A DNA stretch of 64,000 bases, taken from the sequence record OR413585.1; one strand, 5' to 3'. Below, piece after piece: positions 1-64,000 of this stretch. Position numbers and translations under genes: made by a program. Below the pieces are notes generated by a model. It was not told the DNA's origin and did not search any database. It saw only the letters and a list, made by a program, of their open reading frames with translations. Each line of letters begins with the position of its first letter. Position 1 is the first letter of the stretch.

Positions 1-429
1 AGTATCGACCCACTGAAAGTGAAAGTCGCGGAACTGTTCCCTCGTGATGAATGGGACATCTGGTATTTCCGTTGTTCGTCGGTATTGAATGCAATCAAAC
101 AACTGTCTGATTATCAGCCTGGCCCGTACATCGGTACCTGGCACTGGTACGTCCCACGCACCCCAAACTTCCTCTACTTACACGATGACGATAAACGCAC
201 TCATATTCGCACTGTAGCGACGCCTGAGCGTTTGGAGCGTTATCTGGGGTTAATCCACGACCGTCCTCGTAACGAGCTGCAAAGCATCGTAGAAGTGCTC
301 AGACAGGTACCTTTAGATGGTATCCTGGAACTGGACATGAAAATTGCTGATCGGCCTCGCCACTACTGGGAATTTTCCTGGGTAGATGCGAAATACGAAA
401 ACCATAACGTTATCTATCTGAAGCGTTAA
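1..429 (+). CDS. hypothetical protein, probably 5'-truncated by the window edge
   Basis: Frame is open from base 1; ORF track gives 19..429. Confidence 0.6.
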   Translation, partial: SIDPLKVKVAELFPRDEWDIWYFRCSSVLNAIKQLSDYQPGPYIGTWHWYVPRTPNFLYLHDDDKRTHIRTVATPERLERYLGLIHDRPRNELQSIVEVLRQVPLDGILELDMKIADRPRHYWEFSWVDAKYENHNVIYLKR

Positions 430-439
430 GGGGGACAGG

Positions 440-760
440 ATGTTGAACTGGTTACTTGCGCTGATTAACAAGCGACAAAAACAACTGTACGAAGAAAACC
501 GAGAATTGGCTGCCGCTAACCGTCGTGTACAGGCCGATAACTTGCAGTTAAGACACGATCTCGCGAAACTGGGTGTTAACGCGAGTAGGCTTTGCACGCA
601 CATTAGCCGGTGCCACGATATCATCGAACGTATTGGACACTACCATCTTACGTCCCCTGCGCGTCGCGTCTATGACGCGGCCGTCCAGGGATTGAAAGAT
701 ACCAGGAATGCGTACGACGAGATGTTAGAAGAGTTTAGCAAACGTGAGGATAAATACTAA
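440..760 (+). CDS. hypothetical coiled-coil protein
   Basis: GGGGGA/AGGA upstream; stop overlaps next start (TAATG). Confidence 0.65.
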   Translation: MLNWLLALINKRQKQLYEENRELAAANRRVQADNLQLRHDLAKLGVNASRLCTHISRCHDIIERIGHYHLTSPARRVYDAAVQGLKDTRNAYDEMLEEFSKREDKY

Positions 761-1143
761 TGGAAATGCCAACGAACACCGACTTAGCACTGGCAATCGA
801 ACACATGAAAAACCATCAGCTGACGTTACTGAATGCAAGCACAGAAGGGCAACGTCAAGGGTATGCGCTCGTTGCAAAAGCAGCGTTAGAACTTAACAAG
901 ATTCTACTCGCTAAACTTTACGGGCTGGAAAACAGCGTGCTCCATGCGTCGCACCTGGGCGAAGCCAGCGAGTTAGTTACGAATGTGCGGCTGTATGCAA
1001 GTCGTGAAATGGAACGTTTAACCAACGAATGGAATGTCCAGTGTAACGGCGAGCGTGCTGATAACGATCCACGTAAAGTTGCACTGACGCCAGGTGTGTA
1101 TATCAAGGACGGTAGCATCAACGAATATACCGGATTTAACTGA
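760..1143 (+). CDS. hypothetical protein
   Basis: Translationally coupled to previous ORF. Confidence 0.65.
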   Translation: MEMPTNTDLALAIEHMKNHQLTLLNASTEGQRQGYALVAKAALELNKILLAKLYGLENSVLHASHLGEASELVTNVRLYASREMERLTNEWNVQCNGERADNDPRKVALTPGVYIKDGSINEYTGFN

Positions 1144-1160
1144 TCGGTAGATAAGGGTAA

Positions 1161-1592
1161 TTGATAATGTTAACCATAGACGTAGCTATCTCTATCGAGC
1201 TTCAACGCATCGGTGTAGATACACTAAAACTTCGTTATCGTGATTTACCGCATTACAACAAGATGTTTGATGTTGGGGTGATAAAGTTTTATAACCGATA
1301 CGGGCCAAGAGAACTATGTCTATGGTTTGTCGAGTTAGCGATAACTTATGGCGAGTTTTATCATCCTAATGTACCGCATGTCGAACATGTGTCAAGAGGG
1401 CACCTGGAAACTTCCAGAGAATTCTATCAGCGATTGTATGGCGCGATGGAGGAGTCCGCACCCATCGACTACGACGTACCACCTGAACTGTTATTAATCG
1501 ACCATGAAGGAGAAGCCGGTGTCTATTTCATTACAGGGACTGACTATTCACGAGATTCAGAAATATTTACTCGAGGGCGGGAAACTGACTGA
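1161..1592 (+). CDS. hypothetical protein
   Basis: ORF in co-oriented run; start may be ATG 1167. Confidence 0.55.
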   Translation: MIMLTIDVAISIELQRIGVDTLKLRYRDLPHYNKMFDVGVIKFYNRYGPRELCLWFVELAITYGEFYHPNVPHVEHVSRGHLETSREFYQRLYGAMEESAPIDYDVPPELLLIDHEGEAGVYFITGTDYSRDSEIFTRGRETD

Positions 1593-1824
1593 CGACTATC
1601 AAACCGCAGATATGTTGCTACAGTCATTTGTACCGTTACGTGCTGAGTATTACGAAATCGCGTTCCTGGGCGATGAATATTGTGTCCGCACGCAAGGGCG
1701 TGAATACGAAGCAGTTCGCGTACCGCGCACACTCGGCGGGGTGATGATACTTATCGCTAATATCGAAGCACTCAATGCGAAATGTGCGTTATACATCGCA
1801 CAGGGAGGTCGCAATGGATTTTAA
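1504..1824 (+). CDS. hypothetical protein
   Basis: ORF in co-oriented run; true start may lie downstream of the overlap. Confidence 0.5.
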   Translation: MKEKPVSISLQGLTIHEIQKYLLEGGKLTDDYQTADMLLQSFVPLRAEYYEIAFLGDEYCVRTQGREYEAVRVPRTLGGVMILIANIEALNAKCALYIAQGGRNGF

Positions 1825-1874
1825 GTGGGAACCATTATCGTTAGCAGAAGTTCGTAACAGAATCGATAGAGCTA

Positions 1875-2291
1875 TTGCAAGGAGAAAACATGTTCGGCCT
1901 GTTTCAGGAGAAAAAACAATTGCGTCGCCAATTAGAAATACTGGAATTGGAACTCAGCCTCTCAAAGACTGAGTTGGAAATTTCGAAAGAAGCGTGGAAG
2001 AGAAATCTCGATGAATCTTTCGAAGAACGCCGTAAGCTTACACGATTACTTTCTGAGGAACAGTCTAAGAACCGGAAACTCGAAGACGAGCTACGAGATG
2101 CCCGACGAGATGCGGATCTGCGTGATAAGATGTTGGGATGGAACCTGGGTGCCCTAATCTATTTCATAGAGCAGCGTTGGGAACCAAAGACACTCCTTGA
2201 GTTACTCTATGAAAAACTCTCCTGCGTAGGTAGACGTTCTGCGGCCATCGAGTATTTTCGTAGTCACGGTTTCGAGGTAAAAGATGAGTAA
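1875..2291 (+). CDS. hypothetical coiled-coil protein (likely start ATG 1890)
   Basis: AAGGAG precedes ATG 1890; heptad-rich sequence. Confidence 0.6.
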   Translation: MQGENMFGLFQEKKQLRRQLEILELELSLSKTELEISKEAWKRNLDESFEERRKLTRLLSEEQSKNRKLEDELRDARRDADLRDKMLGWNLGALIYFIEQRWEPKTLLELLYEKLSCVGRRSAAIEYFRSHGFEVKDE

Positions 2292-2334
2292 AAATAACAG
2301 TTTGTTTTCCCTTTAACCATGGAAACCACAAGCA

Positions 2335-2667
2335 ATGAAAACGAAACGAACGTCAGTCGTGTTCCAGCAGGGACGTGCGCGACTCTATAAAGGTAAGAAA
2401 CTCATTGGTACATTCGAGTATCAAGAGAACCAGCTAATCGTCGATGTTATCATTCTCGGTTTAGCAGCGAAGTGGTCACCTTTAAAAAGGACATTAGCCA
2501 AACGTGCGATGGAGAAGCTCCGCCGCGACCAGATAAAAGCATTTAACAAACCTTTTCCACTTGAGGCGTACCGAGTACAGCCTCGTTGCGCACACATCAC
2601 GACGTCACCCATGATTGCTAAGCTCGATGTGACCGATCTGAGAGAAATGTTAACTGTACGGCCGTAG
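2335..2667 (+). CDS. hypothetical basic protein
   Basis: ORF track. Confidence 0.55.
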   Translation: MKTKRTSVVFQQGRARLYKGKKLIGTFEYQENQLIVDVIILGLAAKWSPLKRTLAKRAMEKLRRDQIKAFNKPFPLEAYRVQPRCAHITTSPMIAKLDVTDLREMLTVRP

Positions 2668-2694
2668 TGTCATAGCCCCTTAAGGAGTATTTAA

Positions 2695-3135
2695 ATGTTA
2701 AAGCCACGCAAACAGAAAAGATTACAGTTTGTCAAAATAGTACATCCGGAGTCCCGTCGTGTTACAGGTGGACGTCTCTACGTGGGTAAACACCGTAGTC
2801 GTCTTATCAGCTGGTCGGCAATGGCCAACGTAGCCACCCAACTCCAGGCAATGGTTGAAGACCGTTGTCAGTTAAAAGGGGACTTCTTTCAAGAGAAGAA
2901 ACCCTACCGTGATATCTTCCGTACACTGAAAGCGTGCTGGGTACTCAGTTGGGTGCCTGGCCGCGAACAACTTTATTTTCTGCGTAAGTTCCCACGCCCT
3001 ATGTCGAAAGAAAACATTAGCGTTTTCTTAGACAAACTAAAACGTTTTAATGGCATCGGCATTAACGCTAATAAAGAGCAAGTTTCTGCTACAGTAGCAG
3101 CCCGGAAACTCTTACGCGATTACGTGGCCGATTGA
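2695..3135 (+). CDS. hypothetical basic protein
   Basis: AAGGAG RBS; followed by a terminator. Confidence 0.65.
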   Translation: MLKPRKQKRLQFVKIVHPESRRVTGGRLYVGKHRSRLISWSAMANVATQLQAMVEDRCQLKGDFFQEKKPYRDIFRTLKACWVLSWVPGREQLYFLRKFPRPMSKENISVFLDKLKRFNGIGINANKEQVSATVAARKLLRDYVAD

Positions 3136-3175
3136 CTTGAGAGGCACTTATCCCAAAAGCGGTCAATAAAGCAGC

Positions 3176-3212
3176 ACCCTACTCCTTCGGGAGTAGGGTT
3201 TCTTCTTTTTTT
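3176..3212 (+). terminator. intrinsic terminator
   Basis: ACCCTACTCC-TTCG-GGAGTAGGGT followed by a T tract. Confidence 0.85.
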
Positions 3213-3232
3213 GTCTAGTCCGATTACAATTA

Positions 3233-3276
3233 TTTTCAGATATATATTACTTAGGTGAGAGTTAACCATTAACTCT
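3233..3276 (+). promoter_or_regulatory. phiKZ-type early promoter (TATATTAC at 3243-3250) followed by an inverted repeat
   Basis: TTTTCAGATATATATTACTTAGGTGAGAGTTAACCATTAACTCT; near-identical copy at 51717; TATATTAC is the reported phiKZ early promoter core. Confidence 0.7.
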
Positions 3277-3310
3277 TATCTAATCGACCATTATCTTAAG
3301 GAGTTTTAAC

Positions 3311-3757
3311 ATGTACATTCTGAATAACGAACTTACTAAGTACGCTAGCAAAAACCCGATTATGATTTCTTTCCTAATCGTGATGGCGGCCAACAAACAA
3401 GACCCTAGCGAATTCACTACTGAGGACTTCGAAGAGATTATCGCCAACGCCAAAGAAGCCACGTTCCAGACCACAGAACCTACTCGCGACGAGTTCCCTC
3501 TAGGTGAAGCCGGCGATGTAATGTTTAACGACATGATTGCTTCGTACTACATCAATAAACGTGGTATGGAAATCGAATACGACGAACTTCCTACTAGCAG
3601 CTTTGCTGAAATGATTCGTGATTATCGTCGTCAAGTTGTCTCTGACGATGTCGTAAAGAAATACATGGCACAAATCAGCCCATTCAGTCTTGAATTCGAA
3701 AACCGCGCGGTTGCCTTAGCAACACATCGCCTGCGTTTAGAAAGAGAAGTACACTAA
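3311..3757 (+). CDS. hypothetical early protein
   Basis: AAGGAG RBS; directly downstream of the early promoter. Confidence 0.75.
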   Translation: MYILNNELTKYASKNPIMISFLIVMAANKQDPSEFTTEDFEEIIANAKEATFQTTEPTRDEFPLGEAGDVMFNDMIASYYINKRGMEIEYDELPTSSFAEMIRDYRRQVVSDDVVKKYMAQISPFSLEFENRAVALATHRLRLEREVH

Positions 3758-3818
3758 TAATAACCCGGCGGGCAAAGTCCCGCCAATTCACCTACAATCT
3801 ACAAAAAAGGAATATCCC

Positions 3819-4037
3819 ATGCGCAACCTCTTCTCCAAATCTGAAATCAAACCTGTTGTTGAAACCACCGCCAAACGTAAGCCTGACATGATTGACTTGC
3901 TGCTGAAAATGTCTGCAGCAGAAGCCAAAGCTTTCATGAAAACAATGAAAGACGGCGAGAAAACGATTGATAATGTTGAAGTAACCTACGGTGTTAAAGA
4001 CCGCCCAAAGAATAACGGCCTTGTCTGGGTCTGTTAA
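3819..4037 (+). CDS. hypothetical protein
   Basis: AAAGGA RBS. Confidence 0.65.
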   Translation: MRNLFSKSEIKPVVETTAKRKPDMIDLLLKMSAAEAKAFMKTMKDGEKTIDNVEVTYGVKDRPKNNGLVWVC

Positions 4038-4058
4038 TCGACGATTGAGGATAGAGTC

Positions 4059-4490
4059 GTGAACGTAATCAAAAAGCTGAACGGCGATACTTTCCATGCT
4101 CTGATGCCGAAGGGTGCACGCATTCGGATAAACAACAAAAACAAACCCTATAAGACGGACTACACGTTCGACACCACCGACCACGCATTCGGTATCTGCG
4201 ACGAAGGGACGAACGATGTCAAATGGATTATCGTGGTATACGAAACGTCTAGTGGGTATAAGTTCTGGGATGCCTATGAACTGCAGAAGGGCTATTGGTG
4301 GTATGTCAGTTGGGAAGCTTTCAATGACAAGGTATCTTATTCGTGGAACGACTTCCCGCACTTTTGCTGGGATAGTTGGTTTCATGATTGCGGGGATAAG
4401 ATTTCTGATCTTGTCCAGGAACTCTACAAACACTACAAAGAACACAATGGAAACTTCGTCTATCCTGAATGGGAACTGCCGAAGTCGTGA
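4059..4490 (+). CDS. hypothetical aromatic-rich protein
   Basis: GAGG upstream of a GTG start; terminator follows. Confidence 0.7.
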   Translation: MNVIKKLNGDTFHALMPKGARIRINNKNKPYKTDYTFDTTDHAFGICDEGTNDVKWIIVVYETSSGYKFWDAYELQKGYWWYVSWEAFNDKVSYSWNDFPHFCWDSWFHDCGDKISDLVQELYKHYKEHNGNFVYPEWELPKS

Positions 4491-4494
4491 AGAA

Positions 4495-4523
4495 AAGGGA
4501 GCTTCGGCTCCCCTTCTTTTTTT
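4495..4523 (+). terminator. intrinsic terminator
   Basis: AAGGGAGC-TTCG-GCTCCCTT plus T tract. Confidence 0.85.
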
Positions 4524-4644
4524 GTTTCCTTTTCTTTTTTTGTTTGCTCTTGTTCGGATTCTGGTACGCACCACGCTTTTAATATGCTGGCAGGGGGTCT
4601 AAAAATCTTACGACCTCAATAATCCCTTAACTCGAGTTAACGCG

Positions 4645-5442
4645 ATGTCTTTTACTTCAAAACAGAATCTGCTAAAACTCATCAACGAAGAGAATAAGAT
4701 AAGCCCACCGCTTACCTTTGACGATGTTGATATCGGACTGCCGGAGGTTGTGTCAGTAGACGGTCGTGATTCGGAGGTAGTCCTTACCTCAAAAATGCGC
4801 GGTGATGAAGGTACGCAAGTGATTGTGGACTACCATCGTCGTCCATTAGAGGACTACCTTAAAGGCGATGTTGCCTTTGGAGACGAGGACGTGCAAACCA
4901 CGCACGACTTACTCGCGGCGATTAACGAGCGTTTTAATCTGTCTATCTTACCTGAGGATATCGAAGATAACCCCATTGATGGACAGACGCACACAGTCGT
5001 TGCTGTTGAAACTTCCCACGAGTGGCGAAGTCAAGCGGTCATCGAGCTGAAACCTGCTACACCTCTGGCAGAAGTAGTAACCAATACAGAGTTGAGCGGT
5101 CTTCTGTACCCGGATCACCAGGACATCCAGTTGGGTCAGGCGTATATCTATTCGCGTGACATCGATTGTAGCCACATCTCTCGTTTCCTGAGCCTCTTAG
5201 CGGTCGGTATCGAGGTAGATGACACGGCGTTGGCAATCGAACTCAACAAATGTGTTCCTGAGATTTGGGTAGCTGAAGATACCCCATCCCCGTATAACCT
5301 GCGTGGTGCCACTGTCGTATTCGACGGCGTACCTGCAGACTTGCCGGGAGCAAATACGGCGTTCGCGAAAGTCGTGTCAGTGCAACTGACCGATAAATGT
5401 ACGAACTTCCAGGGCAGCCTCAACCTACACTTTAACAACTAG
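4645..5442 (+). CDS. putative virion structural protein, paralog family A
   Basis: Shares N-terminal ...Y(H/D)RR/L.., linker T.L.GL.YP and C-terminal L.LHFN motifs with neighbours. Confidence 0.75.
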   Translation: MSFTSKQNLLKLINEENKISPPLTFDDVDIGLPEVVSVDGRDSEVVLTSKMRGDEGTQVIVDYHRRPLEDYLKGDVAFGDEDVQTTHDLLAAINERFNLSILPEDIEDNPIDGQTHTVVAVETSHEWRSQAVIELKPATPLAEVVTNTELSGLLYPDHQDIQLGQAYIYSRDIDCSHISRFLSLLAVGIEVDDTALAIELNKCVPEIWVAEDTPSPYNLRGATVVFDGVPADLPGANTAFAKVVSVQLTDKCTNFQGSLNLHFNN

Positions 5443-5452
5443 GAGGGTATAG

Positions 5453-6295
5453 GTGTCTATTTACGATAAGCCCTCGAAAGAGATGTTGTTAGATGCTATT
5501 AACCGACAGAACGGATTAACGGCCAATCCACTCACATGGGAGCAGGTTGCAACTGGCTTCCCTGAGTCTGTCCAAACGCCTGGCGCTGACCGGAATACGC
5601 GTGTGCTCTTATACGGGTTGAACGGCAAGGGCTACAAAGGCAACGTTACGCTCGAATACGACCGTATCGAAATGGAAATTCTGTTCAGGAACGTAATACC
5701 GGTAGTCGTTGCCGACCCGGTAAATAAACTCTCTGAGTTGTTGCCGTTTCTGAATGCGAAATACGGCTTGTCTTTAGTTGCCGACGATATCGTTGACCAG
5801 TCAGTAAAAGATTTGGGAGAAAGCTGGTTAATCGATGTGACTATTAAGCCCGGTTGCTTGGCCTGGCAAGGTGGTTTCCGTTTACGCTTTGCGAAGTTCT
5901 TCCCGAACTTGGCGGATGTGGTGACGGATGTTGACCTCAGCGCAATTATCGCGCCGTTCGTGGTTGCTAGTAAACCACAGGCTGAGTATGTGGCGTATGG
6001 TTACGATTGGACTGAACTGCAAAAACAGTTCACTACCGATTGGGCTTACAACCGCGCAATCACCGCGGCGGATGTTGAATTGCTTAACGAAGTGGTGCCA
6101 TTAAAGTTTGCATATGTGACGGGGGCGACTGCGCAACCTGAACAAATTGCGCTTCAAGGTGCACGATATATGGGGATAACTTCAGTCACACCGAACGATA
6201 GTTACAACCCCGATTATCAGCGTGTGGCGATTATCAAGCTAGCTGCGGACAGCAACTACGCCGGTAATCTCATCCTTCACTATCTCCCGATATAA
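5453..6295 (+). CDS. putative virion structural protein, paralog family A
   Basis: RNTRV..GKGYKGNVTLEYDR motif; ends LILHYLPI. Confidence 0.75.
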   Translation: MSIYDKPSKEMLLDAINRQNGLTANPLTWEQVATGFPESVQTPGADRNTRVLLYGLNGKGYKGNVTLEYDRIEMEILFRNVIPVVVADPVNKLSELLPFLNAKYGLSLVADDIVDQSVKDLGESWLIDVTIKPGCLAWQGGFRLRFAKFFPNLADVVTDVDLSAIIAPFVVASKPQAEYVAYGYDWTELQKQFTTDWAYNRAITAADVELLNEVVPLKFAYVTGATAQPEQIALQGARYMGITSVTPNDSYNPDYQRVAIIKLAADSNYAGNLILHYLPI

Positions 6296-6305
6296 GGATT
6301 TTGAC

Positions 6306-7151
6306 ATGCCACTTTTAGCCACTGCTGAAAAGATTATTATCGCGGAGGTTAACGTCGAAAACAATCTCGATTTAAAAGTCGAAGATGTGGTTTTCGGCGT
6401 CCCTGCGATTCCGACGTCTGACGAAGACCTGGCAAAAGCCAATGGTCATAACGCGATGGTGCGCATTCAGGCATTGGCCACCGCTAATGCTATCGGTGCC
6501 ACTACCGTGTATTACGATCGTGTTGACTTCGCAGACATGTTTACTGACCCAGATGGGATTCAACCTCTACGTGTTCCTGCACGTCTCGACGCTGTTTACC
6601 AGATGCATGACGTGGTCGGGTTAATTAACCAGTATTACGGTCTCAGCCTTAAACCCGCAGATGTGGTGAATACCGAAATCGACAGGAAGACATGGCGTGT
6701 GGATCTGATTGCCACGCCCACTTCTTTAGGTTGGATAGGGCAACAACAGGTACAGCTGTTACCAGGCGATGCGTTGCTTCCTGCAAACTTCGAACCCTTA
6801 ACAGTGACACCTTACGAGTATCCGTATTTTAACATCAAGGTCGGTCAAGGTGCAGTTTATTCGTATCCCTGGCGCTTTGATAATTTCGCGGAGGAATTTC
6901 AACGACTAGGTGCTGCGATAACCGCAGAACGTCTGGCACAGATTCTCAAAACGGTCACCGGTGATAACTGGACAACGTACCGTAACCCAATCGACTTTAA
7001 CCTTCGTGAAGCCGTCGTCGTCTATAACGGGCGTAACAAAGCGGAATTACCAACCAACCCAGCAGTCGACAACGTGCTGATTGTGGAGCTGTCGTTGTAC
7101 TGTCTGAATTTTGGCGGGCGTTTGTATTTGCACTACAACGACCCTGATTAA
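6306..7151 (+). CDS. putative virion structural protein, paralog family A
   Basis: TTVYYDRV motif; ends LYLHYNDPD. Confidence 0.75.
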   Translation: MPLLATAEKIIIAEVNVENNLDLKVEDVVFGVPAIPTSDEDLAKANGHNAMVRIQALATANAIGATTVYYDRVDFADMFTDPDGIQPLRVPARLDAVYQMHDVVGLINQYYGLSLKPADVVNTEIDRKTWRVDLIATPTSLGWIGQQQVQLLPGDALLPANFEPLTVTPYEYPYFNIKVGQGAVYSYPWRFDNFAEEFQRLGAAITAERLAQILKTVTGDNWTTYRNPIDFNLREAVVVYNGRNKAELPTNPAVDNVLIVELSLYCLNFGGRLYLHYNDPD

Positions 7152-7172
7152 TCCTGAGTAAAGGAAGTAAGA

Positions 7173-8084
7173 ATGAAACCTTTAAACAAAACGTCCGATC
7201 AGCTGGTTCTGGATTTTATTAATGAGAAAAACCCAGACGCAGAACTGGAACTTTCTAAAATAACGCTCGGCACACCGACCCCTATTGTCGATGAAGGTGC
7301 CGATCGCAATACCAGCATGACCCTGACTGCGAAAAAGAACTCCGGGTACATCGGTACTCAGGACGTGACTTATAATCGCCTGGAAGGCAGTGCGCTGTTC
7401 CGTAATGTAACAGCATACCTCGACGTTAAACTGCCGAAAACCACCACCGACCTGCTGACGACCCTGAACACCCAATACGGATTGAAGCTGACCGAAGACG
7501 ATATCGTTCCGGCGGCTATTCCGGAAAATACCAACCCACCGCTGACTAACCCGAACGATCCGGACCCAGCACCGGTTGACCATGTCATTACCTTCAAAGA
7601 AGACTGCTACGCTTATCTGGGCAGCATCCCGGTTAAAATCGGTGCTAAGCCTCAGGTTGGTGAACGTCTGAGTCTGGTGGTAACACAAACCAAGCTCGAC
7701 GGCCTGGTTTACCCAGATGGTCCAAGCGAAGCGAAGGGTCAGGGCTACATCTACTCTTACGGTGTAGACTGCACAGCAATCGCAGCATTCCTGAAAGTAC
7801 AGGCGAAAGGTGTTATCGCTGGCGACTCTGCATTCCCGGTTGAGCTGAATAAAGTTGTGCCGGAACTGTGGGTTGCATCTGATGAGCCTGCGGATTATAA
7901 CCTGAAAGGTGCTAACGTGTTGTACGTTGGTTCTACTGCTGACGACGGCACTGCTTCAGGCGACGATCCTAAGAAACCGGTTGAAGGTGCAAACACTGCT
8001 TACAACCAGGTTCTGCTGCTGCAGCTGGATGACACTCTGTGCACCAACTTCCAGGGCGTCATGTACCTGCACTTTAATGCCTAA
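7173..8084 (+). CDS. putative virion structural protein, paralog family A
   Basis: RNTSM..SGYIGTQDVTYNRL; TKLDGLVYP; ends MYLHFNA; two Pro/Asp-rich insertions. Confidence 0.75.
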   Translation: MKPLNKTSDQLVLDFINEKNPDAELELSKITLGTPTPIVDEGADRNTSMTLTAKKNSGYIGTQDVTYNRLEGSALFRNVTAYLDVKLPKTTTDLLTTLNTQYGLKLTEDDIVPAAIPENTNPPLTNPNDPDPAPVDHVITFKEDCYAYLGSIPVKIGAKPQVGERLSLVVTQTKLDGLVYPDGPSEAKGQGYIYSYGVDCTAIAAFLKVQAKGVIAGDSAFPVELNKVVPELWVASDEPADYNLKGANVLYVGSTADDGTASGDDPKKPVEGANTAYNQVLLLQLDDTLCTNFQGVMYLHFNA

Positions 8085-8093
8085 TTAGGCCTC

Positions 8094-8137
8094 GCTGGGA
8101 GGAGGAAATCCTCCTCCTGGCTACTCCTTTCTTTTTT
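8094..8137 (+). terminator. intrinsic terminator
   Basis: GGAGGAGG-AAAT-CCTCCTCC stem then T-rich tail. Confidence 0.7.
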
Positions 8138-8993
8138 GGCCGAGGAGGCTATTATGGCTTTATATAGTCTGTCTCAGCGACAATATCTGTACGATGCGAT
8201 TAATGCCGAAAACCCGGATGCTGTTCTACCGATGGGTTTAGACAATGCTATCATCGGTACGCCGAAAGCAATCACACCGACAGCAAGCGGTGCCAATACT
8301 GAGATTATCATTCGTGGTCGTCAAGGTCGTGGCTATATCGGTCCTCAGACGTTCCGTTATAAGCGCTTGTCGCTGAACGACTTATTTAAGAACATGACAC
8401 CTCAGGTAACTGCACCGAATGCCTACGGTTGGCTGAACGTGGAGTCGAAACGTACTGCGTTTGCGCAGAACCTGAACGGTCGTTATGGGTTAAACCTGGT
8501 CGCAGATGATATCCCAGAACAATACGTTTATCTGAACGTAAACAACACGATGCGCATTAACGCTAGCTGTATCCAATACACTGGCAGCATCACCTTTATG
8601 TCTATCCGGGGTAAGAATAGCCTCGAAGACCTCGTGGTAAACGACATCTTGTCGGCTTTGAACCACCCTGCAGCAGCAAGCACTGGTAAGAAATACATGG
8701 GCTTCTTGACGTACGGGGAAGACTTTACTGATGAAGTGCAGGTTATGGCCTCGTTTAAGAACGGGCGAATGGACGTAGGAAGTAACTTTGATTTGGGTTA
8801 CACGTCCAATCTGATGGCCACATTGGTCGCACGTGGGGTACCGTCGTTTGATCCGACGAACTGCACAATTACCCGCTACAAAACGAGTGAGTTGGCGACC
8901 GCCAATAAAGCGTACGATAACGTATTGCTGATTACCGGCATTCAGAACGACCCGAAAGTAATCGGCGAGTGTATGTTGCACTACAACAACTAG
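8136..8993 (+). CDS. putative virion structural protein, paralog family A (likely start ATG 8154)
   Basis: GAGGAGG precedes ATG 8154; GRGYIGPQTFRYKRL; ends MLHYNN. Confidence 0.75.
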   Translation: MAEEAIMALYSLSQRQYLYDAINAENPDAVLPMGLDNAIIGTPKAITPTASGANTEIIIRGRQGRGYIGPQTFRYKRLSLNDLFKNMTPQVTAPNAYGWLNVESKRTAFAQNLNGRYGLNLVADDIPEQYVYLNVNNTMRINASCIQYTGSITFMSIRGKNSLEDLVVNDILSALNHPAAASTGKKYMGFLTYGEDFTDEVQVMASFKNGRMDVGSNFDLGYTSNLMATLVARGVPSFDPTNCTITRYKTSELATANKAYDNVLLITGIQNDPKVIGECMLHYNN

Positions 8994-9003
8994 GAATTAG
9001 CGA

Positions 9004-9891
9004 ATGGCTATTTATCAACCTTCTAAAGACGTCCTGTTGGCAGCAGTGAACGCACAGAACTCGCTTGCTGTTAAGATGACTGATATCATCTGGTCCACGC
9101 CAAAGGACATTCGTGGTACGGAGAAGGAAACGCTGACTAACCGTAACACGCAAATTAAAATTACGGCAGATGGAGTAACGGGCTCTACCTGGTCGGGTAA
9201 GAAAAATGTCTTCTACAACCGCATGAAAGTCGAAGACTTGTTAGTGCTGATTGGTGACACGTTGGCGATCGGCCCATCCAACGAAACCTTGTATGCGGCC
9301 ATTCCTGGACTGAACCAACGTTACGGTTTTGTTCTGGAAGAAGCTGACCTGCAGGACGCAGATATCGAATGGAACGGTGATAAGACTGAAGGAACTGTGC
9401 GTGTTGTTGCACATCCAGAGTCTATCGGTTGGGTTGGACAGGCGACATTTAAAGTCGTGAAAGGCGATGAGTCGTTAGTCTCTGCGGTCACCACTAACGT
9501 CCTGACCGGTCTGAAATACCCGAACGGTCAGATGGGTTCCGAAACCGTTACTGCGGTCATTGCAGAGGTTTATTCCTACCCGTACAACTTCACCAAATAC
9601 CGTGATGAGTTGCTGGCATACGTGCCGGGTATTCTGTCCGGACAGCCGTTGACGGATATGGTTAACCTGCTGAAAGATATTACGGGTACTGCATGGGTAG
9701 CGACCACCTCCGCTTCCTACGGTTTGGCGGGCGCGGAGGTTATCAGCGTTGGTCTGAATGACCCTGTTGCAATGCCGACAAACGCGAAGTACAAGTATGC
9801 GCTGGTGTTGAAACTGCCTGTTACCTGTACCACCATCGTCGGAACGTTGTATCTCCAGTTCAACGATCTGGACGATCCAAGCGAGGTATAA
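9004..9891 (+). CDS. putative virion structural protein, paralog family A
   Basis: RNTQI..KNVFYNRM; VLTGLKYP; ends LYLQFNDLD. Confidence 0.75.
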   Translation: MAIYQPSKDVLLAAVNAQNSLAVKMTDIIWSTPKDIRGTEKETLTNRNTQIKITADGVTGSTWSGKKNVFYNRMKVEDLLVLIGDTLAIGPSNETLYAAIPGLNQRYGFVLEEADLQDADIEWNGDKTEGTVRVVAHPESIGWVGQATFKVVKGDESLVSAVTTNVLTGLKYPNGQMGSETVTAVIAEVYSYPYNFTKYRDELLAYVPGILSGQPLTDMVNLLKDITGTAWVATTSASYGLAGAEVISVGLNDPVAMPTNAKYKYALVLKLPVTCTTIVGTLYLQFNDLDDPSEV

Positions 9892-10722
9892 TTGATGATC
9901 AACTATGCTAAGCCGTCAAACGAGTTGGTCTTTGACCTCATTAACCGGGATAACCCAAACCTACCTATTAAAGCGTCGCCGGCAAACTGCTACGTGGAGA
10001 AAGTGACACAGGTTCCCGTTAATGCAGCTTCCAACAACCGCAATACGTCGGCACGCTTGCGCGGTATTCAGGGTTCTGGATTTCGAGACGCAATCACCGT
10101 TTACTACGACCGTGTGAACTTAGCGCGGTTATTGCCGTGGGGGCCTTCCGTCCAGGCGCAGTTCGTCACGTTTGACGCACCCAACCTCCACTCAGCCTTT
10201 TCGGTGCTCTTGGATACCTACGGAGTAAACTTCTCCGCAATCGATATCCAAAACTACTCACTGTTTGGTGCCAATACCCCAAATTACACCAATACACAGA
10301 CCATTGCAGCGCTATCGACATCTCCGGCTTATATCGGTTCTGCGACGTTGCGTTATAACCGTGGTTTACCGGTACTAGACACTTCGGTGAAATCGGATGT
10401 CTTGAATGCGATTCAAGAGCCTATTTCACCGTCTCTCGGTAAGAAGTGTATTGATTTGTTGACGTACGGTATTGACTTTACCGCGTATAAAAACCTACTG
10501 ACAGTAGATGCTTCTGGCCTACCGCAGTGGGCTGGTTTGCGTAAGGTGTTGGATGACCTGGGTATTCCGAACTACGCGGGGCCACTGAACAGCAACACCG
10601 TTCAGGATGTGCCGACTTCCACCGCTCAGTTCGCTAACAAATCGTACGACCGCGTGGTTATCCAAACGGGTATCGATGAGGAAGGCGTGAAAGGCGTGGC
10701 GTACTACCACTATAACAGCTAA
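9892..10722 (+). CDS. putative virion structural protein, paralog family A
   Basis: RNTSARL..ITVYYDRVNL; ends AYYHYNS. Confidence 0.75.
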   Translation: MMINYAKPSNELVFDLINRDNPNLPIKASPANCYVEKVTQVPVNAASNNRNTSARLRGIQGSGFRDAITVYYDRVNLARLLPWGPSVQAQFVTFDAPNLHSAFSVLLDTYGVNFSAIDIQNYSLFGANTPNYTNTQTIAALSTSPAYIGSATLRYNRGLPVLDTSVKSDVLNAIQEPISPSLGKKCIDLLTYGIDFTAYKNLLTVDASGLPQWAGLRKVLDDLGIPNYAGPLNSNTVQDVPTSTAQFANKSYDRVVIQTGIDEEGVKGVAYYHYNS

Positions 10723-10727
10723 GTGTA

Positions 10728-10752
10728 GGGGCTCTTCGGAGCCCCATCTTTT
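10728..10752 (+). terminator. intrinsic terminator
   Basis: GGGGCTC-TTCG-GAGCCCC plus ATCTTTT. Confidence 0.75.
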
Positions 10753-10769
10753 GGCGATGCGGAGTCCCT

Positions 10770-12182
10770 ATGCTATTTTACTCGAAGGAGTCGGCACTGC
10801 TTGTATACGACCAAGTCAATCGGGATAACCCTGATTTAGTTATTAAGCTGACGCCGGCTATCGCTGCTTTAACCAGTGGCCCAACCTCAGTTACGTTAAA
10901 CCAACGTAACACCAAAGCTGTTTTCACCGGGTATCCAGGGACAGGTGTACAAGGTAATGTTACCGTGTACTACGACCGGATTAACCTGGCCACCTTATTT
11001 AATTTTGTGCCGACTGTGGCTATCAAAGACACAGTCTTAACGGTACGAGACGCGTTACCTGCAATAAACGACGCATTAGGACTTACATTAGTTGCTTCTG
11101 ATTTGCAGTCACCTGACGCAAGTTTACCTAAACCGAGCGTTTCGCCGCAGACGTTGAAATTAAATATCTCAGGTAATTGCCCTGCGTTTACAGGCAGCTT
11201 AACGATACGTTATACCGTCCCGAGCGGTGCAATTTACCCCGATTCTGGACCTGGCCCTAAAACGTTGCTGCAAGGTAACACTATTGCGGGTTATTTCGGA
11301 ACAACCACAACTGCAGAGTTGTTTACACACTCTCAACTTCTTAATGCCACTATATCGGCCGGTGCGTTACCACCGGTACATTCTGGTGCCGAAGGTTGGT
11401 ACAAGTTCTTTTACCAGGGTAGGGTTATTTACTTCCCGATTAGTCCTGTCGCTAGCTCCATCTCCTGGAATACGTTATATACAAACGGACTCGTTTACGG
11501 AACAGACGATAATGGTAAATACCCTGCAGCGACGCCCGTTAACCAGGGACGCATCATTAGCTTTACAGGCGCAGACAACAAAAGGTTTTACTTCCGCGTT
11601 CGTCTACCTAGTGCTGGGAAAGACCCATACGTCAGCGGCACCCCAACGGCCGCTGAGTTAGCAGGTAGTGAGTTTGAGATGTTCAACTTTCTGTATAATG
11701 GAACGTGGGACAAACCGATTAACAGTTACTGGACGCTGTTCTGTTTATTGAAAGATACACTGAAGACCAACGTCGCCCATCATCGCATGGCGACGTTGTC
11801 TGGAGCAAGTTGGACAAACTTAGAAAAATCATCGAGTGCGGGCAACTACTACTGGTTCCCGGTGCTGGAGTTGGTGGATAAGTCCACAGTTACCTTGGGT
11901 TTAGAAGATATCCACGGTACGGCAGATTACAGTCTCCAACCGTGCAGCGTGTCCGCAGAAAACACATTTAGTCTCAAGCCGTTAGTGCTCGGTAATCCGG
12001 ATACTACCGATTTCGAACCGGTAGTTGTTACTTCAGAAAACAGTTTCGCACTGCATCCGCCTGCTTTAATGCTGCCGAAGACAGTCGACTTCCAACCTAT
12101 TGCGGCTACCGCTGAAATGTATACGCCCCCTGACAAGACAACGTTAACGTCTCTTAACGGTGAACTGGACGGCTTTAAGTAG
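10770..12182 (+). CDS. putative virion structural protein, type B (family A N-domain + GPGP domain + NGELDGF tail)
   Basis: VYYDRINL N-domain; SGPGPKTL..G..AGYFG; ends LNGELDGFK. Confidence 0.75.
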   Translation: MLFYSKESALLVYDQVNRDNPDLVIKLTPAIAALTSGPTSVTLNQRNTKAVFTGYPGTGVQGNVTVYYDRINLATLFNFVPTVAIKDTVLTVRDALPAINDALGLTLVASDLQSPDASLPKPSVSPQTLKLNISGNCPAFTGSLTIRYTVPSGAIYPDSGPGPKTLLQGNTIAGYFGTTTTAELFTHSQLLNATISAGALPPVHSGAEGWYKFFYQGRVIYFPISPVASSISWNTLYTNGLVYGTDDNGKYPAATPVNQGRIISFTGADNKRFYFRVRLPSAGKDPYVSGTPTAAELAGSEFEMFNFLYNGTWDKPINSYWTLFCLLKDTLKTNVAHHRMATLSGASWTNLEKSSSAGNYYWFPVLELVDKSTVTLGLEDIHGTADYSLQPCSVSAENTFSLKPLVLGNPDTTDFEPVVVTSENSFALHPPALMLPKTVDFQPIAATAEMYTPPDKTTLTSLNGELDGFK

Positions 12183-12193
12183 AGGTATCATCT

Positions 12194-13192
12194 ATGTCTT
12201 TTACTTTGCGTTGGAAAAATCCAAACGTAATCTCTACGGTAGTAAAAATCTACCGTGATGTTAAAGATATCACACCAAGCGCTTTGCCTGAACCGATTGC
12301 AACGCTCTCAAACGGCGAGACAGAATGGCGTGATACCACCGCCACACCAGGCGCAACCTATTATTACCTTCTGACGGTAACCGCCAACGGTAAAACAGTG
12401 GCATCGTCTAGCCAGAAATATACCATTGAACTGAAGCGGGGAATCGGTCCAATGACTATTCTAAACGGTGACGACCGTTTAGGGTTTATGGGTGCGGTTC
12501 CTTACGACGAACAGTGGCTTCCGTCGCAAATGCCACCTGCATTTTTGGCGATGTTCCCTAACCTACTAACCGATCGTGTGGCGTTGTATAAATTTACCCG
12601 AAACGGGAAGATCTATTACATGCTATCTAGCACGTCGCAGTTCCCGAATACGCCTGTGGACTGGGCTTCCCTCTATCAAGCTGGTTTAGTCTACGGTACA
12701 GGCGATGCTGGCCCAGAGAACGGCCATGGAACGCTACCGGCCACTCCACAAGACGCTAAGATAGTCCACAGAGGGGATACGTACATTATGCGTCTTCCTC
12801 GCGGCCTGACGACGTCTAGCGAGTCTCCTGCGTATCCTTTCGTGGCTGACTACAATGGGAAAACCCACGATGAAATCGCTTCTCTAACCAACCCGTGCGA
12901 GTATAACGATTTACTTTACACGATGGTTAACGAGGTGCCGAAGAAACAACGTTGGGCTAACTGGGCAACAATCGGTTATACTTATCTGGGACAGGGTACT
13001 TTGGGAACCTTGGCACAGTATTTCGGCGGTGGTGTTCTCTGTATGGAACACGACACCGCGGAAGACCGTGTGCTCCATCGTGGTATTTTTAACAATGCCG
13101 GTGGAACACCCGTATCCACGATTCAGCGTATAAACTATTTATCACCCACCACGAAAGGGCGCTACTACCCTATCTTTGAACTGGTCGAGTAA
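12194..13192 (+). CDS. putative virion protein, type C1 (Fn3/Ig-like N-domain + GPGP-type domain)
   Basis: FTLRW..KIYRD..GETEWRD..TYYY resembles Fn3; GLVYGT motif shared with type B. Confidence 0.7.
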   Translation: MSFTLRWKNPNVISTVVKIYRDVKDITPSALPEPIATLSNGETEWRDTTATPGATYYYLLTVTANGKTVASSSQKYTIELKRGIGPMTILNGDDRLGFMGAVPYDEQWLPSQMPPAFLAMFPNLLTDRVALYKFTRNGKIYYMLSSTSQFPNTPVDWASLYQAGLVYGTGDAGPENGHGTLPATPQDAKIVHRGDTYIMRLPRGLTTSSESPAYPFVADYNGKTHDEIASLTNPCEYNDLLYTMVNEVPKKQRWANWATIGYTYLGQGTLGTLAQYFGGGVLCMEHDTAEDRVLHRGIFNNAGGTPVSTIQRINYLSPTTKGRYYPIFELVE

Positions 13193-13201
13193 GGGGCAGT
13201 C

Positions 13202-14125
13202 ATGACTATACGGTTAAGCTGGCCGTCCCAAGCCAGCAAAGGTCTTACCGCGATTGAAATCTACCGCAAGGAAGGATGGAACGCAACAATCGACGTTTAC
13301 AACCCAGGCACACCCCACGCCACCTTATCCGGTAGCGCGGTAGAGTTCGTAGATAATATCGATACCCTGACGAAGAATACAACTTATCGTTACTGGGTAG
13401 CTGCTGTGAAAGATAATGAACGACTTATCGGCAATCCGATTACGCAAGGGTTCTATCCGGACACTGGACCGGGGCCACAAACTATTTTGCGTGGCGATTG
13501 GGCGTCAGGCTATTTCGGTACGGTATCTAATACCGAGTTCTTTAATACTGCCGAGTTAAAACTCATGTTAACCGCGCAGCAGGGAAACATGTTTACTTAC
13601 GACCCTCAGGAATGGCACAAGTTTATTTTCCGTGGGCGAATTGTCTTCTTCCCAGCGACGATGCATTCGAAAAGCAACTCGGTACAAATGGCGTATCAGT
13701 ACGGCATGATGTACGGGACCGATGATGTCGGAAGTATTGTTCCGCAGGGAGCCACGGCGACTAAACAAGATTGTAAGGTCACGAAGGATGGTCGTACGTA
13801 CCGTATCCGATTACCTTACGCAGTCCCGTACGACGCGGCACTCTCAGGACAGGATTACAACAACGGTGAATGGCGAAACACAATGGGCCGTTTGTATCCT
13901 GTCGGTGCACAGTACGCAGCCCTCGGTCTTGGTGCGATTGACTCACTTGAAAGACAAGGCGCGACTGCGCAGCCGAATGAGTCAGGTGCCGCTGTATTAG
14001 CTCCTTTGTGGAGCAACAACATATTCGCTTATGCGTATGGCACCGTGCCTATGGGGATTAGTAACACCGCAGGTGTCGGGAACTCGGCCACGATATTCTT
14101 TGCTTTTGAATTAGTCTTACCGTAA
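13202..14125 (+). CDS. putative virion protein, type C2 (Fn3-like + GPGP domain)
   Basis: TGPGPQTILRGDWASGYFG; paralog of 16648..17550. Confidence 0.7.
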   Translation: MTIRLSWPSQASKGLTAIEIYRKEGWNATIDVYNPGTPHATLSGSAVEFVDNIDTLTKNTTYRYWVAAVKDNERLIGNPITQGFYPDTGPGPQTILRGDWASGYFGTVSNTEFFNTAELKLMLTAQQGNMFTYDPQEWHKFIFRGRIVFFPATMHSKSNSVQMAYQYGMMYGTDDVGSIVPQGATATKQDCKVTKDGRTYRIRLPYAVPYDAALSGQDYNNGEWRNTMGRLYPVGAQYAALGLGAIDSLERQGATAQPNESGAAVLAPLWSNNIFAYAYGTVPMGISNTAGVGNSATIFFAFELVLP

Positions 14126-14138
14126 TGGAGTAAATACC

Positions 14139-15557
14139 ATGGGGTTGTATACAGAACCTTCAATGGAACTGCTCTGCCAACAAATTGTGCGTGACAATCC
14201 CGGTTTAGCAGGAAAAATCACCCCTGACTCCATTGGGGTCAGGGGTGTTCCTGTTGCGAAAAACGTTAACGGACGAAACACTCAGATTACGTTGGTAGGA
14301 AAACCCGGTAAAGGATTTGCTGGGGAAATAACGGTATATTACGACCGGTTGAATCTGGCCAGTCTATTTAAGTCTGGCCCGAATATGGTGAGTATTCCAC
14401 GTAGCGCACAAACCCATGCGGAAGCGTTACCGGCGTTCAATGAATTGAACGGGTTGAACTTAACCGCGAGTGACATCACCAGTCCAAACGTTGCATTAAT
14501 GAAATACGCTACGCCGGAAACTGTAACTCTGACGGCGCACGCTAACTCCTTGTGTTATACCGGGTCATGCAAGATGACCTATGTTTACGAACCGATTGCG
14601 ATGTATCCGAAGTCGGGTCCTGGGCCAAAAGGATTAATGGCCGGTAATGAGTTATACGGATTCTTTGGGCTGGTAAGCGCGGAAGAGTTATTCACATCTG
14701 ATGAAATGGTGTATGCCCTCTATAACGGCACCAACTGGCCTAACCGCTACGCTATCAAGTGGCTCAAATTCTTTCTGAATGGGGCGGTAGTGTTTGTTCC
14801 GACCCGTGCGATTTGCAACGTTACCTGGGCAGACCTGTACAACAAGGGTGCAATATTTGATTCCGGAGACGCAGGACCTCGCCCGAAGTCGACTTACACA
14901 CCTGTCGATGTTGAACAGTTGAAATACATGGTAAAACGGGATGATGAAGGAACGCATTATTTCAGAATGTCTATCCCGTATTACACCGAGAACGCCGCCG
15001 CGCCTGATTGGAGTAAACCGCCGTCAATCACCTCTATCCTGTCACTGACCAGCAAATTGGGGTCGGTGAACGTATATGGGGAGTGGGGAACTCTTAGCAC
15101 GACTGATGCTAACTTCCTGGATTACGTGTGGTTACGACACCAGTTCGGTGCCGACCAAGCGTATTACCAGTCTATCAGTGGGAGCTATCGTTCATACACC
15201 TACATCTACACCTCTTCTGGCTTTTGGCCAATCTTGGAGATGTTTGATGTTGCCAATGAACCTGTGCCGTTGATTGACGAAGGTGCAGAATTAACATGGG
15301 CACCGTCCGTGGTTACTCTGACGGACATCGACCAAAACGAATCGCTTCGTGTGGTGCCGATTACGGAAACCTCCGCTACAGCGAATCCACGTCCTCTGCT
15401 TGCCACGACGGACAATGATGAACGTGCATATTCCGTCGCGGTAACAGGCATGGCTACCGTTAAGATTAGACCGATTATTCTCACGACTGACCAAATCGCC
15501 CAACCTTCAAAAATTACTCTGGGCGATACTAACGGTGAGTTGGATGGATTCCAATAA
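14139..15557 (+). CDS. putative virion structural protein, type B
   Basis: Paralog of 10770..12182; SGPGPKGL; ends TNGELDGFQ. Confidence 0.75.
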   Translation: MGLYTEPSMELLCQQIVRDNPGLAGKITPDSIGVRGVPVAKNVNGRNTQITLVGKPGKGFAGEITVYYDRLNLASLFKSGPNMVSIPRSAQTHAEALPAFNELNGLNLTASDITSPNVALMKYATPETVTLTAHANSLCYTGSCKMTYVYEPIAMYPKSGPGPKGLMAGNELYGFFGLVSAEELFTSDEMVYALYNGTNWPNRYAIKWLKFFLNGAVVFVPTRAICNVTWADLYNKGAIFDSGDAGPRPKSTYTPVDVEQLKYMVKRDDEGTHYFRMSIPYYTENAAAPDWSKPPSITSILSLTSKLGSVNVYGEWGTLSTTDANFLDYVWLRHQFGADQAYYQSISGSYRSYTYIYTSSGFWPILEMFDVANEPVPLIDEGAELTWAPSVVTLTDIDQNESLRVVPITETSATANPRPLLATTDNDERAYSVAVTGMATVKIRPIILTTDQIAQPSKITLGDTNGELDGFQ

Positions 15558-15569
15558 GAGGTAACGACA

Positions 15570-16644
15570 ATGGCTTTTACAATTCGTTGGACGAACAATA
15601 ACCCTGGGGCTTCGACCGTGAAGCTGTACCGCGACACCAAACCTCTGGAGCGTACGGCATTACCTGAACCTCTGGCAACGTTCACTAACGGGGAAACTGA
15701 GTATACTGACCGAACAGCGATACTGGGGACAACGTATTACTACATGACCACCGTGACAGTGGGAAGCCGGACACTGTTCAGTCCGCAGAAATCAATTCTG
15801 ATTCAGAACCGTCGCGGTATCGGCATCGTGGCTCCACAGTACGGTGATGACCGCTTTGCGTATTACGGGTATGTGGCGTACGGTGAATTGCCTAGCGCGG
15901 CTGATTATCCGCCAGGGTTTGTGGCCCTTTCTGGATTTGACCCAACTGTTAAGCCGGGCTTGATTAAGTTCCAGCTAGACGGTAAAATTCTGTATCTGTT
16001 TAGTGGTCTTCGTGTGAACGGCAACACGCTGTATAGCCGTGATGCGATTTATAACGCGGGGCTTGTGTACGGTGTTGATGGATTTGGTCCTGATAACGGA
16101 CGTGGTGATTTGGTGGGTGTTGACCAGAGTGGGTTGTTTGAATGGCAAGGCGACACCTGATGGATTTGGTCCTGATAACGGACGTGGTGATTTGGTGGGT
16201 GTTGACCAGAGTGGGTTGTTTGAATGGCAAGGCGACACCTATCGGATGCGATTGCTGCGCGGTTTAACCGACGGGGACGAACCGACAGTAATGACGTTGG
16301 ATGAATCGTTACGAAACGCAGACCATGATGACTTGGAATATGGTCGCTGCGAATATAACGACTTTGTTTATCCGTTCGGAGATTGTATCCCTAACAAACA
16401 AATGCTCCCTAACTGGACTAATATCAGTCCAGCGTCCATTTATGGGAGCGGTAGCGCTTACCAAGGCAAAGGTTTCTTGTGCCAAGAACGTGATCCTGAA
16501 TCGGGATTAGTTCTGGTTCGTGGGTCTGCGCCTATCGATTCAAGCATAGTCAATACGTCGAAACGTAACCTCTCCCAAGTTACGTTAATTGACAGTGCTG
16601 AGAAGGTCGGTTTGTACGCATTCGTTATCGAGTTAGTGGAGTAA
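15570..16644 (+). pseudogene. type C1 virion gene split by an 82-bp tandem duplication (or an assembly artefact)
   Basis: 15570..16160 and the 3' part of 16039..16644 together match 12194..13192; removing 82 bp gives a 330-aa ORF. Confidence 0.8.
16077..16240 (+). repeat. perfect 82-bp direct tandem duplication
   Basis: GATGGATTTGGTCC...GGCGACACCT at 16077-16158 and 16159-16240. Confidence 0.95.
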
Positions 16645-16647
16645 AAC

Positions 16648-17550
16648 ATGTCGATTATCTTAAACTGGAAACAACAGCCAGGTCAGACTTTAGATTCCAT
16701 TGAAATCTATCGTTACGTTAACCCTAGACAAAGTGTTAGCCCAGTAGCACCGGGGGAACCCATTGTAACACTACCAGGTAACACAACGACGTACGAGGAC
16801 AAGACCACCGAAGCGTATAAAACGTATCAATATCGCATCGTGGCGGTAAAGGGCACTGAAAAGGTTATGGGGCTGCCGATTGTACAGGGCGACTTTCCAA
16901 TGACAGGACCCGGCCCACAGGAACTTATTCGTGGCGACTGGCATCGTGGCTACTTTGGCACACTGACAAACGAAGAATTTATTCTTAACCATGCCGAGCT
17001 GAATGGTTTAATTGGCTTTAATGCCTGGAACCAAGCTCCAACATTGTTCCATAAATTCGTTTTCAAAGGACGCATTCTGTTCATTCCTGACACGGTGACC
17101 TGTTTAGGGACGTCGTGGAACGAACAATACCAGCAAGGTCTGGCCTGGGGAACAGATGACTACGGTTTCCCGCCACGGGGCGTCGCTACCACTAACCAGC
17201 GTCGGACATTTAATAAAGACGGTTACGAGTATGTGGTACGTTTGCCTCGACTCGGAGACTACAGTTATGGGCACAGCACCTACCTAAACAGCGGTGGTTA
17301 TTTTCAAGACGGCGAGTGGCACAACACGTTCGCAAGCTTGTTCCGGTACGCGGGCGTCGTAAGACGTTTTGGCGACTTACCGATGCGCTCCGGCGGTAGT
17401 CCAACCGATTCAACCGCAACATTGTTTGCCAACGGTTATGACAACGCCACCCCGTGGTATTATCGCGCCACTTATCCAGACTCACCATCGTACATCTCTT
17501 CGAACAGTAGCGCGTCGGTAGTCCACGTTATCGAATTGGTTCTTAGCTAA
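16648..17550 (+). CDS. putative virion protein, type C2
   Basis: TGPGPQELIRGDWHRGYFG; Fn3-like N-terminus. Confidence 0.7.
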   Translation: MSIILNWKQQPGQTLDSIEIYRYVNPRQSVSPVAPGEPIVTLPGNTTTYEDKTTEAYKTYQYRIVAVKGTEKVMGLPIVQGDFPMTGPGPQELIRGDWHRGYFGTLTNEEFILNHAELNGLIGFNAWNQAPTLFHKFVFKGRILFIPDTVTCLGTSWNEQYQQGLAWGTDDYGFPPRGVATTNQRRTFNKDGYEYVVRLPRLGDYSYGHSTYLNSGGYFQDGEWHNTFASLFRYAGVVRRFGDLPMRSGGSPTDSTATLFANGYDNATPWYYRATYPDSPSYISSNSSASVVHVIELVLS

Positions 17551-17561
17551 CAGGAGCTAAT

Positions 17562-17837
17562 ATGGGGTTTTACTCATCCACTGCACTTGAGCTATTGTGT
17601 CGGCTCATTCAGCGGGATAATCCCCAACACGCAGGTCGAATCAGCGCAGATTCAATTGGGGAGTGTACGATCTATTACGATGAGTCGTTAAACAGTAACA
17701 CAGTGGCCGATGTTACCACCGCATCCAATTCGTTCGCTAATAAAGCGTACGGCCGCGTGGTTATCCAAACTGACGTCGAAGCAGCTGGAGTTAAAGGGAT
17801 AGCGTACTTCACCATAACAGCTAAAAATAGGCCCTGA
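17562..17837 (+). pseudogene. internally deleted chimeric remnant of array genes
   Basis: N-terminus resembles 14139; C-terminus resembles the end of 9892; a 1-nt shift near the end reads into the terminator. Confidence 0.7.
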
Positions 17838-17857
17838 AGGGCCTATTTTCTTTTTTT
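17825..17857 (+). terminator. intrinsic terminator
   Basis: AAATAGGCCC-TGAA-GGGCCTATTT plus T tract. Confidence 0.8.
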
Positions 17858-17868
17858 AGGACGTTGCA

Positions 17869-19188
17869 ATGATCAACTATAACAAACCTGTCATGCAGCT
17901 GGTTTGGGATCAGATTAATCGTGATAACCCGCAGCTCAAGAAACCACTCAACGCAACCAACGTGGCGTTATTACAAGGTCCTTTAACCAATGCCTTGCGC
18001 GATGGCCGCAACAGCCGTATAGTGGTAAACGGATTACAGGGTGGTGGTTACAGCGGTAAGATGGACATCTACTACGACCGCTTAAACCTTTCGCAGTATT
18101 TTAAAGGCGTCAGCGTACCGGTTAAAGTACCATATCGGGCGACGTCCTACCGCGACATCATCGACCGGATTTCCGCAGCTTGTGGGTTGGTGCTTACTGC
18201 TGACGATTTAACGTATCCCGACAGCCAGTTTGCAATGATCACCGTGGCAACGGGCGATCGGACGGTGGCGATTAAATCGGATAACCCCGCATTCACGGGT
18301 CACATTCCTATTAGCTTTATTCGTGAAGAGCCCAGCTTTGCCGACTTGTACCACACCACCGAAACCGGAGCTTGGGAACCCATGGATGTTTACAGCACGG
18401 TCTATCGACTCGACTGGAGCATGTACACCCAACAGATAATCAATATCCCAATGGGTACCCCGTTGCGACTAAACAGTAACTCGTACATGAACCAGTTCAT
18501 CGCTGCGCTGTCGGCATGGTCGGGCATCCCGTTCACTATCGGCAACGCTGCTACTGATAACCCGTATGACCTCTATGGGTACGTCGCTACACGCAATAAC
18601 AACCCAGGCTTAGACCCTGATATGCGTGGGGAGTACAATTACTGCGTGAAGTTGACGCCACCTGAGGATATGGGTAATCTCCGCCGTCCGTTTTTCTTGC
18701 ACTTTGGTCCGAAAAATAACGTGGCCTATTTAGCGCAGGAAGAGGACGTCGAACGTTATGCGCGTTACATGGGGTTCCGGGAAACCAGCTCAAATACGAT
18801 GAGCATCACGTTATATCAAAACGAGTACGTGTTGACCCGGGCGGAAGCGCCTGAAACGAGGGATGATTTATCGGGTTCCCCGTATGGCCTTCAATACTGT
18901 ACCGGGAGTATTCGACGGCTGATGCAACACGCGTTTCCGACCGAAGAGATGTTCCAAGAAAGTATTGCTAACCGGCGGCGGGTACTGTACCACACTGCTT
19001 ACACCACCACGACATCAGCTGTTACTTACCCGGGACTAAACCGTAACGGATACCAATCCAAACAAGTGTCGAGCAATTACTCGAATTACTGTAACTATTT
19101 CATCTATTACGACCCAAGCAAAGGTGGCTATATGGTCTACAGTCCATATAGCAAAACCGCCCCGGTCCCTTGGTATCCACCGCTATAG
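17869..19188 (+). CDS. putative virion protein (family A N-domain, distinct C-domain)
   Basis: RNSRIVV..MDIYYDRLNL; C-terminal YSPYSKTAP..W shared with 19203. Confidence 0.7.
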   Translation: MINYNKPVMQLVWDQINRDNPQLKKPLNATNVALLQGPLTNALRDGRNSRIVVNGLQGGGYSGKMDIYYDRLNLSQYFKGVSVPVKVPYRATSYRDIIDRISAACGLVLTADDLTYPDSQFAMITVATGDRTVAIKSDNPAFTGHIPISFIREEPSFADLYHTTETGAWEPMDVYSTVYRLDWSMYTQQIINIPMGTPLRLNSNSYMNQFIAALSAWSGIPFTIGNAATDNPYDLYGYVATRNNNPGLDPDMRGEYNYCVKLTPPEDMGNLRRPFFLHFGPKNNVAYLAQEEDVERYARYMGFRETSSNTMSITLYQNEYVLTRAEAPETRDDLSGSPYGLQYCTGSIRRLMQHAFPTEEMFQESIANRRRVLYHTAYTTTTSAVTYPGLNRNGYQSKQVSSNYSNYCNYFIYYDPSKGGYMVYSPYSKTAPVPWYPPL

Positions 19189-19202
19189 ACTAAGGTGTCA
19201 CC

Positions 19203-21380
19203 ATGTCCTACACTCCTGATTTAGTGGCGACCGTGATTCGGTCGCTCAACCGTAAAAACGCGGTCGCCAAAGCAGTAGACCCCGCTAACGTACGCCTGGT
19301 GTCCGTGGCGCATCGTGACGAAAAAACCCTAGACGTCACACTGACAGGGGGTCCGGGGTATTCGAATTACGGTCAAATTACGGCCCAGGTCACGAAGCAA
19401 AATATTGCTGATTATTTCGCTAAGGTTAAGTTGGATGCCATTCCCACTTGTGCATCCATTCACGAACTGTTGCCGCATTTAGACACTTTACTGGGGATTA
19501 CCTTTTTAACCGACGACTTTGAAGACCTGCCTATCACTTGGACAAACAATGCTGCGCGTATCACATTCCAGGCGAAACAGACAAGTCTTATCTGGTACGG
19601 CAGCCAAACGCTAGATGTGATAAACGGTGACGTGGATATCAACACTGTCTACACTGTTACCAATATCATTCTCACGCTAAAGGCTGCGAATAAACAGCAG
19701 TGGATTAACTTCTACTCTAATGCAACCAAACGGATCGTGGATCTTGATAAAGTCGATGTCAGCGCCCCGATGTCCCCGGAGGATATAGGCCAAACCTCTG
19801 CGTATAACAGCGTCGTAGCTTTGACCGCTAGACCGGGGAGCGGGATGTTTGGAACGAAGTATGTGTTCTTCTCACGCAACAAACTCGAGACATATGCAGG
19901 CAAAACCACATACGTCCCGGATGATTTCACCGGTAGCCTGCACGATGCTCTGGCCATCGAGACACTCGGCATTCGGAGCGTTTTTGATGTAAACGAAATT
20001 GCTCCTGTAGAGAACCTGGTAGGCGAGTGGCCGAGACAAGTGCAATTGACACCCGTAGAGGGTTCGTACAAAGTCATGGGCAGCGCCACGTTGAATGTGG
20101 CACGCTATCAAGATAACGAGCAAACCCTTAACCTGAACTACACAACTACGTCGCAACTTTCGGACAGCTACTGGGCCACAACGTTGACCAACCATGCGGC
20201 GTGCGGGCGTTTGTTTGTTAACGTGACCGTAGATGCGGGGGCTTTCGTTTATCGCGACAGCAACCTGAAACCGACGTTCGTTATCGACGAATTGCCGCAA
20301 ATTGGCGAGGTGGTTTGGAACTTCGTTAACCGGGGAACCATTCTTGGTCGTGGTGGTTCGGGTATGGTCTACTCTATGCCTGCGAACACATCAGCGGACG
20401 GAGCTGACGCAATCCACATTAGCGATACCTTCCGTGGCAAAGTCACCATCGAAAACTACGGCACCATCGCCGGAGGTGGGGGTGGGGGCGACTACTATGC
20501 GTTTAGCACCACCAAGATCGGTGGAGCTGGTGGTGCGCCTCTCGGGCCAGGCGCGGCGGTGCCCAGCGGCACCAATAACCGTAACGGCTTAGCTGGGTCC
20601 CGTGACAAAGGCGGTGCTACCCAGTTAGTCGTCGCACAATTTACCGGCTACCAGAGTCGCTACTATGGCGGTCCGGGTGGGGATTGGGGCCAGCCGGGAC
20701 GATATACGGCGTTCGAGCAATGGAACACCCCGGCTACCGGCTCGCCGGTCTATGTCTACGGTCGTGAAGACGGGATGTCATGGACTCGCCCTGGGATGGC
20801 AGGCGAAGCCGTCGGTGGGAATAAAAGTATCGTCAACTGGGTATCCGTCGGAACGGTGAAACCGAATGTCACCGACGAGTACCAAGAGTTCCTCGACTAC
20901 CTCGCAGATTTAGATGCCAACCGATTGGCCAGTGCGGATGGGATAGATAAAGTCACCGACCCAACCAAACCTGTAGTTGTGGAGTTCTTAGGTACTATTA
21001 TTTCAGGTACGCTGTTCAAAAAGCAAAACATACCCGGCGGTTTGGTGGGAACACCATACGGCGATGCTGTAGCCAATTTACCGGCCACCACATTGTTTGG
21101 TATCATGGCACACTGTGTATCGGAGTTTGATATTGTGCACGACACTTGGCGTTACAACCGTGCGGTAATGTTCACCCTAAAACCCGCGCCTACCGGGGCG
21201 ATTGGCCTCGCTGTGGAACGCAACCGGGTGAGATCGGCTACCAGTAGTACACCGGTGGAGAGGTTCTATGTCGATCGCTTCGTGTATTACGATGCGTATC
21301 TCGGTAAAATGATGGAATGTAATCCGTATACCAAATCTGCCCCTAAAACGTGGGTGCGGCCAACGATACCGTTATCGTAA
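19203..21380 (+). CDS. putative receptor-binding virion protein with a T-even gp38-like glycine-rich adhesin domain
   Basis: Two family A-like N-domains, then GTILGRGG..GTIAGGGGGG..GGAGGAPLG..GGPGGDWG..AGEAVGG..W motifs. Confidence 0.65.
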   Translation: MSYTPDLVATVIRSLNRKNAVAKAVDPANVRLVSVAHRDEKTLDVTLTGGPGYSNYGQITAQVTKQNIADYFAKVKLDAIPTCASIHELLPHLDTLLGITFLTDDFEDLPITWTNNAARITFQAKQTSLIWYGSQTLDVINGDVDINTVYTVTNIILTLKAANKQQWINFYSNATKRIVDLDKVDVSAPMSPEDIGQTSAYNSVVALTARPGSGMFGTKYVFFSRNKLETYAGKTTYVPDDFTGSLHDALAIETLGIRSVFDVNEIAPVENLVGEWPRQVQLTPVEGSYKVMGSATLNVARYQDNEQTLNLNYTTTSQLSDSYWATTLTNHAACGRLFVNVTVDAGAFVYRDSNLKPTFVIDELPQIGEVVWNFVNRGTILGRGGSGMVYSMPANTSADGADAIHISDTFRGKVTIENYGTIAGGGGGGDYYAFSTTKIGGAGGAPLGPGAAVPSGTNNRNGLAGSRDKGGATQLVVAQFTGYQSRYYGGPGGDWGQPGRYTAFEQWNTPATGSPVYVYGREDGMSWTRPGMAGEAVGGNKSIVNWVSVGTVKPNVTDEYQEFLDYLADLDANRLASADGIDKVTDPTKPVVVEFLGTIISGTLFKKQNIPGGLVGTPYGDAVANLPATTLFGIMAHCVSEFDIVHDTWRYNRAVMFTLKPAPTGAIGLAVERNRVRSATSSTPVERFYVDRFVYYDAYLGKMMECNPYTKSAPKTWVRPTIPLS

Positions 21381-21424
21381 TTTAACGAGGAACTTGACGG
21401 GTTTAAAGCCTGAAGATAATCCAT

Positions 21425-21458
21425 GCCCTCTTCCCCACGGGGAAGAGGCTTTCTTTTT
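21425..21458 (+). terminator. intrinsic terminator
   Basis: CCTCTTCCC-CACG-GGGAAGAGG plus T tract. Confidence 0.8.
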
Positions 21459-21485
21459 ATGACCCTATCAACTCAGGAGGTTATC

Positions 21486-22076
21486 GTGGTCGATCGTTGG
21501 AGTAAAGAGGGCATTATTCGTGCCAAAGTAAACATCGAAGCCGGTTACGTTAATAACCCGAAAGATTTGGGCAAAGCAACGAACCGCGGTGTCACCGAAC
21601 TCACTGCGCGCGAATATGGCTATAAAGGGGATATGCGTGACCTGAGCTTAGAAATCGCGTTAGACATTTACAACAAGCTCTGGTGGCAGCGGATGCGTTT
21701 AGACCAGATTATGAAAATGAATGTCCTGCTAGCTGACCGAATGTTTGATTTCGGCATTAACGCAGGACGCGGTAACTGTATCAAGTCCCTGCAACGTATT
21801 CTGAACGTATTAAACCGTCAGGGTAAACTATACGATGATATCGATGCCGATGGTGGTATCGGGCCACGTACGTTAACAGCGTTAGAAGGCTTCATCAAAG
21901 CCCGTGGGGAAGAGGGCCTGAATCGACTGATGTTCGCTTTAACCTGTCATCAGGTTGCGTATTACACGGAAATCAGTGAAGGGCGTGAGGATAACGAAGA
22001 GTTTACTTACGGCTGGTATGGCCGCGTCTATCAGGAAATGCCAGACTACGTGGCTAAGTTGGGGATGTGCAAATGA
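21486..22076 (+). CDS. glycoside hydrolase family 108 N-acetylmuramidase with C-terminal peptidoglycan-binding domain (endolysin-like)
   Basis: EAGYVNNPKDLGKATNRGVT catalytic motif; FDFGINAG; DGGIGPRT; GGAGG RBS before GTG 21486 (the track start at 21423 lies in the terminator). Confidence 0.85.
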   Translation: MVDRWSKEGIIRAKVNIEAGYVNNPKDLGKATNRGVTELTAREYGYKGDMRDLSLEIALDIYNKLWWQRMRLDQIMKMNVLLADRMFDFGINAGRGNCIKSLQRILNVLNRQGKLYDDIDADGGIGPRTLTALEGFIKARGEEGLNRLMFALTCHQVAYYTEISEGREDNEEFTYGWYGRVYQEMPDYVAKLGMCK

Positions 22077-22174
22077 AACAGAATTGGTTTGCTGCCTTAA
22101 TGAAAGCTATCTGGCGCGCCCTTGTTTTTGCCGCAAGGAGAAAACGTAATGACCCACCGTCCAACTCCGCCTAA
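22073..22174 (+). CDS. 33-aa amphipathic basic micro-ORF (MKQNWFAALMKAIWRALVFAARRKRNDPPSNSA)
   Basis: ATGA overlap with the endolysin stop; translated by hand. Confidence 0.4.
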   Translation: MKQNWFAALMKAIWRALVFAARRKRNDPPSNSA

Positions 22175-22301
22175 GTTCCCCGAAGTACAAACCGTTCCGG
22201 AAACGTATTACGATTCTGGGTTCTTCAAACTATTACGCGCGATCTTCTGTCGGAGGGTAAAGCCATGCAATACGACAACGACGACTGGCCGAAAGGCTTA
22301 A
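22149..22301 (+). CDS. 50-aa micro-ORF
   Basis: AGGAG RBS at 22136-22140; translated by hand. Confidence 0.45.
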   Translation: MTHRPTPPKFPEVQTVPETYYDSGFFKLLRAIFCRRVKPCNTTTTTGRKA

Positions 22302-22357
22302 TGCCCATTTTACTGGGATTAATGGTCCTCACGATGCTCGTGCGTTATATGACGTGA
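22265..22357 (+). CDS. 30-aa single-TM micro-ORF (MQYDNDDWPKGLMPILLGLMVLTMLVRYMT)
   Basis: GGAGG RBS; hydrophobic helix. Confidence 0.5.
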   Translation: MQYDNDDWPKGLMPILLGLMVLTMLVRYMT

Positions 22358-22364
22358 GGTCAGT

Positions 22365-23006
22365 ATGGAAGCACTTAAGTATACGTTGTTAGAGAAGCCG
22401 TGGTTTATCCTCACGGATGATTTCCATTTCGAGTTTACGTTGCGCAGCCTCTATCGTGAACAGACCGGAATGGATGCGATGGTAGCATTAGCAGGTGTGC
22501 ATCCGGATACCCCGTTATGGGTAACGGTACCGAGAGGATTTGTGACGGACCTGGCAAGCATTCCAGAAGCGTTACGTCCTATCCTGCATCCGGATGGGCC
22601 TTGGGCTGCTGCCGCTTGTGTGCATGATTTGTTTTACCAGAAACGTTCATCGGTAGGCTTTTACCCTGACACTGTCGAAGGTAATCTATCTCGTGCATGT
22701 GACAAAACATTCGCTGATCTGATGTTCTTACGTATCATGGAGGCATTAGGCGTTGACACCTTTATTCGTAAGTCCTTCTACCATGCCGTTCACGAGTTTG
22801 GTTGGCCGTCCTATGTAGACGATAACTCTAAGGTGGTTTATAGCCGGCCGGTAGAAAAGACGTTGTCCTATAATCGCAACTACCTGTTCTTTAGAACGTC
22901 GCGTACGTTAGCGATTCCTGAACACGAACGTGTTGACATTACTAATGGGCAACCGGTAAACGTGCAGTATTTGAATATCAAACGTGCGTTCCTGACTACC
23001 CCTTAA
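22365..23006 (+). CDS. DUF1353-family protein
   Basis: VTVPRGFVTDLASIP...AAACVHDLFY signature. Confidence 0.8.
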   Translation: MEALKYTLLEKPWFILTDDFHFEFTLRSLYREQTGMDAMVALAGVHPDTPLWVTVPRGFVTDLASIPEALRPILHPDGPWAAAACVHDLFYQKRSSVGFYPDTVEGNLSRACDKTFADLMFLRIMEALGVDTFIRKSFYHAVHEFGWPSYVDDNSKVVYSRPVEKTLSYNRNYLFFRTSRTLAIPEHERVDITNGQPVNVQYLNIKRAFLTTP

Positions 23007-23015
23007 GGAGAGAAA

Positions 23016-23531
23016 ATGTTTCATCCGAATCCTGCCAACTTCGCGTTAAAAGAGTTGATGCCGCAGGAGTACATCGCGAAATACGGTGAAGGTGCTATTC
23101 GTTTCCTTAATCCGTTACTGCTAATCTCGCTCCAACAGATTCGTAATCGTTTTGGGCGGATGGTGATTTTAACCAGTTCCCAGCAACAGCGTAGTCTGCG
23201 TACCCTGCAGTTCTTTATTAATCAAGAGAAACCAAAGGGTGGAGATTGGCAAACTCGTGCAAACAAACTGTACGCCGAATCAGGCAGTATGCATAAATTC
23301 GGTAATGCGTTTGATGCAACAATGCTTGATACTCCGTTGCAGAAAGTACACGACTATATTGCCGCGAACCCTAACGAGTTTCCGTTTATTCACTTTATCG
23401 AGTGCGATATTACCTGGCTGCATGTTGACGTACGCAACCAGCCTGATATCACCTTCTGGTCACCGACACGTGGTACCGTTAAAGTGGTTAAGCAACAACC
23501 CATCGATTGGAGCAAGCTAGTTAAAATCTAA
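23016..23531 (+). CDS. peptidase M15-like Zn peptidase (peptidoglycan-related)
   Basis: SMHKFGNAFD and WLHVD Zn-ligand motifs. Confidence 0.75.
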   Translation: MFHPNPANFALKELMPQEYIAKYGEGAIRFLNPLLLISLQQIRNRFGRMVILTSSQQQRSLRTLQFFINQEKPKGGDWQTRANKLYAESGSMHKFGNAFDATMLDTPLQKVHDYIAANPNEFPFIHFIECDITWLHVDVRNQPDITFWSPTRGTVKVVKQQPIDWSKLVKI

Positions 23532-23623
23532 GCCACTTTAATCAAAAGTAATATCATTTATCATTTGATACGTTTAATGCGCTTAGAGAGCGTTACAGAG
23601 CGTTTTAGAGGGTAAATAAAACC

Positions 23624-23654
23624 CTTACCCACTCCCCTTACGGGAGTGGGTAAG
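23624..23654. terminator. probable bidirectional terminator
   Basis: 13-bp stem CTTACCCACTCCC/GGGAGTGGGTAAG between convergent genes. Confidence 0.75.
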
Positions 23655-23656
23655 CA

Positions 23657-24148
23657 TTATTTATTTTCTTCTAACGGAACAATCGTAATCGGAGTAGGAA
23701 CTTCACCGATAAACCCGCTGCTGCAGCGAAAGAATGTCATCCCTTTACCTTCGCCGGTATACGGGTTCACATCCGAAAAAGAGTAAGTGGGGCTATCGTT
23801 TACGGTTTTATTAATACGGTAATAACGCTCACCTGTGGTGGTATTAACATTCCCGTCGATTTTGCCAATTGTATCTTTAAACATCATCGGTGACTCTAGT
23901 TTGCCACCGTCCCACGCTGCTACCCAGTTTGCACCCACATCCATTACTGTTACTGACCGCGGCATCATTTGTAGGTTGTCCAGTACCGGACGGTAGTCTA
24001 CAAACTTCTCCTGCGTCCCTATGCATGTATAAATCACCAAGTCGTGATTCTTTACTGGTGTGGCGCTAAATTGTCCTATGTTGCTTGGCGACTGAACACA
24101 ACCGGCCAACAGGTTTATAATCGCGAATACGATAAATAGACGTTTCAT
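23657..24148 (-). CDS. putative lipoprotein
   Basis: MKR + hydrophobic stretch + LAGC lipobox. Confidence 0.75.
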   Translation of the reverse strand: MKRLFIVFAIINLLAGCVQSPSNIGQFSATPVKNHDLVIYTCIGTQEKFVDYRPVLDNLQMMPRSVTVMDVGANWVAAWDGGKLESPMMFKDTIGKIDGNVNTTTGERYYRINKTVNDSPTYSFSDVNPYTGEGKGMTFFRCSSGFIGEVPTPITIVPLEENK

Positions 24149-24271
24149 AGAGTACCTTTCAGTGGTAAAAACTTTCTCGTTTAACAGCCAACTTTACTGT
24201 CATATTAAGCCCACTATGTTGTTTTTAGAACGATTTAGTATGCACCACAAACCTACTATAAGGAAACAACC

Positions 24272-24799
24272 ATGGCAGTCATCTCTGCAAAAGACCAACT
24301 CGTCGCGCTGTTTAATGCTGCAAACAGCGGACTGTCTAGTCCGTTAACTACTGCTGACGTTACATTCGGCGCTGTTGCTGACTATTCACCAGCAGATTCT
24401 GGAGACACTCGCAACTCCAAACTCACCATCACTGCCACCGCGGAATCCGCTAACTTTACGGGCGAGAAAGAGCTGCACTATACCCGCCTCGATTCATTGA
24501 ACATCATCGGTGCGAAAGCAGTTACCGCTGACCAGGCAGAATGGGATACCGATGAAGAAGTGCTTGCTTTTGTCAACGCAGATCTAATTGCCGCCGGTAA
24601 AACGGAAGATGCGTTTGCGTTGTCTGAACTCACCATTTCACGCGAAGACGGCGACAGTGGTGAGAAAATCATCACTGTTATGGTGAAAGAAGGCCACATT
24701 AAATACCAGCCTGCCAGCCTTGCAGTTTATACTGTAACGCAGCCAATCGTTAAAACTGACCTGAGCACCACCAACGGTGAACTGGACGGATTCGTTTAA
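24272..24799 (+). CDS. stand-alone family A N-domain virion protein with NGELDGF tail
   Basis: TRNSKLTITA..FTGEKELHYTRLD; ends TTNGELDGFV; AAGGA RBS. Confidence 0.75.
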   Translation: MAVISAKDQLVALFNAANSGLSSPLTTADVTFGAVADYSPADSGDTRNSKLTITATAESANFTGEKELHYTRLDSLNIIGAKAVTADQAEWDTDEEVLAFVNADLIAAGKTEDAFALSELTISREDGDSGEKIITVMVKEGHIKYQPASLAVYTVTQPIVKTDLSTTNGELDGFV

Positions 24800-24839
24800 C
24801 AAAACAACTTAGTAGTTTCTAAGAAATAAATAAAAGGTA

Positions 24840-24878
24840 CCTACCTCCCTTCGGGGAGGTAGGGCCTTTATTTTCTTT
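24840..24878. terminator. bidirectional terminator
   Basis: CCTACCTCCC-TTCG-GGGAGGTAGG flanked by A- and T-rich runs. Confidence 0.8.
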
Positions 24879-24880
24879 GC

Positions 24881-25552
24881 TTACATGCCGAGTGATTCGG
24901 ACAATGTTTTTAATCCAGTGTAATCGCGTTTTTCAGCTAACTCACGGATTTGGCGTTTGTTATCTGCCATTGCTGAGTGCAACACTTGGTCACGTGCAAC
25001 AATAGCGGCCAGCAACGCTTTACATTGGGCTACTGTAAACGGACTGTGCTTGGTATTCAGCGTATCGAGCCAGTATTCTGGTGCGGTATCTGCCTGAATG
25101 TATTGACCGAGGATGGTACGCGACGATTCATCGGCTTGAAAGTGACTACCTTCAAACTCGATATAACCATGGCGCTCATCTTCGTAGCGGTGGTCGAGTT
25201 CCAACAGCATCTTCTGCACGTCTTCGTAAATGTAACGTGCGGTAGATTTCAGATTCCCGCGAATTTCGTCGAGGTCAATCTCCAACACATTAGCAATAAA
25301 CTCTTTCGTGCGTTTCAATGTGAAGTTAGCTTCAATCTCCGACATCTCATACAGCTTCATGCGTGCCAGGGCTTCTTTATCAGACATCCCTTCGATGAGA
25401 TGGTAATGGAGTAATGCACAAAATCCGGTACGACCCTGATCCTGCGCACCGATTCGTTCCATGAAATTACCGTGACGATCAATCGGCAAATCACGCTGGA
25501 AATAACGGGCGCGGATCTCTTCGTTCGTTAAGCTTTTGTCAGTAACAGACAT
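24881..25552 (-). CDS. DUF4376-like (tail-fibre assembly-type) protein
   Basis: C-terminal GYIEFEGSHFQADESSR..WLDTLN..FTVAQCKALLAAI pattern. Confidence 0.6.
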   Translation of the reverse strand: MSVTDKSLTNEEIRARYFQRDLPIDRHGNFMERIGAQDQGRTGFCALLHYHLIEGMSDKEALARMKLYEMSEIEANFTLKRTKEFIANVLEIDLDEIRGNLKSTARYIYEDVQKMLLELDHRYEDERHGYIEFEGSHFQADESSRTILGQYIQADTAPEYWLDTLNTKHSPFTVAQCKALLAAIVARDQVLHSAMADNKRQIRELAEKRDYTGLKTLSESLGM

Positions 25553-26094
25553 TCGTCCTCCTCAATCAGGCCAAGTTCTAACAACAAACCGAAGTCCAGC
25601 ATCTGGAAGTCCTGATCGAGGTTACCGGCCCACAACACAGAAATGTTGTGTTGCTCTTCTTCTTCCAACTGCGGGAGCAGGTGTTCTTCGAAGATTTGAC
25701 GCTCTGTGTAATAAGCGTCAACCGGGTTATTGGAGCGTAAGTTACGAATACGCATCCGCGGGAATGACAAGCCCAATGCCACTAAACTTTCAGGACTGGC
25801 TTCATCGATAGAGTGACGTAGCAGTTCGATTTTGTGGCGTGGGTATGCAAGCAGTCGCTTCTCAAAGCCAGGGTTGCGCTTTTCGATTTCCGCGACAGAC
25901 TCGTGTCCTTTCTCAACGCAGTAGACCGGGATCATCACATTCAGCCCGTATTTAATCAACAGGCTTTGGATTTCATCAGTGAAGTCTTCCCCTGCCACAA
26001 TTGCGTGCACATTGTACAGCTTGCTTTTGCGCAGGAAGCGATCGACCAAGTGCAGCTTACGCTTCGTAAAATTGTGAATCAGTATTGACTTCAT
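25528..26094 (-). CDS. hypothetical protein in the rSAM cassette (start MKSIL)
   Basis: GGAG RBS upstream of ATG at 26094; overlaps both neighbours. Confidence 0.65.
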   Translation of the reverse strand: MKSILIHNFTKRKLHLVDRFLRKSKLYNVHAIVAGEDFTDEIQSLLIKYGLNVMIPVYCVEKGHESVAEIEKRNPGFEKRLLAYPRHKIELLRHSIDEASPESLVALGLSFPRMRIRNLRSNNPVDAYYTERQIFEEHLLPQLEEEEQHNISVLWAGNLDQDFQMLDFGLLLELGLIEEDECLLLTKA

Positions 26095-27385
26095 TCTGGG
26101 CTCCGTTTTGTAATTTTTCTGCTTCAGCACGTTGGCGTACACAACGTGAACAATAGCACATGGATTTATCGTGCAAATCTGATGCACGGGTCGTACCAGT
26201 TTTCTGATACCAATATTCCGCCGCCATCAACTTCGCAGTAGTCCAACCACACTGACGACGCTCGGCGTGATACGCTTTACGGTCTTCCAGTGTACCTTCA
26301 CCGTTTTCGTACGATGCTGCTGCGCAGCTACCGCAGCTGTGTTTCATCGGACACCCTAAACAGGTTTCTGGGTAGTTGGTGTACTGCGTTTGAATCTCTT
26401 CTAACAGCTTACCACCGTCCAGGCTCACAAACTCACGACCGACCAGTTCTGCTACAGCAGAGCGGGAAGTTACCGTGGACATGAAACGGTTACAACCGTA
26501 AATCTTGCGATCAAAGCCGAGACAGGTCATGTGCGTCAACGTACCGCAGTACGGTTTCAGGCGTTCTGGGTCGAGACGAACAGAGTCGTCATGTAAGAGT
26601 TTGTCACGCCAATCCGGGTCCCAAGTTGCCATAAAGTTCAGGCCATCCGGGATGATGTGCGTAATCGTGTTACGCGGGTTGGTGTGCAGACCCTTCTCAA
26701 TCCAGTAGTCCATCACGTCCATCATCTGGTTCGCGATATCCAACGCCATATGGCGCGGCAGGATATCTTCGTACGTTACGTTACCAGAGATGGTGCCACC
26801 GCCGGACATGTCAATTAACGATTTCATGCTGGCGGCATAGTGCGGCAATGTATCGATCGTAAACGTCGCCTTTACGCCCAGTTCAGCGATGCCAACACTC
26901 TTCAGATAATTGTAACCGCGTACCGCAGCTTCGTACGACCCTTCACGCGTCGTGGTAAAGATACGATATTTGTCATGGACTTCAGGTAAACCATCGATGG
27001 AGACCCCAATAGACAGTTTGTCTTTCCAGCGCTCGATAATTTCTTTGTTCAGCGGACGGTCCAGAAGCGTACCGTTCGTGGAGATACTGAACATATACGG
27101 GCGATTGTGTTCTGCGCATAACTTCTCTGCGGTTTCAAAGGCCGCCAAAAGAAGTTTAGGCTGCATGAACGGCTCACCACCGATGATATCGATGATGACT
27201 TCAACGTTCGGGATATCTTTATCACGCTCGAAACAAGCGTGGATAAAATCAATCACGTCTGCTACTTTGTTGTTACGCGGATATTTACGCTCGTAGCAGT
27301 ATTCGCAGTCCAGGTTACATGACAAGTTAGTCACAACCTGATACGTGCGTGGTGTGTACTGGATTTGCTGTTCGCTATTACTCAT
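26057..27385 (-). CDS. radical SAM/SPASM peptide maturase
   Basis: CNLDCEYC; IIGGEPF; ISTNGTLL; SIDG; SPASM cysteines YCG..C..GCNRF..CLGC..SCGSC..QC. Confidence 0.92.
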   Translation of the reverse strand: MSNSEQQIQYTPRTYQVVTNLSCNLDCEYCYERKYPRNNKVADVIDFIHACFERDKDIPNVEVIIDIIGGEPFMQPKLLLAAFETAEKLCAEHNRPYMFSISTNGTLLDRPLNKEIIERWKDKLSIGVSIDGLPEVHDKYRIFTTTREGSYEAAVRGYNYLKSVGIAELGVKATFTIDTLPHYAASMKSLIDMSGGGTISGNVTYEDILPRHMALDIANQMMDVMDYWIEKGLHTNPRNTITHIIPDGLNFMATWDPDWRDKLLHDDSVRLDPERLKPYCGTLTHMTCLGFDRKIYGCNRFMSTVTSRSAVAELVGREFVSLDGGKLLEEIQTQYTNYPETCLGCPMKHSCGSCAAASYENGEGTLEDRKAYHAERRQCGWTTAKLMAAEYWYQKTGTTRASDLHDKSMCYCSRCVRQRAEAEKLQNGAQNEVNTDSQFYEA

Positions 27386-28292
27386 TGTTCGCCGCCCGTT
27401 TACGCTTAGCAGAAATTACACGGTTGATGTAGTTATACGCATCAACGCCGATAGAACGCGCCAGGCGATTACAGCCGACTTCCAATATCTCTGGGGCGTT
27501 CTGAATTTGCTCCTGCGTACCGTCGGCGTTAAGCCACAGCACTTCACTGCACGTGTTGCACTCGGTATCGAACATTTTACTGATCGCAAGCCCACATTCA
27601 GAATCGTTCTGCATGTTAAGGCGTTCGATATTGTCGAGTATTTTCCAATACCCGTACATGAAGTTCATGACGTGGTCTGGCGATAACGGTTTCGGCATCA
27701 TCGCATCAAACAACAACGACACACCACCTGGACGGTAATGATAGATTGCTCGGTGCAGCTCGATGAAATCTTCGTACCAGCGTTTATCACCTAACTGGTC
27801 ACGCGTCATCACACCCCAGGTGTAATAGTTGTCCAGCTCGTACAGCACTTCCAGCGCTTCGTGATTACCACCGTTTACAAAGTTCATAAACGGACGTTCC
27901 GACTTCTTGTAGCCGTCAATGGACACAAAGATAAGGTCGAACTGTTTCAGCAACGGCAGATGTGATTTACGCATCTTTAAACCGTTGGTGTACATGTGAT
28001 GACGGAGGTTCGGATGAGACTCCTTCAACTCGTTCACGAAGTCTTCAATCTTACGCTGCGCTAACAGCGGCTCACCGCCCGTCCAATGAATCTCACCGAT
28101 ATCCGGATTCTTCTCTAAAATCGAGAGAATCTCTTCACGTTGAAACTCACGAGAAATATCTTCTCTATCCATGTAATAAGCCCCTCCACAGAAGCTACAG
28201 TCTAAGTTACACTTAGAAGTTGCGACAACCGACAGAATTGACGGTTTGTCGTACAGTTCAGACGAGATCCTGGATTCTACTTGATCTGTCAT
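27378..28292 (-). CDS. second radical SAM protein with a short C-terminal Cys region
   Basis: CNLDCSFC; WTGGEPL; YTNG; VSIDG; C-terminal CNTC..GC; GGAG RBS before ATG 28292. Confidence 0.88.
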   Translation of the reverse strand: MTDQVESRISSELYDKPSILSVVATSKCNLDCSFCGGAYYMDREDISREFQREEILSILEKNPDIGEIHWTGGEPLLAQRKIEDFVNELKESHPNLRHHMYTNGLKMRKSHLPLLKQFDLIFVSIDGYKKSERPFMNFVNGGNHEALEVLYELDNYYTWGVMTRDQLGDKRWYEDFIELHRAIYHYRPGGVSLLFDAMMPKPLSPDHVMNFMYGYWKILDNIERLNMQNDSECGLAISKMFDTECNTCSEVLWLNADGTQEQIQNAPEILEVGCNRLARSIGVDAYNYINRVISAKRKRAANNE

Positions 28293-28314
28293 TGCAGGTT
28301 GCTCCAGTATATTT

Positions 28315-29202
28315 TTAAATATAATCAATGGCGAATAAAGGATCTTCGTCTACGTTAGCGCCAGGCACCAGTAACATCGGGTCGTGATAGGCAGCTAAAA
28401 TTTTGTTCAGGTCGGCGTGTCTTTCGTTCAGGCGTTTCAAATCGGCCAACGTTACCGAACGACCACGAATCTCAGAAACAGCTTCTGCTTCTTCTTTCGT
28501 TAAATCCACCTTCGTTAAGAGGAAACTTACCAGCTTACTCAAGTCCGCTTCTGTCGCCGGGTAATCCCCATATCGAGTTTGAACCAGGTGTTGCATCCAC
28601 GGCTTACGAATACGTTTGGTGATTTCAAAATCGTCAGTCAGCGCATACCAGACAGAACGCTTTTTATCCCACACGAACTTATAGCTATACGCCATCATGT
28701 CCGCTAAACGGGTGATGCCGAGTTCTTTATACCCCTCGATATCGATGTATGGTTCGGTGTCGAAATACGTTTCCGTATCGGCAGGTACCAGTACAAAGTA
28801 GTAAGGGAACGAGCCCAGATAGTCCGGACTCCACCAACGGCGCGCCATCGGTTTTGCTTCCAGTTCGTCAAACGGTGTAAACATCAGTTCTAAATCGACG
28901 CTGTTGTTCAAAATCCCTTCACTGAAGAAATACTTACCGTCGACCAACACGCCGCGAGAGTTACCATCGCCGTTAAAGATAACGATGGCCTCTGCAACCA
29001 TATCACGGATCTTAAACGTATTTTCTACAGTGTAGTTCTTCTTATCGGTCAAGAAGCGACCACGAACCTTTGGCCACTCACCAGGAATCTGTGCAATCAG
29101 TCTGACTTTGTCAGCAAGGTGCGCACGCACTGAATCTGGGGAAGATAGATGCAGCGGGTGGTTGAATGTGGTTTTATACGCAAGATGCAAATCGTTTTTC
29201 AT
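28315..29202 (-). CDS. hypothetical protein between precursor peptides and rSAM genes
   Basis: GGAG RBS; tightly packed in the operon; no cysteines. Confidence 0.7.
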   Translation of the reverse strand: MKNDLHLAYKTTFNHPLHLSSPDSVRAHLADKVRLIAQIPGEWPKVRGRFLTDKKNYTVENTFKIRDMVAEAIVIFNGDGNSRGVLVDGKYFFSEGILNNSVDLELMFTPFDELEAKPMARRWWSPDYLGSFPYYFVLVPADTETYFDTEPYIDIEGYKELGITRLADMMAYSYKFVWDKKRSVWYALTDDFEITKRIRKPWMQHLVQTRYGDYPATEADLSKLVSFLLTKVDLTKEEAEAVSEIRGRSVTLADLKRLNERHADLNKILAAYHDPMLLVPGANVDEDPLFAIDYI

Positions 29203-29224
29203 TTAATACTCCGAACGTTTTCTG

Positions 29225-29431
29225 TTATCGATTCCCCGCTCCACGGCTACAGCTTCCGCTGCAGGACCAGCTACACCCACCATTACAGTTATAGTGAGAA
29301 AGCGGTAAGCCAGCCAGGTTATTTGTGGTCGACACGGTGCCCTGGTTAGCGATATAGTTGTTTGCCTGTGCGGTTGTAATGTAACCTTCTGCCGTAACGA
29401 GACGGTTTCGAATAGTCTTGAGACTGATCAC
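29225..29431 (-). CDS. Cys-repeat precursor-like peptide 3 (48-aa leader + 4 Cxxx units)
   Basis: SHYN-CNGG-CSWS-CSGS-CSRG; GGAGG RBS; leader paralogous to the two upstream peptides. Confidence 0.8.
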   Translation of the reverse strand: MISLKTIRNRLVTAEGYITTAQANNYIANQGTVSTTNNLAGLPLSHYNCNGGCSWSCSGSCSRGAGNR

Positions 29432-29446
29432 ATAAGCCTCCGTCAG

Positions 29447-29851
29447 TTAGGAGTTAGGACCTGAACAACCACCAGAGCACGCACCTGAGCAGTTTGCGGA
29501 GCAGGATTTACCACAACCCCCAGAACAGCTGCCTGTGCACGTGCCGCTACAACCACCAGAGCACGAAGAGCTACAGCCCGTGCAGCTGCTGCTACAGCCT
29601 GATACACAGTTTGCCGAACAAGTCGACCCACAACCACCTGTCGCAGACCCTGTGCAGCCGCCAGAGCAACTTGAGCAGCTAAAAGAACACGTACCACCAC
29701 AGTCGTAGTGCGAACGACCTTGACCTGCGAACAAGTCAGCGTTATTCGTAGCTTTATTGCGAATGTAGTTTTGCACATTCGTGGTATTCTTTAGAGCGTT
29801 TGCATCGATCGTGTTTAATCGGTTATTCAGTTCTTTTAATCCAATTGCCAT
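29447..29851 (-). CDS. Cys-repeat precursor-like peptide 2 (50-aa leader + 20 Cys)
   Basis: SHYD-CGGT-CSFS-... Cxxx/Cxx repeats; GGGGGA RBS. Confidence 0.85.
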   Translation of the reverse strand: MAIGLKELNNRLNTIDANALKNTTNVQNYIRNKATNNADLFAGQGRSHYDCGGTCSFSCSSCSGGCTGSATGGCGSTCSANCVSGCSSSCTGCSSSCSGGCSGTCTGSCSGGCGKSCSANCSGACSGGCSGPNS

Positions 29852-29861
29852 TTAATCCCCC

Positions 29862-30254
29862 TTAGCGACCTGAACAGCCGCCGGAGCAGGCCCCGGAACA
29901 ACTGGAAGAACATGAGCCACCGCAACCACCTGTGCAGTTACCGGTACAGCTACTACTGCAACCACCAGAACAACCAGAGCAACCAGAACAGTTACCGCCA
30001 CACGTCGAAGAACAGCTACCGATACAAGAAGCAGAACAGCTTCCTGAACAGCTCGAACAGCCGTGCGAGCAACCGTTAGAGCATGTCCAAGAACATGTCC
30101 CGCCGCAATCTAGCTGTGCTTTCGTCCAACCCCCAAATCGGTCTGCCGCATTATGGGCTTTAGAGGCCACTTGCGCCTCGATGCGGGGGCCTGTCGCCAT
30201 GTTAGCTTCGACTATCTGGACGCGGTTTCTGACGTCTTTAATAGATATCGCCAT
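29862..30254 (-). CDS. Cys-repeat precursor-like peptide 1 (49-aa leader + 21 Cys)
   Basis: AQLD-CGGT-CSWT-... repeats; AAGGA RBS. Confidence 0.85.
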   Translation of the reverse strand: MAISIKDVRNRVQIVEANMATGPRIEAQVASKAHNAADRFGGWTKAQLDCGGTCSWTCSNGCSHGCSSCSGSCSASCIGSCSSTCGGNCSGCSGCSGGCSSSCTGNCTGGCGGSCSSSCSGACSGGCSGR

Positions 30255-30319
30255 TACGCTTCCTTAAAAAGTAGAACGAGCGGACTATGTCCATAAACAT
30301 AGTCCGGCTCGTAAACAAG

Positions 30320-31522
30320 TTACTTAGTACCCGCTTCAGCTTGAACATCGTCGCGCGAGGTGAGGTTGTTGTTGACGTGAACAGCAGCCTGCACAACACC
30401 TCCATACTGTTTATGGAGGTAATTCGGGTGTGGGTTATCCGCAGCCGCATGGTTCGCCAGATTCTGGTTTGCCTGCGAAATTGCGTTGGTGTTGTTTATA
30501 ACCTGAGTTTTAAGACTGTTGATTTGTCCTTGCAGGTTATCAATTTGCTGTTGGAAGTCTTTGCCCTGATTCTCAAGATCCGTGACGCGCTGATTTGTTT
30601 CATTCAGTGCAGACTGAAGATCGTTAACCATCTTCTGTAATTGCAACACCAGAGAATTAAGGTTAGCTAATGCTAACGACATTTTCTGGTAATTTTGAGC
30701 AACCACGTTAAGCTGGTCGTTCCACGCGGCTAACGAAGCCACAATTGCATCGATGCGTTGCCCCAACGCCGTGTCTGCTGCTCTTAAGTCGCCGATATCT
30801 TTGATAGTGGCGTCAATGGCAGTCTGTACACTTTGAATCAGAGCACGAATCTCCGTCTCCGTCAGGCCATTAACCTGATGAATGTCGAGATTGTGTACGT
30901 TACCTTCGGCGTTGATGTGGACATTTAAGGCATCGAGGAAGTCGTTTTTCAGACCGTCTAGAATACCTTTAATTTCCTCCAGCTGTACTGCAGAGCCGGA
31001 GTTAATCGCATCTTTAATCCCCGCGAGTACGGTAATGATATACTCAAAACCGTAGATATCGCCAAGGTCTTTATACGTCGGGGCGGACGGGAACGTATCG
31101 GGTACGTTTCGAAGATCCTTGAAGTCCACCACGCGGTCTTCAATTTTCAACGACGCAATCGCTTGTCGGATGCCTTCGACGTTCGCAGACTGAAAACCAC
31201 CAACGACTTGCGCAGAGACTTCGATATCAGTAGGAATGGCCGAGTTAGTTACCACCACACCCATGACCACTTCGCGGTTCTTGGTCATTTTCTGATATGC
31301 AGTATGTGCAAAAATCAGCTCGTAGTCTGTGCCGCGTTTGTACGGGTAGACACCCGGTTTATTCGCAGCCGCCAAGCGGAAGGTATCCGCGTAGAAAGCT
31401 CCGTCAGGAAATGCAAAAGCCCGGTTAACTTTACCAGAACCTAACGTAATACGCCGTGTAACGGCGTTCGACGTTAATGTCCCGGTAAGGTCGAGCGGGT
31501 ACTGATGAATGATTTCGGCCAT
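30320..31522 (-). CDS. tail-fibre-like virion protein with a long coiled coil (start MAEII)
   Basis: RGTDYEL N-domain shared with the three large upstream genes; heptad C-half; NHAAADNPHPNY; AAAGGAG RBS. Confidence 0.75.
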   Translation of the reverse strand: MAEIIHQYPLDLTGTLTSNAVTRRITLGSGKVNRAFAFPDGAFYADTFRLAAANKPGVYPYKRGTDYELIFAHTAYQKMTKNREVVMGVVVTNSAIPTDIEVSAQVVGGFQSANVEGIRQAIASLKIEDRVVDFKDLRNVPDTFPSAPTYKDLGDIYGFEYIITVLAGIKDAINSGSAVQLEEIKGILDGLKNDFLDALNVHINAEGNVHNLDIHQVNGLTETEIRALIQSVQTAIDATIKDIGDLRAADTALGQRIDAIVASLAAWNDQLNVVAQNYQKMSLALANLNSLVLQLQKMVNDLQSALNETNQRVTDLENQGKDFQQQIDNLQGQINSLKTQVINNTNAISQANQNLANHAAADNPHPNYLHKQYGGVVQAAVHVNNNLTSRDDVQAEAGTK

Positions 31523-31569
31523 TGCCAAACTCCTTTGATTGGGGCTTCCTTGCCCCATAGCGCTATCTG

Positions 31570-34500
31570 TTAGGTACGGAACATAAGATTGACCTGGATA
31601 ATATCAGGCTGCTGACGTCCTCTCTCGTTCACCCAATCGTGCGCAATCGTTAACGTAAGATCATCGCCATCCCACGCCACGATCGGTGGTGGGAATAAAC
31701 CCTGAGCGCCCGTGGTAACAACCGGGATTGCACCTGCCACATTCGTAAACGTATAGCTACGACTGTTCAGAACAACTGGAGTGCCATAGGTTTCTCCCGG
31801 CTGTGGTAAGATTTGAATCTTACTATCCGAAAGATCGGTGGTGATTGGTAGTCCCCCCGCTTCCGTGAAAAGCCAAGAGCAAATATGCTGGTTGGCTGTT
31901 TCGAGCGCTGAAGAACTTACCGCCGCGACAAATGTAAAGGTGCACGGCACGCCTGCTGGCAGAGAGTGTTGTTTGTGATACACGGTATGTGGTGACGGCA
32001 ATAACACTTCTGGATTTTCGTCAATGTTAACATCCGTACCTTCCGCTTCGACGTTGTAGAAAAAGCCATCCACCGCCTCCCATGGGGCAACGTGGACATT
32101 AAAGGTCGTTTCTACTCCCGGTGTACCTGGGACGACGAATTTACTTTGCACCACCACCATCAAGTTCGTTGAGGTCGGTGAGAAAGCGGGCGTTGGAATA
32201 CCTACCCACTCCATTCCCAACGATGCCGCTTCACCGTTCTCATCAGCCGTTACCGTCGCGATTGTTGTAGGATGCTTCCAAAACGCCCCCGACTTGTTTG
32301 CCTGAGTAAACGCCGGCAAAGTTTTCAAGCCTTCGAAACGTTTGGAGACCATCGCTTTACCGCGACGCTGTGCGTCAGATACGGTATAAAGCAACTGACT
32401 ATCCAGATAGCCTTTCGTAGCATCGATCGACAAAGGACCCATCGCTTCTTTACGCAATGGTGCCAGTCTGCCCGTTGCTGCATCCCTTCCCACTTCCACA
32501 TCATGCTTATTCTCAACCGCCGCGTGTTCCAACAGTTGTTTCACCGCCCCCAATCGCTTAGCATGTTCGACGTTAGTCTCGACGACTCGCGACGAGCCCG
32601 TTTTAACATACCCGATATAGAGTTCCGTTTCAGTGTCTGGATGTTGAATCACGTCCATTACGTACTTCGGTGTACCATTTTCTACCTTGGCGTGCAGGTA
32701 GAATGTCCGGTTCTGATGGTTTGTTGGAAATGCTGCGCTGAGGTCAATATACCACGTAGGCAGCTTATAAGTGCTCGAGCCGAAACGCAGGTCAACTTCC
32801 TCAGTCACGTATACCAGCCAACCTTCGGCGGTTTCCACACCAGCAATGACGACCGATTCAGTCGGGCCACTAAAATTAGGAGCCGCGACAAAATCACTCG
32901 ACGACATTGCGATACCACCACAATAGACGTAGTCGAGAGATGAGTTGTGTAGCATCACCTGATCACGATGAGCCAGATAAGCTGGGCTGACTGGAGTGTG
33001 GGATGGTGCCATGCGTCCAATGCCGTGTGGAGCAGAAGAACGCGTCCAGGTACCATTAGACAGCGTAAGACCAACACCGTAGTTAAGCGCACCCAAGTCG
33101 CCAATTTGGCGCAAGGTTAACGTGTGTGGAAGATACAACCCGAACTGAGTACCATCTACTGACACCAGTGTAGGTTGTCCCGGCCGGCGTGTTTTTCCTC
33201 CCGTTATCTCACCCAACGTAGCATAGTTCAAGCCATAGTCGAGGTTGTTATAGAAGTCAAACAGTGCCAATATCGCTGCGGGGAATGTTACCTGCCCGTT
33301 GCTGATCGTTGGTTTCAGTGTAAAGTAGTAGATATCCAACACGTTAACATTGTTCACAGTACGCATACATGCTACTTGTGCTAACGTGAGCGGTGTGGCC
33401 GTACCAATGCCGATGAACCAAATGGAGAACAGTGCCTTTCCGGCGTTATTTGCGGCAAGGATAAATTCCGAAGCATAACCATTCGCAGCGCCAGCCGGTG
33501 CACCGTCGATGATCATCTGCTTCATCTTATCCCATTCGGCTTGTGACAGCGTCAACCGATCGGCATGAATCGTGAAAGTGCCAGAAACGTTGTGGTAAGG
33601 GAATGTTTCTGGTCCTGTGCAATACCAGCCGTTTAACTCTGTACCAGGCGACGCCGGTGTAACAATGTGGCACATCTGCGACAGATTCTCGTACGTGGTA
33701 GAATCTACTACACGACGATTGTTAGTTGGTCCATACCCCGCTTTACCTGAATAAGTGGTGTTCGGATCAAACTCAACTTCAATTGCCAAACGGGTACGCG
33801 GCTGTGACAACCAGATAAGTCTGGAATTCGCTCCCAGAGTCAGCGGATACGCCATACCCAGCTCGTAGATAGAACCACGACCTTGGTTTAACATTACCGC
33901 ACTAAAACTTCTGGCAGTGAAGTTGTAGTCGCACGACAGGTACTCGTACCAACTCACACCGTCATCTAACGTTGTAATCGTGACATAAGGCATTAGGTCG
34001 CGATCGCCTGCATGTCCTTGCGAAACGATATACTTGTCTTGCGATGTTGCAAAGGTTCGGTTATTAGCTTGACCTTCGCCCCATTTCCGGCTCGGAATCC
34101 CAATCTCAGCGCCACCGTTATAACGAACCGTGGTAAGATCGGCCACAATAGGGAATCGATCAGCACCTTCCAGCGTTATCGTCATTGAACTACAATCAAC
34201 AACAAAGCTTGACACCCATTGTTTAAAGTTAATAGTTTGCCCTGTAGTAGAAGCAAACCAAACCGTTGGAGTTAAACCAACACGAAAGTTCAGCCCATCC
34301 ACACCAATCGCGTGATTACATTCCGGACCATGGACGAAATTTCGCGCACTATTCCACTTCGCCGATGCGTCTGCGTAGATTTGTGTTACTGGCGCTACCA
34401 ACACATCTGTATCAGAACGTTTCTGACCCTGACGCAAGTAGATATTATCTCCCGACGTTAACATCCCACCTGTTAACACATCCGCCACAAACGTGTTGCT

Positions 34501-36753
34501 ACCACCCAGATTAAGTTCGTCGAGTGCGATGCTACGCATACTCACGAAATAGTCACCGGAGGTAAGCACAGTACGGAGCAGATAAACCCGCTCGTTGCAA
34601 ACGATCAAATCGTTTGTTGATGGATCAACAACCCATGGAGCGGTTGTAATCACACCGGCCGCGTTACCATTTCGGTAATCGCCCAACTGAACTTTAACAA
34701 CACGATGATGTTTTGCATGGTCAATGGTGCCGTCAAAGATGACCAGGTAGTACGCACCGTCACTGCCTAAGCAGATCATTGCATCTGTACCGGTAATCAC
34801 AATAGCAACCAGATTCACCCCAGGATACGCCGACATTCCAGCGGGTCGATAACGTACGGACGTCTGCTGCATATTTTCCAGCGTATTGCTTGGCGACACA
34901 TCAGCATAGGCGTAATAGATAGCCCAGTCACCTGGTGGATTCCCGTTAGAACCGTTACGGAGCGAGTAAACCTTACCAGACTCGTAACGCGCCAAACCTT
35001 TCTGCCAGGTTTGGTTTTTGGTATACCCTTCGTAGTTCCCCTGGACTGGTATAGGCAAGAAGTTATTGTTGCCGTACGATGATCCACCGACAGTCCACGC
35101 CGGTAATAACGTACCAATCTTGTCATTCAGTGTGTCAATCTTTTGTTCAAGCAAGAAGCCCTGACGCGAAGTGACCATCTTATCCGAGGTAGTGTCGATT
35201 GCATCCCACAGTTTAGCCAAACCTGTAACAGACGTGGATGCGTACGGCACGTTATCGAGATCTGCAATGGTGTGGGTGTGCGTTGTAAGCGCTTTGCCTG
35301 ATAGCACGGTACGCAATGCGTTAGTAACAGGCTTTTCTAACGGTCCGGTATTGTCCATTTTCTCAATACCGAAATCTGCCGCGGTTAAGGTCAGATGCAT
35401 CTGCCCGTTTGAATCTAATACAAACCCTTTACCGTTGACTGTATACGTGTCGTCCACATATCCGTCGAGTTTGTTCTTCAAGTCAGTAACAGCTTTTTGG
35501 GAAATCGCTGTGGACGCTGCAGCGGATGCCGAGAGGTTAGTAATCGCAAACAAACCCTGCACAGTTGTGGTTGCTGCAGGCAGCTCCGCATTCATGTAAA
35601 CTTTGTTTGTTTCTTTACCAGAGCCGTAAATCTTCAACGTGTCGCTGGACTTGAAGTAGGCGTTTGCTGGAAGTATCTTCACCGAGGTCAAGTACATCTT
35701 AACCATATCCGGTGTAACGAGATACACGCTGTTATACACAGGTGCAAGCACACCTGCATCATAAGCGCCCCACTTGTCACCTGCTTTACCCGAGTGAACC
35801 CAAAGCGTGTTCAGGCCAGCACTGAACTCCGTAGCGATACCCGGTTCGTTGTTATCCTGGTCAGATTTTAATACCAGCGGTTTTGTCGAGGTGATGATGA
35901 ACTTCTCACCTTTCATGCTGATAACGTGACCAGACGTTGTTTGGAACGTAATCGCGTCGTTATTCAGAACACGCATACGGCCCAGTAAATCACCCAGGGT
36001 ATTATCCAGAAGCATGTCAACATGTTTCTGTTGGATACCGCTGGTAGACATTAGCGTCACTAACTCTGCCAGTGTACGTCCAAACGCTTTAGTCGCATCC
36101 ACGGCCTTACCGAGCACAGGGAGTGCGCCAATGTCACCGCAGGTGTAATCATGTGCATTTTTAATCAGGTGGTGTTGATACATTTCGTCATCAAACACCT
36201 GTTTACCGTTCTGATAAATCAAATCGGTAACTTCGGCAAATGCCTCATCCAGTTCGTGGGCGCGCTCTAAAATACCCAGACGGATATCTTCCAACGCCTT
36301 TACGATTTCATCGCGAAGAATCGCTTCTTCGAGATCTTTTGGCGGGTCGATTGGCGAGATAATCGGTGGATATTTCATCAGCTCAGACCAATCGCAGTTG
36401 CGCGGGTCTTTCATATCCGTCTTAACCAGATACTTGCCGATTTCAGAAGCAGGGATGCGATACTGTCGACCAACCGACAACAACTCGTATTCTACCTCTG
36501 TGGCGTTCAGCAGCATTATGCTGCCGTATATTGCATCGTTCTCAGCCTCGGCTAATTCCTGGAAGTAATGTCCTAAGAAATAATCAAGACCTTCTATTAA
36601 CTTGCGTTTGGTTCCGGTTGTTTTATCGGTAACGGTTAACGTTAACCCGATGCGATAGAACGGTGCTTCGACGGGAATGACCGTCGAATAACGGTTCGGG
36701 TAAGTAGCGGTACTGAGGGTACCGTTAAACTGCGCCGCATCTTCTCTCGGCAT
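31570..36753 (-). CDS. large tail-fibre/baseplate protein, about 1727 aa (start MPRED)
   Basis: PFY..LIEGLDY N-domain; fibre repeats ATTTVQGL and ASTSVTGL; GGAG RBS. Confidence 0.8.
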   Translation of the reverse strand: MPREDAAQFNGTLSTATYPNRYSTVIPVEAPFYRIGLTLTVTDKTTGTKRKLIEGLDYFLGHYFQELAEAENDAIYGSIMLLNATEVEYELLSVGRQYRIPASEIGKYLVKTDMKDPRNCDWSELMKYPPIISPIDPPKDLEEAILRDEIVKALEDIRLGILERAHELDEAFAEVTDLIYQNGKQVFDDEMYQHHLIKNAHDYTCGDIGALPVLGKAVDATKAFGRTLAELVTLMSTSGIQQKHVDMLLDNTLGDLLGRMRVLNNDAITFQTTSGHVISMKGEKFIITSTKPLVLKSDQDNNEPGIATEFSAGLNTLWVHSGKAGDKWGAYDAGVLAPVYNSVYLVTPDMVKMYLTSVKILPANAYFKSSDTLKIYGSGKETNKVYMNAELPAATTTVQGLFAITNLSASAAASTAISQKAVTDLKNKLDGYVDDTYTVNGKGFVLDSNGQMHLTLTAADFGIEKMDNTGPLEKPVTNALRTVLSGKALTTHTHTIADLDNVPYASTSVTGLAKLWDAIDTTSDKMVTSRQGFLLEQKIDTLNDKIGTLLPAWTVGGSSYGNNNFLPIPVQGNYEGYTKNQTWQKGLARYESGKVYSLRNGSNGNPPGDWAIYYAYADVSPSNTLENMQQTSVRYRPAGMSAYPGVNLVAIVITGTDAMICLGSDGAYYLVIFDGTIDHAKHHRVVKVQLGDYRNGNAAGVITTAPWVVDPSTNDLIVCNERVYLLRTVLTSGDYFVSMRSIALDELNLGGSNTFVADVLTGGMLTSGDNIYLRQGQKRSDTDVLVAPVTQIYADASAKWNSARNFVHGPECNHAIGVDGLNFRVGLTPTVWFASTTGQTINFKQWVSSFVVDCSSMTITLEGADRFPIVADLTTVRYNGGAEIGIPSRKWGEGQANNRTFATSQDKYIVSQGHAGDRDLMPYVTITTLDDGVSWYEYLSCDYNFTARSFSAVMLNQGRGSIYELGMAYPLTLGANSRLIWLSQPRTRLAIEVEFDPNTTYSGKAGYGPTNNRRVVDSTTYENLSQMCHIVTPASPGTELNGWYCTGPETFPYHNVSGTFTIHADRLTLSQAEWDKMKQMIIDGAPAGAANGYASEFILAANNAGKALFSIWFIGIGTATPLTLAQVACMRTVNNVNVLDIYYFTLKPTISNGQVTFPAAILALFDFYNNLDYGLNYATLGEITGGKTRRPGQPTLVSVDGTQFGLYLPHTLTLRQIGDLGALNYGVGLTLSNGTWTRSSAPHGIGRMAPSHTPVSPAYLAHRDQVMLHNSSLDYVYCGGIAMSSSDFVAAPNFSGPTESVVIAGVETAEGWLVYVTEEVDLRFGSSTYKLPTWYIDLSAAFPTNHQNRTFYLHAKVENGTPKYVMDVIQHPDTETELYIGYVKTGSSRVVETNVEHAKRLGAVKQLLEHAAVENKHDVEVGRDAATGRLAPLRKEAMGPLSIDATKGYLDSQLLYTVSDAQRRGKAMVSKRFEGLKTLPAFTQANKSGAFWKHPTTIATVTADENGEAASLGMEWVGIPTPAFSPTSTNLMVVVQSKFVVPGTPGVETTFNVHVAPWEAVDGFFYNVEAEGTDVNIDENPEVLLPSPHTVYHKQHSLPAGVPCTFTFVAAVSSSALETANQHICSWLFTEAGGLPITTDLSDSKIQILPQPGETYGTPVVLNSRSYTFTNVAGAIPVVTTGAQGLFPPPIVAWDGDDLTLTIAHDWVNERGRQQPDIIQVNLMFRT

Positions 36754-36785
36754 TGCAAACACTCCTAATCTGTAATAAAACGGAG

Positions 36786-36847
36786 ACCGCCCTCCCAATA
36801 ACGGAAGGGCGGTTTACCTACGGACTACCCGCCCGTAGGCAGTCCGT
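36786..36847 (-). promoter_or_regulatory. two tandem hairpins between tail genes (terminator or processing site)
   Basis: ACGGACTGCC/GGTAGTCCGT and ACCGCCCTTCC/GGGAGGGCGGT stems on the minus strand. Confidence 0.5.
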
Positions 36848-36848
36848 C

Positions 36849-39800
36849 CTAAGAGGCCCACTCACCCGAGTTGTTGCCTTCGTTTCTACGTTCAGTATCC
36901 AACGTTTGTAAAATCCAATCCCATGTCCTGGTGGGGATATGGAATGGATTACGCTTCTCAATGAGAATCGTCTCGCCACCAGTGCGAAGTTCCACCGGTG
37001 TCGTTTCAGTAATCACGAACATCGGATTACCGCTACTGCCCACGCCATTAATAGTGAACTTCGCTTGCAGCGGCGGCACAGAACCTTCCGGAGGCACGAA
37101 CACGATGTGAATTGGCTGCATCGGTTTCGTGCGGGCAAGAGTCCCAGATATCTGAACAGCTGTTGTCGATGCACTGAAAGGTATAACATTACCCGAAATT
37201 TTCTCACTACCCACGATGATATATCCTGGGTAGTTAGAGAGCATTGTCCCATTTACCGACACAAAACGCTCATTTTGAGTTGGGCGATAAGCCCGCATAA
37301 AGCCGTACTTCCATTCACCACCGTTAGACGTATAGTCTGCAGGAGCCGACTCAAGTAGCGGAGCACCACGTTTCTGCAGCCCTTTGTAAAACGGCGCTGG
37401 GAGTTTACCGTTCGGTGCAAGTTCCGGATAACCCTCACTTGCAGCAGACATCGTGATGTATTCCGTAACCGGGTTATCGACGTTATCTCCAAAGTTCGCG
37501 AACGCGACGGTTGATATCGACATCTCCTCATGCCCAGAAGACTGGCTGTCCGGAGAACGCTCAATATACGACTCAAATAGCGAGCGTAGATAATGGAAAC
37601 GATTTAAATCTACTTCTGTTGTGGAAGGGTCCATCAAACCGTGGTTGATTGTGACGCCTTCACCAGTTTCGATGCCAGTAACACTAATCGATAAAGCGCC
37701 GCCTTTAAAATAATCAATCGCGTCAAACGGAAGGTCGTATTCTATCTCACGAATAGTTGCCGAAGCCTGGCCGCCTATCTTACTAATCGACGATATTCGC
37801 AGTATCTGCGTATCAACAATATAGCGATAACGAATAAGCCAGCGCGAACCAATGGCTGCGAACTCGCTAGCGATTGAAACCGGGAGATAGTCTAAACAGT
37901 CAGGCGACTGAACATCCACGCTCTTGATTACACGAGGAGCATCAACCAGCGTATTAGTAACGCTGGATTGTGTGGTGGCAATTCTTCCGGTTGGTTTATC
38001 GTACGGCGCAGCAATAAAGCCGCAGTTTAAACTGGTGTGGGAGTTACTCCACCGCAGGACTCTGGTTTTACCTTTCTCATCAGCAGAAGGGGCCATGAAG
38101 TTTAATGAAACTACGACGTCCGAGATTTTTGGGACTTCAGGATAATCAGTGTCGATTACCACCGAACCCTCGAATGTCGCCATTCCATTTTCTTTCGGGT
38201 TGCTTGGTGTAAACCAGCAATACGGGGACGCGTTTTCAGTGGAAACAACCGCCGCAAGAAGAATCCTGAGCGAGGTGGCACTTACGAATTTATAATCAAA
38301 TAACCCACGATCTAAACGAACGAGGTTATCCCCAGAAACAGACGGGTTAGTTGGATACGCATACAGCCATTGTTTAGGTAATGGATCAACCTTATTCAAC
38401 GGCAGCATTTTCGGGTTATCCGTCAACGACCAGTCGGTGTTACTCACCCCGTGTGCTAGACGTGTTTCGAAGTGCCGTTTAAGTTCGGACGCCATGCCGA
38501 AGTCAAACGTCGTTTCAAACTCGTAAGTCGTGCCTGCAACCAATCCCGCGTCAGGGACATCAATGTGGCCGATATAGCCGCGTTCCAAGTTAATACCTTC
38601 CGTGTCCACAATAGGTTCGGCGCGCGAATATAACGCATCGGTTATCATGTTCACATAGAGGTAATGCCTTAAACCGTTCGGCGTCTTAACAAACTCCTGC
38701 AGGCGGGCGACTTTGGTGTTTTTATCCGAGGCCCCAACCGCAAAGTCACCGTCGTAAATTGTGAAACGAATTGCGGCTGCTTTAGCGCTATCGTTACATT
38801 CTGCACGGAATGCTAAGCAGTGTTGCTTCCACCCCTCTTTGACAGTCGCCTCCAGATACCCCGCTTCTGTAATACCCGCACCGATAATTTCACCGTCCAG
38901 ATAAACAGAAACAGCACCACCGCCACGAACCCAAATCCGCAGCTTACCAGAGTCGCAACGAACCCACGTTTTCGCCAAGAGGTTAACGACTGACAAATCA
39001 CCCATTCCGGTTGTCGTTAACCCAATCTGCGCACCGTAGTTCGTTTCCGGGACGGCAACCTCAAACCCACTAAAATCAATACCGGCACCGGTATTAATTA
39101 CCGCGTTCTGCCACGTTCTTTCCATACGGTTATCTGGAGAGAACCACTGGAACATCGGTGTGGTTTGCAGGTCTATCGAACCAGATACCGTCCCCTCTTT
39201 ACGTGCACCATTTAACAGATAGAAATAATTCAAATCCGTTACGGCGAGGGTGGTACGTGTAGATCCCACAGTCCAAGTCTTACCGCGCACAGCGGCAAAA
39301 TCGGTCACGGAATCCTCTTTCGCGTTTGCTAGCGCAGCTGCAACCACGTCTAAACGTTTTGACAAATCGTTCAGAACGTTCGGGGTAACGCCGCGATTAT
39401 CCGACAAGCCGTTTAGGTTGGTAGAATATCGAGCGATACCGGGAACTGTTTGAGAAGCCGTTGGGATCTGTAAATCGGCGAAGTTGTGATGGTGACCTTT
39501 ATCACTAAGACCGGTAACTGCTTCTGCCAACGCATCAGAAAGTGGTTTATCGACGTCAGCTGTGTTATCAGCCAAGTCCAGACCCAAATCCTTTTTCGTT
39601 AGCGTTCGGCTACCAGTGTCCATCGGCTGGTTATTCAGCAGCGTTGTCTTCCTGACGTACGAAGACAGGTCACCCTCGTACGGTAAGAGCGAAGCTGGGG
39701 TGACTGCTTGTCCCTTGACTACATCGCTCGGCTTATCAGTCAGCGTCACAACGCCGGGTTCAGAGGTCGTCGCGGGTTTGGCTGTGACCTTCCCGGTGAC

Positions 39801-40979
39801 GGGATCGGCTTTTGACCCTTTACCCGTGAAAGTAATGCCGTTCACCCCGCTAATGTACAGTTTGTTGTCATCCGGGTCAACGGTACCACCGCCGGTACCA
39901 GGGTCTTGTTGATAGCCCATGAGAGCAGTTGTGGTCAGTAACGTCGTACCATTAAGCGTCAGCTTATCCATCCCCAAGGCACTGCCAGTCGACTCAATAC
40001 GTAATGTATTGATGCCTGCTTTCCACTCCATAAACCGGACGGTTCCAGTAGTGTCGGCATACCCACACGCCAACACAACAGAGCCATTAGATTTAAGAGT
40101 GAATGCCTCAGCAGAGAACACAATTTCGGATTCACCAGCAGGAGAACGGAACAGAGCACGAGTACCGGATATCGTCGCATTAAACACCCCTTTGGATTCT
40201 TTCGATACCCATTTAGAAATGTACTTGTCGATATCCGATTGTTGCAGACCCAGTGCACGGACCTCGCTGGTTAACTGACGCAACGTCTTTCCGTACGCCA
40301 GGAAAGTATCTGGCGTTTTCAGGTTGACAGGATGCGCACCGGCCTGCGCCGCGGTAGTCCCATGAGGGTTAGTCGACGCAATGTGTCCGGGGTAGTTAAA
40401 TGCGGCGATTTCAGTTCCTAAGCCCAAAACCGCATCTTTCAGCTCAGTAAGCTTTTCACGAATCTGCTCGTTGGCCGCCCCGGCATCTAACTCCACATCA
40501 TGCACTGCAGAGGCAACATACTTTTTATTCAGCATGTCTGACCAAGCTACCGCTGCAGGGGTGGCTGGGTACAGGGAGGGTCGATTACCTAAAAGCAGCC
40601 AATCTGCAGCCGTTGGATTGTTGAGTGCCTTAATTAGCTCATCCAACATCTCAATCAAACCACTGTAAAACGTACCCCCAAGCATCTGGCCTTCAAAGAC
40701 CACCGCACCACGCAGTTTAGGGTTAATAAGATGCACCCCGCAAAATACCGGGGTCGTCACCGAGTCGTCCAACGGTGTTAAAGCATACTCCAGCTCATAG
40801 TCCGTCCCGCGGGTAAGCGGTATGGACGAGCCGGCGAGCCTTACCACCAATCCTTCGAAAAACGGGCGATGATCTAGCATCACCACCCGATCGTTAGGAT
40901 TGTCGGAGTCGATGATACGTTCCTCGATGAAGTGACACTCAGGATTTACACCCCGAGGATCGTAAGGATACGTTTTCAT
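36849..40979 (-). CDS. large tail-fibre/baseplate protein (1376 aa)
   Basis: PFF..LTRGTDY N-domain; HIASTNPHGTT; ATTSEPGV and ASQTVPGI repeats; AAGGAG RBS. Confidence 0.8.
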   Translation of the reverse strand: MKTYPYDPRGVNPECHFIEERIIDSDNPNDRVVMLDHRPFFEGLVVRLAGSSIPLTRGTDYELEYALTPLDDSVTTPVFCGVHLINPKLRGAVVFEGQMLGGTFYSGLIEMLDELIKALNNPTAADWLLLGNRPSLYPATPAAVAWSDMLNKKYVASAVHDVELDAGAANEQIREKLTELKDAVLGLGTEIAAFNYPGHIASTNPHGTTAAQAGAHPVNLKTPDTFLAYGKTLRQLTSEVRALGLQQSDIDKYISKWVSKESKGVFNATISGTRALFRSPAGESEIVFSAEAFTLKSNGSVVLACGYADTTGTVRFMEWKAGINTLRIESTGSALGMDKLTLNGTTLLTTTALMGYQQDPGTGGGTVDPDDNKLYISGVNGITFTGKGSKADPVTGKVTAKPATTSEPGVVTLTDKPSDVVKGQAVTPASLLPYEGDLSSYVRKTTLLNNQPMDTGSRTLTKKDLGLDLADNTADVDKPLSDALAEAVTGLSDKGHHHNFADLQIPTASQTVPGIARYSTNLNGLSDNRGVTPNVLNDLSKRLDVVAAALANAKEDSVTDFAAVRGKTWTVGSTRTTLAVTDLNYFYLLNGARKEGTVSGSIDLQTTPMFQWFSPDNRMERTWQNAVINTGAGIDFSGFEVAVPETNYGAQIGLTTTGMGDLSVVNLLAKTWVRCDSGKLRIWVRGGGAVSVYLDGEIIGAGITEAGYLEATVKEGWKQHCLAFRAECNDSAKAAAIRFTIYDGDFAVGASDKNTKVARLQEFVKTPNGLRHYLYVNMITDALYSRAEPIVDTEGINLERGYIGHIDVPDAGLVAGTTYEFETTFDFGMASELKRHFETRLAHGVSNTDWSLTDNPKMLPLNKVDPLPKQWLYAYPTNPSVSGDNLVRLDRGLFDYKFVSATSLRILLAAVVSTENASPYCWFTPSNPKENGMATFEGSVVIDTDYPEVPKISDVVVSLNFMAPSADEKGKTRVLRWSNSHTSLNCGFIAAPYDKPTGRIATTQSSVTNTLVDAPRVIKSVDVQSPDCLDYLPVSIASEFAAIGSRWLIRYRYIVDTQILRISSISKIGGQASATIREIEYDLPFDAIDYFKGGALSISVTGIETGEGVTINHGLMDPSTTEVDLNRFHYLRSLFESYIERSPDSQSSGHEEMSISTVAFANFGDNVDNPVTEYITMSAASEGYPELAPNGKLPAPFYKGLQKRGAPLLESAPADYTSNGGEWKYGFMRAYRPTQNERFVSVNGTMLSNYPGYIIVGSEKISGNVIPFSASTTAVQISGTLARTKPMQPIHIVFVPPEGSVPPLQAKFTINGVGSSGNPMFVITETTPVELRTGGETILIEKRNPFHIPTRTWDWILQTLDTERRNEGNNSGEWAS

Positions 40980-40991
40980 TCAAAAATCTCC

Positions 40992-43900
40992 TTAATCACG
41001 AATAATAAGTGTTCGAGCTGACGTGTTTTTCGGATTGAACGTCATCATCTTGGATGGGTGCGCCGCCGGTGGAATTTTACCTGTATCCACTGGTCGGAAC
41101 GAACTGTATGAATAGTTGCACATCGCGCTGTTCATCTCATTAATCGTTGAACCTGCATCCACCACGCCAGTAAAGAATCTTGCGCGGTTTAAGCCGGAAT
41201 AGTTAATCGCATAGTCAAGGAACGTGGCGTAATAACGATTCTTCATCGGCATCGAATTCAGGTTAGCGTAAGTCAAACGCGCTTCTGTGTCGGAACTAAA
41301 CAAACCACCCACGCCGTGATAAATCGGCGTACTCGGATCGGTAATCAGTTTCGTCAAGTCGATATAGTCAGGACGGAGACGGGTAGACAAATCCTCAGTC
41401 CACGACTCGCCGGTCGACTGCAAGGTGTATTTCAGCGTCTTTGTTGTCGCAGTTAGCGTCAGCTCAAAGTTAATCGTTTTGGAATCGATGTTAATCGTTC
41501 CCACGAACGAAATACCGTCCGCTGTTCGCGCGTGGCTGAAATGCACCGATGGATTAAGTGCCGTCCAGTCATGGCCGGAACCAGTAACGCCGTTCAAGCC
41601 AATAACAACCTGTGCAGCACGTCCGTAGTTAACCGCGATTCCCGCATACGTGCTCACGCCGCCTGGAGTGGTAATACGCCCTGCGGTGCGTGCGACGAGT
41701 ACAGAAATACGGTGCATGAACGTGGCCGAGTGATGGCAACAGCCAATTACCGTTTCTAGCACACTGTCCGCTGTTGCGGTTAAAGGTGTCCACGTTGCGG
41801 TAATGCCGTTATTCTGGAACATCGGGAATGTGTTGTGGACAAAACGATAATCGGTTACAGATAAACTGGTTGTTTTAAACGTCCATTTATCAGCAGCCGG
41901 ATCGTAGTCCGCTTTCAACATAGGCGTATAGCTGCTAGCCTGCGCGTAACGCCAATCGGCATCTATACGTTTTGTACCCGGTGCACCCGTGGACCACACA
42001 GGCCCGCCCGTACCGTAAGTAAATCCGAATTCAGCTTGCGTCATGCCCCGACGAATATGGGCGTTATCATCCTCGATATGCTCGCCTAATTCACGGAACT
42101 CACCTAAACGCGTCACGTTGCGGATTTCTACAAAAACCACACCGGTTTCACTGGTGATGATGGAACCTATTTTGGTCATCGTCTCAGTTTCTGCCGTGTT
42201 TGGATTTTCGTAGATAATGTACTTGCCGTCATCGCCCGCCGCGTCAACATACACGCCAAACTCAGCATCTTCGTGCGTCGCTGGGAATAGCTCCGCCAAG
42301 TTAAATGTGGAGAGAGGTACTTTGTACTCGCGACCAACGAAATAATCGTTCGCTTTAATAGTAACCATCCAGTCGGTGTAAGTGATGCCGTTTTCAATGA
42401 TATCCGTGCCGGGTAAACCGTAGCGAATAATGTTGATTGAAGCACCAGAGTCGACTGTCTTCGCAACCTTCTCTATCTCTGTGATCGCGTCCGCCTGTCG
42501 GATAACCTCACCGCCGTCTAATGCCAGCGTGGCATCGTCAACCGCGGTGCCGAATTGTACTAAACCGAACTCCGTCGTTGTTGCACGCTTAATCCCGAGC
42601 GCAGCAGGAGTGTGTGTGTGACCGACCACTGCATACTTGTCCAGCTCAGCTTGTTGGAGCGGGGAAATTGGCAATTGCACATCTGGGATGTTCTGTACGT
42701 TCGATAAGCCGAAGTTAGTTTTATCGATGTAAATAGAACTCGTCAGTGGCATGTCGTTGATGTACGATTTAACCGCAACCAACTTGCCCGTAAACTGCTG
42801 ATCCAGTTTCTTGATGAGTGCCGGCGTTGCGGCCAAGTCCTCACGATCACCGAATTCAGTAGCCAGCATCCGAACGGCCATCAAGCCGAGATCTGCGGAT
42901 TCAGGTGGAACAAAAGTACAAATGAACGGAACAGACTGAATACCGTTACCGTTAATGGTTACAGTAGCTGTGGATGTTCCGTAAAACAGCCCGTCGCCAC
43001 CTGACTCGTTACCCGGCAGGTACGGCCCGACCGTAGTAGGGTCCAACAGTTTCTTACCGTTGAACTCCAATCCACGGGAATCCGGATAAAGGATAAGTTG
43101 GTTAGCCCCACCTTGCCATGTAATCGGGTTATTCCCAGCGTTAACGGTTTGCGAATCACGTCCAATAAAACGGATAACCCTCGGGTCAACCGTAAACTGT
43201 GCGCCCACGCCATTAGACTCATCGGTGCCCACTGCTGACGTTATTGAAGTCAGGCCAGGCTTCATGCCGAACGTGCCGTTAATAGACTGCGCCACGGTTG
43301 GTAAACGTAATAGCTTGTTCGCCAACGTCGACAGTTTCGGCAACAGATTGTTAACGTAATCTGTCAGTTGCGGTTGTGTCTTTCCGTAAACCAGTGTCGC
43401 ATCCGAAGCAATGCCGTTATTCTCCAAAGCACGGATTGCGCCCCACGAATCGCGATGCGGGTTATCCTTGCGCGGCACGTGCGTGTGTGCCGGTGCATCA
43501 CGGTACAATTTATCGACAATCTGGTGATATTTTACCAGCAGCTGGTACACGTCATTGTTAACGTCAGGCGACGGTGCGCCTGGTAATGAACGAATTTGGA
43601 CGTAATCGTCCTCACCCGCCCACCAGTTTAGGTTGACGCTCGATTTAAACTTCAGCCATTTTGCGACATCGGTTTTCTGATACCCTGGTGCAAATTCGCT
43701 CGGTGGGTTGTCAACGTTAAAGCTGTAGTTGACGGTTTGCTTGCTTGTTTTAACGGTGATGTCGTAAATGCCATTACCTTCGCGCCTGACCACGCTAAAC
43801 TCAATCACACCCGCCAACTCGGTATCAGTCAGGCCGGTCGTCAACGTATAGCTGTAATTAGACGAACCAGAACCAATCGCCGTCGTTAAGGTAAGATAAA

Positions 43901-44705
43901 TCGCGCGTTGCTTCAACTGAAGACGCAGGATACTTGTCCCACCGTTTGCGTAACAGAGCATCCAATCGATCAACTCGCCTGGGTTTAACGTTGTTTCCGG
44001 TGGAATGCTCGGTAAACGGTGTTTTACCGCTAACGAATACGCATTGAACGTCGTGTTCTGGTAAGATAACGAATAACGACGACGTTTCGCGTTATACGTG
44101 TAGCCGCCAGTACCGTCGTACGTCGCATACTGCTCGGATGTGATAAGCGTGACACCGGCGCGATATTGAAGGTCTAACGTGTTACGAGCAATCGGGTCAA
44201 CGCGACTGATCGCTTCACCGAGCTTAGCACCAACCGCAACAATGGCTTCCATCAACTCGGATTCGCCACGCCAGTTTTCCCAGTCGAACTTAATATCGAC
44301 CGGTGGGAAATATAAATCCCCAATGACGTTATCCCATTGGCAGTCTACGGGATAGCGATCTTTATTCGCTTCTCGTTCTGCGGCGATCATTTCTGCAGTG
44401 GCTTCACCGATGCCAATTGCGTGGTAATCGAGTGTAAAGCCACTCTGATATTTCGGGTTGGTAATCCACACACCACCATGACAAACATGGCCAGTGCGTG
44501 CCATACCCGTAACGTACGCGTGGGTGATGACGTAATCATCACCTAATGTTAATTTCTTGCCGCCACTCTTGACCACCAGGGATGTGGTATAAAAGGGGGC
44601 GTGTGCGGGGAACAGCATCCGGTACTTAGTACCGATCGGCGTTACCGCTTCACCGGTCTGCATATTCCCCGGTTCTTGATAGTGCGGGTCAGGGACGACA
44701 GCCAT
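40992..44705 (-). CDS. large tail-fibre/baseplate protein (1237 aa)
   Basis: PFY..LTLGDDY N-domain; HVPRKDNPH; ATTTEFGL repeat; AAGGAG RBS. Confidence 0.8.
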   Translation of the reverse strand: MAVVPDPHYQEPGNMQTGEAVTPIGTKYRMLFPAHAPFYTTSLVVKSGGKKLTLGDDYVITHAYVTGMARTGHVCHGGVWITNPKYQSGFTLDYHAIGIGEATAEMIAAEREANKDRYPVDCQWDNVIGDLYFPPVDIKFDWENWRGESELMEAIVAVGAKLGEAISRVDPIARNTLDLQYRAGVTLITSEQYATYDGTGGYTYNAKRRRYSLSYQNTTFNAYSLAVKHRLPSIPPETTLNPGELIDWMLCYANGGTSILRLQLKQRAIYLTLTTAIGSGSSNYSYTLTTGLTDTELAGVIEFSVVRREGNGIYDITVKTSKQTVNYSFNVDNPPSEFAPGYQKTDVAKWLKFKSSVNLNWWAGEDDYVQIRSLPGAPSPDVNNDVYQLLVKYHQIVDKLYRDAPAHTHVPRKDNPHRDSWGAIRALENNGIASDATLVYGKTQPQLTDYVNNLLPKLSTLANKLLRLPTVAQSINGTFGMKPGLTSITSAVGTDESNGVGAQFTVDPRVIRFIGRDSQTVNAGNNPITWQGGANQLILYPDSRGLEFNGKKLLDPTTVGPYLPGNESGGDGLFYGTSTATVTINGNGIQSVPFICTFVPPESADLGLMAVRMLATEFGDREDLAATPALIKKLDQQFTGKLVAVKSYINDMPLTSSIYIDKTNFGLSNVQNIPDVQLPISPLQQAELDKYAVVGHTHTPAALGIKRATTTEFGLVQFGTAVDDATLALDGGEVIRQADAITEIEKVAKTVDSGASINIIRYGLPGTDIIENGITYTDWMVTIKANDYFVGREYKVPLSTFNLAELFPATHEDAEFGVYVDAAGDDGKYIIYENPNTAETETMTKIGSIITSETGVVFVEIRNVTRLGEFRELGEHIEDDNAHIRRGMTQAEFGFTYGTGGPVWSTGAPGTKRIDADWRYAQASSYTPMLKADYDPAADKWTFKTTSLSVTDYRFVHNTFPMFQNNGITATWTPLTATADSVLETVIGCCHHSATFMHRISVLVARTAGRITTPGGVSTYAGIAVNYGRAAQVVIGLNGVTGSGHDWTALNPSVHFSHARTADGISFVGTINIDSKTINFELTLTATTKTLKYTLQSTGESWTEDLSTRLRPDYIDLTKLITDPSTPIYHGVGGLFSSDTEARLTYANLNSMPMKNRYYATFLDYAINYSGLNRARFFTGVVDAGSTINEMNSAMCNYSYSSFRPVDTGKIPPAAHPSKMMTFNPKNTSARTLIIRD

Positions 44706-44772
44706 TTTACACTCCTTTTCTCTGAGGGCGTCGAGTTCATACTATGACCCGAATCCTTAGAGGAAACAGCCA

Positions 44773-46035
44773 GTGACTACTGCTTATCAAGTGCGGGCCG
44801 ACAGCGCTTTTGGCTTCTCTCGAGACACCCGAACTTGGGGAACCATCGATGTCACGCAGCCCTTAAATACCCTTTGTGCTAACTACCACTTTTTCGAAGT
44901 AGGACTAGAAGCATTAGGTGCCGAATATACCTTCTATAGCCAGTATCACCTGGCCGATTTACAAAACCGTACGGACACCCTGCAGGATTGGTTGAATACC
45001 AAGTCAGGAACGGCGATTCCAACGCTTGGGAAAGGCCTACCGAAGCTCGAATTCGTTGAGGCACACTACCAGTCTATTAATGCCGACGTGCCCGTAGAAA
45101 CGCACCTGTGCCCTCCTGGGTACCATTACACTCAGGACTTCAATCCTGATGATGCACACGACGTTGTTGTAGTCTGCGATGATGAATGGAAAGAGAAATA
45201 CCGTACTGGGGTACTGTACAACATCAACGGTCAATGGGTGCCGCACCAATCTGACCCTGTGGGTGTTCGCTTAACCGGCGCTGGTAACATCGTGCGGAGA
45301 GCCAACACACCCGATATCGGCTGTCTAGTGATGGCGAATATTGGTAAAGTGAAGACTTACCCCATATCCGGTTTAACGATGAACAAACTCGATACTACGC
45401 GAGATTACTATTCTTCGTTAATGCTGACCTTACCCGATTCCATTACAGGGAAAACCGTTGGGTTCGTCATCGGAGGTATTCTGCATTGGTTGCCGCCGCA
45501 AGGCTATTTCAGCGACCGTGCGATTATGCTGAGTCTGCCAAACCTTAGCGTGGCGAAGATTGTATTGGAAACCCGTCGCTATTACGATTGGGATGCCATC
45601 GGTGTAGGTGATTTAAGTACGCCTACGTCCGTTCAACGTATTCGTAACTCAGAAACGTTAAAAGCGTTGCTGACGCACGAATCCTCGTTTATCTTTACGA
45701 TAGACAACCCGTATCTCGAAAAAGAGATTCACGGAATAAGCCACAACGCTATCTGGGGCCGGTTCTATTTAAAAGACCCGACTGACCCAGATGGGAAGAA
45801 GACGCTAGGTCCTATCTTTAACCGTATTGGTAAATGTGTAGGGTACTGGCCGACCTGGGAAGAAGGGGAGTGGGTCTTTAATACCACATTCTTCGACCGG
45901 GAAAACTTTTTGTTGGGGAACGCGCGTTGGTATAACCAGAATTTGGTAAACGACGCGCAGGCAATCGTCGGGCCTTTCGGGGCTTGGGGTAAGCCGTTTG
46001 TTGAAATGCATCGCTACAAAGCAAGAAAAAAATAA
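44773..46035 (+). CDS. hypothetical, probably virion structural protein
   Basis: AGGA RBS with GTG start; divergent from the tail operon; terminator follows. Confidence 0.65.
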   Translation: MTTAYQVRADSAFGFSRDTRTWGTIDVTQPLNTLCANYHFFEVGLEALGAEYTFYSQYHLADLQNRTDTLQDWLNTKSGTAIPTLGKGLPKLEFVEAHYQSINADVPVETHLCPPGYHYTQDFNPDDAHDVVVVCDDEWKEKYRTGVLYNINGQWVPHQSDPVGVRLTGAGNIVRRANTPDIGCLVMANIGKVKTYPISGLTMNKLDTTRDYYSSLMLTLPDSITGKTVGFVIGGILHWLPPQGYFSDRAIMLSLPNLSVAKIVLETRRYYDWDAIGVGDLSTPTSVQRIRNSETLKALLTHESSFIFTIDNPYLEKEIHGISHNAIWGRFYLKDPTDPDGKKTLGPIFNRIGKCVGYWPTWEEGEWVFNTTFFDRENFLLGNARWYNQNLVNDAQAIVGPFGAWGKPFVEMHRYKARKK

Positions 46036-46042
46036 AAGGTAA

Positions 46043-46082
46043 ACCCTACTCCCAACGGGAGTAGGGTACCTATATCTTTTTT
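46043..46082. terminator. bidirectional terminator
   Basis: ACCCTACTCCC-AAC-GGGAGTAGGGT between convergent genes. Confidence 0.8.
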
Positions 46083-46095
46083 GCCTGCAGGCCGA

Positions 46096-46305
46096 TTACG
46101 CGTTTACGTAATAGATGGCGTTGCCGAACATTTTGTTGTTGCCGCCACAAGCGGTAACTTTAAATGCTACGCCGCCTTCAGCTTCGGCTTTCTTAGCCAG
46201 CGCTTCGGTAACTTCGGTAACGGTGCTCAGTCCAGAAACCTGAACGGTGCCTGCTTCTACCAGACCAGAAACGTCGCTGCCTGCGGTGATTTCACGAATG
46301 CTCAT
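46096..46305 (-). CDS. DUF1471 (YdgH/BhsA/McbA-like) domain protein lacking a signal peptide
   Basis: GTVQVSG..EVTEALAKKAEAEGGVAFKVT..GGNNKMFGNAIYY; GGAG RBS; in-frame TAA directly before the ATG. Confidence 0.65.
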   Translation of the reverse strand: MSIREITAGSDVSGLVEAGTVQVSGLSTVTEVTEALAKKAEAEGGVAFKVTACGGNNKMFGNAIYYVNA

Positions 46306-46399
46306 TTACTTATCTCCATTAACAAATGATAGCAGAAGAACCCTATGTTCAACTACTTGTACTTCGAGGCATATTAACTGCCCCGACTCGTAAATTAGT

Positions 46400-46486
46400 T
46401 GACAATAAACCGGCTTTTGTGCGAAAAAAGTGGCTAACTGTGCACAAGCGATTCGGGTTATCGTTACAGTTAGGGGTTTATTGTCA
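46400..46486 (+). ncRNA. candidate structured RNA (three-way junction)
   Basis: 12-bp outer stem, 8-bp plus 6-bp inner arm, 6-bp side hairpin, all found by hand. Confidence 0.35.
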
Positions 46487-46512
46487 CATTATACCCCACA
46501 CACGTAAATAAC

Positions 46513-47445
46513 TTAGTGTGGTGTACTGGTGTCGTTGCCCGGACCATGGCCAGTATGTACGTGAAGAGTAAAGGTGATGCCGCCGATAACCGATTCGGTA
46601 ACTGTGAATGTGCCCTTACCCTCACCCTTGCCGTTATAGAGGAAATCCTTACCTACTTCCAGGTTACCGGTAAATAGATTCGTTGGGCATGTGGTCTTCC
46701 AGTCTTTAGTCGTCCATGCCATGTTTTTCGACGCTGTAGAGTTGCGAGTTTCGCACTTCTCGTTAATCGTCTTTGTCTCGAGATTAATAGAACGTTTAGC
46801 ATAAATGAAAGCGTCCTCTTTATTGATATTAATCTTCGACCGGCAGGCGTTTTCAAATCCCAAGTCATCCTCTGGAGAGTTGAGGTAGAACTTACGCCCT
46901 TCGTCATCCACTAACTGGCAAAACCCATCGCGCGTGTTCAGCTGAAGCAGATACGCGTTTTTCTCACCGTTAGTCATACTGGTACGTAAAGTAACGTGAC
47001 CATCCATCGGAGAGATATTCAGTACGTAGGCGTTAGAGAGGTCATCGGCCATCTGGTTTACTGGGTCAGCAGACCAGGCGTATACGCCGTCTTCCAGTCG
47101 CTTAACGTTACTGTTGTTTAAATCTTCCCAGAAGTACATATCGGTTTCACCGATACGCCAGATTCTTACATAGTCTTCTTTTTTCACATCCGGAGGGTTA
47201 ACCCGGTTGCTGTTGGACTTCATCCATTTTGCAGTGATGGCATTACCTTGCTTTACAGTAAGGTTGTCAGTACCACTTAAACTGTTGTGTTGCTTCTCTA
47301 CAGGCGTCTCTGTTGCATCGACAGCTGTTGGATTAATAAAGTTAACTTCGATAGGGATGACTTTAACTCGAGTGGCACCACGAGGTTTATCTTCCGCGAC
47401 GATACCTATCGAGAAGATGTGCAACCCTGACTTAGATTTATTCAT
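46513..47445 (-). CDS. baseplate central spike (gpV/gp5-like)
   Basis: OB-fold-like N-terminus, beta-repeat C-terminus, terminal LHVHTGHGPGNDTSTPH (HxH metal tip). Confidence 0.65.
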   Translation of the reverse strand: MNKSKSGLHIFSIGIVAEDKPRGATRVKVIPIEVNFINPTAVDATETPVEKQHNSLSGTDNLTVKQGNAITAKWMKSNSNRVNPPDVKKEDYVRIWRIGETDMYFWEDLNNSNVKRLEDGVYAWSADPVNQMADDLSNAYVLNISPMDGHVTLRTSMTNGEKNAYLLQLNTRDGFCQLVDDEGRKFYLNSPEDDLGFENACRSKININKEDAFIYAKRSINLETKTINEKCETRNSTASKNMAWTTKDWKTTCPTNLFTGNLEVGKDFLYNGKGEGKGTFTVTESVIGGITFTLHVHTGHGPGNDTSTPH

Positions 47446-47625
47446 ACCACCCTCCTCTCATACTACACTTTTTTACGTTTCGATCTCATCGTTTGACAAT
47501 CAAGGAGTGTACGGGGGTAAGGGGGTTTATGTATTGGATGCGAACATAAACGGAGGTATCCGTAGGATACCGACATCCTTTTTGTAGTTGACCTTGACTT
47601 TTAACCTAACGAGGAGTGCAGTACC

Positions 47626-47943
47626 ATGTCTTTATTTCAAACCATTAAAAGTGCATTAGAGCGTAATGATGCAGACAGTGCCTTTACTGCGTTGCAGAAA
47701 GCCAGTAACGGGAAGCTAGACAGCGTCTTTGCTAACAATCAAAGAATGCGCTTTTACAAAGTCGGGGAAGTAGACCAGTTCTACGACGAACTGTTTACGG
47801 GGGTAGTGCAAAGCGCGGTATACGCCATGCCGACTGAACAATTAAGTCAGTTTGAAAAAGGGATGCGTTACCAGCGGTTAAGTAACGACTACGCATTACT
47901 GAATCTGGCTATCGATGACTGCGTCGTGCTGGTCGTATACTAA
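47626..47943 (+). CDS. hypothetical protein
   Basis: GAGGAG RBS. Confidence 0.7.
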   Translation: MSLFQTIKSALERNDADSAFTALQKASNGKLDSVFANNQRMRFYKVGEVDQFYDELFTGVVQSAVYAMPTEQLSQFEKGMRYQRLSNDYALLNLAIDDCVVLVVY

Positions 47944-47944
47944 G

Positions 47945-47973
47945 TTTTTACAGATAGATGTCATCTTAGTGAG
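47945..47973 (+). promoter_or_regulatory. degenerate copy of the early promoter motif
   Basis: TTTTTACAGATAGATGTCATCTTAGTGAG has the same CAGA-N14-GTGAG spacing as 3237. Confidence 0.45.
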
Positions 47974-48064
47974 CATTGTGTATAAACCCACAGTCGCTTA
48001 AACACCAACTGTTCTTTAGTAACAGTTTTTGGTCACTTTAGTGTACTTTAAAAGGAAATACCAA

Positions 48065-49303
48065 ATGTATAACGAATACGAATTAGTTTACCAGACACCG
48101 AAAGAAGCATTCTTTAATGCAGTAATTACTAACTCAATTGTACTGTTGGGAATGCAGTTCAGTATTCGGAGTATGGCTTACAGCGACGTAACGTGGCAGG
48201 ATTGTGCGTACCTGCCACAAAAGCTCTCAACCGTTGTCGAAAAGCGGCTGCTTGACAAAGGGGAAGTAAAGTGCCGTTTAGGCCACCACGTCTCTGACTT
48301 AGCGCCGTGGGTTGAGTTAACCATGACATTCGAAGGGGATTCGCGGGTAGCTTACCTATCGGGTAATCAAAACATCGGACGCGCCATTGCTGAGGGTAAC
48401 ACAATGTGGGTGCACTACATTCTTACTCTGCTGACCGGTAAACCGGTGTTCGAGTTAACACCTGACATGCCGGCACTAAGCGATAGCAACTGGTGGACTG
48501 GCGGAGAGTTGAATACAGGGTTTAATGAGAAATTACAAAACTTTAATTCAGAGCGACTCGATGTTGATGCGGAAGTGTTGGTGCAGCAGTTCCCCGAATT
48601 CACTGCGTACCAAATTACTACCGTATGGAATAGAGCGGTAAGCAAGCGCAGGTTCTACACGAAAAACGCACCGCGTGAAGCAGCCAAACCTGTGGAAATT
48701 GACGAAGACACCAAAGAAGCACTGCGTGATCTAGTCACCATAGCCAATGATGGCAATACGATGTTCTGGACATCTGATGAAAACGCTAACCATTATTTCG
48801 GTGAGATGTTAGACGCCGATGTTTGGTCAGTAATGCCGATAGCAGAGCCCGGAAACCTTAAAGATTACCATAAGGTCGAAAAAGGCGATGTGGTTAATGA
48901 GAAGGTCGTCACCCTTCTTAACGTTTTCCGCGAAGTTATCCAATCGGAAATACTGTTAAGCATCTATAAACGCAAGACCCCGGCCAGTGAAAATGACACG
49001 GCGTGGGTATTTGACTGTCGACCAACAAATACAACATCGCCCGCGTTCTGGATACAGGTGTCAGGAACGCTGCAGCGCGTGAACAGTTCCGTTGTTTCTC
49101 GCCTGCCGGATTCTGAAATGCGCTCCGTTGCCGAACCTGCTTATTTGATGTCGGCGAAGGCGGTACGGGACGCGTGGGGTACCAGCGAACTGAAACAGTG
49201 GCACTACGACGCCATCATCAAATGGGGTGTTAACAATGGCTGGAAAGAAGTGACTAAGTACGGCCGTCAACTGTTGTTTGTCGCAGATTTGCGTTTACTG
49301 TAA
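48065..49303 (+). CDS. hypothetical protein (start MYNEY)
   Basis: AAAGGA RBS; terminator follows. Confidence 0.7.
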   Translation: MYNEYELVYQTPKEAFFNAVITNSIVLLGMQFSIRSMAYSDVTWQDCAYLPQKLSTVVEKRLLDKGEVKCRLGHHVSDLAPWVELTMTFEGDSRVAYLSGNQNIGRAIAEGNTMWVHYILTLLTGKPVFELTPDMPALSDSNWWTGGELNTGFNEKLQNFNSERLDVDAEVLVQQFPEFTAYQITTVWNRAVSKRRFYTKNAPREAAKPVEIDEDTKEALRDLVTIANDGNTMFWTSDENANHYFGEMLDADVWSVMPIAEPGNLKDYHKVEKGDVVNEKVVTLLNVFREVIQSEILLSIYKRKTPASENDTAWVFDCRPTNTTSPAFWIQVSGTLQRVNSSVVSRLPDSEMRSVAEPAYLMSAKAVRDAWGTSELKQWHYDAIIKWGVNNGWKEVTKYGRQLLFVADLRLL

Positions 49304-49313
49304 TCTCGTCATC

Positions 49314-49342
49314 GGGGGTCTTGTACCCCCTTCTTATTTTTT
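49314..49342 (+). terminator. intrinsic terminator
   Basis: GGGGGT-CTTGT-ACCCCC plus T tract. Confidence 0.65.
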
Positions 49343-49363
49343 AACCGTAAAGAGTATTTAACC

Positions 49364-49945
49364 ATGCCACAACCAATTATTGAACAACATGAAATGAACT
49401 ACGAAGAACTGACCCGCCGCTATCGCGTGAAAGCCCCACGGGTAGTAGAAGGTTGCGAGAAATACAAAGAAGCAGACTTCGTGGTATTCCAACGCGAAGG
49501 TGTTCCGACGTTGGTGTTCGTAAAACACGTCACCACCGATAACGACGACCGTCTAGTGATGCTGTATAACGTGATGGCTACCGTACTAGATACCGATATT
49601 GGACTGTTACGTCGTTATAAATCATCCTACGAACAGAAAGCGAAGGTGGTTGCTTTTGACTTACCACGCACGGTACTAGTAGATGGTTCCCGTCCGGCTA
49701 TTCTTCGTTTTACGAAAAGTGAAGACGACAGTAACCCAGCACATATCGTTCAGCCGCTAACGCTGTCGCAAGATACGTTACAGCAGAACGGCGGGATGGA
49801 TTGGCTAAACGTCATGTTACCGGGCCTAGCTGAAGGTCAGGAACTGCATCTGGTTTGCTACACCCCATCCGTTGAGCACACCTATGCGCGTTACCTTACC
49901 GAAGAACACGGTTTCCGTAACCACCGTGGTATTTACATTGCGTAA
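49364..49945 (+). CDS. hypothetical protein
   Basis: ORF track; operon context. Confidence 0.65.
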   Translation: MPQPIIEQHEMNYEELTRRYRVKAPRVVEGCEKYKEADFVVFQREGVPTLVFVKHVTTDNDDRLVMLYNVMATVLDTDIGLLRRYKSSYEQKAKVVAFDLPRTVLVDGSRPAILRFTKSEDDSNPAHIVQPLTLSQDTLQQNGGMDWLNVMLPGLAEGQELHLVCYTPSVEHTYARYLTEEHGFRNHRGIYIA

Positions 49946-49954
49946 TGTGAGTGT

Positions 49955-50518
49955 ATGTCCCGTTTACTAGAAATTCGAAACGATATCTGGCAAGAGCACA
50001 TCCGCAACGATCCGGAGTGGGAAGGGGTTGAAAGTGATTTACCGGATAACCCCGACCAGCTGTTGGTGTTCCTTTATAGCGATAAGGCCAAACAGATCAA
50101 GGGGATATTTGAACGCAAAACGACAAGCTTGTCGACCTTACTGAACTGCATTTGCTGTGGCGTCAGTGAGCTTGATCCCAATCTATTCACCAACTATTTT
50201 GCGCGTAAAGTCCGTACACCGCTACTGGAAGTTACACTCCCGCCAGATATTCGTATCAGTAAAACTGTACCGACCGTTTTGCGTTTACAGGATGTGTCTG
50301 GTAGTAGCGACGACGGGGAAACAACGATTACCCTTTCCTCGTCAGAGAGTGAACTCGCAACCGAATCGTTTCTTAGCGAAGTCGAGGCCGGATTAAAGCA
50401 GGACGTAATCGTTTATAATCTCGGCGGTGTGCCCATTGAACCCATTTTACACTTCTTTGAAAGCCAAACCTGCCATCTCGTAGAAAGCTTAACATATCAC
50501 TTTAAAGGAGCCTTATAA
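49955..50518 (+). CDS. hypothetical acidic protein
   Basis: Coupled to the next gene (TAATG). Confidence 0.65.
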   Translation: MSRLLEIRNDIWQEHIRNDPEWEGVESDLPDNPDQLLVFLYSDKAKQIKGIFERKTTSLSTLLNCICCGVSELDPNLFTNYFARKVRTPLLEVTLPPDIRISKTVPTVLRLQDVSGSSDDGETTITLSSSESELATESFLSEVEAGLKQDVIVYNLGGVPIEPILHFFESQTCHLVESLTYHFKGAL

Positions 50519-51045
50519 TGAAACTCGAAGGTTATATTGTTACTGATAAGCCGTTTGTTGAGGCTAACCTTTCACGTTCTCAAGTTGTCTATAAAGACAT
50601 CGATGTCCCTGCTGAAATTGTTAAAACGAATCCCAGCTGGCTAATCAACCACGTTTCTTTGGAAATCACCAATCCATTTATCAACGATCCTACTGACCCG
50701 TTCGTCGATATCGGTAATTTCCGCGAGATTCTTTCCCCGCATCAATATCAGACAGTTGCACAGAAGAAAGGGAACTTGCTCATTGAAACAAATGAGTGGG
50801 GGCGTATCCAAGAGCGTCATCCTGAAAAGGGTTTGATGGAGGTTTACCACCAACACCCTAAAGAGTTTGACAAGTTACCACTATGGGCATCGGTGGCGTA
50901 TAACTGTAGTGCGATATATGACCATCTGTTGCTGAGCGGATACGATGGCGCAATACACGCAGCCGAAGGCCCGCACGCGCCGGTAACTGTTTATCACACA
51001 TTTCACCCAGCGCGCATCAAATTCATTGAAACGTTGAGTGTGTAG
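50518..51045 (+). CDS. hypothetical protein, possibly ADP-ribosyltransferase-like (ART-PolyVal type)
   Basis: HVSLEITNPF, GYDGAI and YHTFHPARIK resemble the L...NP / GYDG / YVVF.P.QIK pattern. Confidence 0.4.
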   Translation: MKLEGYIVTDKPFVEANLSRSQVVYKDIDVPAEIVKTNPSWLINHVSLEITNPFINDPTDPFVDIGNFREILSPHQYQTVAQKKGNLLIETNEWGRIQERHPEKGLMEVYHQHPKEFDKLPLWASVAYNCSAIYDHLLLSGYDGAIHAAEGPHAPVTVYHTFHPARIKFIETLSV

Positions 51046-51050
51046 TTTAT

Positions 51051-51091
51051 CTCCAGTAACCCTCGTGGTTACTGGAGTCCTCTTATTTTTT
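51051..51091 (+). terminator. intrinsic terminator
   Basis: CTCCAGTAACC-CTCGT-GGTTACTGGAG plus T tract. Confidence 0.8.
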
Positions 51092-51124
51092 ACACTTAAC
51101 TCAAATTAATTTGAGGTGTGGTAT

Positions 51125-51712
51125 ATGACAGAACGTATTTTACGACTGCAAGAGAACAAGTTAGAAGACCTGCACGTAATGCGTAGTCGTGGCTTGTTTC
51201 CGGTGGGGCTTGATGTGAGTGGATTATTAACTGCCGCAGAGCACGGGGATAGGGTCATTACAATGCATTCGCGTGGGAGCGAAGTGGTCTCTGCGATTTT
51301 CATCGATAAGGTTATTCCAGACTCGGAAAGCGGTAGGGAGGCAGGACACATCATTTACGAATACTTTCGCAGCATTCTATACGAGGAAAAGATAAATGTC
51401 AAAACTTTTATGGAGTACGCTAAGCGAAATAACTACATCGATGCGCGACTGATGGTCACGGAAGGCACCCCAACTATAAACGGTAAAGTCCATCATCGTT
51501 TACTTGGGGCGCAGTTGCCGAGACTGGGTGAGTTACCGACGACGATAGAGCTGCACCAAAAAACAGATTGGCGACACAAAATCGAAGTGCTTCACAAGCT
51601 TTACGATTTATCGATCGTTCAAATCAAACTGGTGGACTTCACGCCTGCAAATATGCAAATCGCTAAGCGAGCATTGGGTTTTCGTATTCTTAACACAACC
51701 TTCACATTGTAA
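51125..51712 (+). CDS. hypothetical protein
   Basis: GAGGTG RBS before ATG 51125. Confidence 0.65.
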   Translation: MTERILRLQENKLEDLHVMRSRGLFPVGLDVSGLLTAAEHGDRVITMHSRGSEVVSAIFIDKVIPDSESGREAGHIIYEYFRSILYEEKINVKTFMEYAKRNNYIDARLMVTEGTPTINGKVHHRLLGAQLPRLGELPTTIELHQKTDWRHKIEVLHKLYDLSIVQIKLVDFTPANMQIAKRALGFRILNTTFTL

Positions 51713-51716
51713 AATA

Positions 51717-51759
51717 TCTCAGATATATATTACCTAGGTGAGAGTTAAGAGATTAACTC
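51717..51759 (+). promoter_or_regulatory. phiKZ-type early promoter (TATATTAC at 51726-51733) plus inverted repeat
   Basis: TCTCAGATATATATTACCTAGGTGAGAGTTAAGAGATTAACTC, nearly identical to the 3233 element. Confidence 0.7.
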
Positions 51760-51763
51760 AACT

Positions 51764-51792
51764 GGCTACCCTCGGGTAGCCTATTCTTTTTT
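51764..51792 (+). terminator. terminator-like hairpin just downstream of the promoter
   Basis: GGCTACCC-TC-GGGTAGCC plus TATTCTTTTTT. Confidence 0.6.
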
Positions 51793-51817
51793 AAACCAAT
51801 CGACTATAGAGTAAAAC

Positions 51818-52219
51818 ATGACTATCAAGAAGTTCTTACAAGCAGTAGTAGTTCTGGCCGCATGTGGTATTGCAGCAACTTATGCTTTCGATAAGCCAGA
51901 CGTGACTGAATACACATCAGCTGATTCGGATTATGGCATTGCACCGAATGAAAAACCGGAACTGATGCGTGAGGTCGAACAGTTACAAATCTACAGACTG
52001 ACGGACGGTAAGAACTGCACAGGGCTGGTTATCGCTGATAAGAAACTGAAAATGTATCAGCGGTTAATCGACATATCGTGCGATCAACCAAAAGTCACTT
52101 CGGTCAGCGTATCGCCGTTGGAATTACCGAATTTGGTTGCTGTGAGCTTTTATCACAACGATGTGCTCGTTGGTCGCATCACCCTCATTCGTGGAGATAT
52201 CAAAAATGAAATGCAATAA
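51818..52219 (+). CDS. secreted or membrane-anchored protein with a Cys pair
   Basis: N-terminal signal-like segment MTIKKFLQAVVVLAACGIAATYA. Confidence 0.7.
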   Translation: MTIKKFLQAVVVLAACGIAATYAFDKPDVTEYTSADSDYGIAPNEKPELMREVEQLQIYRLTDGKNCTGLVIADKKLKMYQRLIDISCDQPKVTSVSVSPLELPNLVAVSFYHNDVLVGRITLIRGDIKNEMQ

Positions 52220-52697
52220 CGTTAATCGCCACTTGGCCAAAGTGGTGCTTTTTACTGTGCTGCTGATGGCAGTTGTTGTTGGGCTACGGATTTCTAAGGC
52301 ACGCGCTGACGAATTCAGCGGGTTCCAGGGCAGTATTAACGGCAGCATTCCAGCATATACCCGCACCATCAATCTTAATGATAAGCCGTTCTGGTGCAAT
52401 GCGCGTAAGCTGCTTAAGAAACAGTGTCGTGTAGTTGACATATCCTTCAACGGTCGTGTCGCTATCGTACACCGTCCGGGCGATAAAGATTGCCCAGGTG
52501 GTTGGTGGGGTGCAGTCGACCGTCACAATGGTGACGCGTTATGGCTTATCCCTAATCGTGATGAACTATCAGTGGAGAAAATTTGCAGCAAAGATTTCAG
52601 GGCCGGTTTTGTACAGCGACCGGATACCAAAACTCTGGCCTCCATCGCTATGTACTACGGTATGGAAACCATCAAAACAATCGACTATTCAGAATAA
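52206..52697 (+). CDS. secreted Cys-paired protein, paralog 1 (start MKCNN)
   Basis: GGAG RBS; signal/TM segment ending ARA; PFWC..C..DCPGGWWG. Confidence 0.7.
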   Translation: MKCNNVNRHLAKVVLFTVLLMAVVVGLRISKARADEFSGFQGSINGSIPAYTRTINLNDKPFWCNARKLLKKQCRVVDISFNGRVAIVHRPGDKDCPGGWWGAVDRHNGDALWLIPNRDELSVEKICSKDFRAGFVQRPDTKTLASIAMYYGMETIKTIDYSE

Positions 52698-52719
52698 CTC
52701 AAAAAATTGAGGTACTATT

Positions 52720-53130
52720 ATGAAACATTTTTTATTACCAGTTTTACTTGCTACTCTGGCCATTAGCTTCTTCGCTCGCGCTGGAAGTATCGAGTTACCA
52801 AAAGTTGTTAACGATCACGAATACGGCGGGCCGTTCTGGTGCCAGAACTCTGACGTACAAGGCGGTAGCTGTCAGATCGTTGCGATGTCCGATAACAACC
52901 GTTACCTGTTAGTGAAAACGATGGGCGGTGTCGCATGTGGCGACCCTGAATATGGGGTTATTAACATGGCAACAGGTCAGGCCGAATCCATGAACTACAA
53001 TGATAACCAAGCCTGTAGCGGTGAAGCCGTTGCTGAGTTTACTCGCGACCCAGGTGATAATGCCCTGACGGTTATCATGTACGACCCTACGATTAAGAAA
53101 AACGTGGGCATCAATAAACTCGACTTTTAA
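52720..53130 (+). CDS. secreted Cys-paired protein, paralog 2
   Basis: GAGG RBS; signal peptide ending ARA; PFWC..C..ACGDPEYG. Confidence 0.75.
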   Translation: MKHFLLPVLLATLAISFFARAGSIELPKVVNDHEYGGPFWCQNSDVQGGSCQIVAMSDNNRYLLVKTMGGVACGDPEYGVINMATGQAESMNYNDNQACSGEAVAEFTRDPGDNALTVIMYDPTIKKNVGINKLDF

Positions 53131-53143
53131 GTAAGGAAACAAC

Positions 53144-53527
53144 ATGCGTGGACTTATGGGTATTATCGCGGCGGTGTTCTTGACCGCTTCTGCTTCAGCT
53201 ACAACCAGCGTAGAAGATTTACTGCCAGGCACACTGTATCAGTACAACCCGCCTTCATTCGAAGTCTGTACTGGCGACGATGGCAGATGTGAAGAAGTCA
53301 GCCGTCACGACGAGTATATCCTGGTCCACGCAAAGGGCGAGGAAACTTGTCCGGCTGGTTACTACTTCTTGTTGAACTCAAAGGCACAAGAGATTGTGCC
53401 GGTAGAGACAATAACGTGCGACCCGACGCTTCGCGCGTCGCTCGCTTACAATACGAAAACCAAACAACGCCTCCTGGTTATTGAACAGCAAGGGGTGGTG
53501 CGTGGTTCAGTAGCGCTCGACCAGTAA
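53144..53527 (+). CDS. secreted Cys-paired protein, paralog 3
   Basis: AAGGA RBS; signal peptide ending ASA; FEVC..C..TCPAGYY. Confidence 0.75.
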   Translation: MRGLMGIIAAVFLTASASATTSVEDLLPGTLYQYNPPSFEVCTGDDGRCEEVSRHDEYILVHAKGEETCPAGYYFLLNSKAQEIVPVETITCDPTLRASLAYNTKTKQRLLVIEQQGVVRGSVALDQ

Positions 53528-53535
53528 CCGAAAAG

Positions 53536-53561
53536 TTTTCAGACAGATGTTATAACGTGAG
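53536..53561 (+). promoter_or_regulatory. degenerate copy of the early promoter motif
   Basis: TTTTCAGACAGATGTTATAACGTGAG (CAGA-N13-GTGAG). Confidence 0.4.
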
Positions 53562-53656
53562 ATGACGACCCATCTCACTTTGGCCCTGCGGTGATTTCCC
53601 CAACACTTAGCCGCAGGGTCCTTTTTAATCGACTATTACTCGTAAGGATTAAGCAA

Positions 53657-54157
53657 ATGAACATGAACATTCTCGACGATACCCGTTCTTCTTTCTTTAC
53701 TCAGATGAACGTCAATCCCGAACGTACCCGTGCCATTCTTTCCACTGGCTGGAAGTTAAAGCTGTTAGGCGAGTTAACCCTAAACCGCACCGACTGGCCA
53801 GAAGAAGCGACCGTATTGATTAACAGCATTCACAGCGAGTGGCTAGATGCTGCGTTGAATGCCCCACAACTACGTCCGTACTATCGGATGCTTCATGCGG
53901 GTTATGAAGTATACCGCAAAGGTTGGTACGCTGCAGCCACTTATTGCAAAACCCCTGAAGGTCGTGAAGACAACACTGTCGACCACGTATTAGTAAACAA
54001 TTTCTGGGGCGACCAAATCGAAGTCTTACAACTTTCCACCGGTGACCGTATTCCGGCCTGTGAGTTATTCGAAACTAATGCACAAATGTACGAACCATAT
54101 GCAATGATTCGTGGCCGTAAGGTCCCAATCATTTCCCTTATGCATATGGGGCTGTAA
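53657..54157 (+). CDS. hypothetical protein (start MNMNI)
   Basis: AAGGA RBS; terminator follows. Confidence 0.7.
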   Translation: MNMNILDDTRSSFFTQMNVNPERTRAILSTGWKLKLLGELTLNRTDWPEEATVLINSIHSEWLDAALNAPQLRPYYRMLHAGYEVYRKGWYAAATYCKTPEGREDNTVDHVLVNNFWGDQIEVLQLSTGDRIPACELFETNAQMYEPYAMIRGRKVPIISLMHMGL

Positions 54158-54163
54158 ATACGA

Positions 54164-54193
54164 GAGGTAGCCTACGGGCTACCTTCTTTTTTT
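54164..54193 (+). terminator. intrinsic terminator
   Basis: GAGGTAGCC-TACG-GGCTACCTTC plus T tract. Confidence 0.8.
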
Positions 54194-54211
54194 GTTGAAG
54201 AAGGATTAAAC

Positions 54212-54838
54212 ATGAACGAGATTACCCTGATTCGTTTCATCGACGACATGGTGACGTGTCAGAAAGCGAATCGTCAGGATACCAAACTGCGTATCAATCT
54301 GATGGAAGAAGAGGTAGAAGGGTTTCTGGAATACCCGCGGCTAGTAAAGTGGTTTAAAGAAGCATTACCACGTAGCTGGGAACAGCTCGAAGCGTGGTTT
54401 GCTCTACCTATTGCAGAACGTAATCCCAATAATACGATCTTCACCGGAACAACTGCATTAGATTTGGCTGGTTCGGTGGAGCAACCTAAACGTTTAGTTT
54501 TCTTCTACGTCAATGGCGATTCAATAATGGCTGATACAGTTAACTGGATTTCCGATGAGTTAACTGTAAACACCACTTTGGTCGGTAGCGCTGCTGATGC
54601 CTGGGTTGTTGGCCAGCACCAATCGCAACCGTACGAAGAAATCAAAACCGGTTATTTAATCCCGATATATCTCGACGGCGTGGCACCGGGTCGTAGCGCA
54701 GAACTGTTCAAATTCCTGCTTACTGAAACGTTAAAGGTTGTCGATTCTGATGCCGGACGTGCGTGGTACGAATTAACCAAAGAGCGCACCGATAGTTTTT
54801 GGGAATCACTCGGGCACCGTAAGTTTATTCCGCAATAA
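54212..54838 (+). CDS. hypothetical protein
   Basis: AAGGA RBS. Confidence 0.7.
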   Translation: MNEITLIRFIDDMVTCQKANRQDTKLRINLMEEEVEGFLEYPRLVKWFKEALPRSWEQLEAWFALPIAERNPNNTIFTGTTALDLAGSVEQPKRLVFFYVNGDSIMADTVNWISDELTVNTTLVGSAADAWVVGQHQSQPYEEIKTGYLIPIYLDGVAPGRSAELFKFLLTETLKVVDSDAGRAWYELTKERTDSFWESLGHRKFIPQ

Positions 54839-54849
54839 CTCTCCTCTCT

Positions 54850-54881
54850 GGAACCCTTCGGGGTTCCATTTCTTCTTTTTT
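54850..54881 (+). terminator. intrinsic terminator
   Basis: GGAACCC-TTCG-GGGTTCC plus T tract. Confidence 0.8.
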
Positions 54882-54934
54882 ACGCATGACCTTTTGGATA
54901 TGAACGACTAATACTTTCTCATTAGAAGGCAAAC

Positions 54935-57445
54935 ATGCTCAAGGTCGAACGTATCATTTTGAAAGGATTTACCGGCATGGGGTTACATGAAATCGAAACG
55001 TTTGATTTCACCCTTAAGTCAACCGTTACCATCATCCTCGGTGGCAACGGCTGCGGTAAAACAAGCCTCCTATCTGTTTTTCTCCCCTTAGCTCCAGCAA
55101 AATCTGAATTCCGTGAAGGTGGTTCTTACACTAACTACGCGTTAGTCGGGGACGACCGTCTTAAGTTTGAAGTCCTGCGACGTGGGTCTTCTTTGTCTTG
55201 TAGTATTTTCAATATCACTAAAGGTGTCTCCATCGTAGACTCGGTAAACGCCAAAGTTTACAACTCCATGGTGGAGCAATTAACCGGAATCACCAAAGAA
55301 ATCAAAGAGTTAATTAATGGTGAGACCTTATTAACTGACGCCACTACCGAAGTTCGTCGTAAATGGTTTACGTTAATGTCAGAATCTGATCTGACGTACG
55401 TTGTTGGTTGCTATCGACGTTTGCGTAAACTCGCTTCCAGTTTAAGTGGGGCCATTGAGCACACCGGCCGTAAAATCGGTGAGGCAAAAATGCGCGTGGT
55501 GGACGATGAAGAAGATCGTGCACGTTTAGAAGTTCGTTTGAAAGAACTCGATGCTGAGCTTCAGGAATTAAACCGCACAATTGAAGCGAGACCCGGTTTA
55601 GATAACGCCGTTTCGGTTGATAGTATCCGGAAACGCATTGCTTCGTTGCAACCGGCTGTAAAACTCATTATGGAACGTTATGGCGTTCTGCCTTCTGACG
55701 AACTGATTAACGAGTTTCAAAGTCGTGTGGTTGCCTGGCGTGAGCAAGCTGCCTCTGCTGAAACTGAATGCAACATGTACAATAAAGAGTTGTCACAGCT
55801 ACTGGATGAGGAGTCGCGTCAAGCGTATCTGATGCGCAACCATACCGGTCTAAAACAAACAATCGACAGCTTAAAACAGGAACTGGCAACGTTCCAACAG
55901 AACTGGATGTTCCCGGCTCTGTTTGAAGGTACCCGCATTGATGTGGATAGCATTCAGAACGCGTTAAACGATGCCTGTAACTGGAATTTACCGTTGTCCA
56001 TGCATTTGGACCAGTTAAAGACAACAGATCGCCTGGGAGCGTTAGAGAAGCGTTTACAGGGTATGGATTTAACCTCTGCGGGTCTATCTGAAAAGCTGCA
56101 ACGTTGTGAGAATGTGCTACACGGTTTATACCACGACCGTCAACACTTCTTAGAAACTGCAGAAGTTGATTGTCCACAGTGTAACCACCGTTTCCGTCCT
56201 GGGATTCGTAAGTCGTTACCTGAAATTGAAAAGGCCATCAACGATAATGAAGGTTGGAAGAAGCAGCTGAAAGACGAAATGGATAGTCTTTTGCGTGACC
56301 GCAAAGAGATTGAAGAGGACGTCCGTAGCTTACGTACGATTCGCGAAATTGTCATGTCGTATTCCAATCATCCCGTTGTCGGTTTGTTTTTCCGTAAACT
56401 GCAGGAGCTGGATATCTTCACCACGTCGCGGGATCGTTATGGTGCCATTGCACGTGCCTTTACCGAAGAGCTAGATTCGGCCATGATGTATCTGCGTCAA
56501 TCGGCGAAGCTTGCAACAGCGGAACGGGAATGGCAAGAGGCTGTTGCCGCAGTAGGTAATGTTGATGGTGCGCTGAGTCAGAAAATTGAACACATCCGTT
56601 CACAACTAGACGGGGCTAACCGTCGACTGATAGAATACCGCAGACAAGCCAATGAGCTGGAACGCGAAACCACCCAACTGCAACAAACCAAAGAAGCAAT
56701 CGAACGTTTCCAAAAAGGCTACGAACATCTGGTATCGGAAATGAACATCTCCGTTAACAACGTCGTGGTTCGCGAGTTGTTAAACCGACGCGAAGCGAAG
56801 CTCGATGCGTACACTTCCGCTCGTGAGCGGTTTCGTCAAATGGAAGGGGCTATTGCACGTTTAGCGGAATTAGAAAAAGAGCAAGCTGAGTTGCTCAAAG
56901 AACACCATCATGCCAGATTGATTATCAATGCCGTCTCACCCGAAAAAGGATTATTGCGTCGTTACTTTTATGCTGCGATTACCCGCATCATGGATTTAAT
57001 GAATCGGTATATCGAAATGGTGTGGGCATATCCGATGCAGGTTATTCCATGCGATCTAACCGACGGGGATTTGGATTATACTTTCCCGGTGCGATTAAAA
57101 GACCATGAAGAACTGGTGCCGGATGTGAAGAAAGGTTCGAAGGCACAGCGTATTATCTTTAACATGATGTTTCGTTTAACGGCGTATAAAGCGCTTGGTT
57201 TACAAAACTATCCTTTGTTATTGGATGAACCCTCTGAAGGCATGGATGAAGAACACAAAAATCGACTGGTCAACTTCATTAAATCGTTGGCGTTGTCGGG
57301 AGAGTTTTCTCAATTGCTGGTCGTTTCGCATGAAGCGGAAGTTCATTCTAAACTTAACGAAGCCACCTACTGTGTCGTAGAACCAGAAGGTGTAACGCTT
57401 CCACCGGTGTATAACGAAGGGGTAATAATCAAATATGCATCATAA
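54935..57445 (+). CDS. sbcC: SbcC/Rad50-like SMC-family ATPase
   Basis: Walker A GGNGCGKTS; long coiled coils; zinc hook CPQC; variant signature GSKAQ; Walker B LLLDEP; H-loop VVSH. Confidence 0.88.
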   Translation: MLKVERIILKGFTGMGLHEIETFDFTLKSTVTIILGGNGCGKTSLLSVFLPLAPAKSEFREGGSYTNYALVGDDRLKFEVLRRGSSLSCSIFNITKGVSIVDSVNAKVYNSMVEQLTGITKEIKELINGETLLTDATTEVRRKWFTLMSESDLTYVVGCYRRLRKLASSLSGAIEHTGRKIGEAKMRVVDDEEDRARLEVRLKELDAELQELNRTIEARPGLDNAVSVDSIRKRIASLQPAVKLIMERYGVLPSDELINEFQSRVVAWREQAASAETECNMYNKELSQLLDEESRQAYLMRNHTGLKQTIDSLKQELATFQQNWMFPALFEGTRIDVDSIQNALNDACNWNLPLSMHLDQLKTTDRLGALEKRLQGMDLTSAGLSEKLQRCENVLHGLYHDRQHFLETAEVDCPQCNHRFRPGIRKSLPEIEKAINDNEGWKKQLKDEMDSLLRDRKEIEEDVRSLRTIREIVMSYSNHPVVGLFFRKLQELDIFTTSRDRYGAIARAFTEELDSAMMYLRQSAKLATAEREWQEAVAAVGNVDGALSQKIEHIRSQLDGANRRLIEYRRQANELERETTQLQQTKEAIERFQKGYEHLVSEMNISVNNVVVRELLNRREAKLDAYTSARERFRQMEGAIARLAELEKEQAELLKEHHHARLIINAVSPEKGLLRRYFYAAITRIMDLMNRYIEMVWAYPMQVIPCDLTDGDLDYTFPVRLKDHEELVPDVKKGSKAQRIIFNMMFRLTAYKALGLQNYPLLLDEPSEGMDEEHKNRLVNFIKSLALSGEFSQLLVVSHEAEVHSKLNEATYCVVEPEGVTLPPVYNEGVIIKYAS

Positions 57446-57626
57446 AGGTTGGCGCTTATGGGCTTGGTGGGGTTTTCAGTTCCTTCAGTTTGTTGTGATG
57501 GTACTGTACCTCTCCTTTTGTGCAGCCGTGGTGGTTATCGCTGCGGTTGTCTATTTAGCCTCTGCTCTTAAAGAACGCCTTTTTGACACGCGTTGTGAGT
57601 GGCGAGATATAGGAGAACGGACATGA
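57435..57626 (+). CDS. small membrane protein
   Basis: Long hydrophobic stretch; overlaps the SbcC stop. Confidence 0.55.
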   Translation: MHHKGWRLWAWWGFQFLQFVVMVLYLSFCAAVVVIAAVVYLASALKERLFDTRCEWRDIGERT

Positions 57627-57727
57627 TTGAAGGTATCGTATTAACCGGTATTGCACTGTGGTTGATTCGTGGTGCCTGGGGTTGGATTATCCGCACGAAA
57701 GGATGGGCATTCCATGGCAAGACGTAA
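57623..57727 (+). CDS. 34-aa membrane micro-ORF (MIEGIVLTGIALWLIRGAWGWIIRTKGWAFHGKT)
   Basis: AGGAG RBS; ATGA overlap. Confidence 0.5.
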   Translation: MIEGIVLTGIALWLIRGAWGWIIRTKGWAFHGKT

Positions 57728-57917
57728 ACCTGGTCGTTTAAAGTTTTGGGCAGTTGTGGTAATGCACACTGTGGTGCTACTCGGTATTTTCATGTCTCGC
57801 GCTACGCCTGCCTTTTGGGGCTTAGTTGTTTTGGTGTTCTTAGAAGGGGTTTACTTCGGTAATCTGTGGAGCAAGCCCCCGCGTTTAAGGGACCCGGCTT
57901 ATGACAGTCGTGAATAG
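57714..57917 (+). CDS. 67-aa two-TM protein (start MARRK)
   Basis: Basic N-terminus and two hydrophobic segments. Confidence 0.55.
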   Translation: MARRKPGRLKFWAVVVMHTVVLLGIFMSRATPAFWGLVVLVFLEGVYFGNLWSKPPRLRDPAYDSRE

Positions 57918-58032
57918 TGTCAACGCAGCCATGATTGCAACAGGTGCGTATGATGGTGCCACCTGGACAGACCTTGGCATTACGATTATCATCTGTGCAA
58001 TCGGAGCATTTCTGGCATCATGGTTATTTTAG
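57901..58032 (+). CDS. 43-aa membrane micro-ORF
   Basis: Translated by hand; ends DLGITIIICAIGAFLASWLF. Confidence 0.45.
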   Translation: MTVVNSVNAAMIATGAYDGATWTDLGITIIICAIGAFLASWLF

Positions 58033-58127
58033 TGAAGTGGGTTGGGTGTATCATCTGTAGCCTGGTACTAGGAGCAGGCGCATACGCCCTAGGCGCAATC
58101 CTTGCATTGACGCAAGGTTGGTTTTAA
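58032..58127 (+). CDS. 31-aa membrane micro-ORF
   Basis: GTG overlapping the previous TAG; MKWVGCIICSLVLGAGAYALGAILALTQGWF. Confidence 0.4.
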   Translation: MKWVGCIICSLVLGAGAYALGAILALTQGWF

Positions 58128-58145
58128 CAGGAGGGTAATTACGAA

Positions 58146-58424
58146 GTGGGAGAAGTATCATGTGACAGTGAAACAGTCTCTGATCCCGTGGTCGTGGGTT
58201 CAGGGGCGGCCGAGCCAACCCGGCGTATCGTTCTTTCGAGCGTGGGGATGGCTATAGGGTCTTCAAAGAACCTTCTAGCAGACATCGCGGAAGTCTGCGG
58301 GCCGGATGATTTTGCAGTTTCACGCACAGTCGGGGAAGACTGGCGTGGTAATCAGAAGCGCCATGAGCGAATGTGGCGACGGAAGGTTACCTCAGCATCG
58401 CGACGTTTTCAACGACGTTGCTGA
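58146..58424 (+). CDS. hypothetical protein
   Basis: GGAGG RBS with GTG start. Confidence 0.5.
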   Translation: MGEVSCDSETVSDPVVVGSGAAEPTRRIVLSSVGMAIGSSKNLLADIAEVCGPDDFAVSRTVGEDWRGNQKRHERMWRRKVTSASRRFQRRC

Positions 58425-58543
58425 TTAAAGACACGGTTCCGATAGAGAACTGGTCTTTACCTGCAGCGGTATACACCGCTAAGCTTTACCGGTAAACTTA
58501 AGAAAACACAAACGCAATTCTTCGTTACTCGCTTTCATCGCAG

Positions 58544-59059
58544 GTGAAAGCTCACTTAGGAATTCAGCTCATGGCCGAAATTGTCATTCTTTCCTCATCC
58601 TCAGATTTAACGGAAGCACAAAATAAACAGCTGTTGGGGCTGCATTATAAATTTCTGAACCACCAACGTACCATACTCCATATCGAAAAAGGTGAGATTC
58701 CGAACCTCACTCTGGAGAAACTGTTGGCGGGGAACCGTGCCTGCGTTGCTCTGGAAGGGGGTACCCCTGTTGGTTACTGTTTGTATCGCGTAATCGCTGG
58801 GGTTCTGAAGATTCGTACGATGTTCGTGTCTGAAATGGCACGCCGCCGTAAAACGATGACGCAGATTTTTGATGCGCTTGATGTGAATGAACAGTTCACC
58901 AGTGCGCATGGGGGAATATACGCTTGCCAGGAAGCTGGTATTGCGTTCTTTACCGCTCGCGGTTTTGACAAGACCGTCTCTACAGACGGACAATGGCTTG
59001 AATTTAAGAAGCAGGTTCCTGCGGAAGCAGATGAACCTTTAAGGACTGCGGTAGCATAG
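58544..59059 (+). CDS. GNAT-family acetyltransferase-like protein (start may be ATG 58571)
   Basis: VALEGGTPVGYC..KIRTMFVSEMARRR..AFFTARGF. Confidence 0.65.
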   Translation: MKAHLGIQLMAEIVILSSSSDLTEAQNKQLLGLHYKFLNHQRTILHIEKGEIPNLTLEKLLAGNRACVALEGGTPVGYCLYRVIAGVLKIRTMFVSEMARRRKTMTQIFDALDVNEQFTSAHGGIYACQEAGIAFFTARGFDKTVSTDGQWLEFKKQVPAEADEPLRTAVA

Positions 59060-59084
59060 TCCTGTTTTAGCACTCCTTACGATT

Positions 59085-59111
59085 ATACCTCACTATGAGT
59101 GGGGTATTTTT
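59085..59111 (+). terminator. intrinsic terminator
   Basis: ATACCTCACT-ATG-AGTGGGGTAT plus T tract. Confidence 0.6.
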
Positions 59112-59129
59112 ACGCGAGGAGTGCTATTT

Positions 59130-59348
59130 ATGTTTCACCGTCCTGGGTTTTCAGCTTTAAACACCGATGTCTGTTGGGCTGAGTACGAGCGGGTGAAGGA
59201 GTTCTTACCCGTAAATCCTAAACACATCAACGTGGGTACTATCGGGCGTGTTGCGTTCGATGATACTCCGCTGAGTACGTGTATTAAAGCAGCGCTTGGT
59301 ACGCCGCCTGAGCCTCACCACCACGACTGGGAGGCAACTTTACCCTAA
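59130..59348 (+). CDS. 72-aa protein with a segment resembling the EF-Tu N-terminus
   Basis: GAGGA RBS; KHINVGTIGRVAFDDTPLSTCIKAAL. Confidence 0.6.
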   Translation: MFHRPGFSALNTDVCWAEYERVKEFLPVNPKHINVGTIGRVAFDDTPLSTCIKAALGTPPEPHHHDWEATLP

Positions 59349-59359
59349 GGAGCATTAAA

Positions 59360-59782
59360 ATGGTTACCGCTATTCGCGAAACAAAATCACTATACGATCA
59401 TTTATCAGAAGAAGAAACAGCCTTATTCTACGACCTGTTACCTGAAACCAAAGCAAATGTTCAGTGGTGGTTACGTTTAGCGCTACGTGATAAAGTTGGG
59501 GAAACGCCGGTTAGTATTCTCGCACACACGTTGGACATGACACCCATGATTGAAATCGCGATTACCCGCCCTAAATTCTGGCGGCCTGGTATGGTGCGTG
59601 AGGCGTATCTACTCCAACGCTTAGGTGTTGCCCCGGAGAAGTGTTGGCGTAAGATGGACGACCATCGCTACCGTGAAGAAATTACGAATAGCCTCAACAC
59701 TATGTTGGCAATGAAACGACTCGGTATCGAACACGAAGGTTTCGAGTCAGCGGTACAAGCCTGGGTGAAAAGGAATAGCTAA
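59360..59782 (+). CDS. hypothetical protein
   Basis: AAGGAG RBS. Confidence 0.7.
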   Translation: MVTAIRETKSLYDHLSEEETALFYDLLPETKANVQWWLRLALRDKVGETPVSILAHTLDMTPMIEIAITRPKFWRPGMVREAYLLQRLGVAPEKCWRKMDDHRYREEITNSLNTMLAMKRLGIEHEGFESAVQAWVKRNS

Positions 59783-60031
59783 ATGCAAAAAACAATCATC
59801 GGAATAATGGTTAGTTCTTTCTGTGGTTTCCCTACCCCACAAACAGAACCCCAATATTTAGGCGCAGGTAAACCCGATCCGGAAGTCCGTAAGTTGCGCG
59901 AAGAAGCAAAAGCCAGAGTTCTTACTGAGCTGGAATCGTTGCTTCAGTCTCCGGTTATTTCACAATGGGGTATGGCAATAGATGTCACTAGAACTGATCG
60001 ACGAGGCTATTATCTCCCACGACTTGTTTAA
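59783..60031 (+). CDS. hypothetical protein
   Basis: Abuts the previous stop. Confidence 0.5.
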   Translation: MQKTIIGIMVSSFCGFPTPQTEPQYLGAGKPDPEVRKLREEAKARVLTELESLLQSPVISQWGMAIDVTRTDRRGYYLPRLV

Positions 60032-60482
60032 CGCGCCTGAGCGCTTCAAGGTCGTTACAGTTAACTGCGTTGGTGCAATGGGAAGGGGCATTGCCTTGGC
60101 GTGCCGAGAACGCTTCCCGTCGCTTTATAATGACTATCGCCAGAAATGCCGTAAAGAGCAAATCGTTATCGGTGAGGTCTATTGTTATCCTGAGGAAGGG
60201 GTAATACTCCTTCCTACTAAAACCCATTTTCGCTATAAATCGCAGATTTACTATGTCACGTCCGGCATTGATGCGCTGGCGCGACTAGGGGAAGACTTAG
60301 AAGGAGGGATTGCGATACCACCCCTAGGGATGGCTAACGGTTGGTTACGTTACCATGAGCGATTGGAAATCTTTATACACTTACAGAAACGACTACAGCA
60401 CACGGAGCAGACTTATCGATTCTATTTACCGGACACCCTGCTGAGGGAAGCAGAGAAAATCATCCCAAATAGTTTCAAATAG
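59982..60482 (+). CDS. macrodomain protein, DarG/TARG1-like ADP-ribose hydrolase
   Basis: VTVNCVGAMGRGIAL..FP; LPTK; IAIPPLG..NG. Confidence 0.8.
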   Translation: MSLELIDEAIISHDLFNAPERFKVVTVNCVGAMGRGIALACRERFPSLYNDYRQKCRKEQIVIGEVYCYPEEGVILLPTKTHFRYKSQIYYVTSGIDALARLGEDLEGGIAIPPLGMANGWLRYHERLEIFIHLQKRLQHTEQTYRFYLPDTLLREAEKIIPNSFK

Positions 60483-60581
60483 ATATTATCATCAGGGCAC
60501 ATTACAAAGGAGCACAATGCCGTCCGCGCCGTCTTCCCGGATTGGGAACGGAAAAGTATAAATCCGTTTGGAGATACATCC

Positions 60582-61304
60582 ATGTTTCGCACCATTTTAT
60601 TTCTTCTGGTAGCAATGACTACGTTCAACAGCAACGCTTCTTACCAGACCACCAGTAACAAACACCAAAAAGAATTCGTCCTTATCCAGGACCAGTTCAA
60701 TGAGATTAAACCTCTCATCGTCACCGCATCTCGAAAACAAGGCGTACATGCCGGGATGCTCGCGACCACCATTTATCGTGAATCCCGTTTTAATAAAAAC
60801 GTGGGTAAGAATAAATCGAGCAGTGCTAGTAGTGTTGTCCAAATGACGACAGGCACTAAACGCTCCATGATACGTCTGTATGGGAAACAACTTAACATCC
60901 CAAAGAATGCGGACCTTAATAAACCGAAGTATGCTGTACAGCTTGCTGCCGTTTACATGAAACACATCGAGGATCATCTGACAAAACAACTCAAACGCAA
61001 GCCGAGCACAGCCGAAATCGCTTTAGGCTACCGCTTCGGTGAGGGTGCTGCTGTTGCGATGATTAAAAAGAAATCACCGGTCGGGAAACGCTGGATGGCC
61101 AGCTACCGAAAAGACGCAGCATTCTACGGTGCGAAAATGACACCACCGAAAGCTGAAACACGTCAGCTTGCTTTTGCGAAGGAAGACCACGACCAACGCG
61201 TCGCCGAACTTCAGAAAATCTGGGATACGCTGTACACCAAAATATCACCTGCGGCCGGTACATTACTGGCAAATAACACTATCATGAAAGGAGCATTGCT
61301 TTGA
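60582..61304 (+). CDS. lytic transglycosylase (SLT-like) with a signal peptide
   Basis: IYRESRF catalytic Glu; VVQM; AAVYMK; GYRFGEG; GGAG RBS. Confidence 0.8.
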   Translation: MFRTILFLLVAMTTFNSNASYQTTSNKHQKEFVLIQDQFNEIKPLIVTASRKQGVHAGMLATTIYRESRFNKNVGKNKSSSASSVVQMTTGTKRSMIRLYGKQLNIPKNADLNKPKYAVQLAAVYMKHIEDHLTKQLKRKPSTAEIALGYRFGEGAAVAMIKKKSPVGKRWMASYRKDAAFYGAKMTPPKAETRQLAFAKEDHDQRVAELQKIWDTLYTKISPAAGTLLANNTIMKGALL

Positions 61305-61894
61305 CACTCGTAACACGCCCCTGGTATCCAGGTCTTAAAACAGCCGCACAAATCACCGCCAAAGACGTTTACGAACTGATTCGCGCGGGTGCGGAACACG
61401 TTCAAACCAATCCGAACTACGTTGAGCGTCCTATCGGTGAAGTCGATGGGGAAGCTGTCGAAGCACCTGTCTACGTTGAGTACGGCGAATGGTTCGCAGA
61501 GAACCACGGTTTCTACGACGCGTTAAACGCGGCGTTTGGTGATGACGAGGACGAAGGTATCGAATTCGACTGGAACGTTAATCTGGCGCTGATGTGGATT
61601 TGTGGTTTACGTCCAGCAATTAACGAAACCGAAGCAGGCTTCGTGCTGACGTGGCGACAGTCGGCGGGTTACGATAAAGAACTCGACTTCAAACAGGCGT
61701 ATATGGATGTGTCGATTGCACTGCAGAAACTGTTCTTCGGCGATCGTGCTTTCTGCCAGCTCAGCTGGTTGACCATCCTGGAAAAACTGGCAACGTGCCA
61801 CAAACTGTGGCGAGCAGAAGATGCCCCAGAACATCTTTTCGTGCTCGAATATGCAGTGGTACCGAACCAGCCGTTCTTTGAGGCCGAAGCGTAA
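61301..61894 (+). CDS. hypothetical acidic protein
   Basis: AAAGGAG RBS; TTGA overlap. Confidence 0.7.
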   Translation: MTLVTRPWYPGLKTAAQITAKDVYELIRAGAEHVQTNPNYVERPIGEVDGEAVEAPVYVEYGEWFAENHGFYDALNAAFGDDEDEGIEFDWNVNLALMWICGLRPAINETEAGFVLTWRQSAGYDKELDFKQAYMDVSIALQKLFFGDRAFCQLSWLTILEKLATCHKLWRAEDAPEHLFVLEYAVVPNQPFFEAEA

Positions 61895-61899
61895 TTAAC

Positions 61900-61932
61900 G
61901 GTCAGACCTTCGGGTCTGACCACCTTTTATTT
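61900..61932 (+). terminator. intrinsic terminator
   Basis: GGTCAGACC-TTCG-GGTCTGACC plus T-rich tail. Confidence 0.8.
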
Positions 61933-61945
61933 AATTCTTGGGTGT

Positions 61946-62212
61946 GTGTTCGTGAAACGTTTAATAAATTTTCTCTACTGGATGGAGAAACGCTATAGCC
62001 ACAACATTCCGATGATGTATAGTTTGTTATTCTCCACGGTAATGTTGGTAATCGGTGCGATTGTCGCGCATCTGATGGAACTCACGTCTCCATGGGCGCA
62101 ACTCTTTCTTACCATCTGGATGTTGTTCTCAGGCTACCACATACGTGGTTTCATAACCCGATTCTTCCGCTGGCGTAGTACCTGGCACGTCTTTAATTCC
62201 GACCGTAACTAG
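61946..62212 (+). CDS. small two-TM membrane protein
   Basis: Two hydrophobic segments. Confidence 0.55.
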   Translation: MFVKRLINFLYWMEKRYSHNIPMMYSLLFSTVMLVIGAIVAHLMELTSPWAQLFLTIWMLFSGYHIRGFITRFFRWRSTWHVFNSDRN

Positions 62213-62248
62213 TTTTTTACAGCAGTCACTAATCATCTGAAAATACCA

Positions 62249-63406
62249 TTGACTTTTATAAGGACTATTAACATGCAATTTCCAATTTCCGTAATCGAAG
62301 ATATGGCTCGTGTAGTACGTGACCGTGCGTATGTGCTTAGCTACGAAGGTATTCGTGCATATTCAGAAGCTCTGATTGCACAACACGTCACTGGCACCGG
62401 TGTTATCAACCCGGATCTTTACAATGCGCTGGTCGATAACAATGTGGAGGCTTATCTGCCGCTGCCGCACCTGCGTAATAAGTTGTGCCTTTCTTCTCAA
62501 ACTCTTCAGTTTGATAACCTGCCACCACTGAAATATTCGCCAGATGACCGTTGGGGAAGTATGCTGGGTGTAGCTTTCCAAAATTGCCACGCGCCTTATA
62601 ACTGGTCTATTCTCGTTGAAGGTGTTGATGGTGTCTGGTATGCCATTGCACATTCTGACGGATTCTTCTTCGAACCAGGTGAGTTGATTAAACCAGTAAG
62701 TGCCCCACAAGGCCGTGCTAAGGTTGGGCATTGTTACATTGAATTGACTCATGTCCAGTGGACTATCGAAGACTGGCGTGCTGCCTCCGTTATCTTCGGC
62801 GACGGTAAACCACACTCAGTTACTTTCGAGCGTTGTGAAGCAGAGCATGTTGAAGAGACTGACAATGACGAAGTGGGAGATCGTTACGCGCCACTGGAAG
62901 AGTGTCGTAACATCGCGAACATCGACTGGGTGAAAGTCTTTACGGCCAACCCCGGTTTCCGTGGTCAGACTATCAACCCCGGCGAAGTAACCTGGGAAGG
63001 TTTCGTACAACTCGCAGATAAACTCGGTTATGACGTGTGGGATTACACCTACAAACGTCCATACCCGAATGCGTCGGAAGATGAAGACCACGATGAAATC
63101 ATTCTGGAAAACCTGGCTGATATCGAAAACGTGTTCATCGATGATGAAATCTTCATCACCCTCGGCATTGAGCGTCCGAAATCAACCGCATATCCGGTAT
63201 CGGTTGCCAGCGTTATTCAGGAACTGGGCAAGATGCAGGAGCAGACCGTCGAAGTGAAAATCGACGAAGAGCAAATGCATATCGTTGCACAGGTACAGAA
63301 AACTCTGAACCTGGATAAACTGTACGCAGAAATCCGCAAGCTGCCGAAAAAGAAACGTACTGTTGCCACAATCAAAGCAATGGTCCGTGATATCATCGGT
63401 AAATAA
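62249..63406 (+). CDS. hypothetical protein (likely start ATG 62273)
   Basis: AAGGA RBS before MQFPI; terminator follows. Confidence 0.7.
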   Translation: MTFIRTINMQFPISVIEDMARVVRDRAYVLSYEGIRAYSEALIAQHVTGTGVINPDLYNALVDNNVEAYLPLPHLRNKLCLSSQTLQFDNLPPLKYSPDDRWGSMLGVAFQNCHAPYNWSILVEGVDGVWYAIAHSDGFFFEPGELIKPVSAPQGRAKVGHCYIELTHVQWTIEDWRAASVIFGDGKPHSVTFERCEAEHVEETDNDEVGDRYAPLEECRNIANIDWVKVFTANPGFRGQTINPGEVTWEGFVQLADKLGYDVWDYTYKRPYPNASEDEDHDEIILENLADIENVFIDDEIFITLGIERPKSTAYPVSVASVIQELGKMQEQTVEVKIDEEQMHIVAQVQKTLNLDKLYAEIRKLPKKKRTVATIKAMVRDIIGK

Positions 63407-63425
63407 TGCGATAAAAAATAAAAGC

Positions 63426-63462
63426 CTACCTACTCCCAAGGGAGTAGGTAGTTCTTTTTTTT
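63426..63462. terminator. bidirectional terminator
   Basis: CTACCTACTCCC-AA-GGGAGTAGGTAG flanked by A and T tracts. Confidence 0.8.
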
Positions 63463-63464
63463 CT

Positions 63465-64000
63465 TTAATTTGTTAACCCGTTATCTTTCAGGATTTTCAA
63501 CATCGCATCATTCAACGCCTGCAGTTCTTGATTCTGCTTAGTGAGTGTTGCAACTTGTTCTGTCAGAGGAACCTGCTCACGGATTTTGGCTTTACGCACC
63601 GCTTCCATTTGCAAGTGTTCTTCTTCCGTCACCGTCCCTTCGTAATCCATCGATGTGATGTCCACATGTGCATCGATTCCTAAACCGCGTTCTAAGATGC
63701 TTTTCAGGTCGTTCGTTAGCAGTGTGACATCGACGTATTCGGGTATTAATGCCAGGTCAATAACCACCACATTGCGTCTATAATTTAACCCGTTCAGTCC
63801 AGGATACGTCTCAATGTACGTATCAGGCAACTCGTAGACTTGACCGTCCCTCGACTTTAATGTTACAATCGAGGCTTCGACATTAGCGTCGCTGATATAG
63901 TCGTCACGAGTTAGGCCGACAGGTTTATAATACTTGTTATAAACGTCAATATTATTACGTTGGAGTTTCGGAAAGTTCTGTACCGCGTCAACACGGTAAA
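63465..64000 (-). CDS. partial gene, 5' end beyond the window (possibly structural), with a C-terminal coiled coil
   Basis: Frame stays open upstream of the track start at 63830 to the window edge. Confidence 0.65.
   Translation of the reverse strand, partial: YRVDAVQNFPKLQRNNIDVYNKYYKPVGLTRDDYISDANVEASIVTLKSRDGQVYELPDTYIETYPGLNGLNYRRNVVVIDLALIPEYVDVTLLTNDLKSILERGLGIDAHVDITSMDYEGTVTEEEHLQMEAVRKAKIREQVPLTEQVATLTKQNQELQALNDAMLKILKDNGLTN

Follow-up and report, generated by a model that had tools for sequence, protein, structure and literature searches.

Cysteine-repeat peptides of SPN3US-like jumbo phages as candidate tail-fibre modules and radical-SAM substrates

The window analysed here, a 64,000-nucleotide stretch of record OR413585.1, belongs to an SPN3US-like Salmonella jumbo phage (100% identity to SPLA5c) and contains three minus-strand open reading frames (ORFs), P1, P2, and P3, with a common N-terminal part of about 49 residues. 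These are real genes, and we lean, with some reserve, towards viewing their products as free-standing C-terminal modules of tail fibres that the enzymes with genes just downstream would act on and that would form cross-linked rods on the fibres. The gene cassette is conserved, and fusions of the module to tail fibres exist in relatives.

Three peptide genes in a tail-gene unit

P1 (29862-30254, minus strand) encodes 130 residues, with a 49-residue N-terminal neck or "leader" and an 81-residue core of 21 units (18 Cxxx and 3 Cxx) containing one Cys each. P2 (29447-29851, minus strand) encodes a 134-residue paralogue with a 50-residue N-terminal part and 20 Cys plus one Ala unit, i.e., 21 units, and P3 (29225-29431, minus strand; GTG start) a 68-residue paralogue with the same N-terminal part and cap and 4 Cys. 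A preliminary description of this DNA had reported an N-terminal part common to the peptides, a 21-unit register, and one unit with Ala in place of Cys, all of which we confirmed.

The peptide genes sit between tail-fibre genes and a trio encoding a gp165-family protein, a short radical-SAM (rSAM) enzyme, and a long one. Directly upstream of P1 lies gp167 (30320-31522, minus strand), a fibre-like virion protein of 400 residues with a long coiled coil that matches phrog_2163, "virion structural protein" (3e-107), and, weakly, tail-fibre PHROGs and coiled-coil families. The large tail protein gp168 (31570-36753, minus strand; 1727 residues), assigned from the ORF call and the literature, is similar to phiKZ gp131 and has been placed at the baseplate periphery or in the fibres (PMC5105663). 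A read-through fusion of gp167 and P1 was ruled out, since the 65-nt spacer between them is not a multiple of three. A stable RNA hairpin (30276-30312, minus strand; -24.3 kcal/mol, z = -3.7) separates the stop codon of the fibre-like gene from the P1 ribosome-binding site, and none of 200 shuffled sequences was equally stable.

Downstream of P3, the accessory protein of the SPN3US gp165 family (28315-29202, minus strand; 295 residues, phrog_8030) is followed by the short rSAM enzyme gp164 (27378-28292, minus strand; PF04055, 2.3e-15), which has 304 residues from the annotated ATG and whose longest ORF extends beyond it to 28328, and by the long radical-SAM/SPASM enzyme gp163 (26057-27385, minus strand; 442 residues). 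The rSAM genes are located 0.9-3 kb from the peptide genes on the same strand. Two further genes are neighbours whose membership in the system is uncertain: gp162 (25528-26094, minus strand; 188 residues, phrog_7988), which belongs to the same transcription unit and keeps its position across all SPN3US-clade loci, and gp161 (24881-25552, minus strand), a DUF4376 protein (PF14301) encoded by the last gene of the unit. A bidirectional terminator-like hairpin of 10 bp (7 GC) at 24840-24863 terminates this minus-strand unit, which P1-P3 share with the tail genes and in which no strong terminator precedes that hairpin.

All three peptide genes are preceded by a Shine-Dalgarno-like purine run at 5-8 nt. 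In the 125 P1 codon columns compared among 12 divergent loci, position 3 varies in 123, position 1 in 83, and position 2 in 67, and where codons differ they are synonymous in more than half of the cases; the reading frame is therefore real and under coding selection. A phage family of unassigned function, phrog_6085, matches P1 (1e-40, residues 1-129 of 130), P2 (3e-41), and P3 (2.7e-24). In public records, P1 and P2 are unannotated or mis-annotated, and gp166 in the GenBank entry of SPN3US is a wrong-frame ORF overlying P2. The exact P3 sequence was found in 371 blocks of a public protein collection. P1 and P2 were not found in protein databases, including a collection of 15 billion proteins, so proteomic studies could not have detected them; literature searches turned up neither a proteomic nor a cryo-EM report of P1-P3 in virions. 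They likewise found no paper that deals with the cassette, SPN3US gp163-gp166, or the modification of tail fibres by rSAM enzymes, and the SPN3US papers mention gp168 and none of gp163-gp166. The seemingly "broken" cassette genes in several SPFM phage records do not reflect biology: a formatting artefact has corrupted the SPFM12 record, the one examined, and probably accounts for the other SPFM records too.

Unit counts among relatives and fusions to tail fibres

The units follow the composition C-[S 67%/T 15%]-[G 56%]-[G/S/T]. The Cys ladder has about 25% Cys, with small side chains in between. We compared 27 related loci from five genera, comprising 20 distinct P1 sequences, and P1 had 21 Cys in every one of them. 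The distinct sequences differ in their leaders (identity down to 33%), in core length (78-84 residues), and in spacing, which is altered at six or more positions and forms 8 patterns, and the count nonetheless remains unchanged; its constancy across such divergent sequences exceeds what chance would produce. P2 has 21 units in all clades but the Wellingtonvirus clade, which has 23. Its Ala lies at the expected Cys register within one 8-residue unit, in a column that is occupied by Cys in the Derbicusvirus clade.

The equal numbers in P1 and P2 had been taken as a sign of a length-defined structure, and the conserved unit count fits one. What did not hold is 21 as a universal number, which is ruled out by the differing counts of other lineages (16-18, 20-22, 25-30, 34, 44 and more). 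Random variation in repeat count among relatives, which would have spoken against the idea, was not found: counts are fixed within a lineage, and patterns of 18 and 29 units recur among other relatives. The 21 Cys in a gut-phage protein (locus L012) are probably a coincidence. Slippage-prone tandem DNA was rejected as the source of the repeats, as the P1-P3 DNA contains only weak, short arrays and is not a high-identity tandem array; a low slippage rate may accordingly explain part of the stability of the count.

A profile search with the window peptides matched 174 proteins, and in many of them the match begins at profile position 5-9 and yet sits inside a protein of 185-560 residues. In other phages, the module forms the C terminus of tail fibres and comprises most of the "leader", the C..CSW cap, and the Cxxx repeats, following a coiled-coil segment. 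Three such proteins (P0094, P0176, and P0181) combine tail-fibre N-terminal PHROG domains with a C-terminal phrog_6085 domain, and a tail-collar fibre (PF12571, 1.8e-40; L032) ends in 11 Cys units. P1-P3 themselves carry only neck, cap, and repeats, with no tail-fibre anchor or shaft domain according to Pfam and PHROG.

From about residue 5, the "leaders" are homologous to an internal segment of proteins of 160-560 residues, several of which have tail-fibre N-terminal domains. As the same module is the C terminus of true tail-fibre proteins elsewhere, a role as fibre neck or docking segment appears more likely for the "leader" than removal as in a RiPP. This homology lends indirect support to the earlier proposal that the leaders are not simply cleaved. 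Their supposed likeness to the gp167 coiled coil, in turn, was undetectable and was rejected, since the leader profile showed no similarity to gp167 or to any other ORF of the window. Within the N-terminal part, strictly hydrophobic columns with a 3-4-3 spacing span about 11 residues (about two heptads), and AF2 predicts helices at residues 5-19 and 22-33 of P1 (pLDDT about 67). For P1 as a whole, AF2 with a 21-row alignment gave no confident fold (pLDDT 44 overall, below 50 in an unstructured core), which makes the model uninformative. A profile search of the PDB with the peptide family found no match below E = 1, and a search for leader-only proteins found no candidate. The aromatic residue of unit 2, previously singled out as conserved, is present in at least 90% of the wider family.

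Radical-SAM enzymes and related systems

rSAM genes adjoin all six peptide-derived matches with enough flanking sequence, a set found through the peptide profile and not through the enzyme. All five subfamily-A matches are accompanied by a short rSAM, a long rSAM, and a protein of 224-250 residues, which even in distant phages is homologous to the C-terminal 105 or so residues of gp165; the short rSAM gene occurs in each of the five subfamily-A cassettes inspected.

Among all NCBIfam families, gp163 best matches TIGR04115, the "CXXX-repeat target" maturase (3e-36; 125.6 bits, below the cut-off of 350), followed by PapB (1.1e-32, profile positions 12-319 of 330). It also matches GggB and PF04055 (9.6e-15), and the closest solved structure is CteB (5wgg). 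Invariant residues include the cluster cysteines C23, C27, and C30 (Cx3Cx2C) and eight C-terminal cysteines (C280, C288, C298, C342, C345, C351, C354, and C379), together with a C-terminal Cys triplet. Judged by its sequence, gp163 is thus a SPASM maturase, with a Cx3Cx2C motif and a C-terminal Cys-rich domain predicted to hold auxiliary clusters, and it appears closest to thioether-forming maturases. gp164 showed no SPASM match in Pfam or NCBIfam, and its invariant cysteines are those of the Cx3Cx2C motif and one C-terminal Cys. The cluster motif begins at residue 23 in the long enzyme and at residue 40 in the short one, and neither has a fused RRE (PqqD-like) domain according to Pfam and NCBIfam. 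The AF2 model of gp165 is confident (pLDDT 90), and a fold search with it in the PDB and BFVD found nothing outside its own family. Scanning bacterial genomes with the long-rSAM alignment retrieved only 5 distant relatives, one of which (L088) adjoins a CxC-repeat protein.

The best-scoring families for both window peptide and enzyme, TIGR04114 and TIGR04115, belong to the Cxxx-repeat rSAM system (TIGR04114 target, TIGR04115 maturase, TIGR04117 paralogues, PF27846), in which tandem Cys-x-x-x units likewise lie beside an rSAM/SPASM gene. Against a TIGR04114 cut-off of 20 bits, P1 scored 19.6 (marginal), P2 17.1, and P3 13.7. Precomputed matches to PF27846 (tSAM_targ_Cxxx_rpt) in relatives are weak or faint, including those of P0077, P0085, and P0099 (weak) and of P0160. 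The phage system differs from that system in that both scores stay under the curated cut-offs (peptide 19.6 versus 20, enzyme 125.6 versus 350) and by its second, short rSAM, the gp165-family protein, the collar-plus-aromatic cap, and the tail-fibre context. We found no chemistry or function for the Cxxx-repeat family in the literature.

A precedent for the modification proposed for P1-P3 is provided by CrpC of Methanococcus voltae, a SPASM rSAM enzyme with three clusters that forms thioethers from Cys to residue i+3 in a Cys-rich repeat protein (PMC13692751). CrpA and CrpB have their first 47 residues in common (PMC13692751). Like P1-P3, they are Cys-rich repeat proteins with a shared N-terminal part, and the substrate of CrpC has the size of a protein and not of a short peptide. 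In contrast, CrpC belongs to TIGR04463, which the window enzyme matches at only 57.6 bits, and has an RRE, for which the window enzymes give no match; the Crp repeats are 17-34 residues long with C-x-x-Q/D motifs, whereas the window units mostly have 3-4 residues, and the Crp context is archaeal and cellular, not a virion. The ranthipeptide and sactipeptide enzymes PapB, CteB, and GggB are rSAM/SPASM proteins that use the Cys of short, repeated motifs to form thioethers, as proposed here, although gp163 reaches no equivalog cut-off of their families. Their substrates are short, leader-cleaved peptides that contain 1-6 Cys and have defined acceptors such as Asp and Thr, whereas the phage system has 21 Cys, units of S/T/G only, no recognised protease, and a structural-gene context.

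A proposed cross-linked fibre end and its alternatives

Under the reading that we favour, the module would consist of a short amphipathic helix, a collar segment, and a two-unit cap with the conserved aromatic residue, followed by the Cys-x-x-x run. Its N-terminal 49 or so residues would act as a handle for the gp165-family protein and both radical-SAM enzymes, and would also attach the peptide to the gp167/gp168 fibre or other chains instead of being a throw-away leader. The long SPASM enzyme would convert each Cys to an intramolecular thioether with a carbon of the same or the next 3-4-residue unit, giving a string of about 21 small rings, and the short enzyme would introduce a different modification, perhaps at the cap. 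The resulting rod would be stiff, redox-independent, and protease-resistant, and its synthesis would be possible in the reducing cytoplasm, which does not allow disulfides to form. Unit number would set rod length, which we propose as the reason why the count is conserved within a lineage. We infer the thioether chemistry, the virion location, the retention of the leader, and the oligomeric state; it is the homology of the enzymes that suggests thioethers as the cross-links. Several observations count against this reading: the units have none of the acceptors (Asp, Asn, or Gln) known from characterised ranthipeptide systems, the NCBIfam scores of peptide and enzyme are both under the curated cut-offs, there is no fused RRE, and the AF2 core has no confident fold. 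That the peptides are separate small proteins in the SPN3US-like clade is a further point against, making a soluble role possible.

A broader version, which we put forward tentatively, is that a widespread four-gene cassette of tailed phages (Cys-repeat fibre end, gp165-family protein, short rSAM, and long rSAM/SPASM) would build a covalent thioether "ladder", a poly-cyclic rod at the fibre end with its length measured in Cys units, with P1-P3 of SPN3US-like phages being three paralogous, split-off chains that may assemble through their N-terminal helices into a single unit on gp167/gp168.

The C-terminal position after a coiled-coil segment in fused relatives would also suit an assembly clamp, in which a foldon-like or intramolecular-chaperone module registers or staples three fibre chains, possibly through inter-chain links, with P1-P3 as the chains of one unit; the finished virion may lack the module or carry it in trimmed form. 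Functional analogues of the Cys module could be the foldon of T4 fibritin and the intramolecular chaperone domains of fibres and spikes, which are small C-terminal elements after a coiled coil or shaft. The profile search of the PDB gave no relation to them in sequence or fold, and they need no radical-SAM enzymes. Exactly three paralogues occur in 27 of 27 loci of the SPN3US-like clade, P3 retains only the cap, and a T4 gp13-like neck gene lies one gene from the fibre gene in one relative (L102) and directly upstream of it in another (L103); in T4, the whisker gene adjoins gene 13. However, most relatives have one Cys-tailed protein rather than three, P1 and P2 differ in unit count in one clade (21 against 23), and to our knowledge inter-chain cross-linking by rSAM/SPASM enzymes is without precedent. 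We regard such a clamp as unlikely.

We give little credence to a classical RiPP system, in which the 49-residue part is a true leader that is cleaved and lysis sets free the modified cores as soluble products with antimicrobial, signalling, or anti-defence activity and no part in virion structure. Precursors that are small, share a leader, have a hypervariable core, and adjoin rSAM/SPASM enzymes resembling RiPP maturases are what such a system would look like, a Gly-Gly or Ala-Gly pair lies about 8-10 residues ahead of the first Cys, and several precursors per cluster are common in RiPP clusters. Nevertheless, the fused proteins, too, conserve the segment that precedes the first Cys, the same module ends true tail fibres in relatives, the genes lie within a late tail-gene unit, no RRE domain is present, and the cassette genes of about 35 loci included no identifiable protease or exporter. 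Very improbable, finally, is a metal or iron-sulfur domain whose free thiolates would bind metal along the fibre, as in metallothionein or metal-stabilised fibre tips, with the rSAMs serving another purpose: the Cys content with its small spacers, the lack of an AF2 fold without ligands, and the stabilisation of some phage fibre and spike tips by metal ions would agree with it, but rSAM genes adjoin the module in all flanked relatives of very distant phages, with two rSAMs and the accessory protein throughout subfamily A, the nearest enzyme families modify Cys-rich peptides, and P1 and P2 match no metallothionein or other metal-binding family in Pfam up to E = 10 and Cxxx families only in NCBIfam.

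If the thioether ladder is real, it would be the first case of a virus structural protein modified by radical-SAM enzymes in the manner of a RiPP, and a virion protein modification of a kind not described before. It points to a covalent modification of tail fibres, unsought so far, that would be made in the cytoplasm and stand in for disulfides without depending on redox state. Neither annotations nor a collection of 15 billion proteins include two of the conserved genes of a model jumbo phage, and the orphan, purely bioinformatic family of rSAM targets with Cxxx repeats gains a concrete setting and a well-studied model phage, SPN3US. Lineage-fixed unit counts (21 here, 18 and 29 elsewhere) predict that rod length would scale with unit count.

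Three cysteine-repeat genes mostly overlooked by annotation

Positions 25000 to 32000 of the window match Salmonella phage SPLA5c at 100% identity, and SPN3US and many relatives at 98%; these are jumbo phages of the genus Seoulvirus. Three paralogous genes lie here on the minus strand, each with a purine-rich ribosome-binding site in front and each encoding a cysteine-repeat peptide that matches phrog_6085. P1 (29862-30254, 130 residues) has 49 residues ahead of its first cysteine, followed by 81 residues in which 21 cysteines form 18 Cxxx and 3 Cxx units. P2 (29447-29851, 134 residues) has 50 residues ahead of the first of its 20 cysteines and contains one 8-residue unit with alanine at the register position expected to be cysteine, and P3 (29225-29431, 68 residues) starts with GTG and holds 4 cysteines. 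Rereading of the open reading frames (ORFs) returned the leaders, the 21 units, the alanine-for-cysteine unit, and the four-cysteine P3 of the preliminary description, which was accurate. The P1, P2, and P3 frames are coding, despite the public records. When the codons of 12 divergent loci were aligned, synonymous differences outnumbered non-synonymous ones, and 123 of 125 P1 columns varied at codon position 3, compared to 83 at position 1 and 67 at position 2.

P1 and P2 (29447-30254, minus strand) are systematically missed or misframed by gene callers and GenBank records. The SPLA5c record has no annotation at 29203-30319, SPN3US gp166 (window 29443-29778) is a wrong-frame ORF overlying P2, and Erwinia phage records carry ORFs on the opposite strand or in the wrong frame at the peptide genes. 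Automated gene calling either passes over about 900 nt or reports a fragment. Across P1 and P2, several frames contain long ORFs owing to the biased Cys/Ser/Gly codon usage. The exact P1 and P2 sequences were not found in a collection of 15 billion proteins, and the exact P3 sequence was present in 371 of its blocks, 175 of which hold contigs of 0.2 to 1 Mb. Since many P3 cluster members bear Salmonella enterica or E. coli protein labels, co-assembly of the jumbo phage with bacterial isolates seems to be frequent. Separately, the region in the record of Salmonella phage SPFM12 (GenBank LR535911.1) is made up of blocks of 60 bases, every one of them reverse-complemented where it stands (160 matches, all minus oriented, with block order co-linear). 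This type of formatting artifact, checked in SPFM12 alone among the SPFM records, would explain the fragmentary protein matches and the nonsensical annotated proteins of several of them.

Unit counts within and beyond the clade

The equal unit count had been taken to suggest a length-defined structure, as opposed to random variation among relatives, and the count indeed proved constant for P1, at 21 in 27 loci. These loci, from GenBank and IMG/VR, have long radical-SAM (rSAM) enzymes 63 to 100% identical and cover Seoulvirus, Machinavirus, Erskinevirus, Derbicusvirus, and Wellingtonvirus; all 27 encode exactly three peptides in unchanged order. Every one of the 20 distinct P1 sequences contains 21 cysteines, with unit 5 being Cxx throughout, at leader identities down to 33%, core lengths of 78 to 84 residues, and 8 different spacing patterns, with three- or four-residue polymorphism at six unit positions. 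Single-codon indels within units have occurred repeatedly in P1, yet whole units were neither added nor dropped. P2 (20 distinct sequences, 11 patterns) has 20 cysteines plus the alanine unit in three genera, 21 in Derbicusvirus, where the alanine column is cysteine, and 23 in the Wellingtonvirus clade. The P3 core spans 20 to 21 residues with 4 cysteines, or 2 in the clades of Derbicusvirus and Wellingtonvirus, whose P3 retains nothing but the cap, i.e., the first two units, which hold an aromatic residue. As no high-identity tandem array was found in the peptide-gene DNA, a low slippage rate may account for part of the stability of the count.

The wider family spans counts of 16 to more than 150, and identical counts and patterns recur between clusters whose identity is below 50%. 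P0062, P0075, and P0077 share an 18-unit pattern in which unit 9 is Cxx, and four more proteins have near-identical variants of it; P0083 and P0090 share a 29-unit pattern, of which P0086 and P0115 have close variants. Consequently, 21 is a number specific to the SPN3US-clade lineage, and a lineage as a rule keeps a fixed count. Locus L094 (7001-12040) encodes a 1,679-residue protein (P0053) with Flg_new repeats and, at the C terminus, 152 cysteine units in a row, near an rSAM gene broken by a Hint/intein domain.

Fiber ends and putative maturation enzymes

Searching 1.84 billion representative sequences with a profile built from the three window peptides returned 174 matches. One large group shares the window-type junction, its second-unit S and W columns being at least 90% conserved (alignment A4), and the segment ahead of the first cysteine is likewise similar: NADKLDGYDGDYYR precedes CNNGCSWTC in P0081, and NNADLFAGQGRSHYD precedes CGGTCSFSC in window P2. 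Matches in this group often begin at profile position 5 to 9, yet lie inside proteins of 185 to 560 residues, so nearly the whole leader is an internal segment in these relatives. P0094, P0176, and P0181 combine N-terminal tail-fiber or tail-collar PHROG domains with a C-terminal phrog_6085 domain. L032, a locus reached independently via the enzyme, encodes a PF12571 tail-collar fiber (1.8e-40) with coiled-coil repeats and 11 cysteine units at its end, and in a gut phage (L012) a 193-residue cysteine-repeat protein directly follows a fiber-like gene.

The window neighborhood, all on the minus strand (SPN3US numbering), has gp168 and gp167 upstream of the peptides. gp168 is a tail protein for which a likeness to phiKZ gp131, at the baseplate periphery, has been described (PMC5105663), and gp167 is a virion protein of 400 residues that contains a long coiled coil. 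After the gp167 stop codon and ahead of the P1 ribosome-binding site, a 16-bp RNA hairpin (30276-30312, minus strand; -24.3 kcal/mol, z = -3.7) with a U-rich run after the stem may act as a partial terminator or stabilizer setting the fiber:peptide transcript ratio. Downstream lie gp165 (295 residues, phrog_8030), the short rSAM gp164, the long rSAM gp163, and finally gp162 and a DUF4376 protein, before a strong bidirectional terminator (24840-24863) closes the unit. The best family for gp163 is the TIGR04115 "CXXX-repeat target" maturases (3e-36, below the family cutoff), followed by PapB and other thioether or cyclophane maturases, and the closest solved structure is CteB. gp163 has a cluster motif at residues 23 to 30 and eight invariant C-terminal cysteines, whose spacing is of the SPASM kind; gp164 shares the cluster motif, but no more than one or two of its C-terminal cysteines are conserved. 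In both enzymes the N-terminal region is too short to accommodate an RRE. The AF2 model of gp165 is confident (pLDDT 90) and had no PDB or BFVD match outside its own family.

The contigs of six peptide-derived matches with enough flanking DNA were then inspected, a set chosen without reference to the enzymes. rSAM genes adjoin the peptide gene in all six, and the five window-subfamily contigs each encode a short rSAM (254 to 282 residues), a long rSAM (369 to 471 residues), and a 224- to 247-residue accessory protein with homology to the last ~105 residues of gp165 (hhalign probability, 95% and 92%); the L090 and L032 accessory proteins are homologs of one another (1e-14). These cassettes all sit within phage structural modules. 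Given the co-occurring rSAM pair and the gp165-related accessory protein, the unit is a four-part cassette of cysteine-repeat fiber end, accessory protein, short rSAM, and long rSAM/SPASM. The short rSAM is present in every cassette inspected and is duplicated in two IMG/VR loci of the SPN3US clade (L015 and L030), with the extra copy between P1 and P2 (in L015, 2542-3453, 303 residues; canonical copy, 5061-5984), giving these phages three rSAM genes each.

Two further loci were observed. L033 (219-7768, IMG/VR), a more elaborate relative of the cassette, has two paralogous ~200-residue proteins with CxC/CxxxC repeats (31 to 35 cysteines) and a common ~95-residue N-terminal domain, set among five rSAM genes. 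Locus L088 (5423-5986), from a bacterial genome bin (Omnitrophota), encodes a 187-residue protein that has His-x-His motifs and ends in a run of CxC repeats; its gene is immediately upstream of an rSAM/SPASM gene and overlaps it.

Proposed chemistry of the repeats

The nearest experimentally studied case is the CrpC system of M. voltae, in which a SPASM rSAM installs Cys-to-(i+3) thioethers on a cysteine-rich repeat protein, and CrpA and CrpB have their first 47 residues in common (PMC13692751). By this analogy, and given the family affinities of the long enzyme, each phage unit would carry one small thioether ring. Outside the cap, position +1 is S (67%), T (15%), or G (12%), position +2 is G (56%) or S (24%), and position +3 is G (37%), S (29%), or T (14%). 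Unlike PapB-type systems, which use an acidic or amide acceptor, the phage units contain neither, leaving the alpha carbon or a Ser/Thr side chain as the putative acceptor. AF2 predicted only two modest helices in P1 (residues 5 to 19 and 22 to 33) and no core fold. The three conserved paralogues invite the idea that P1, P2, and P3 form one three-chain unit. As phage particles assemble in a reducing cytoplasm, enzyme-made thioethers would provide covalent bracing that is beyond the reach of disulfides there.
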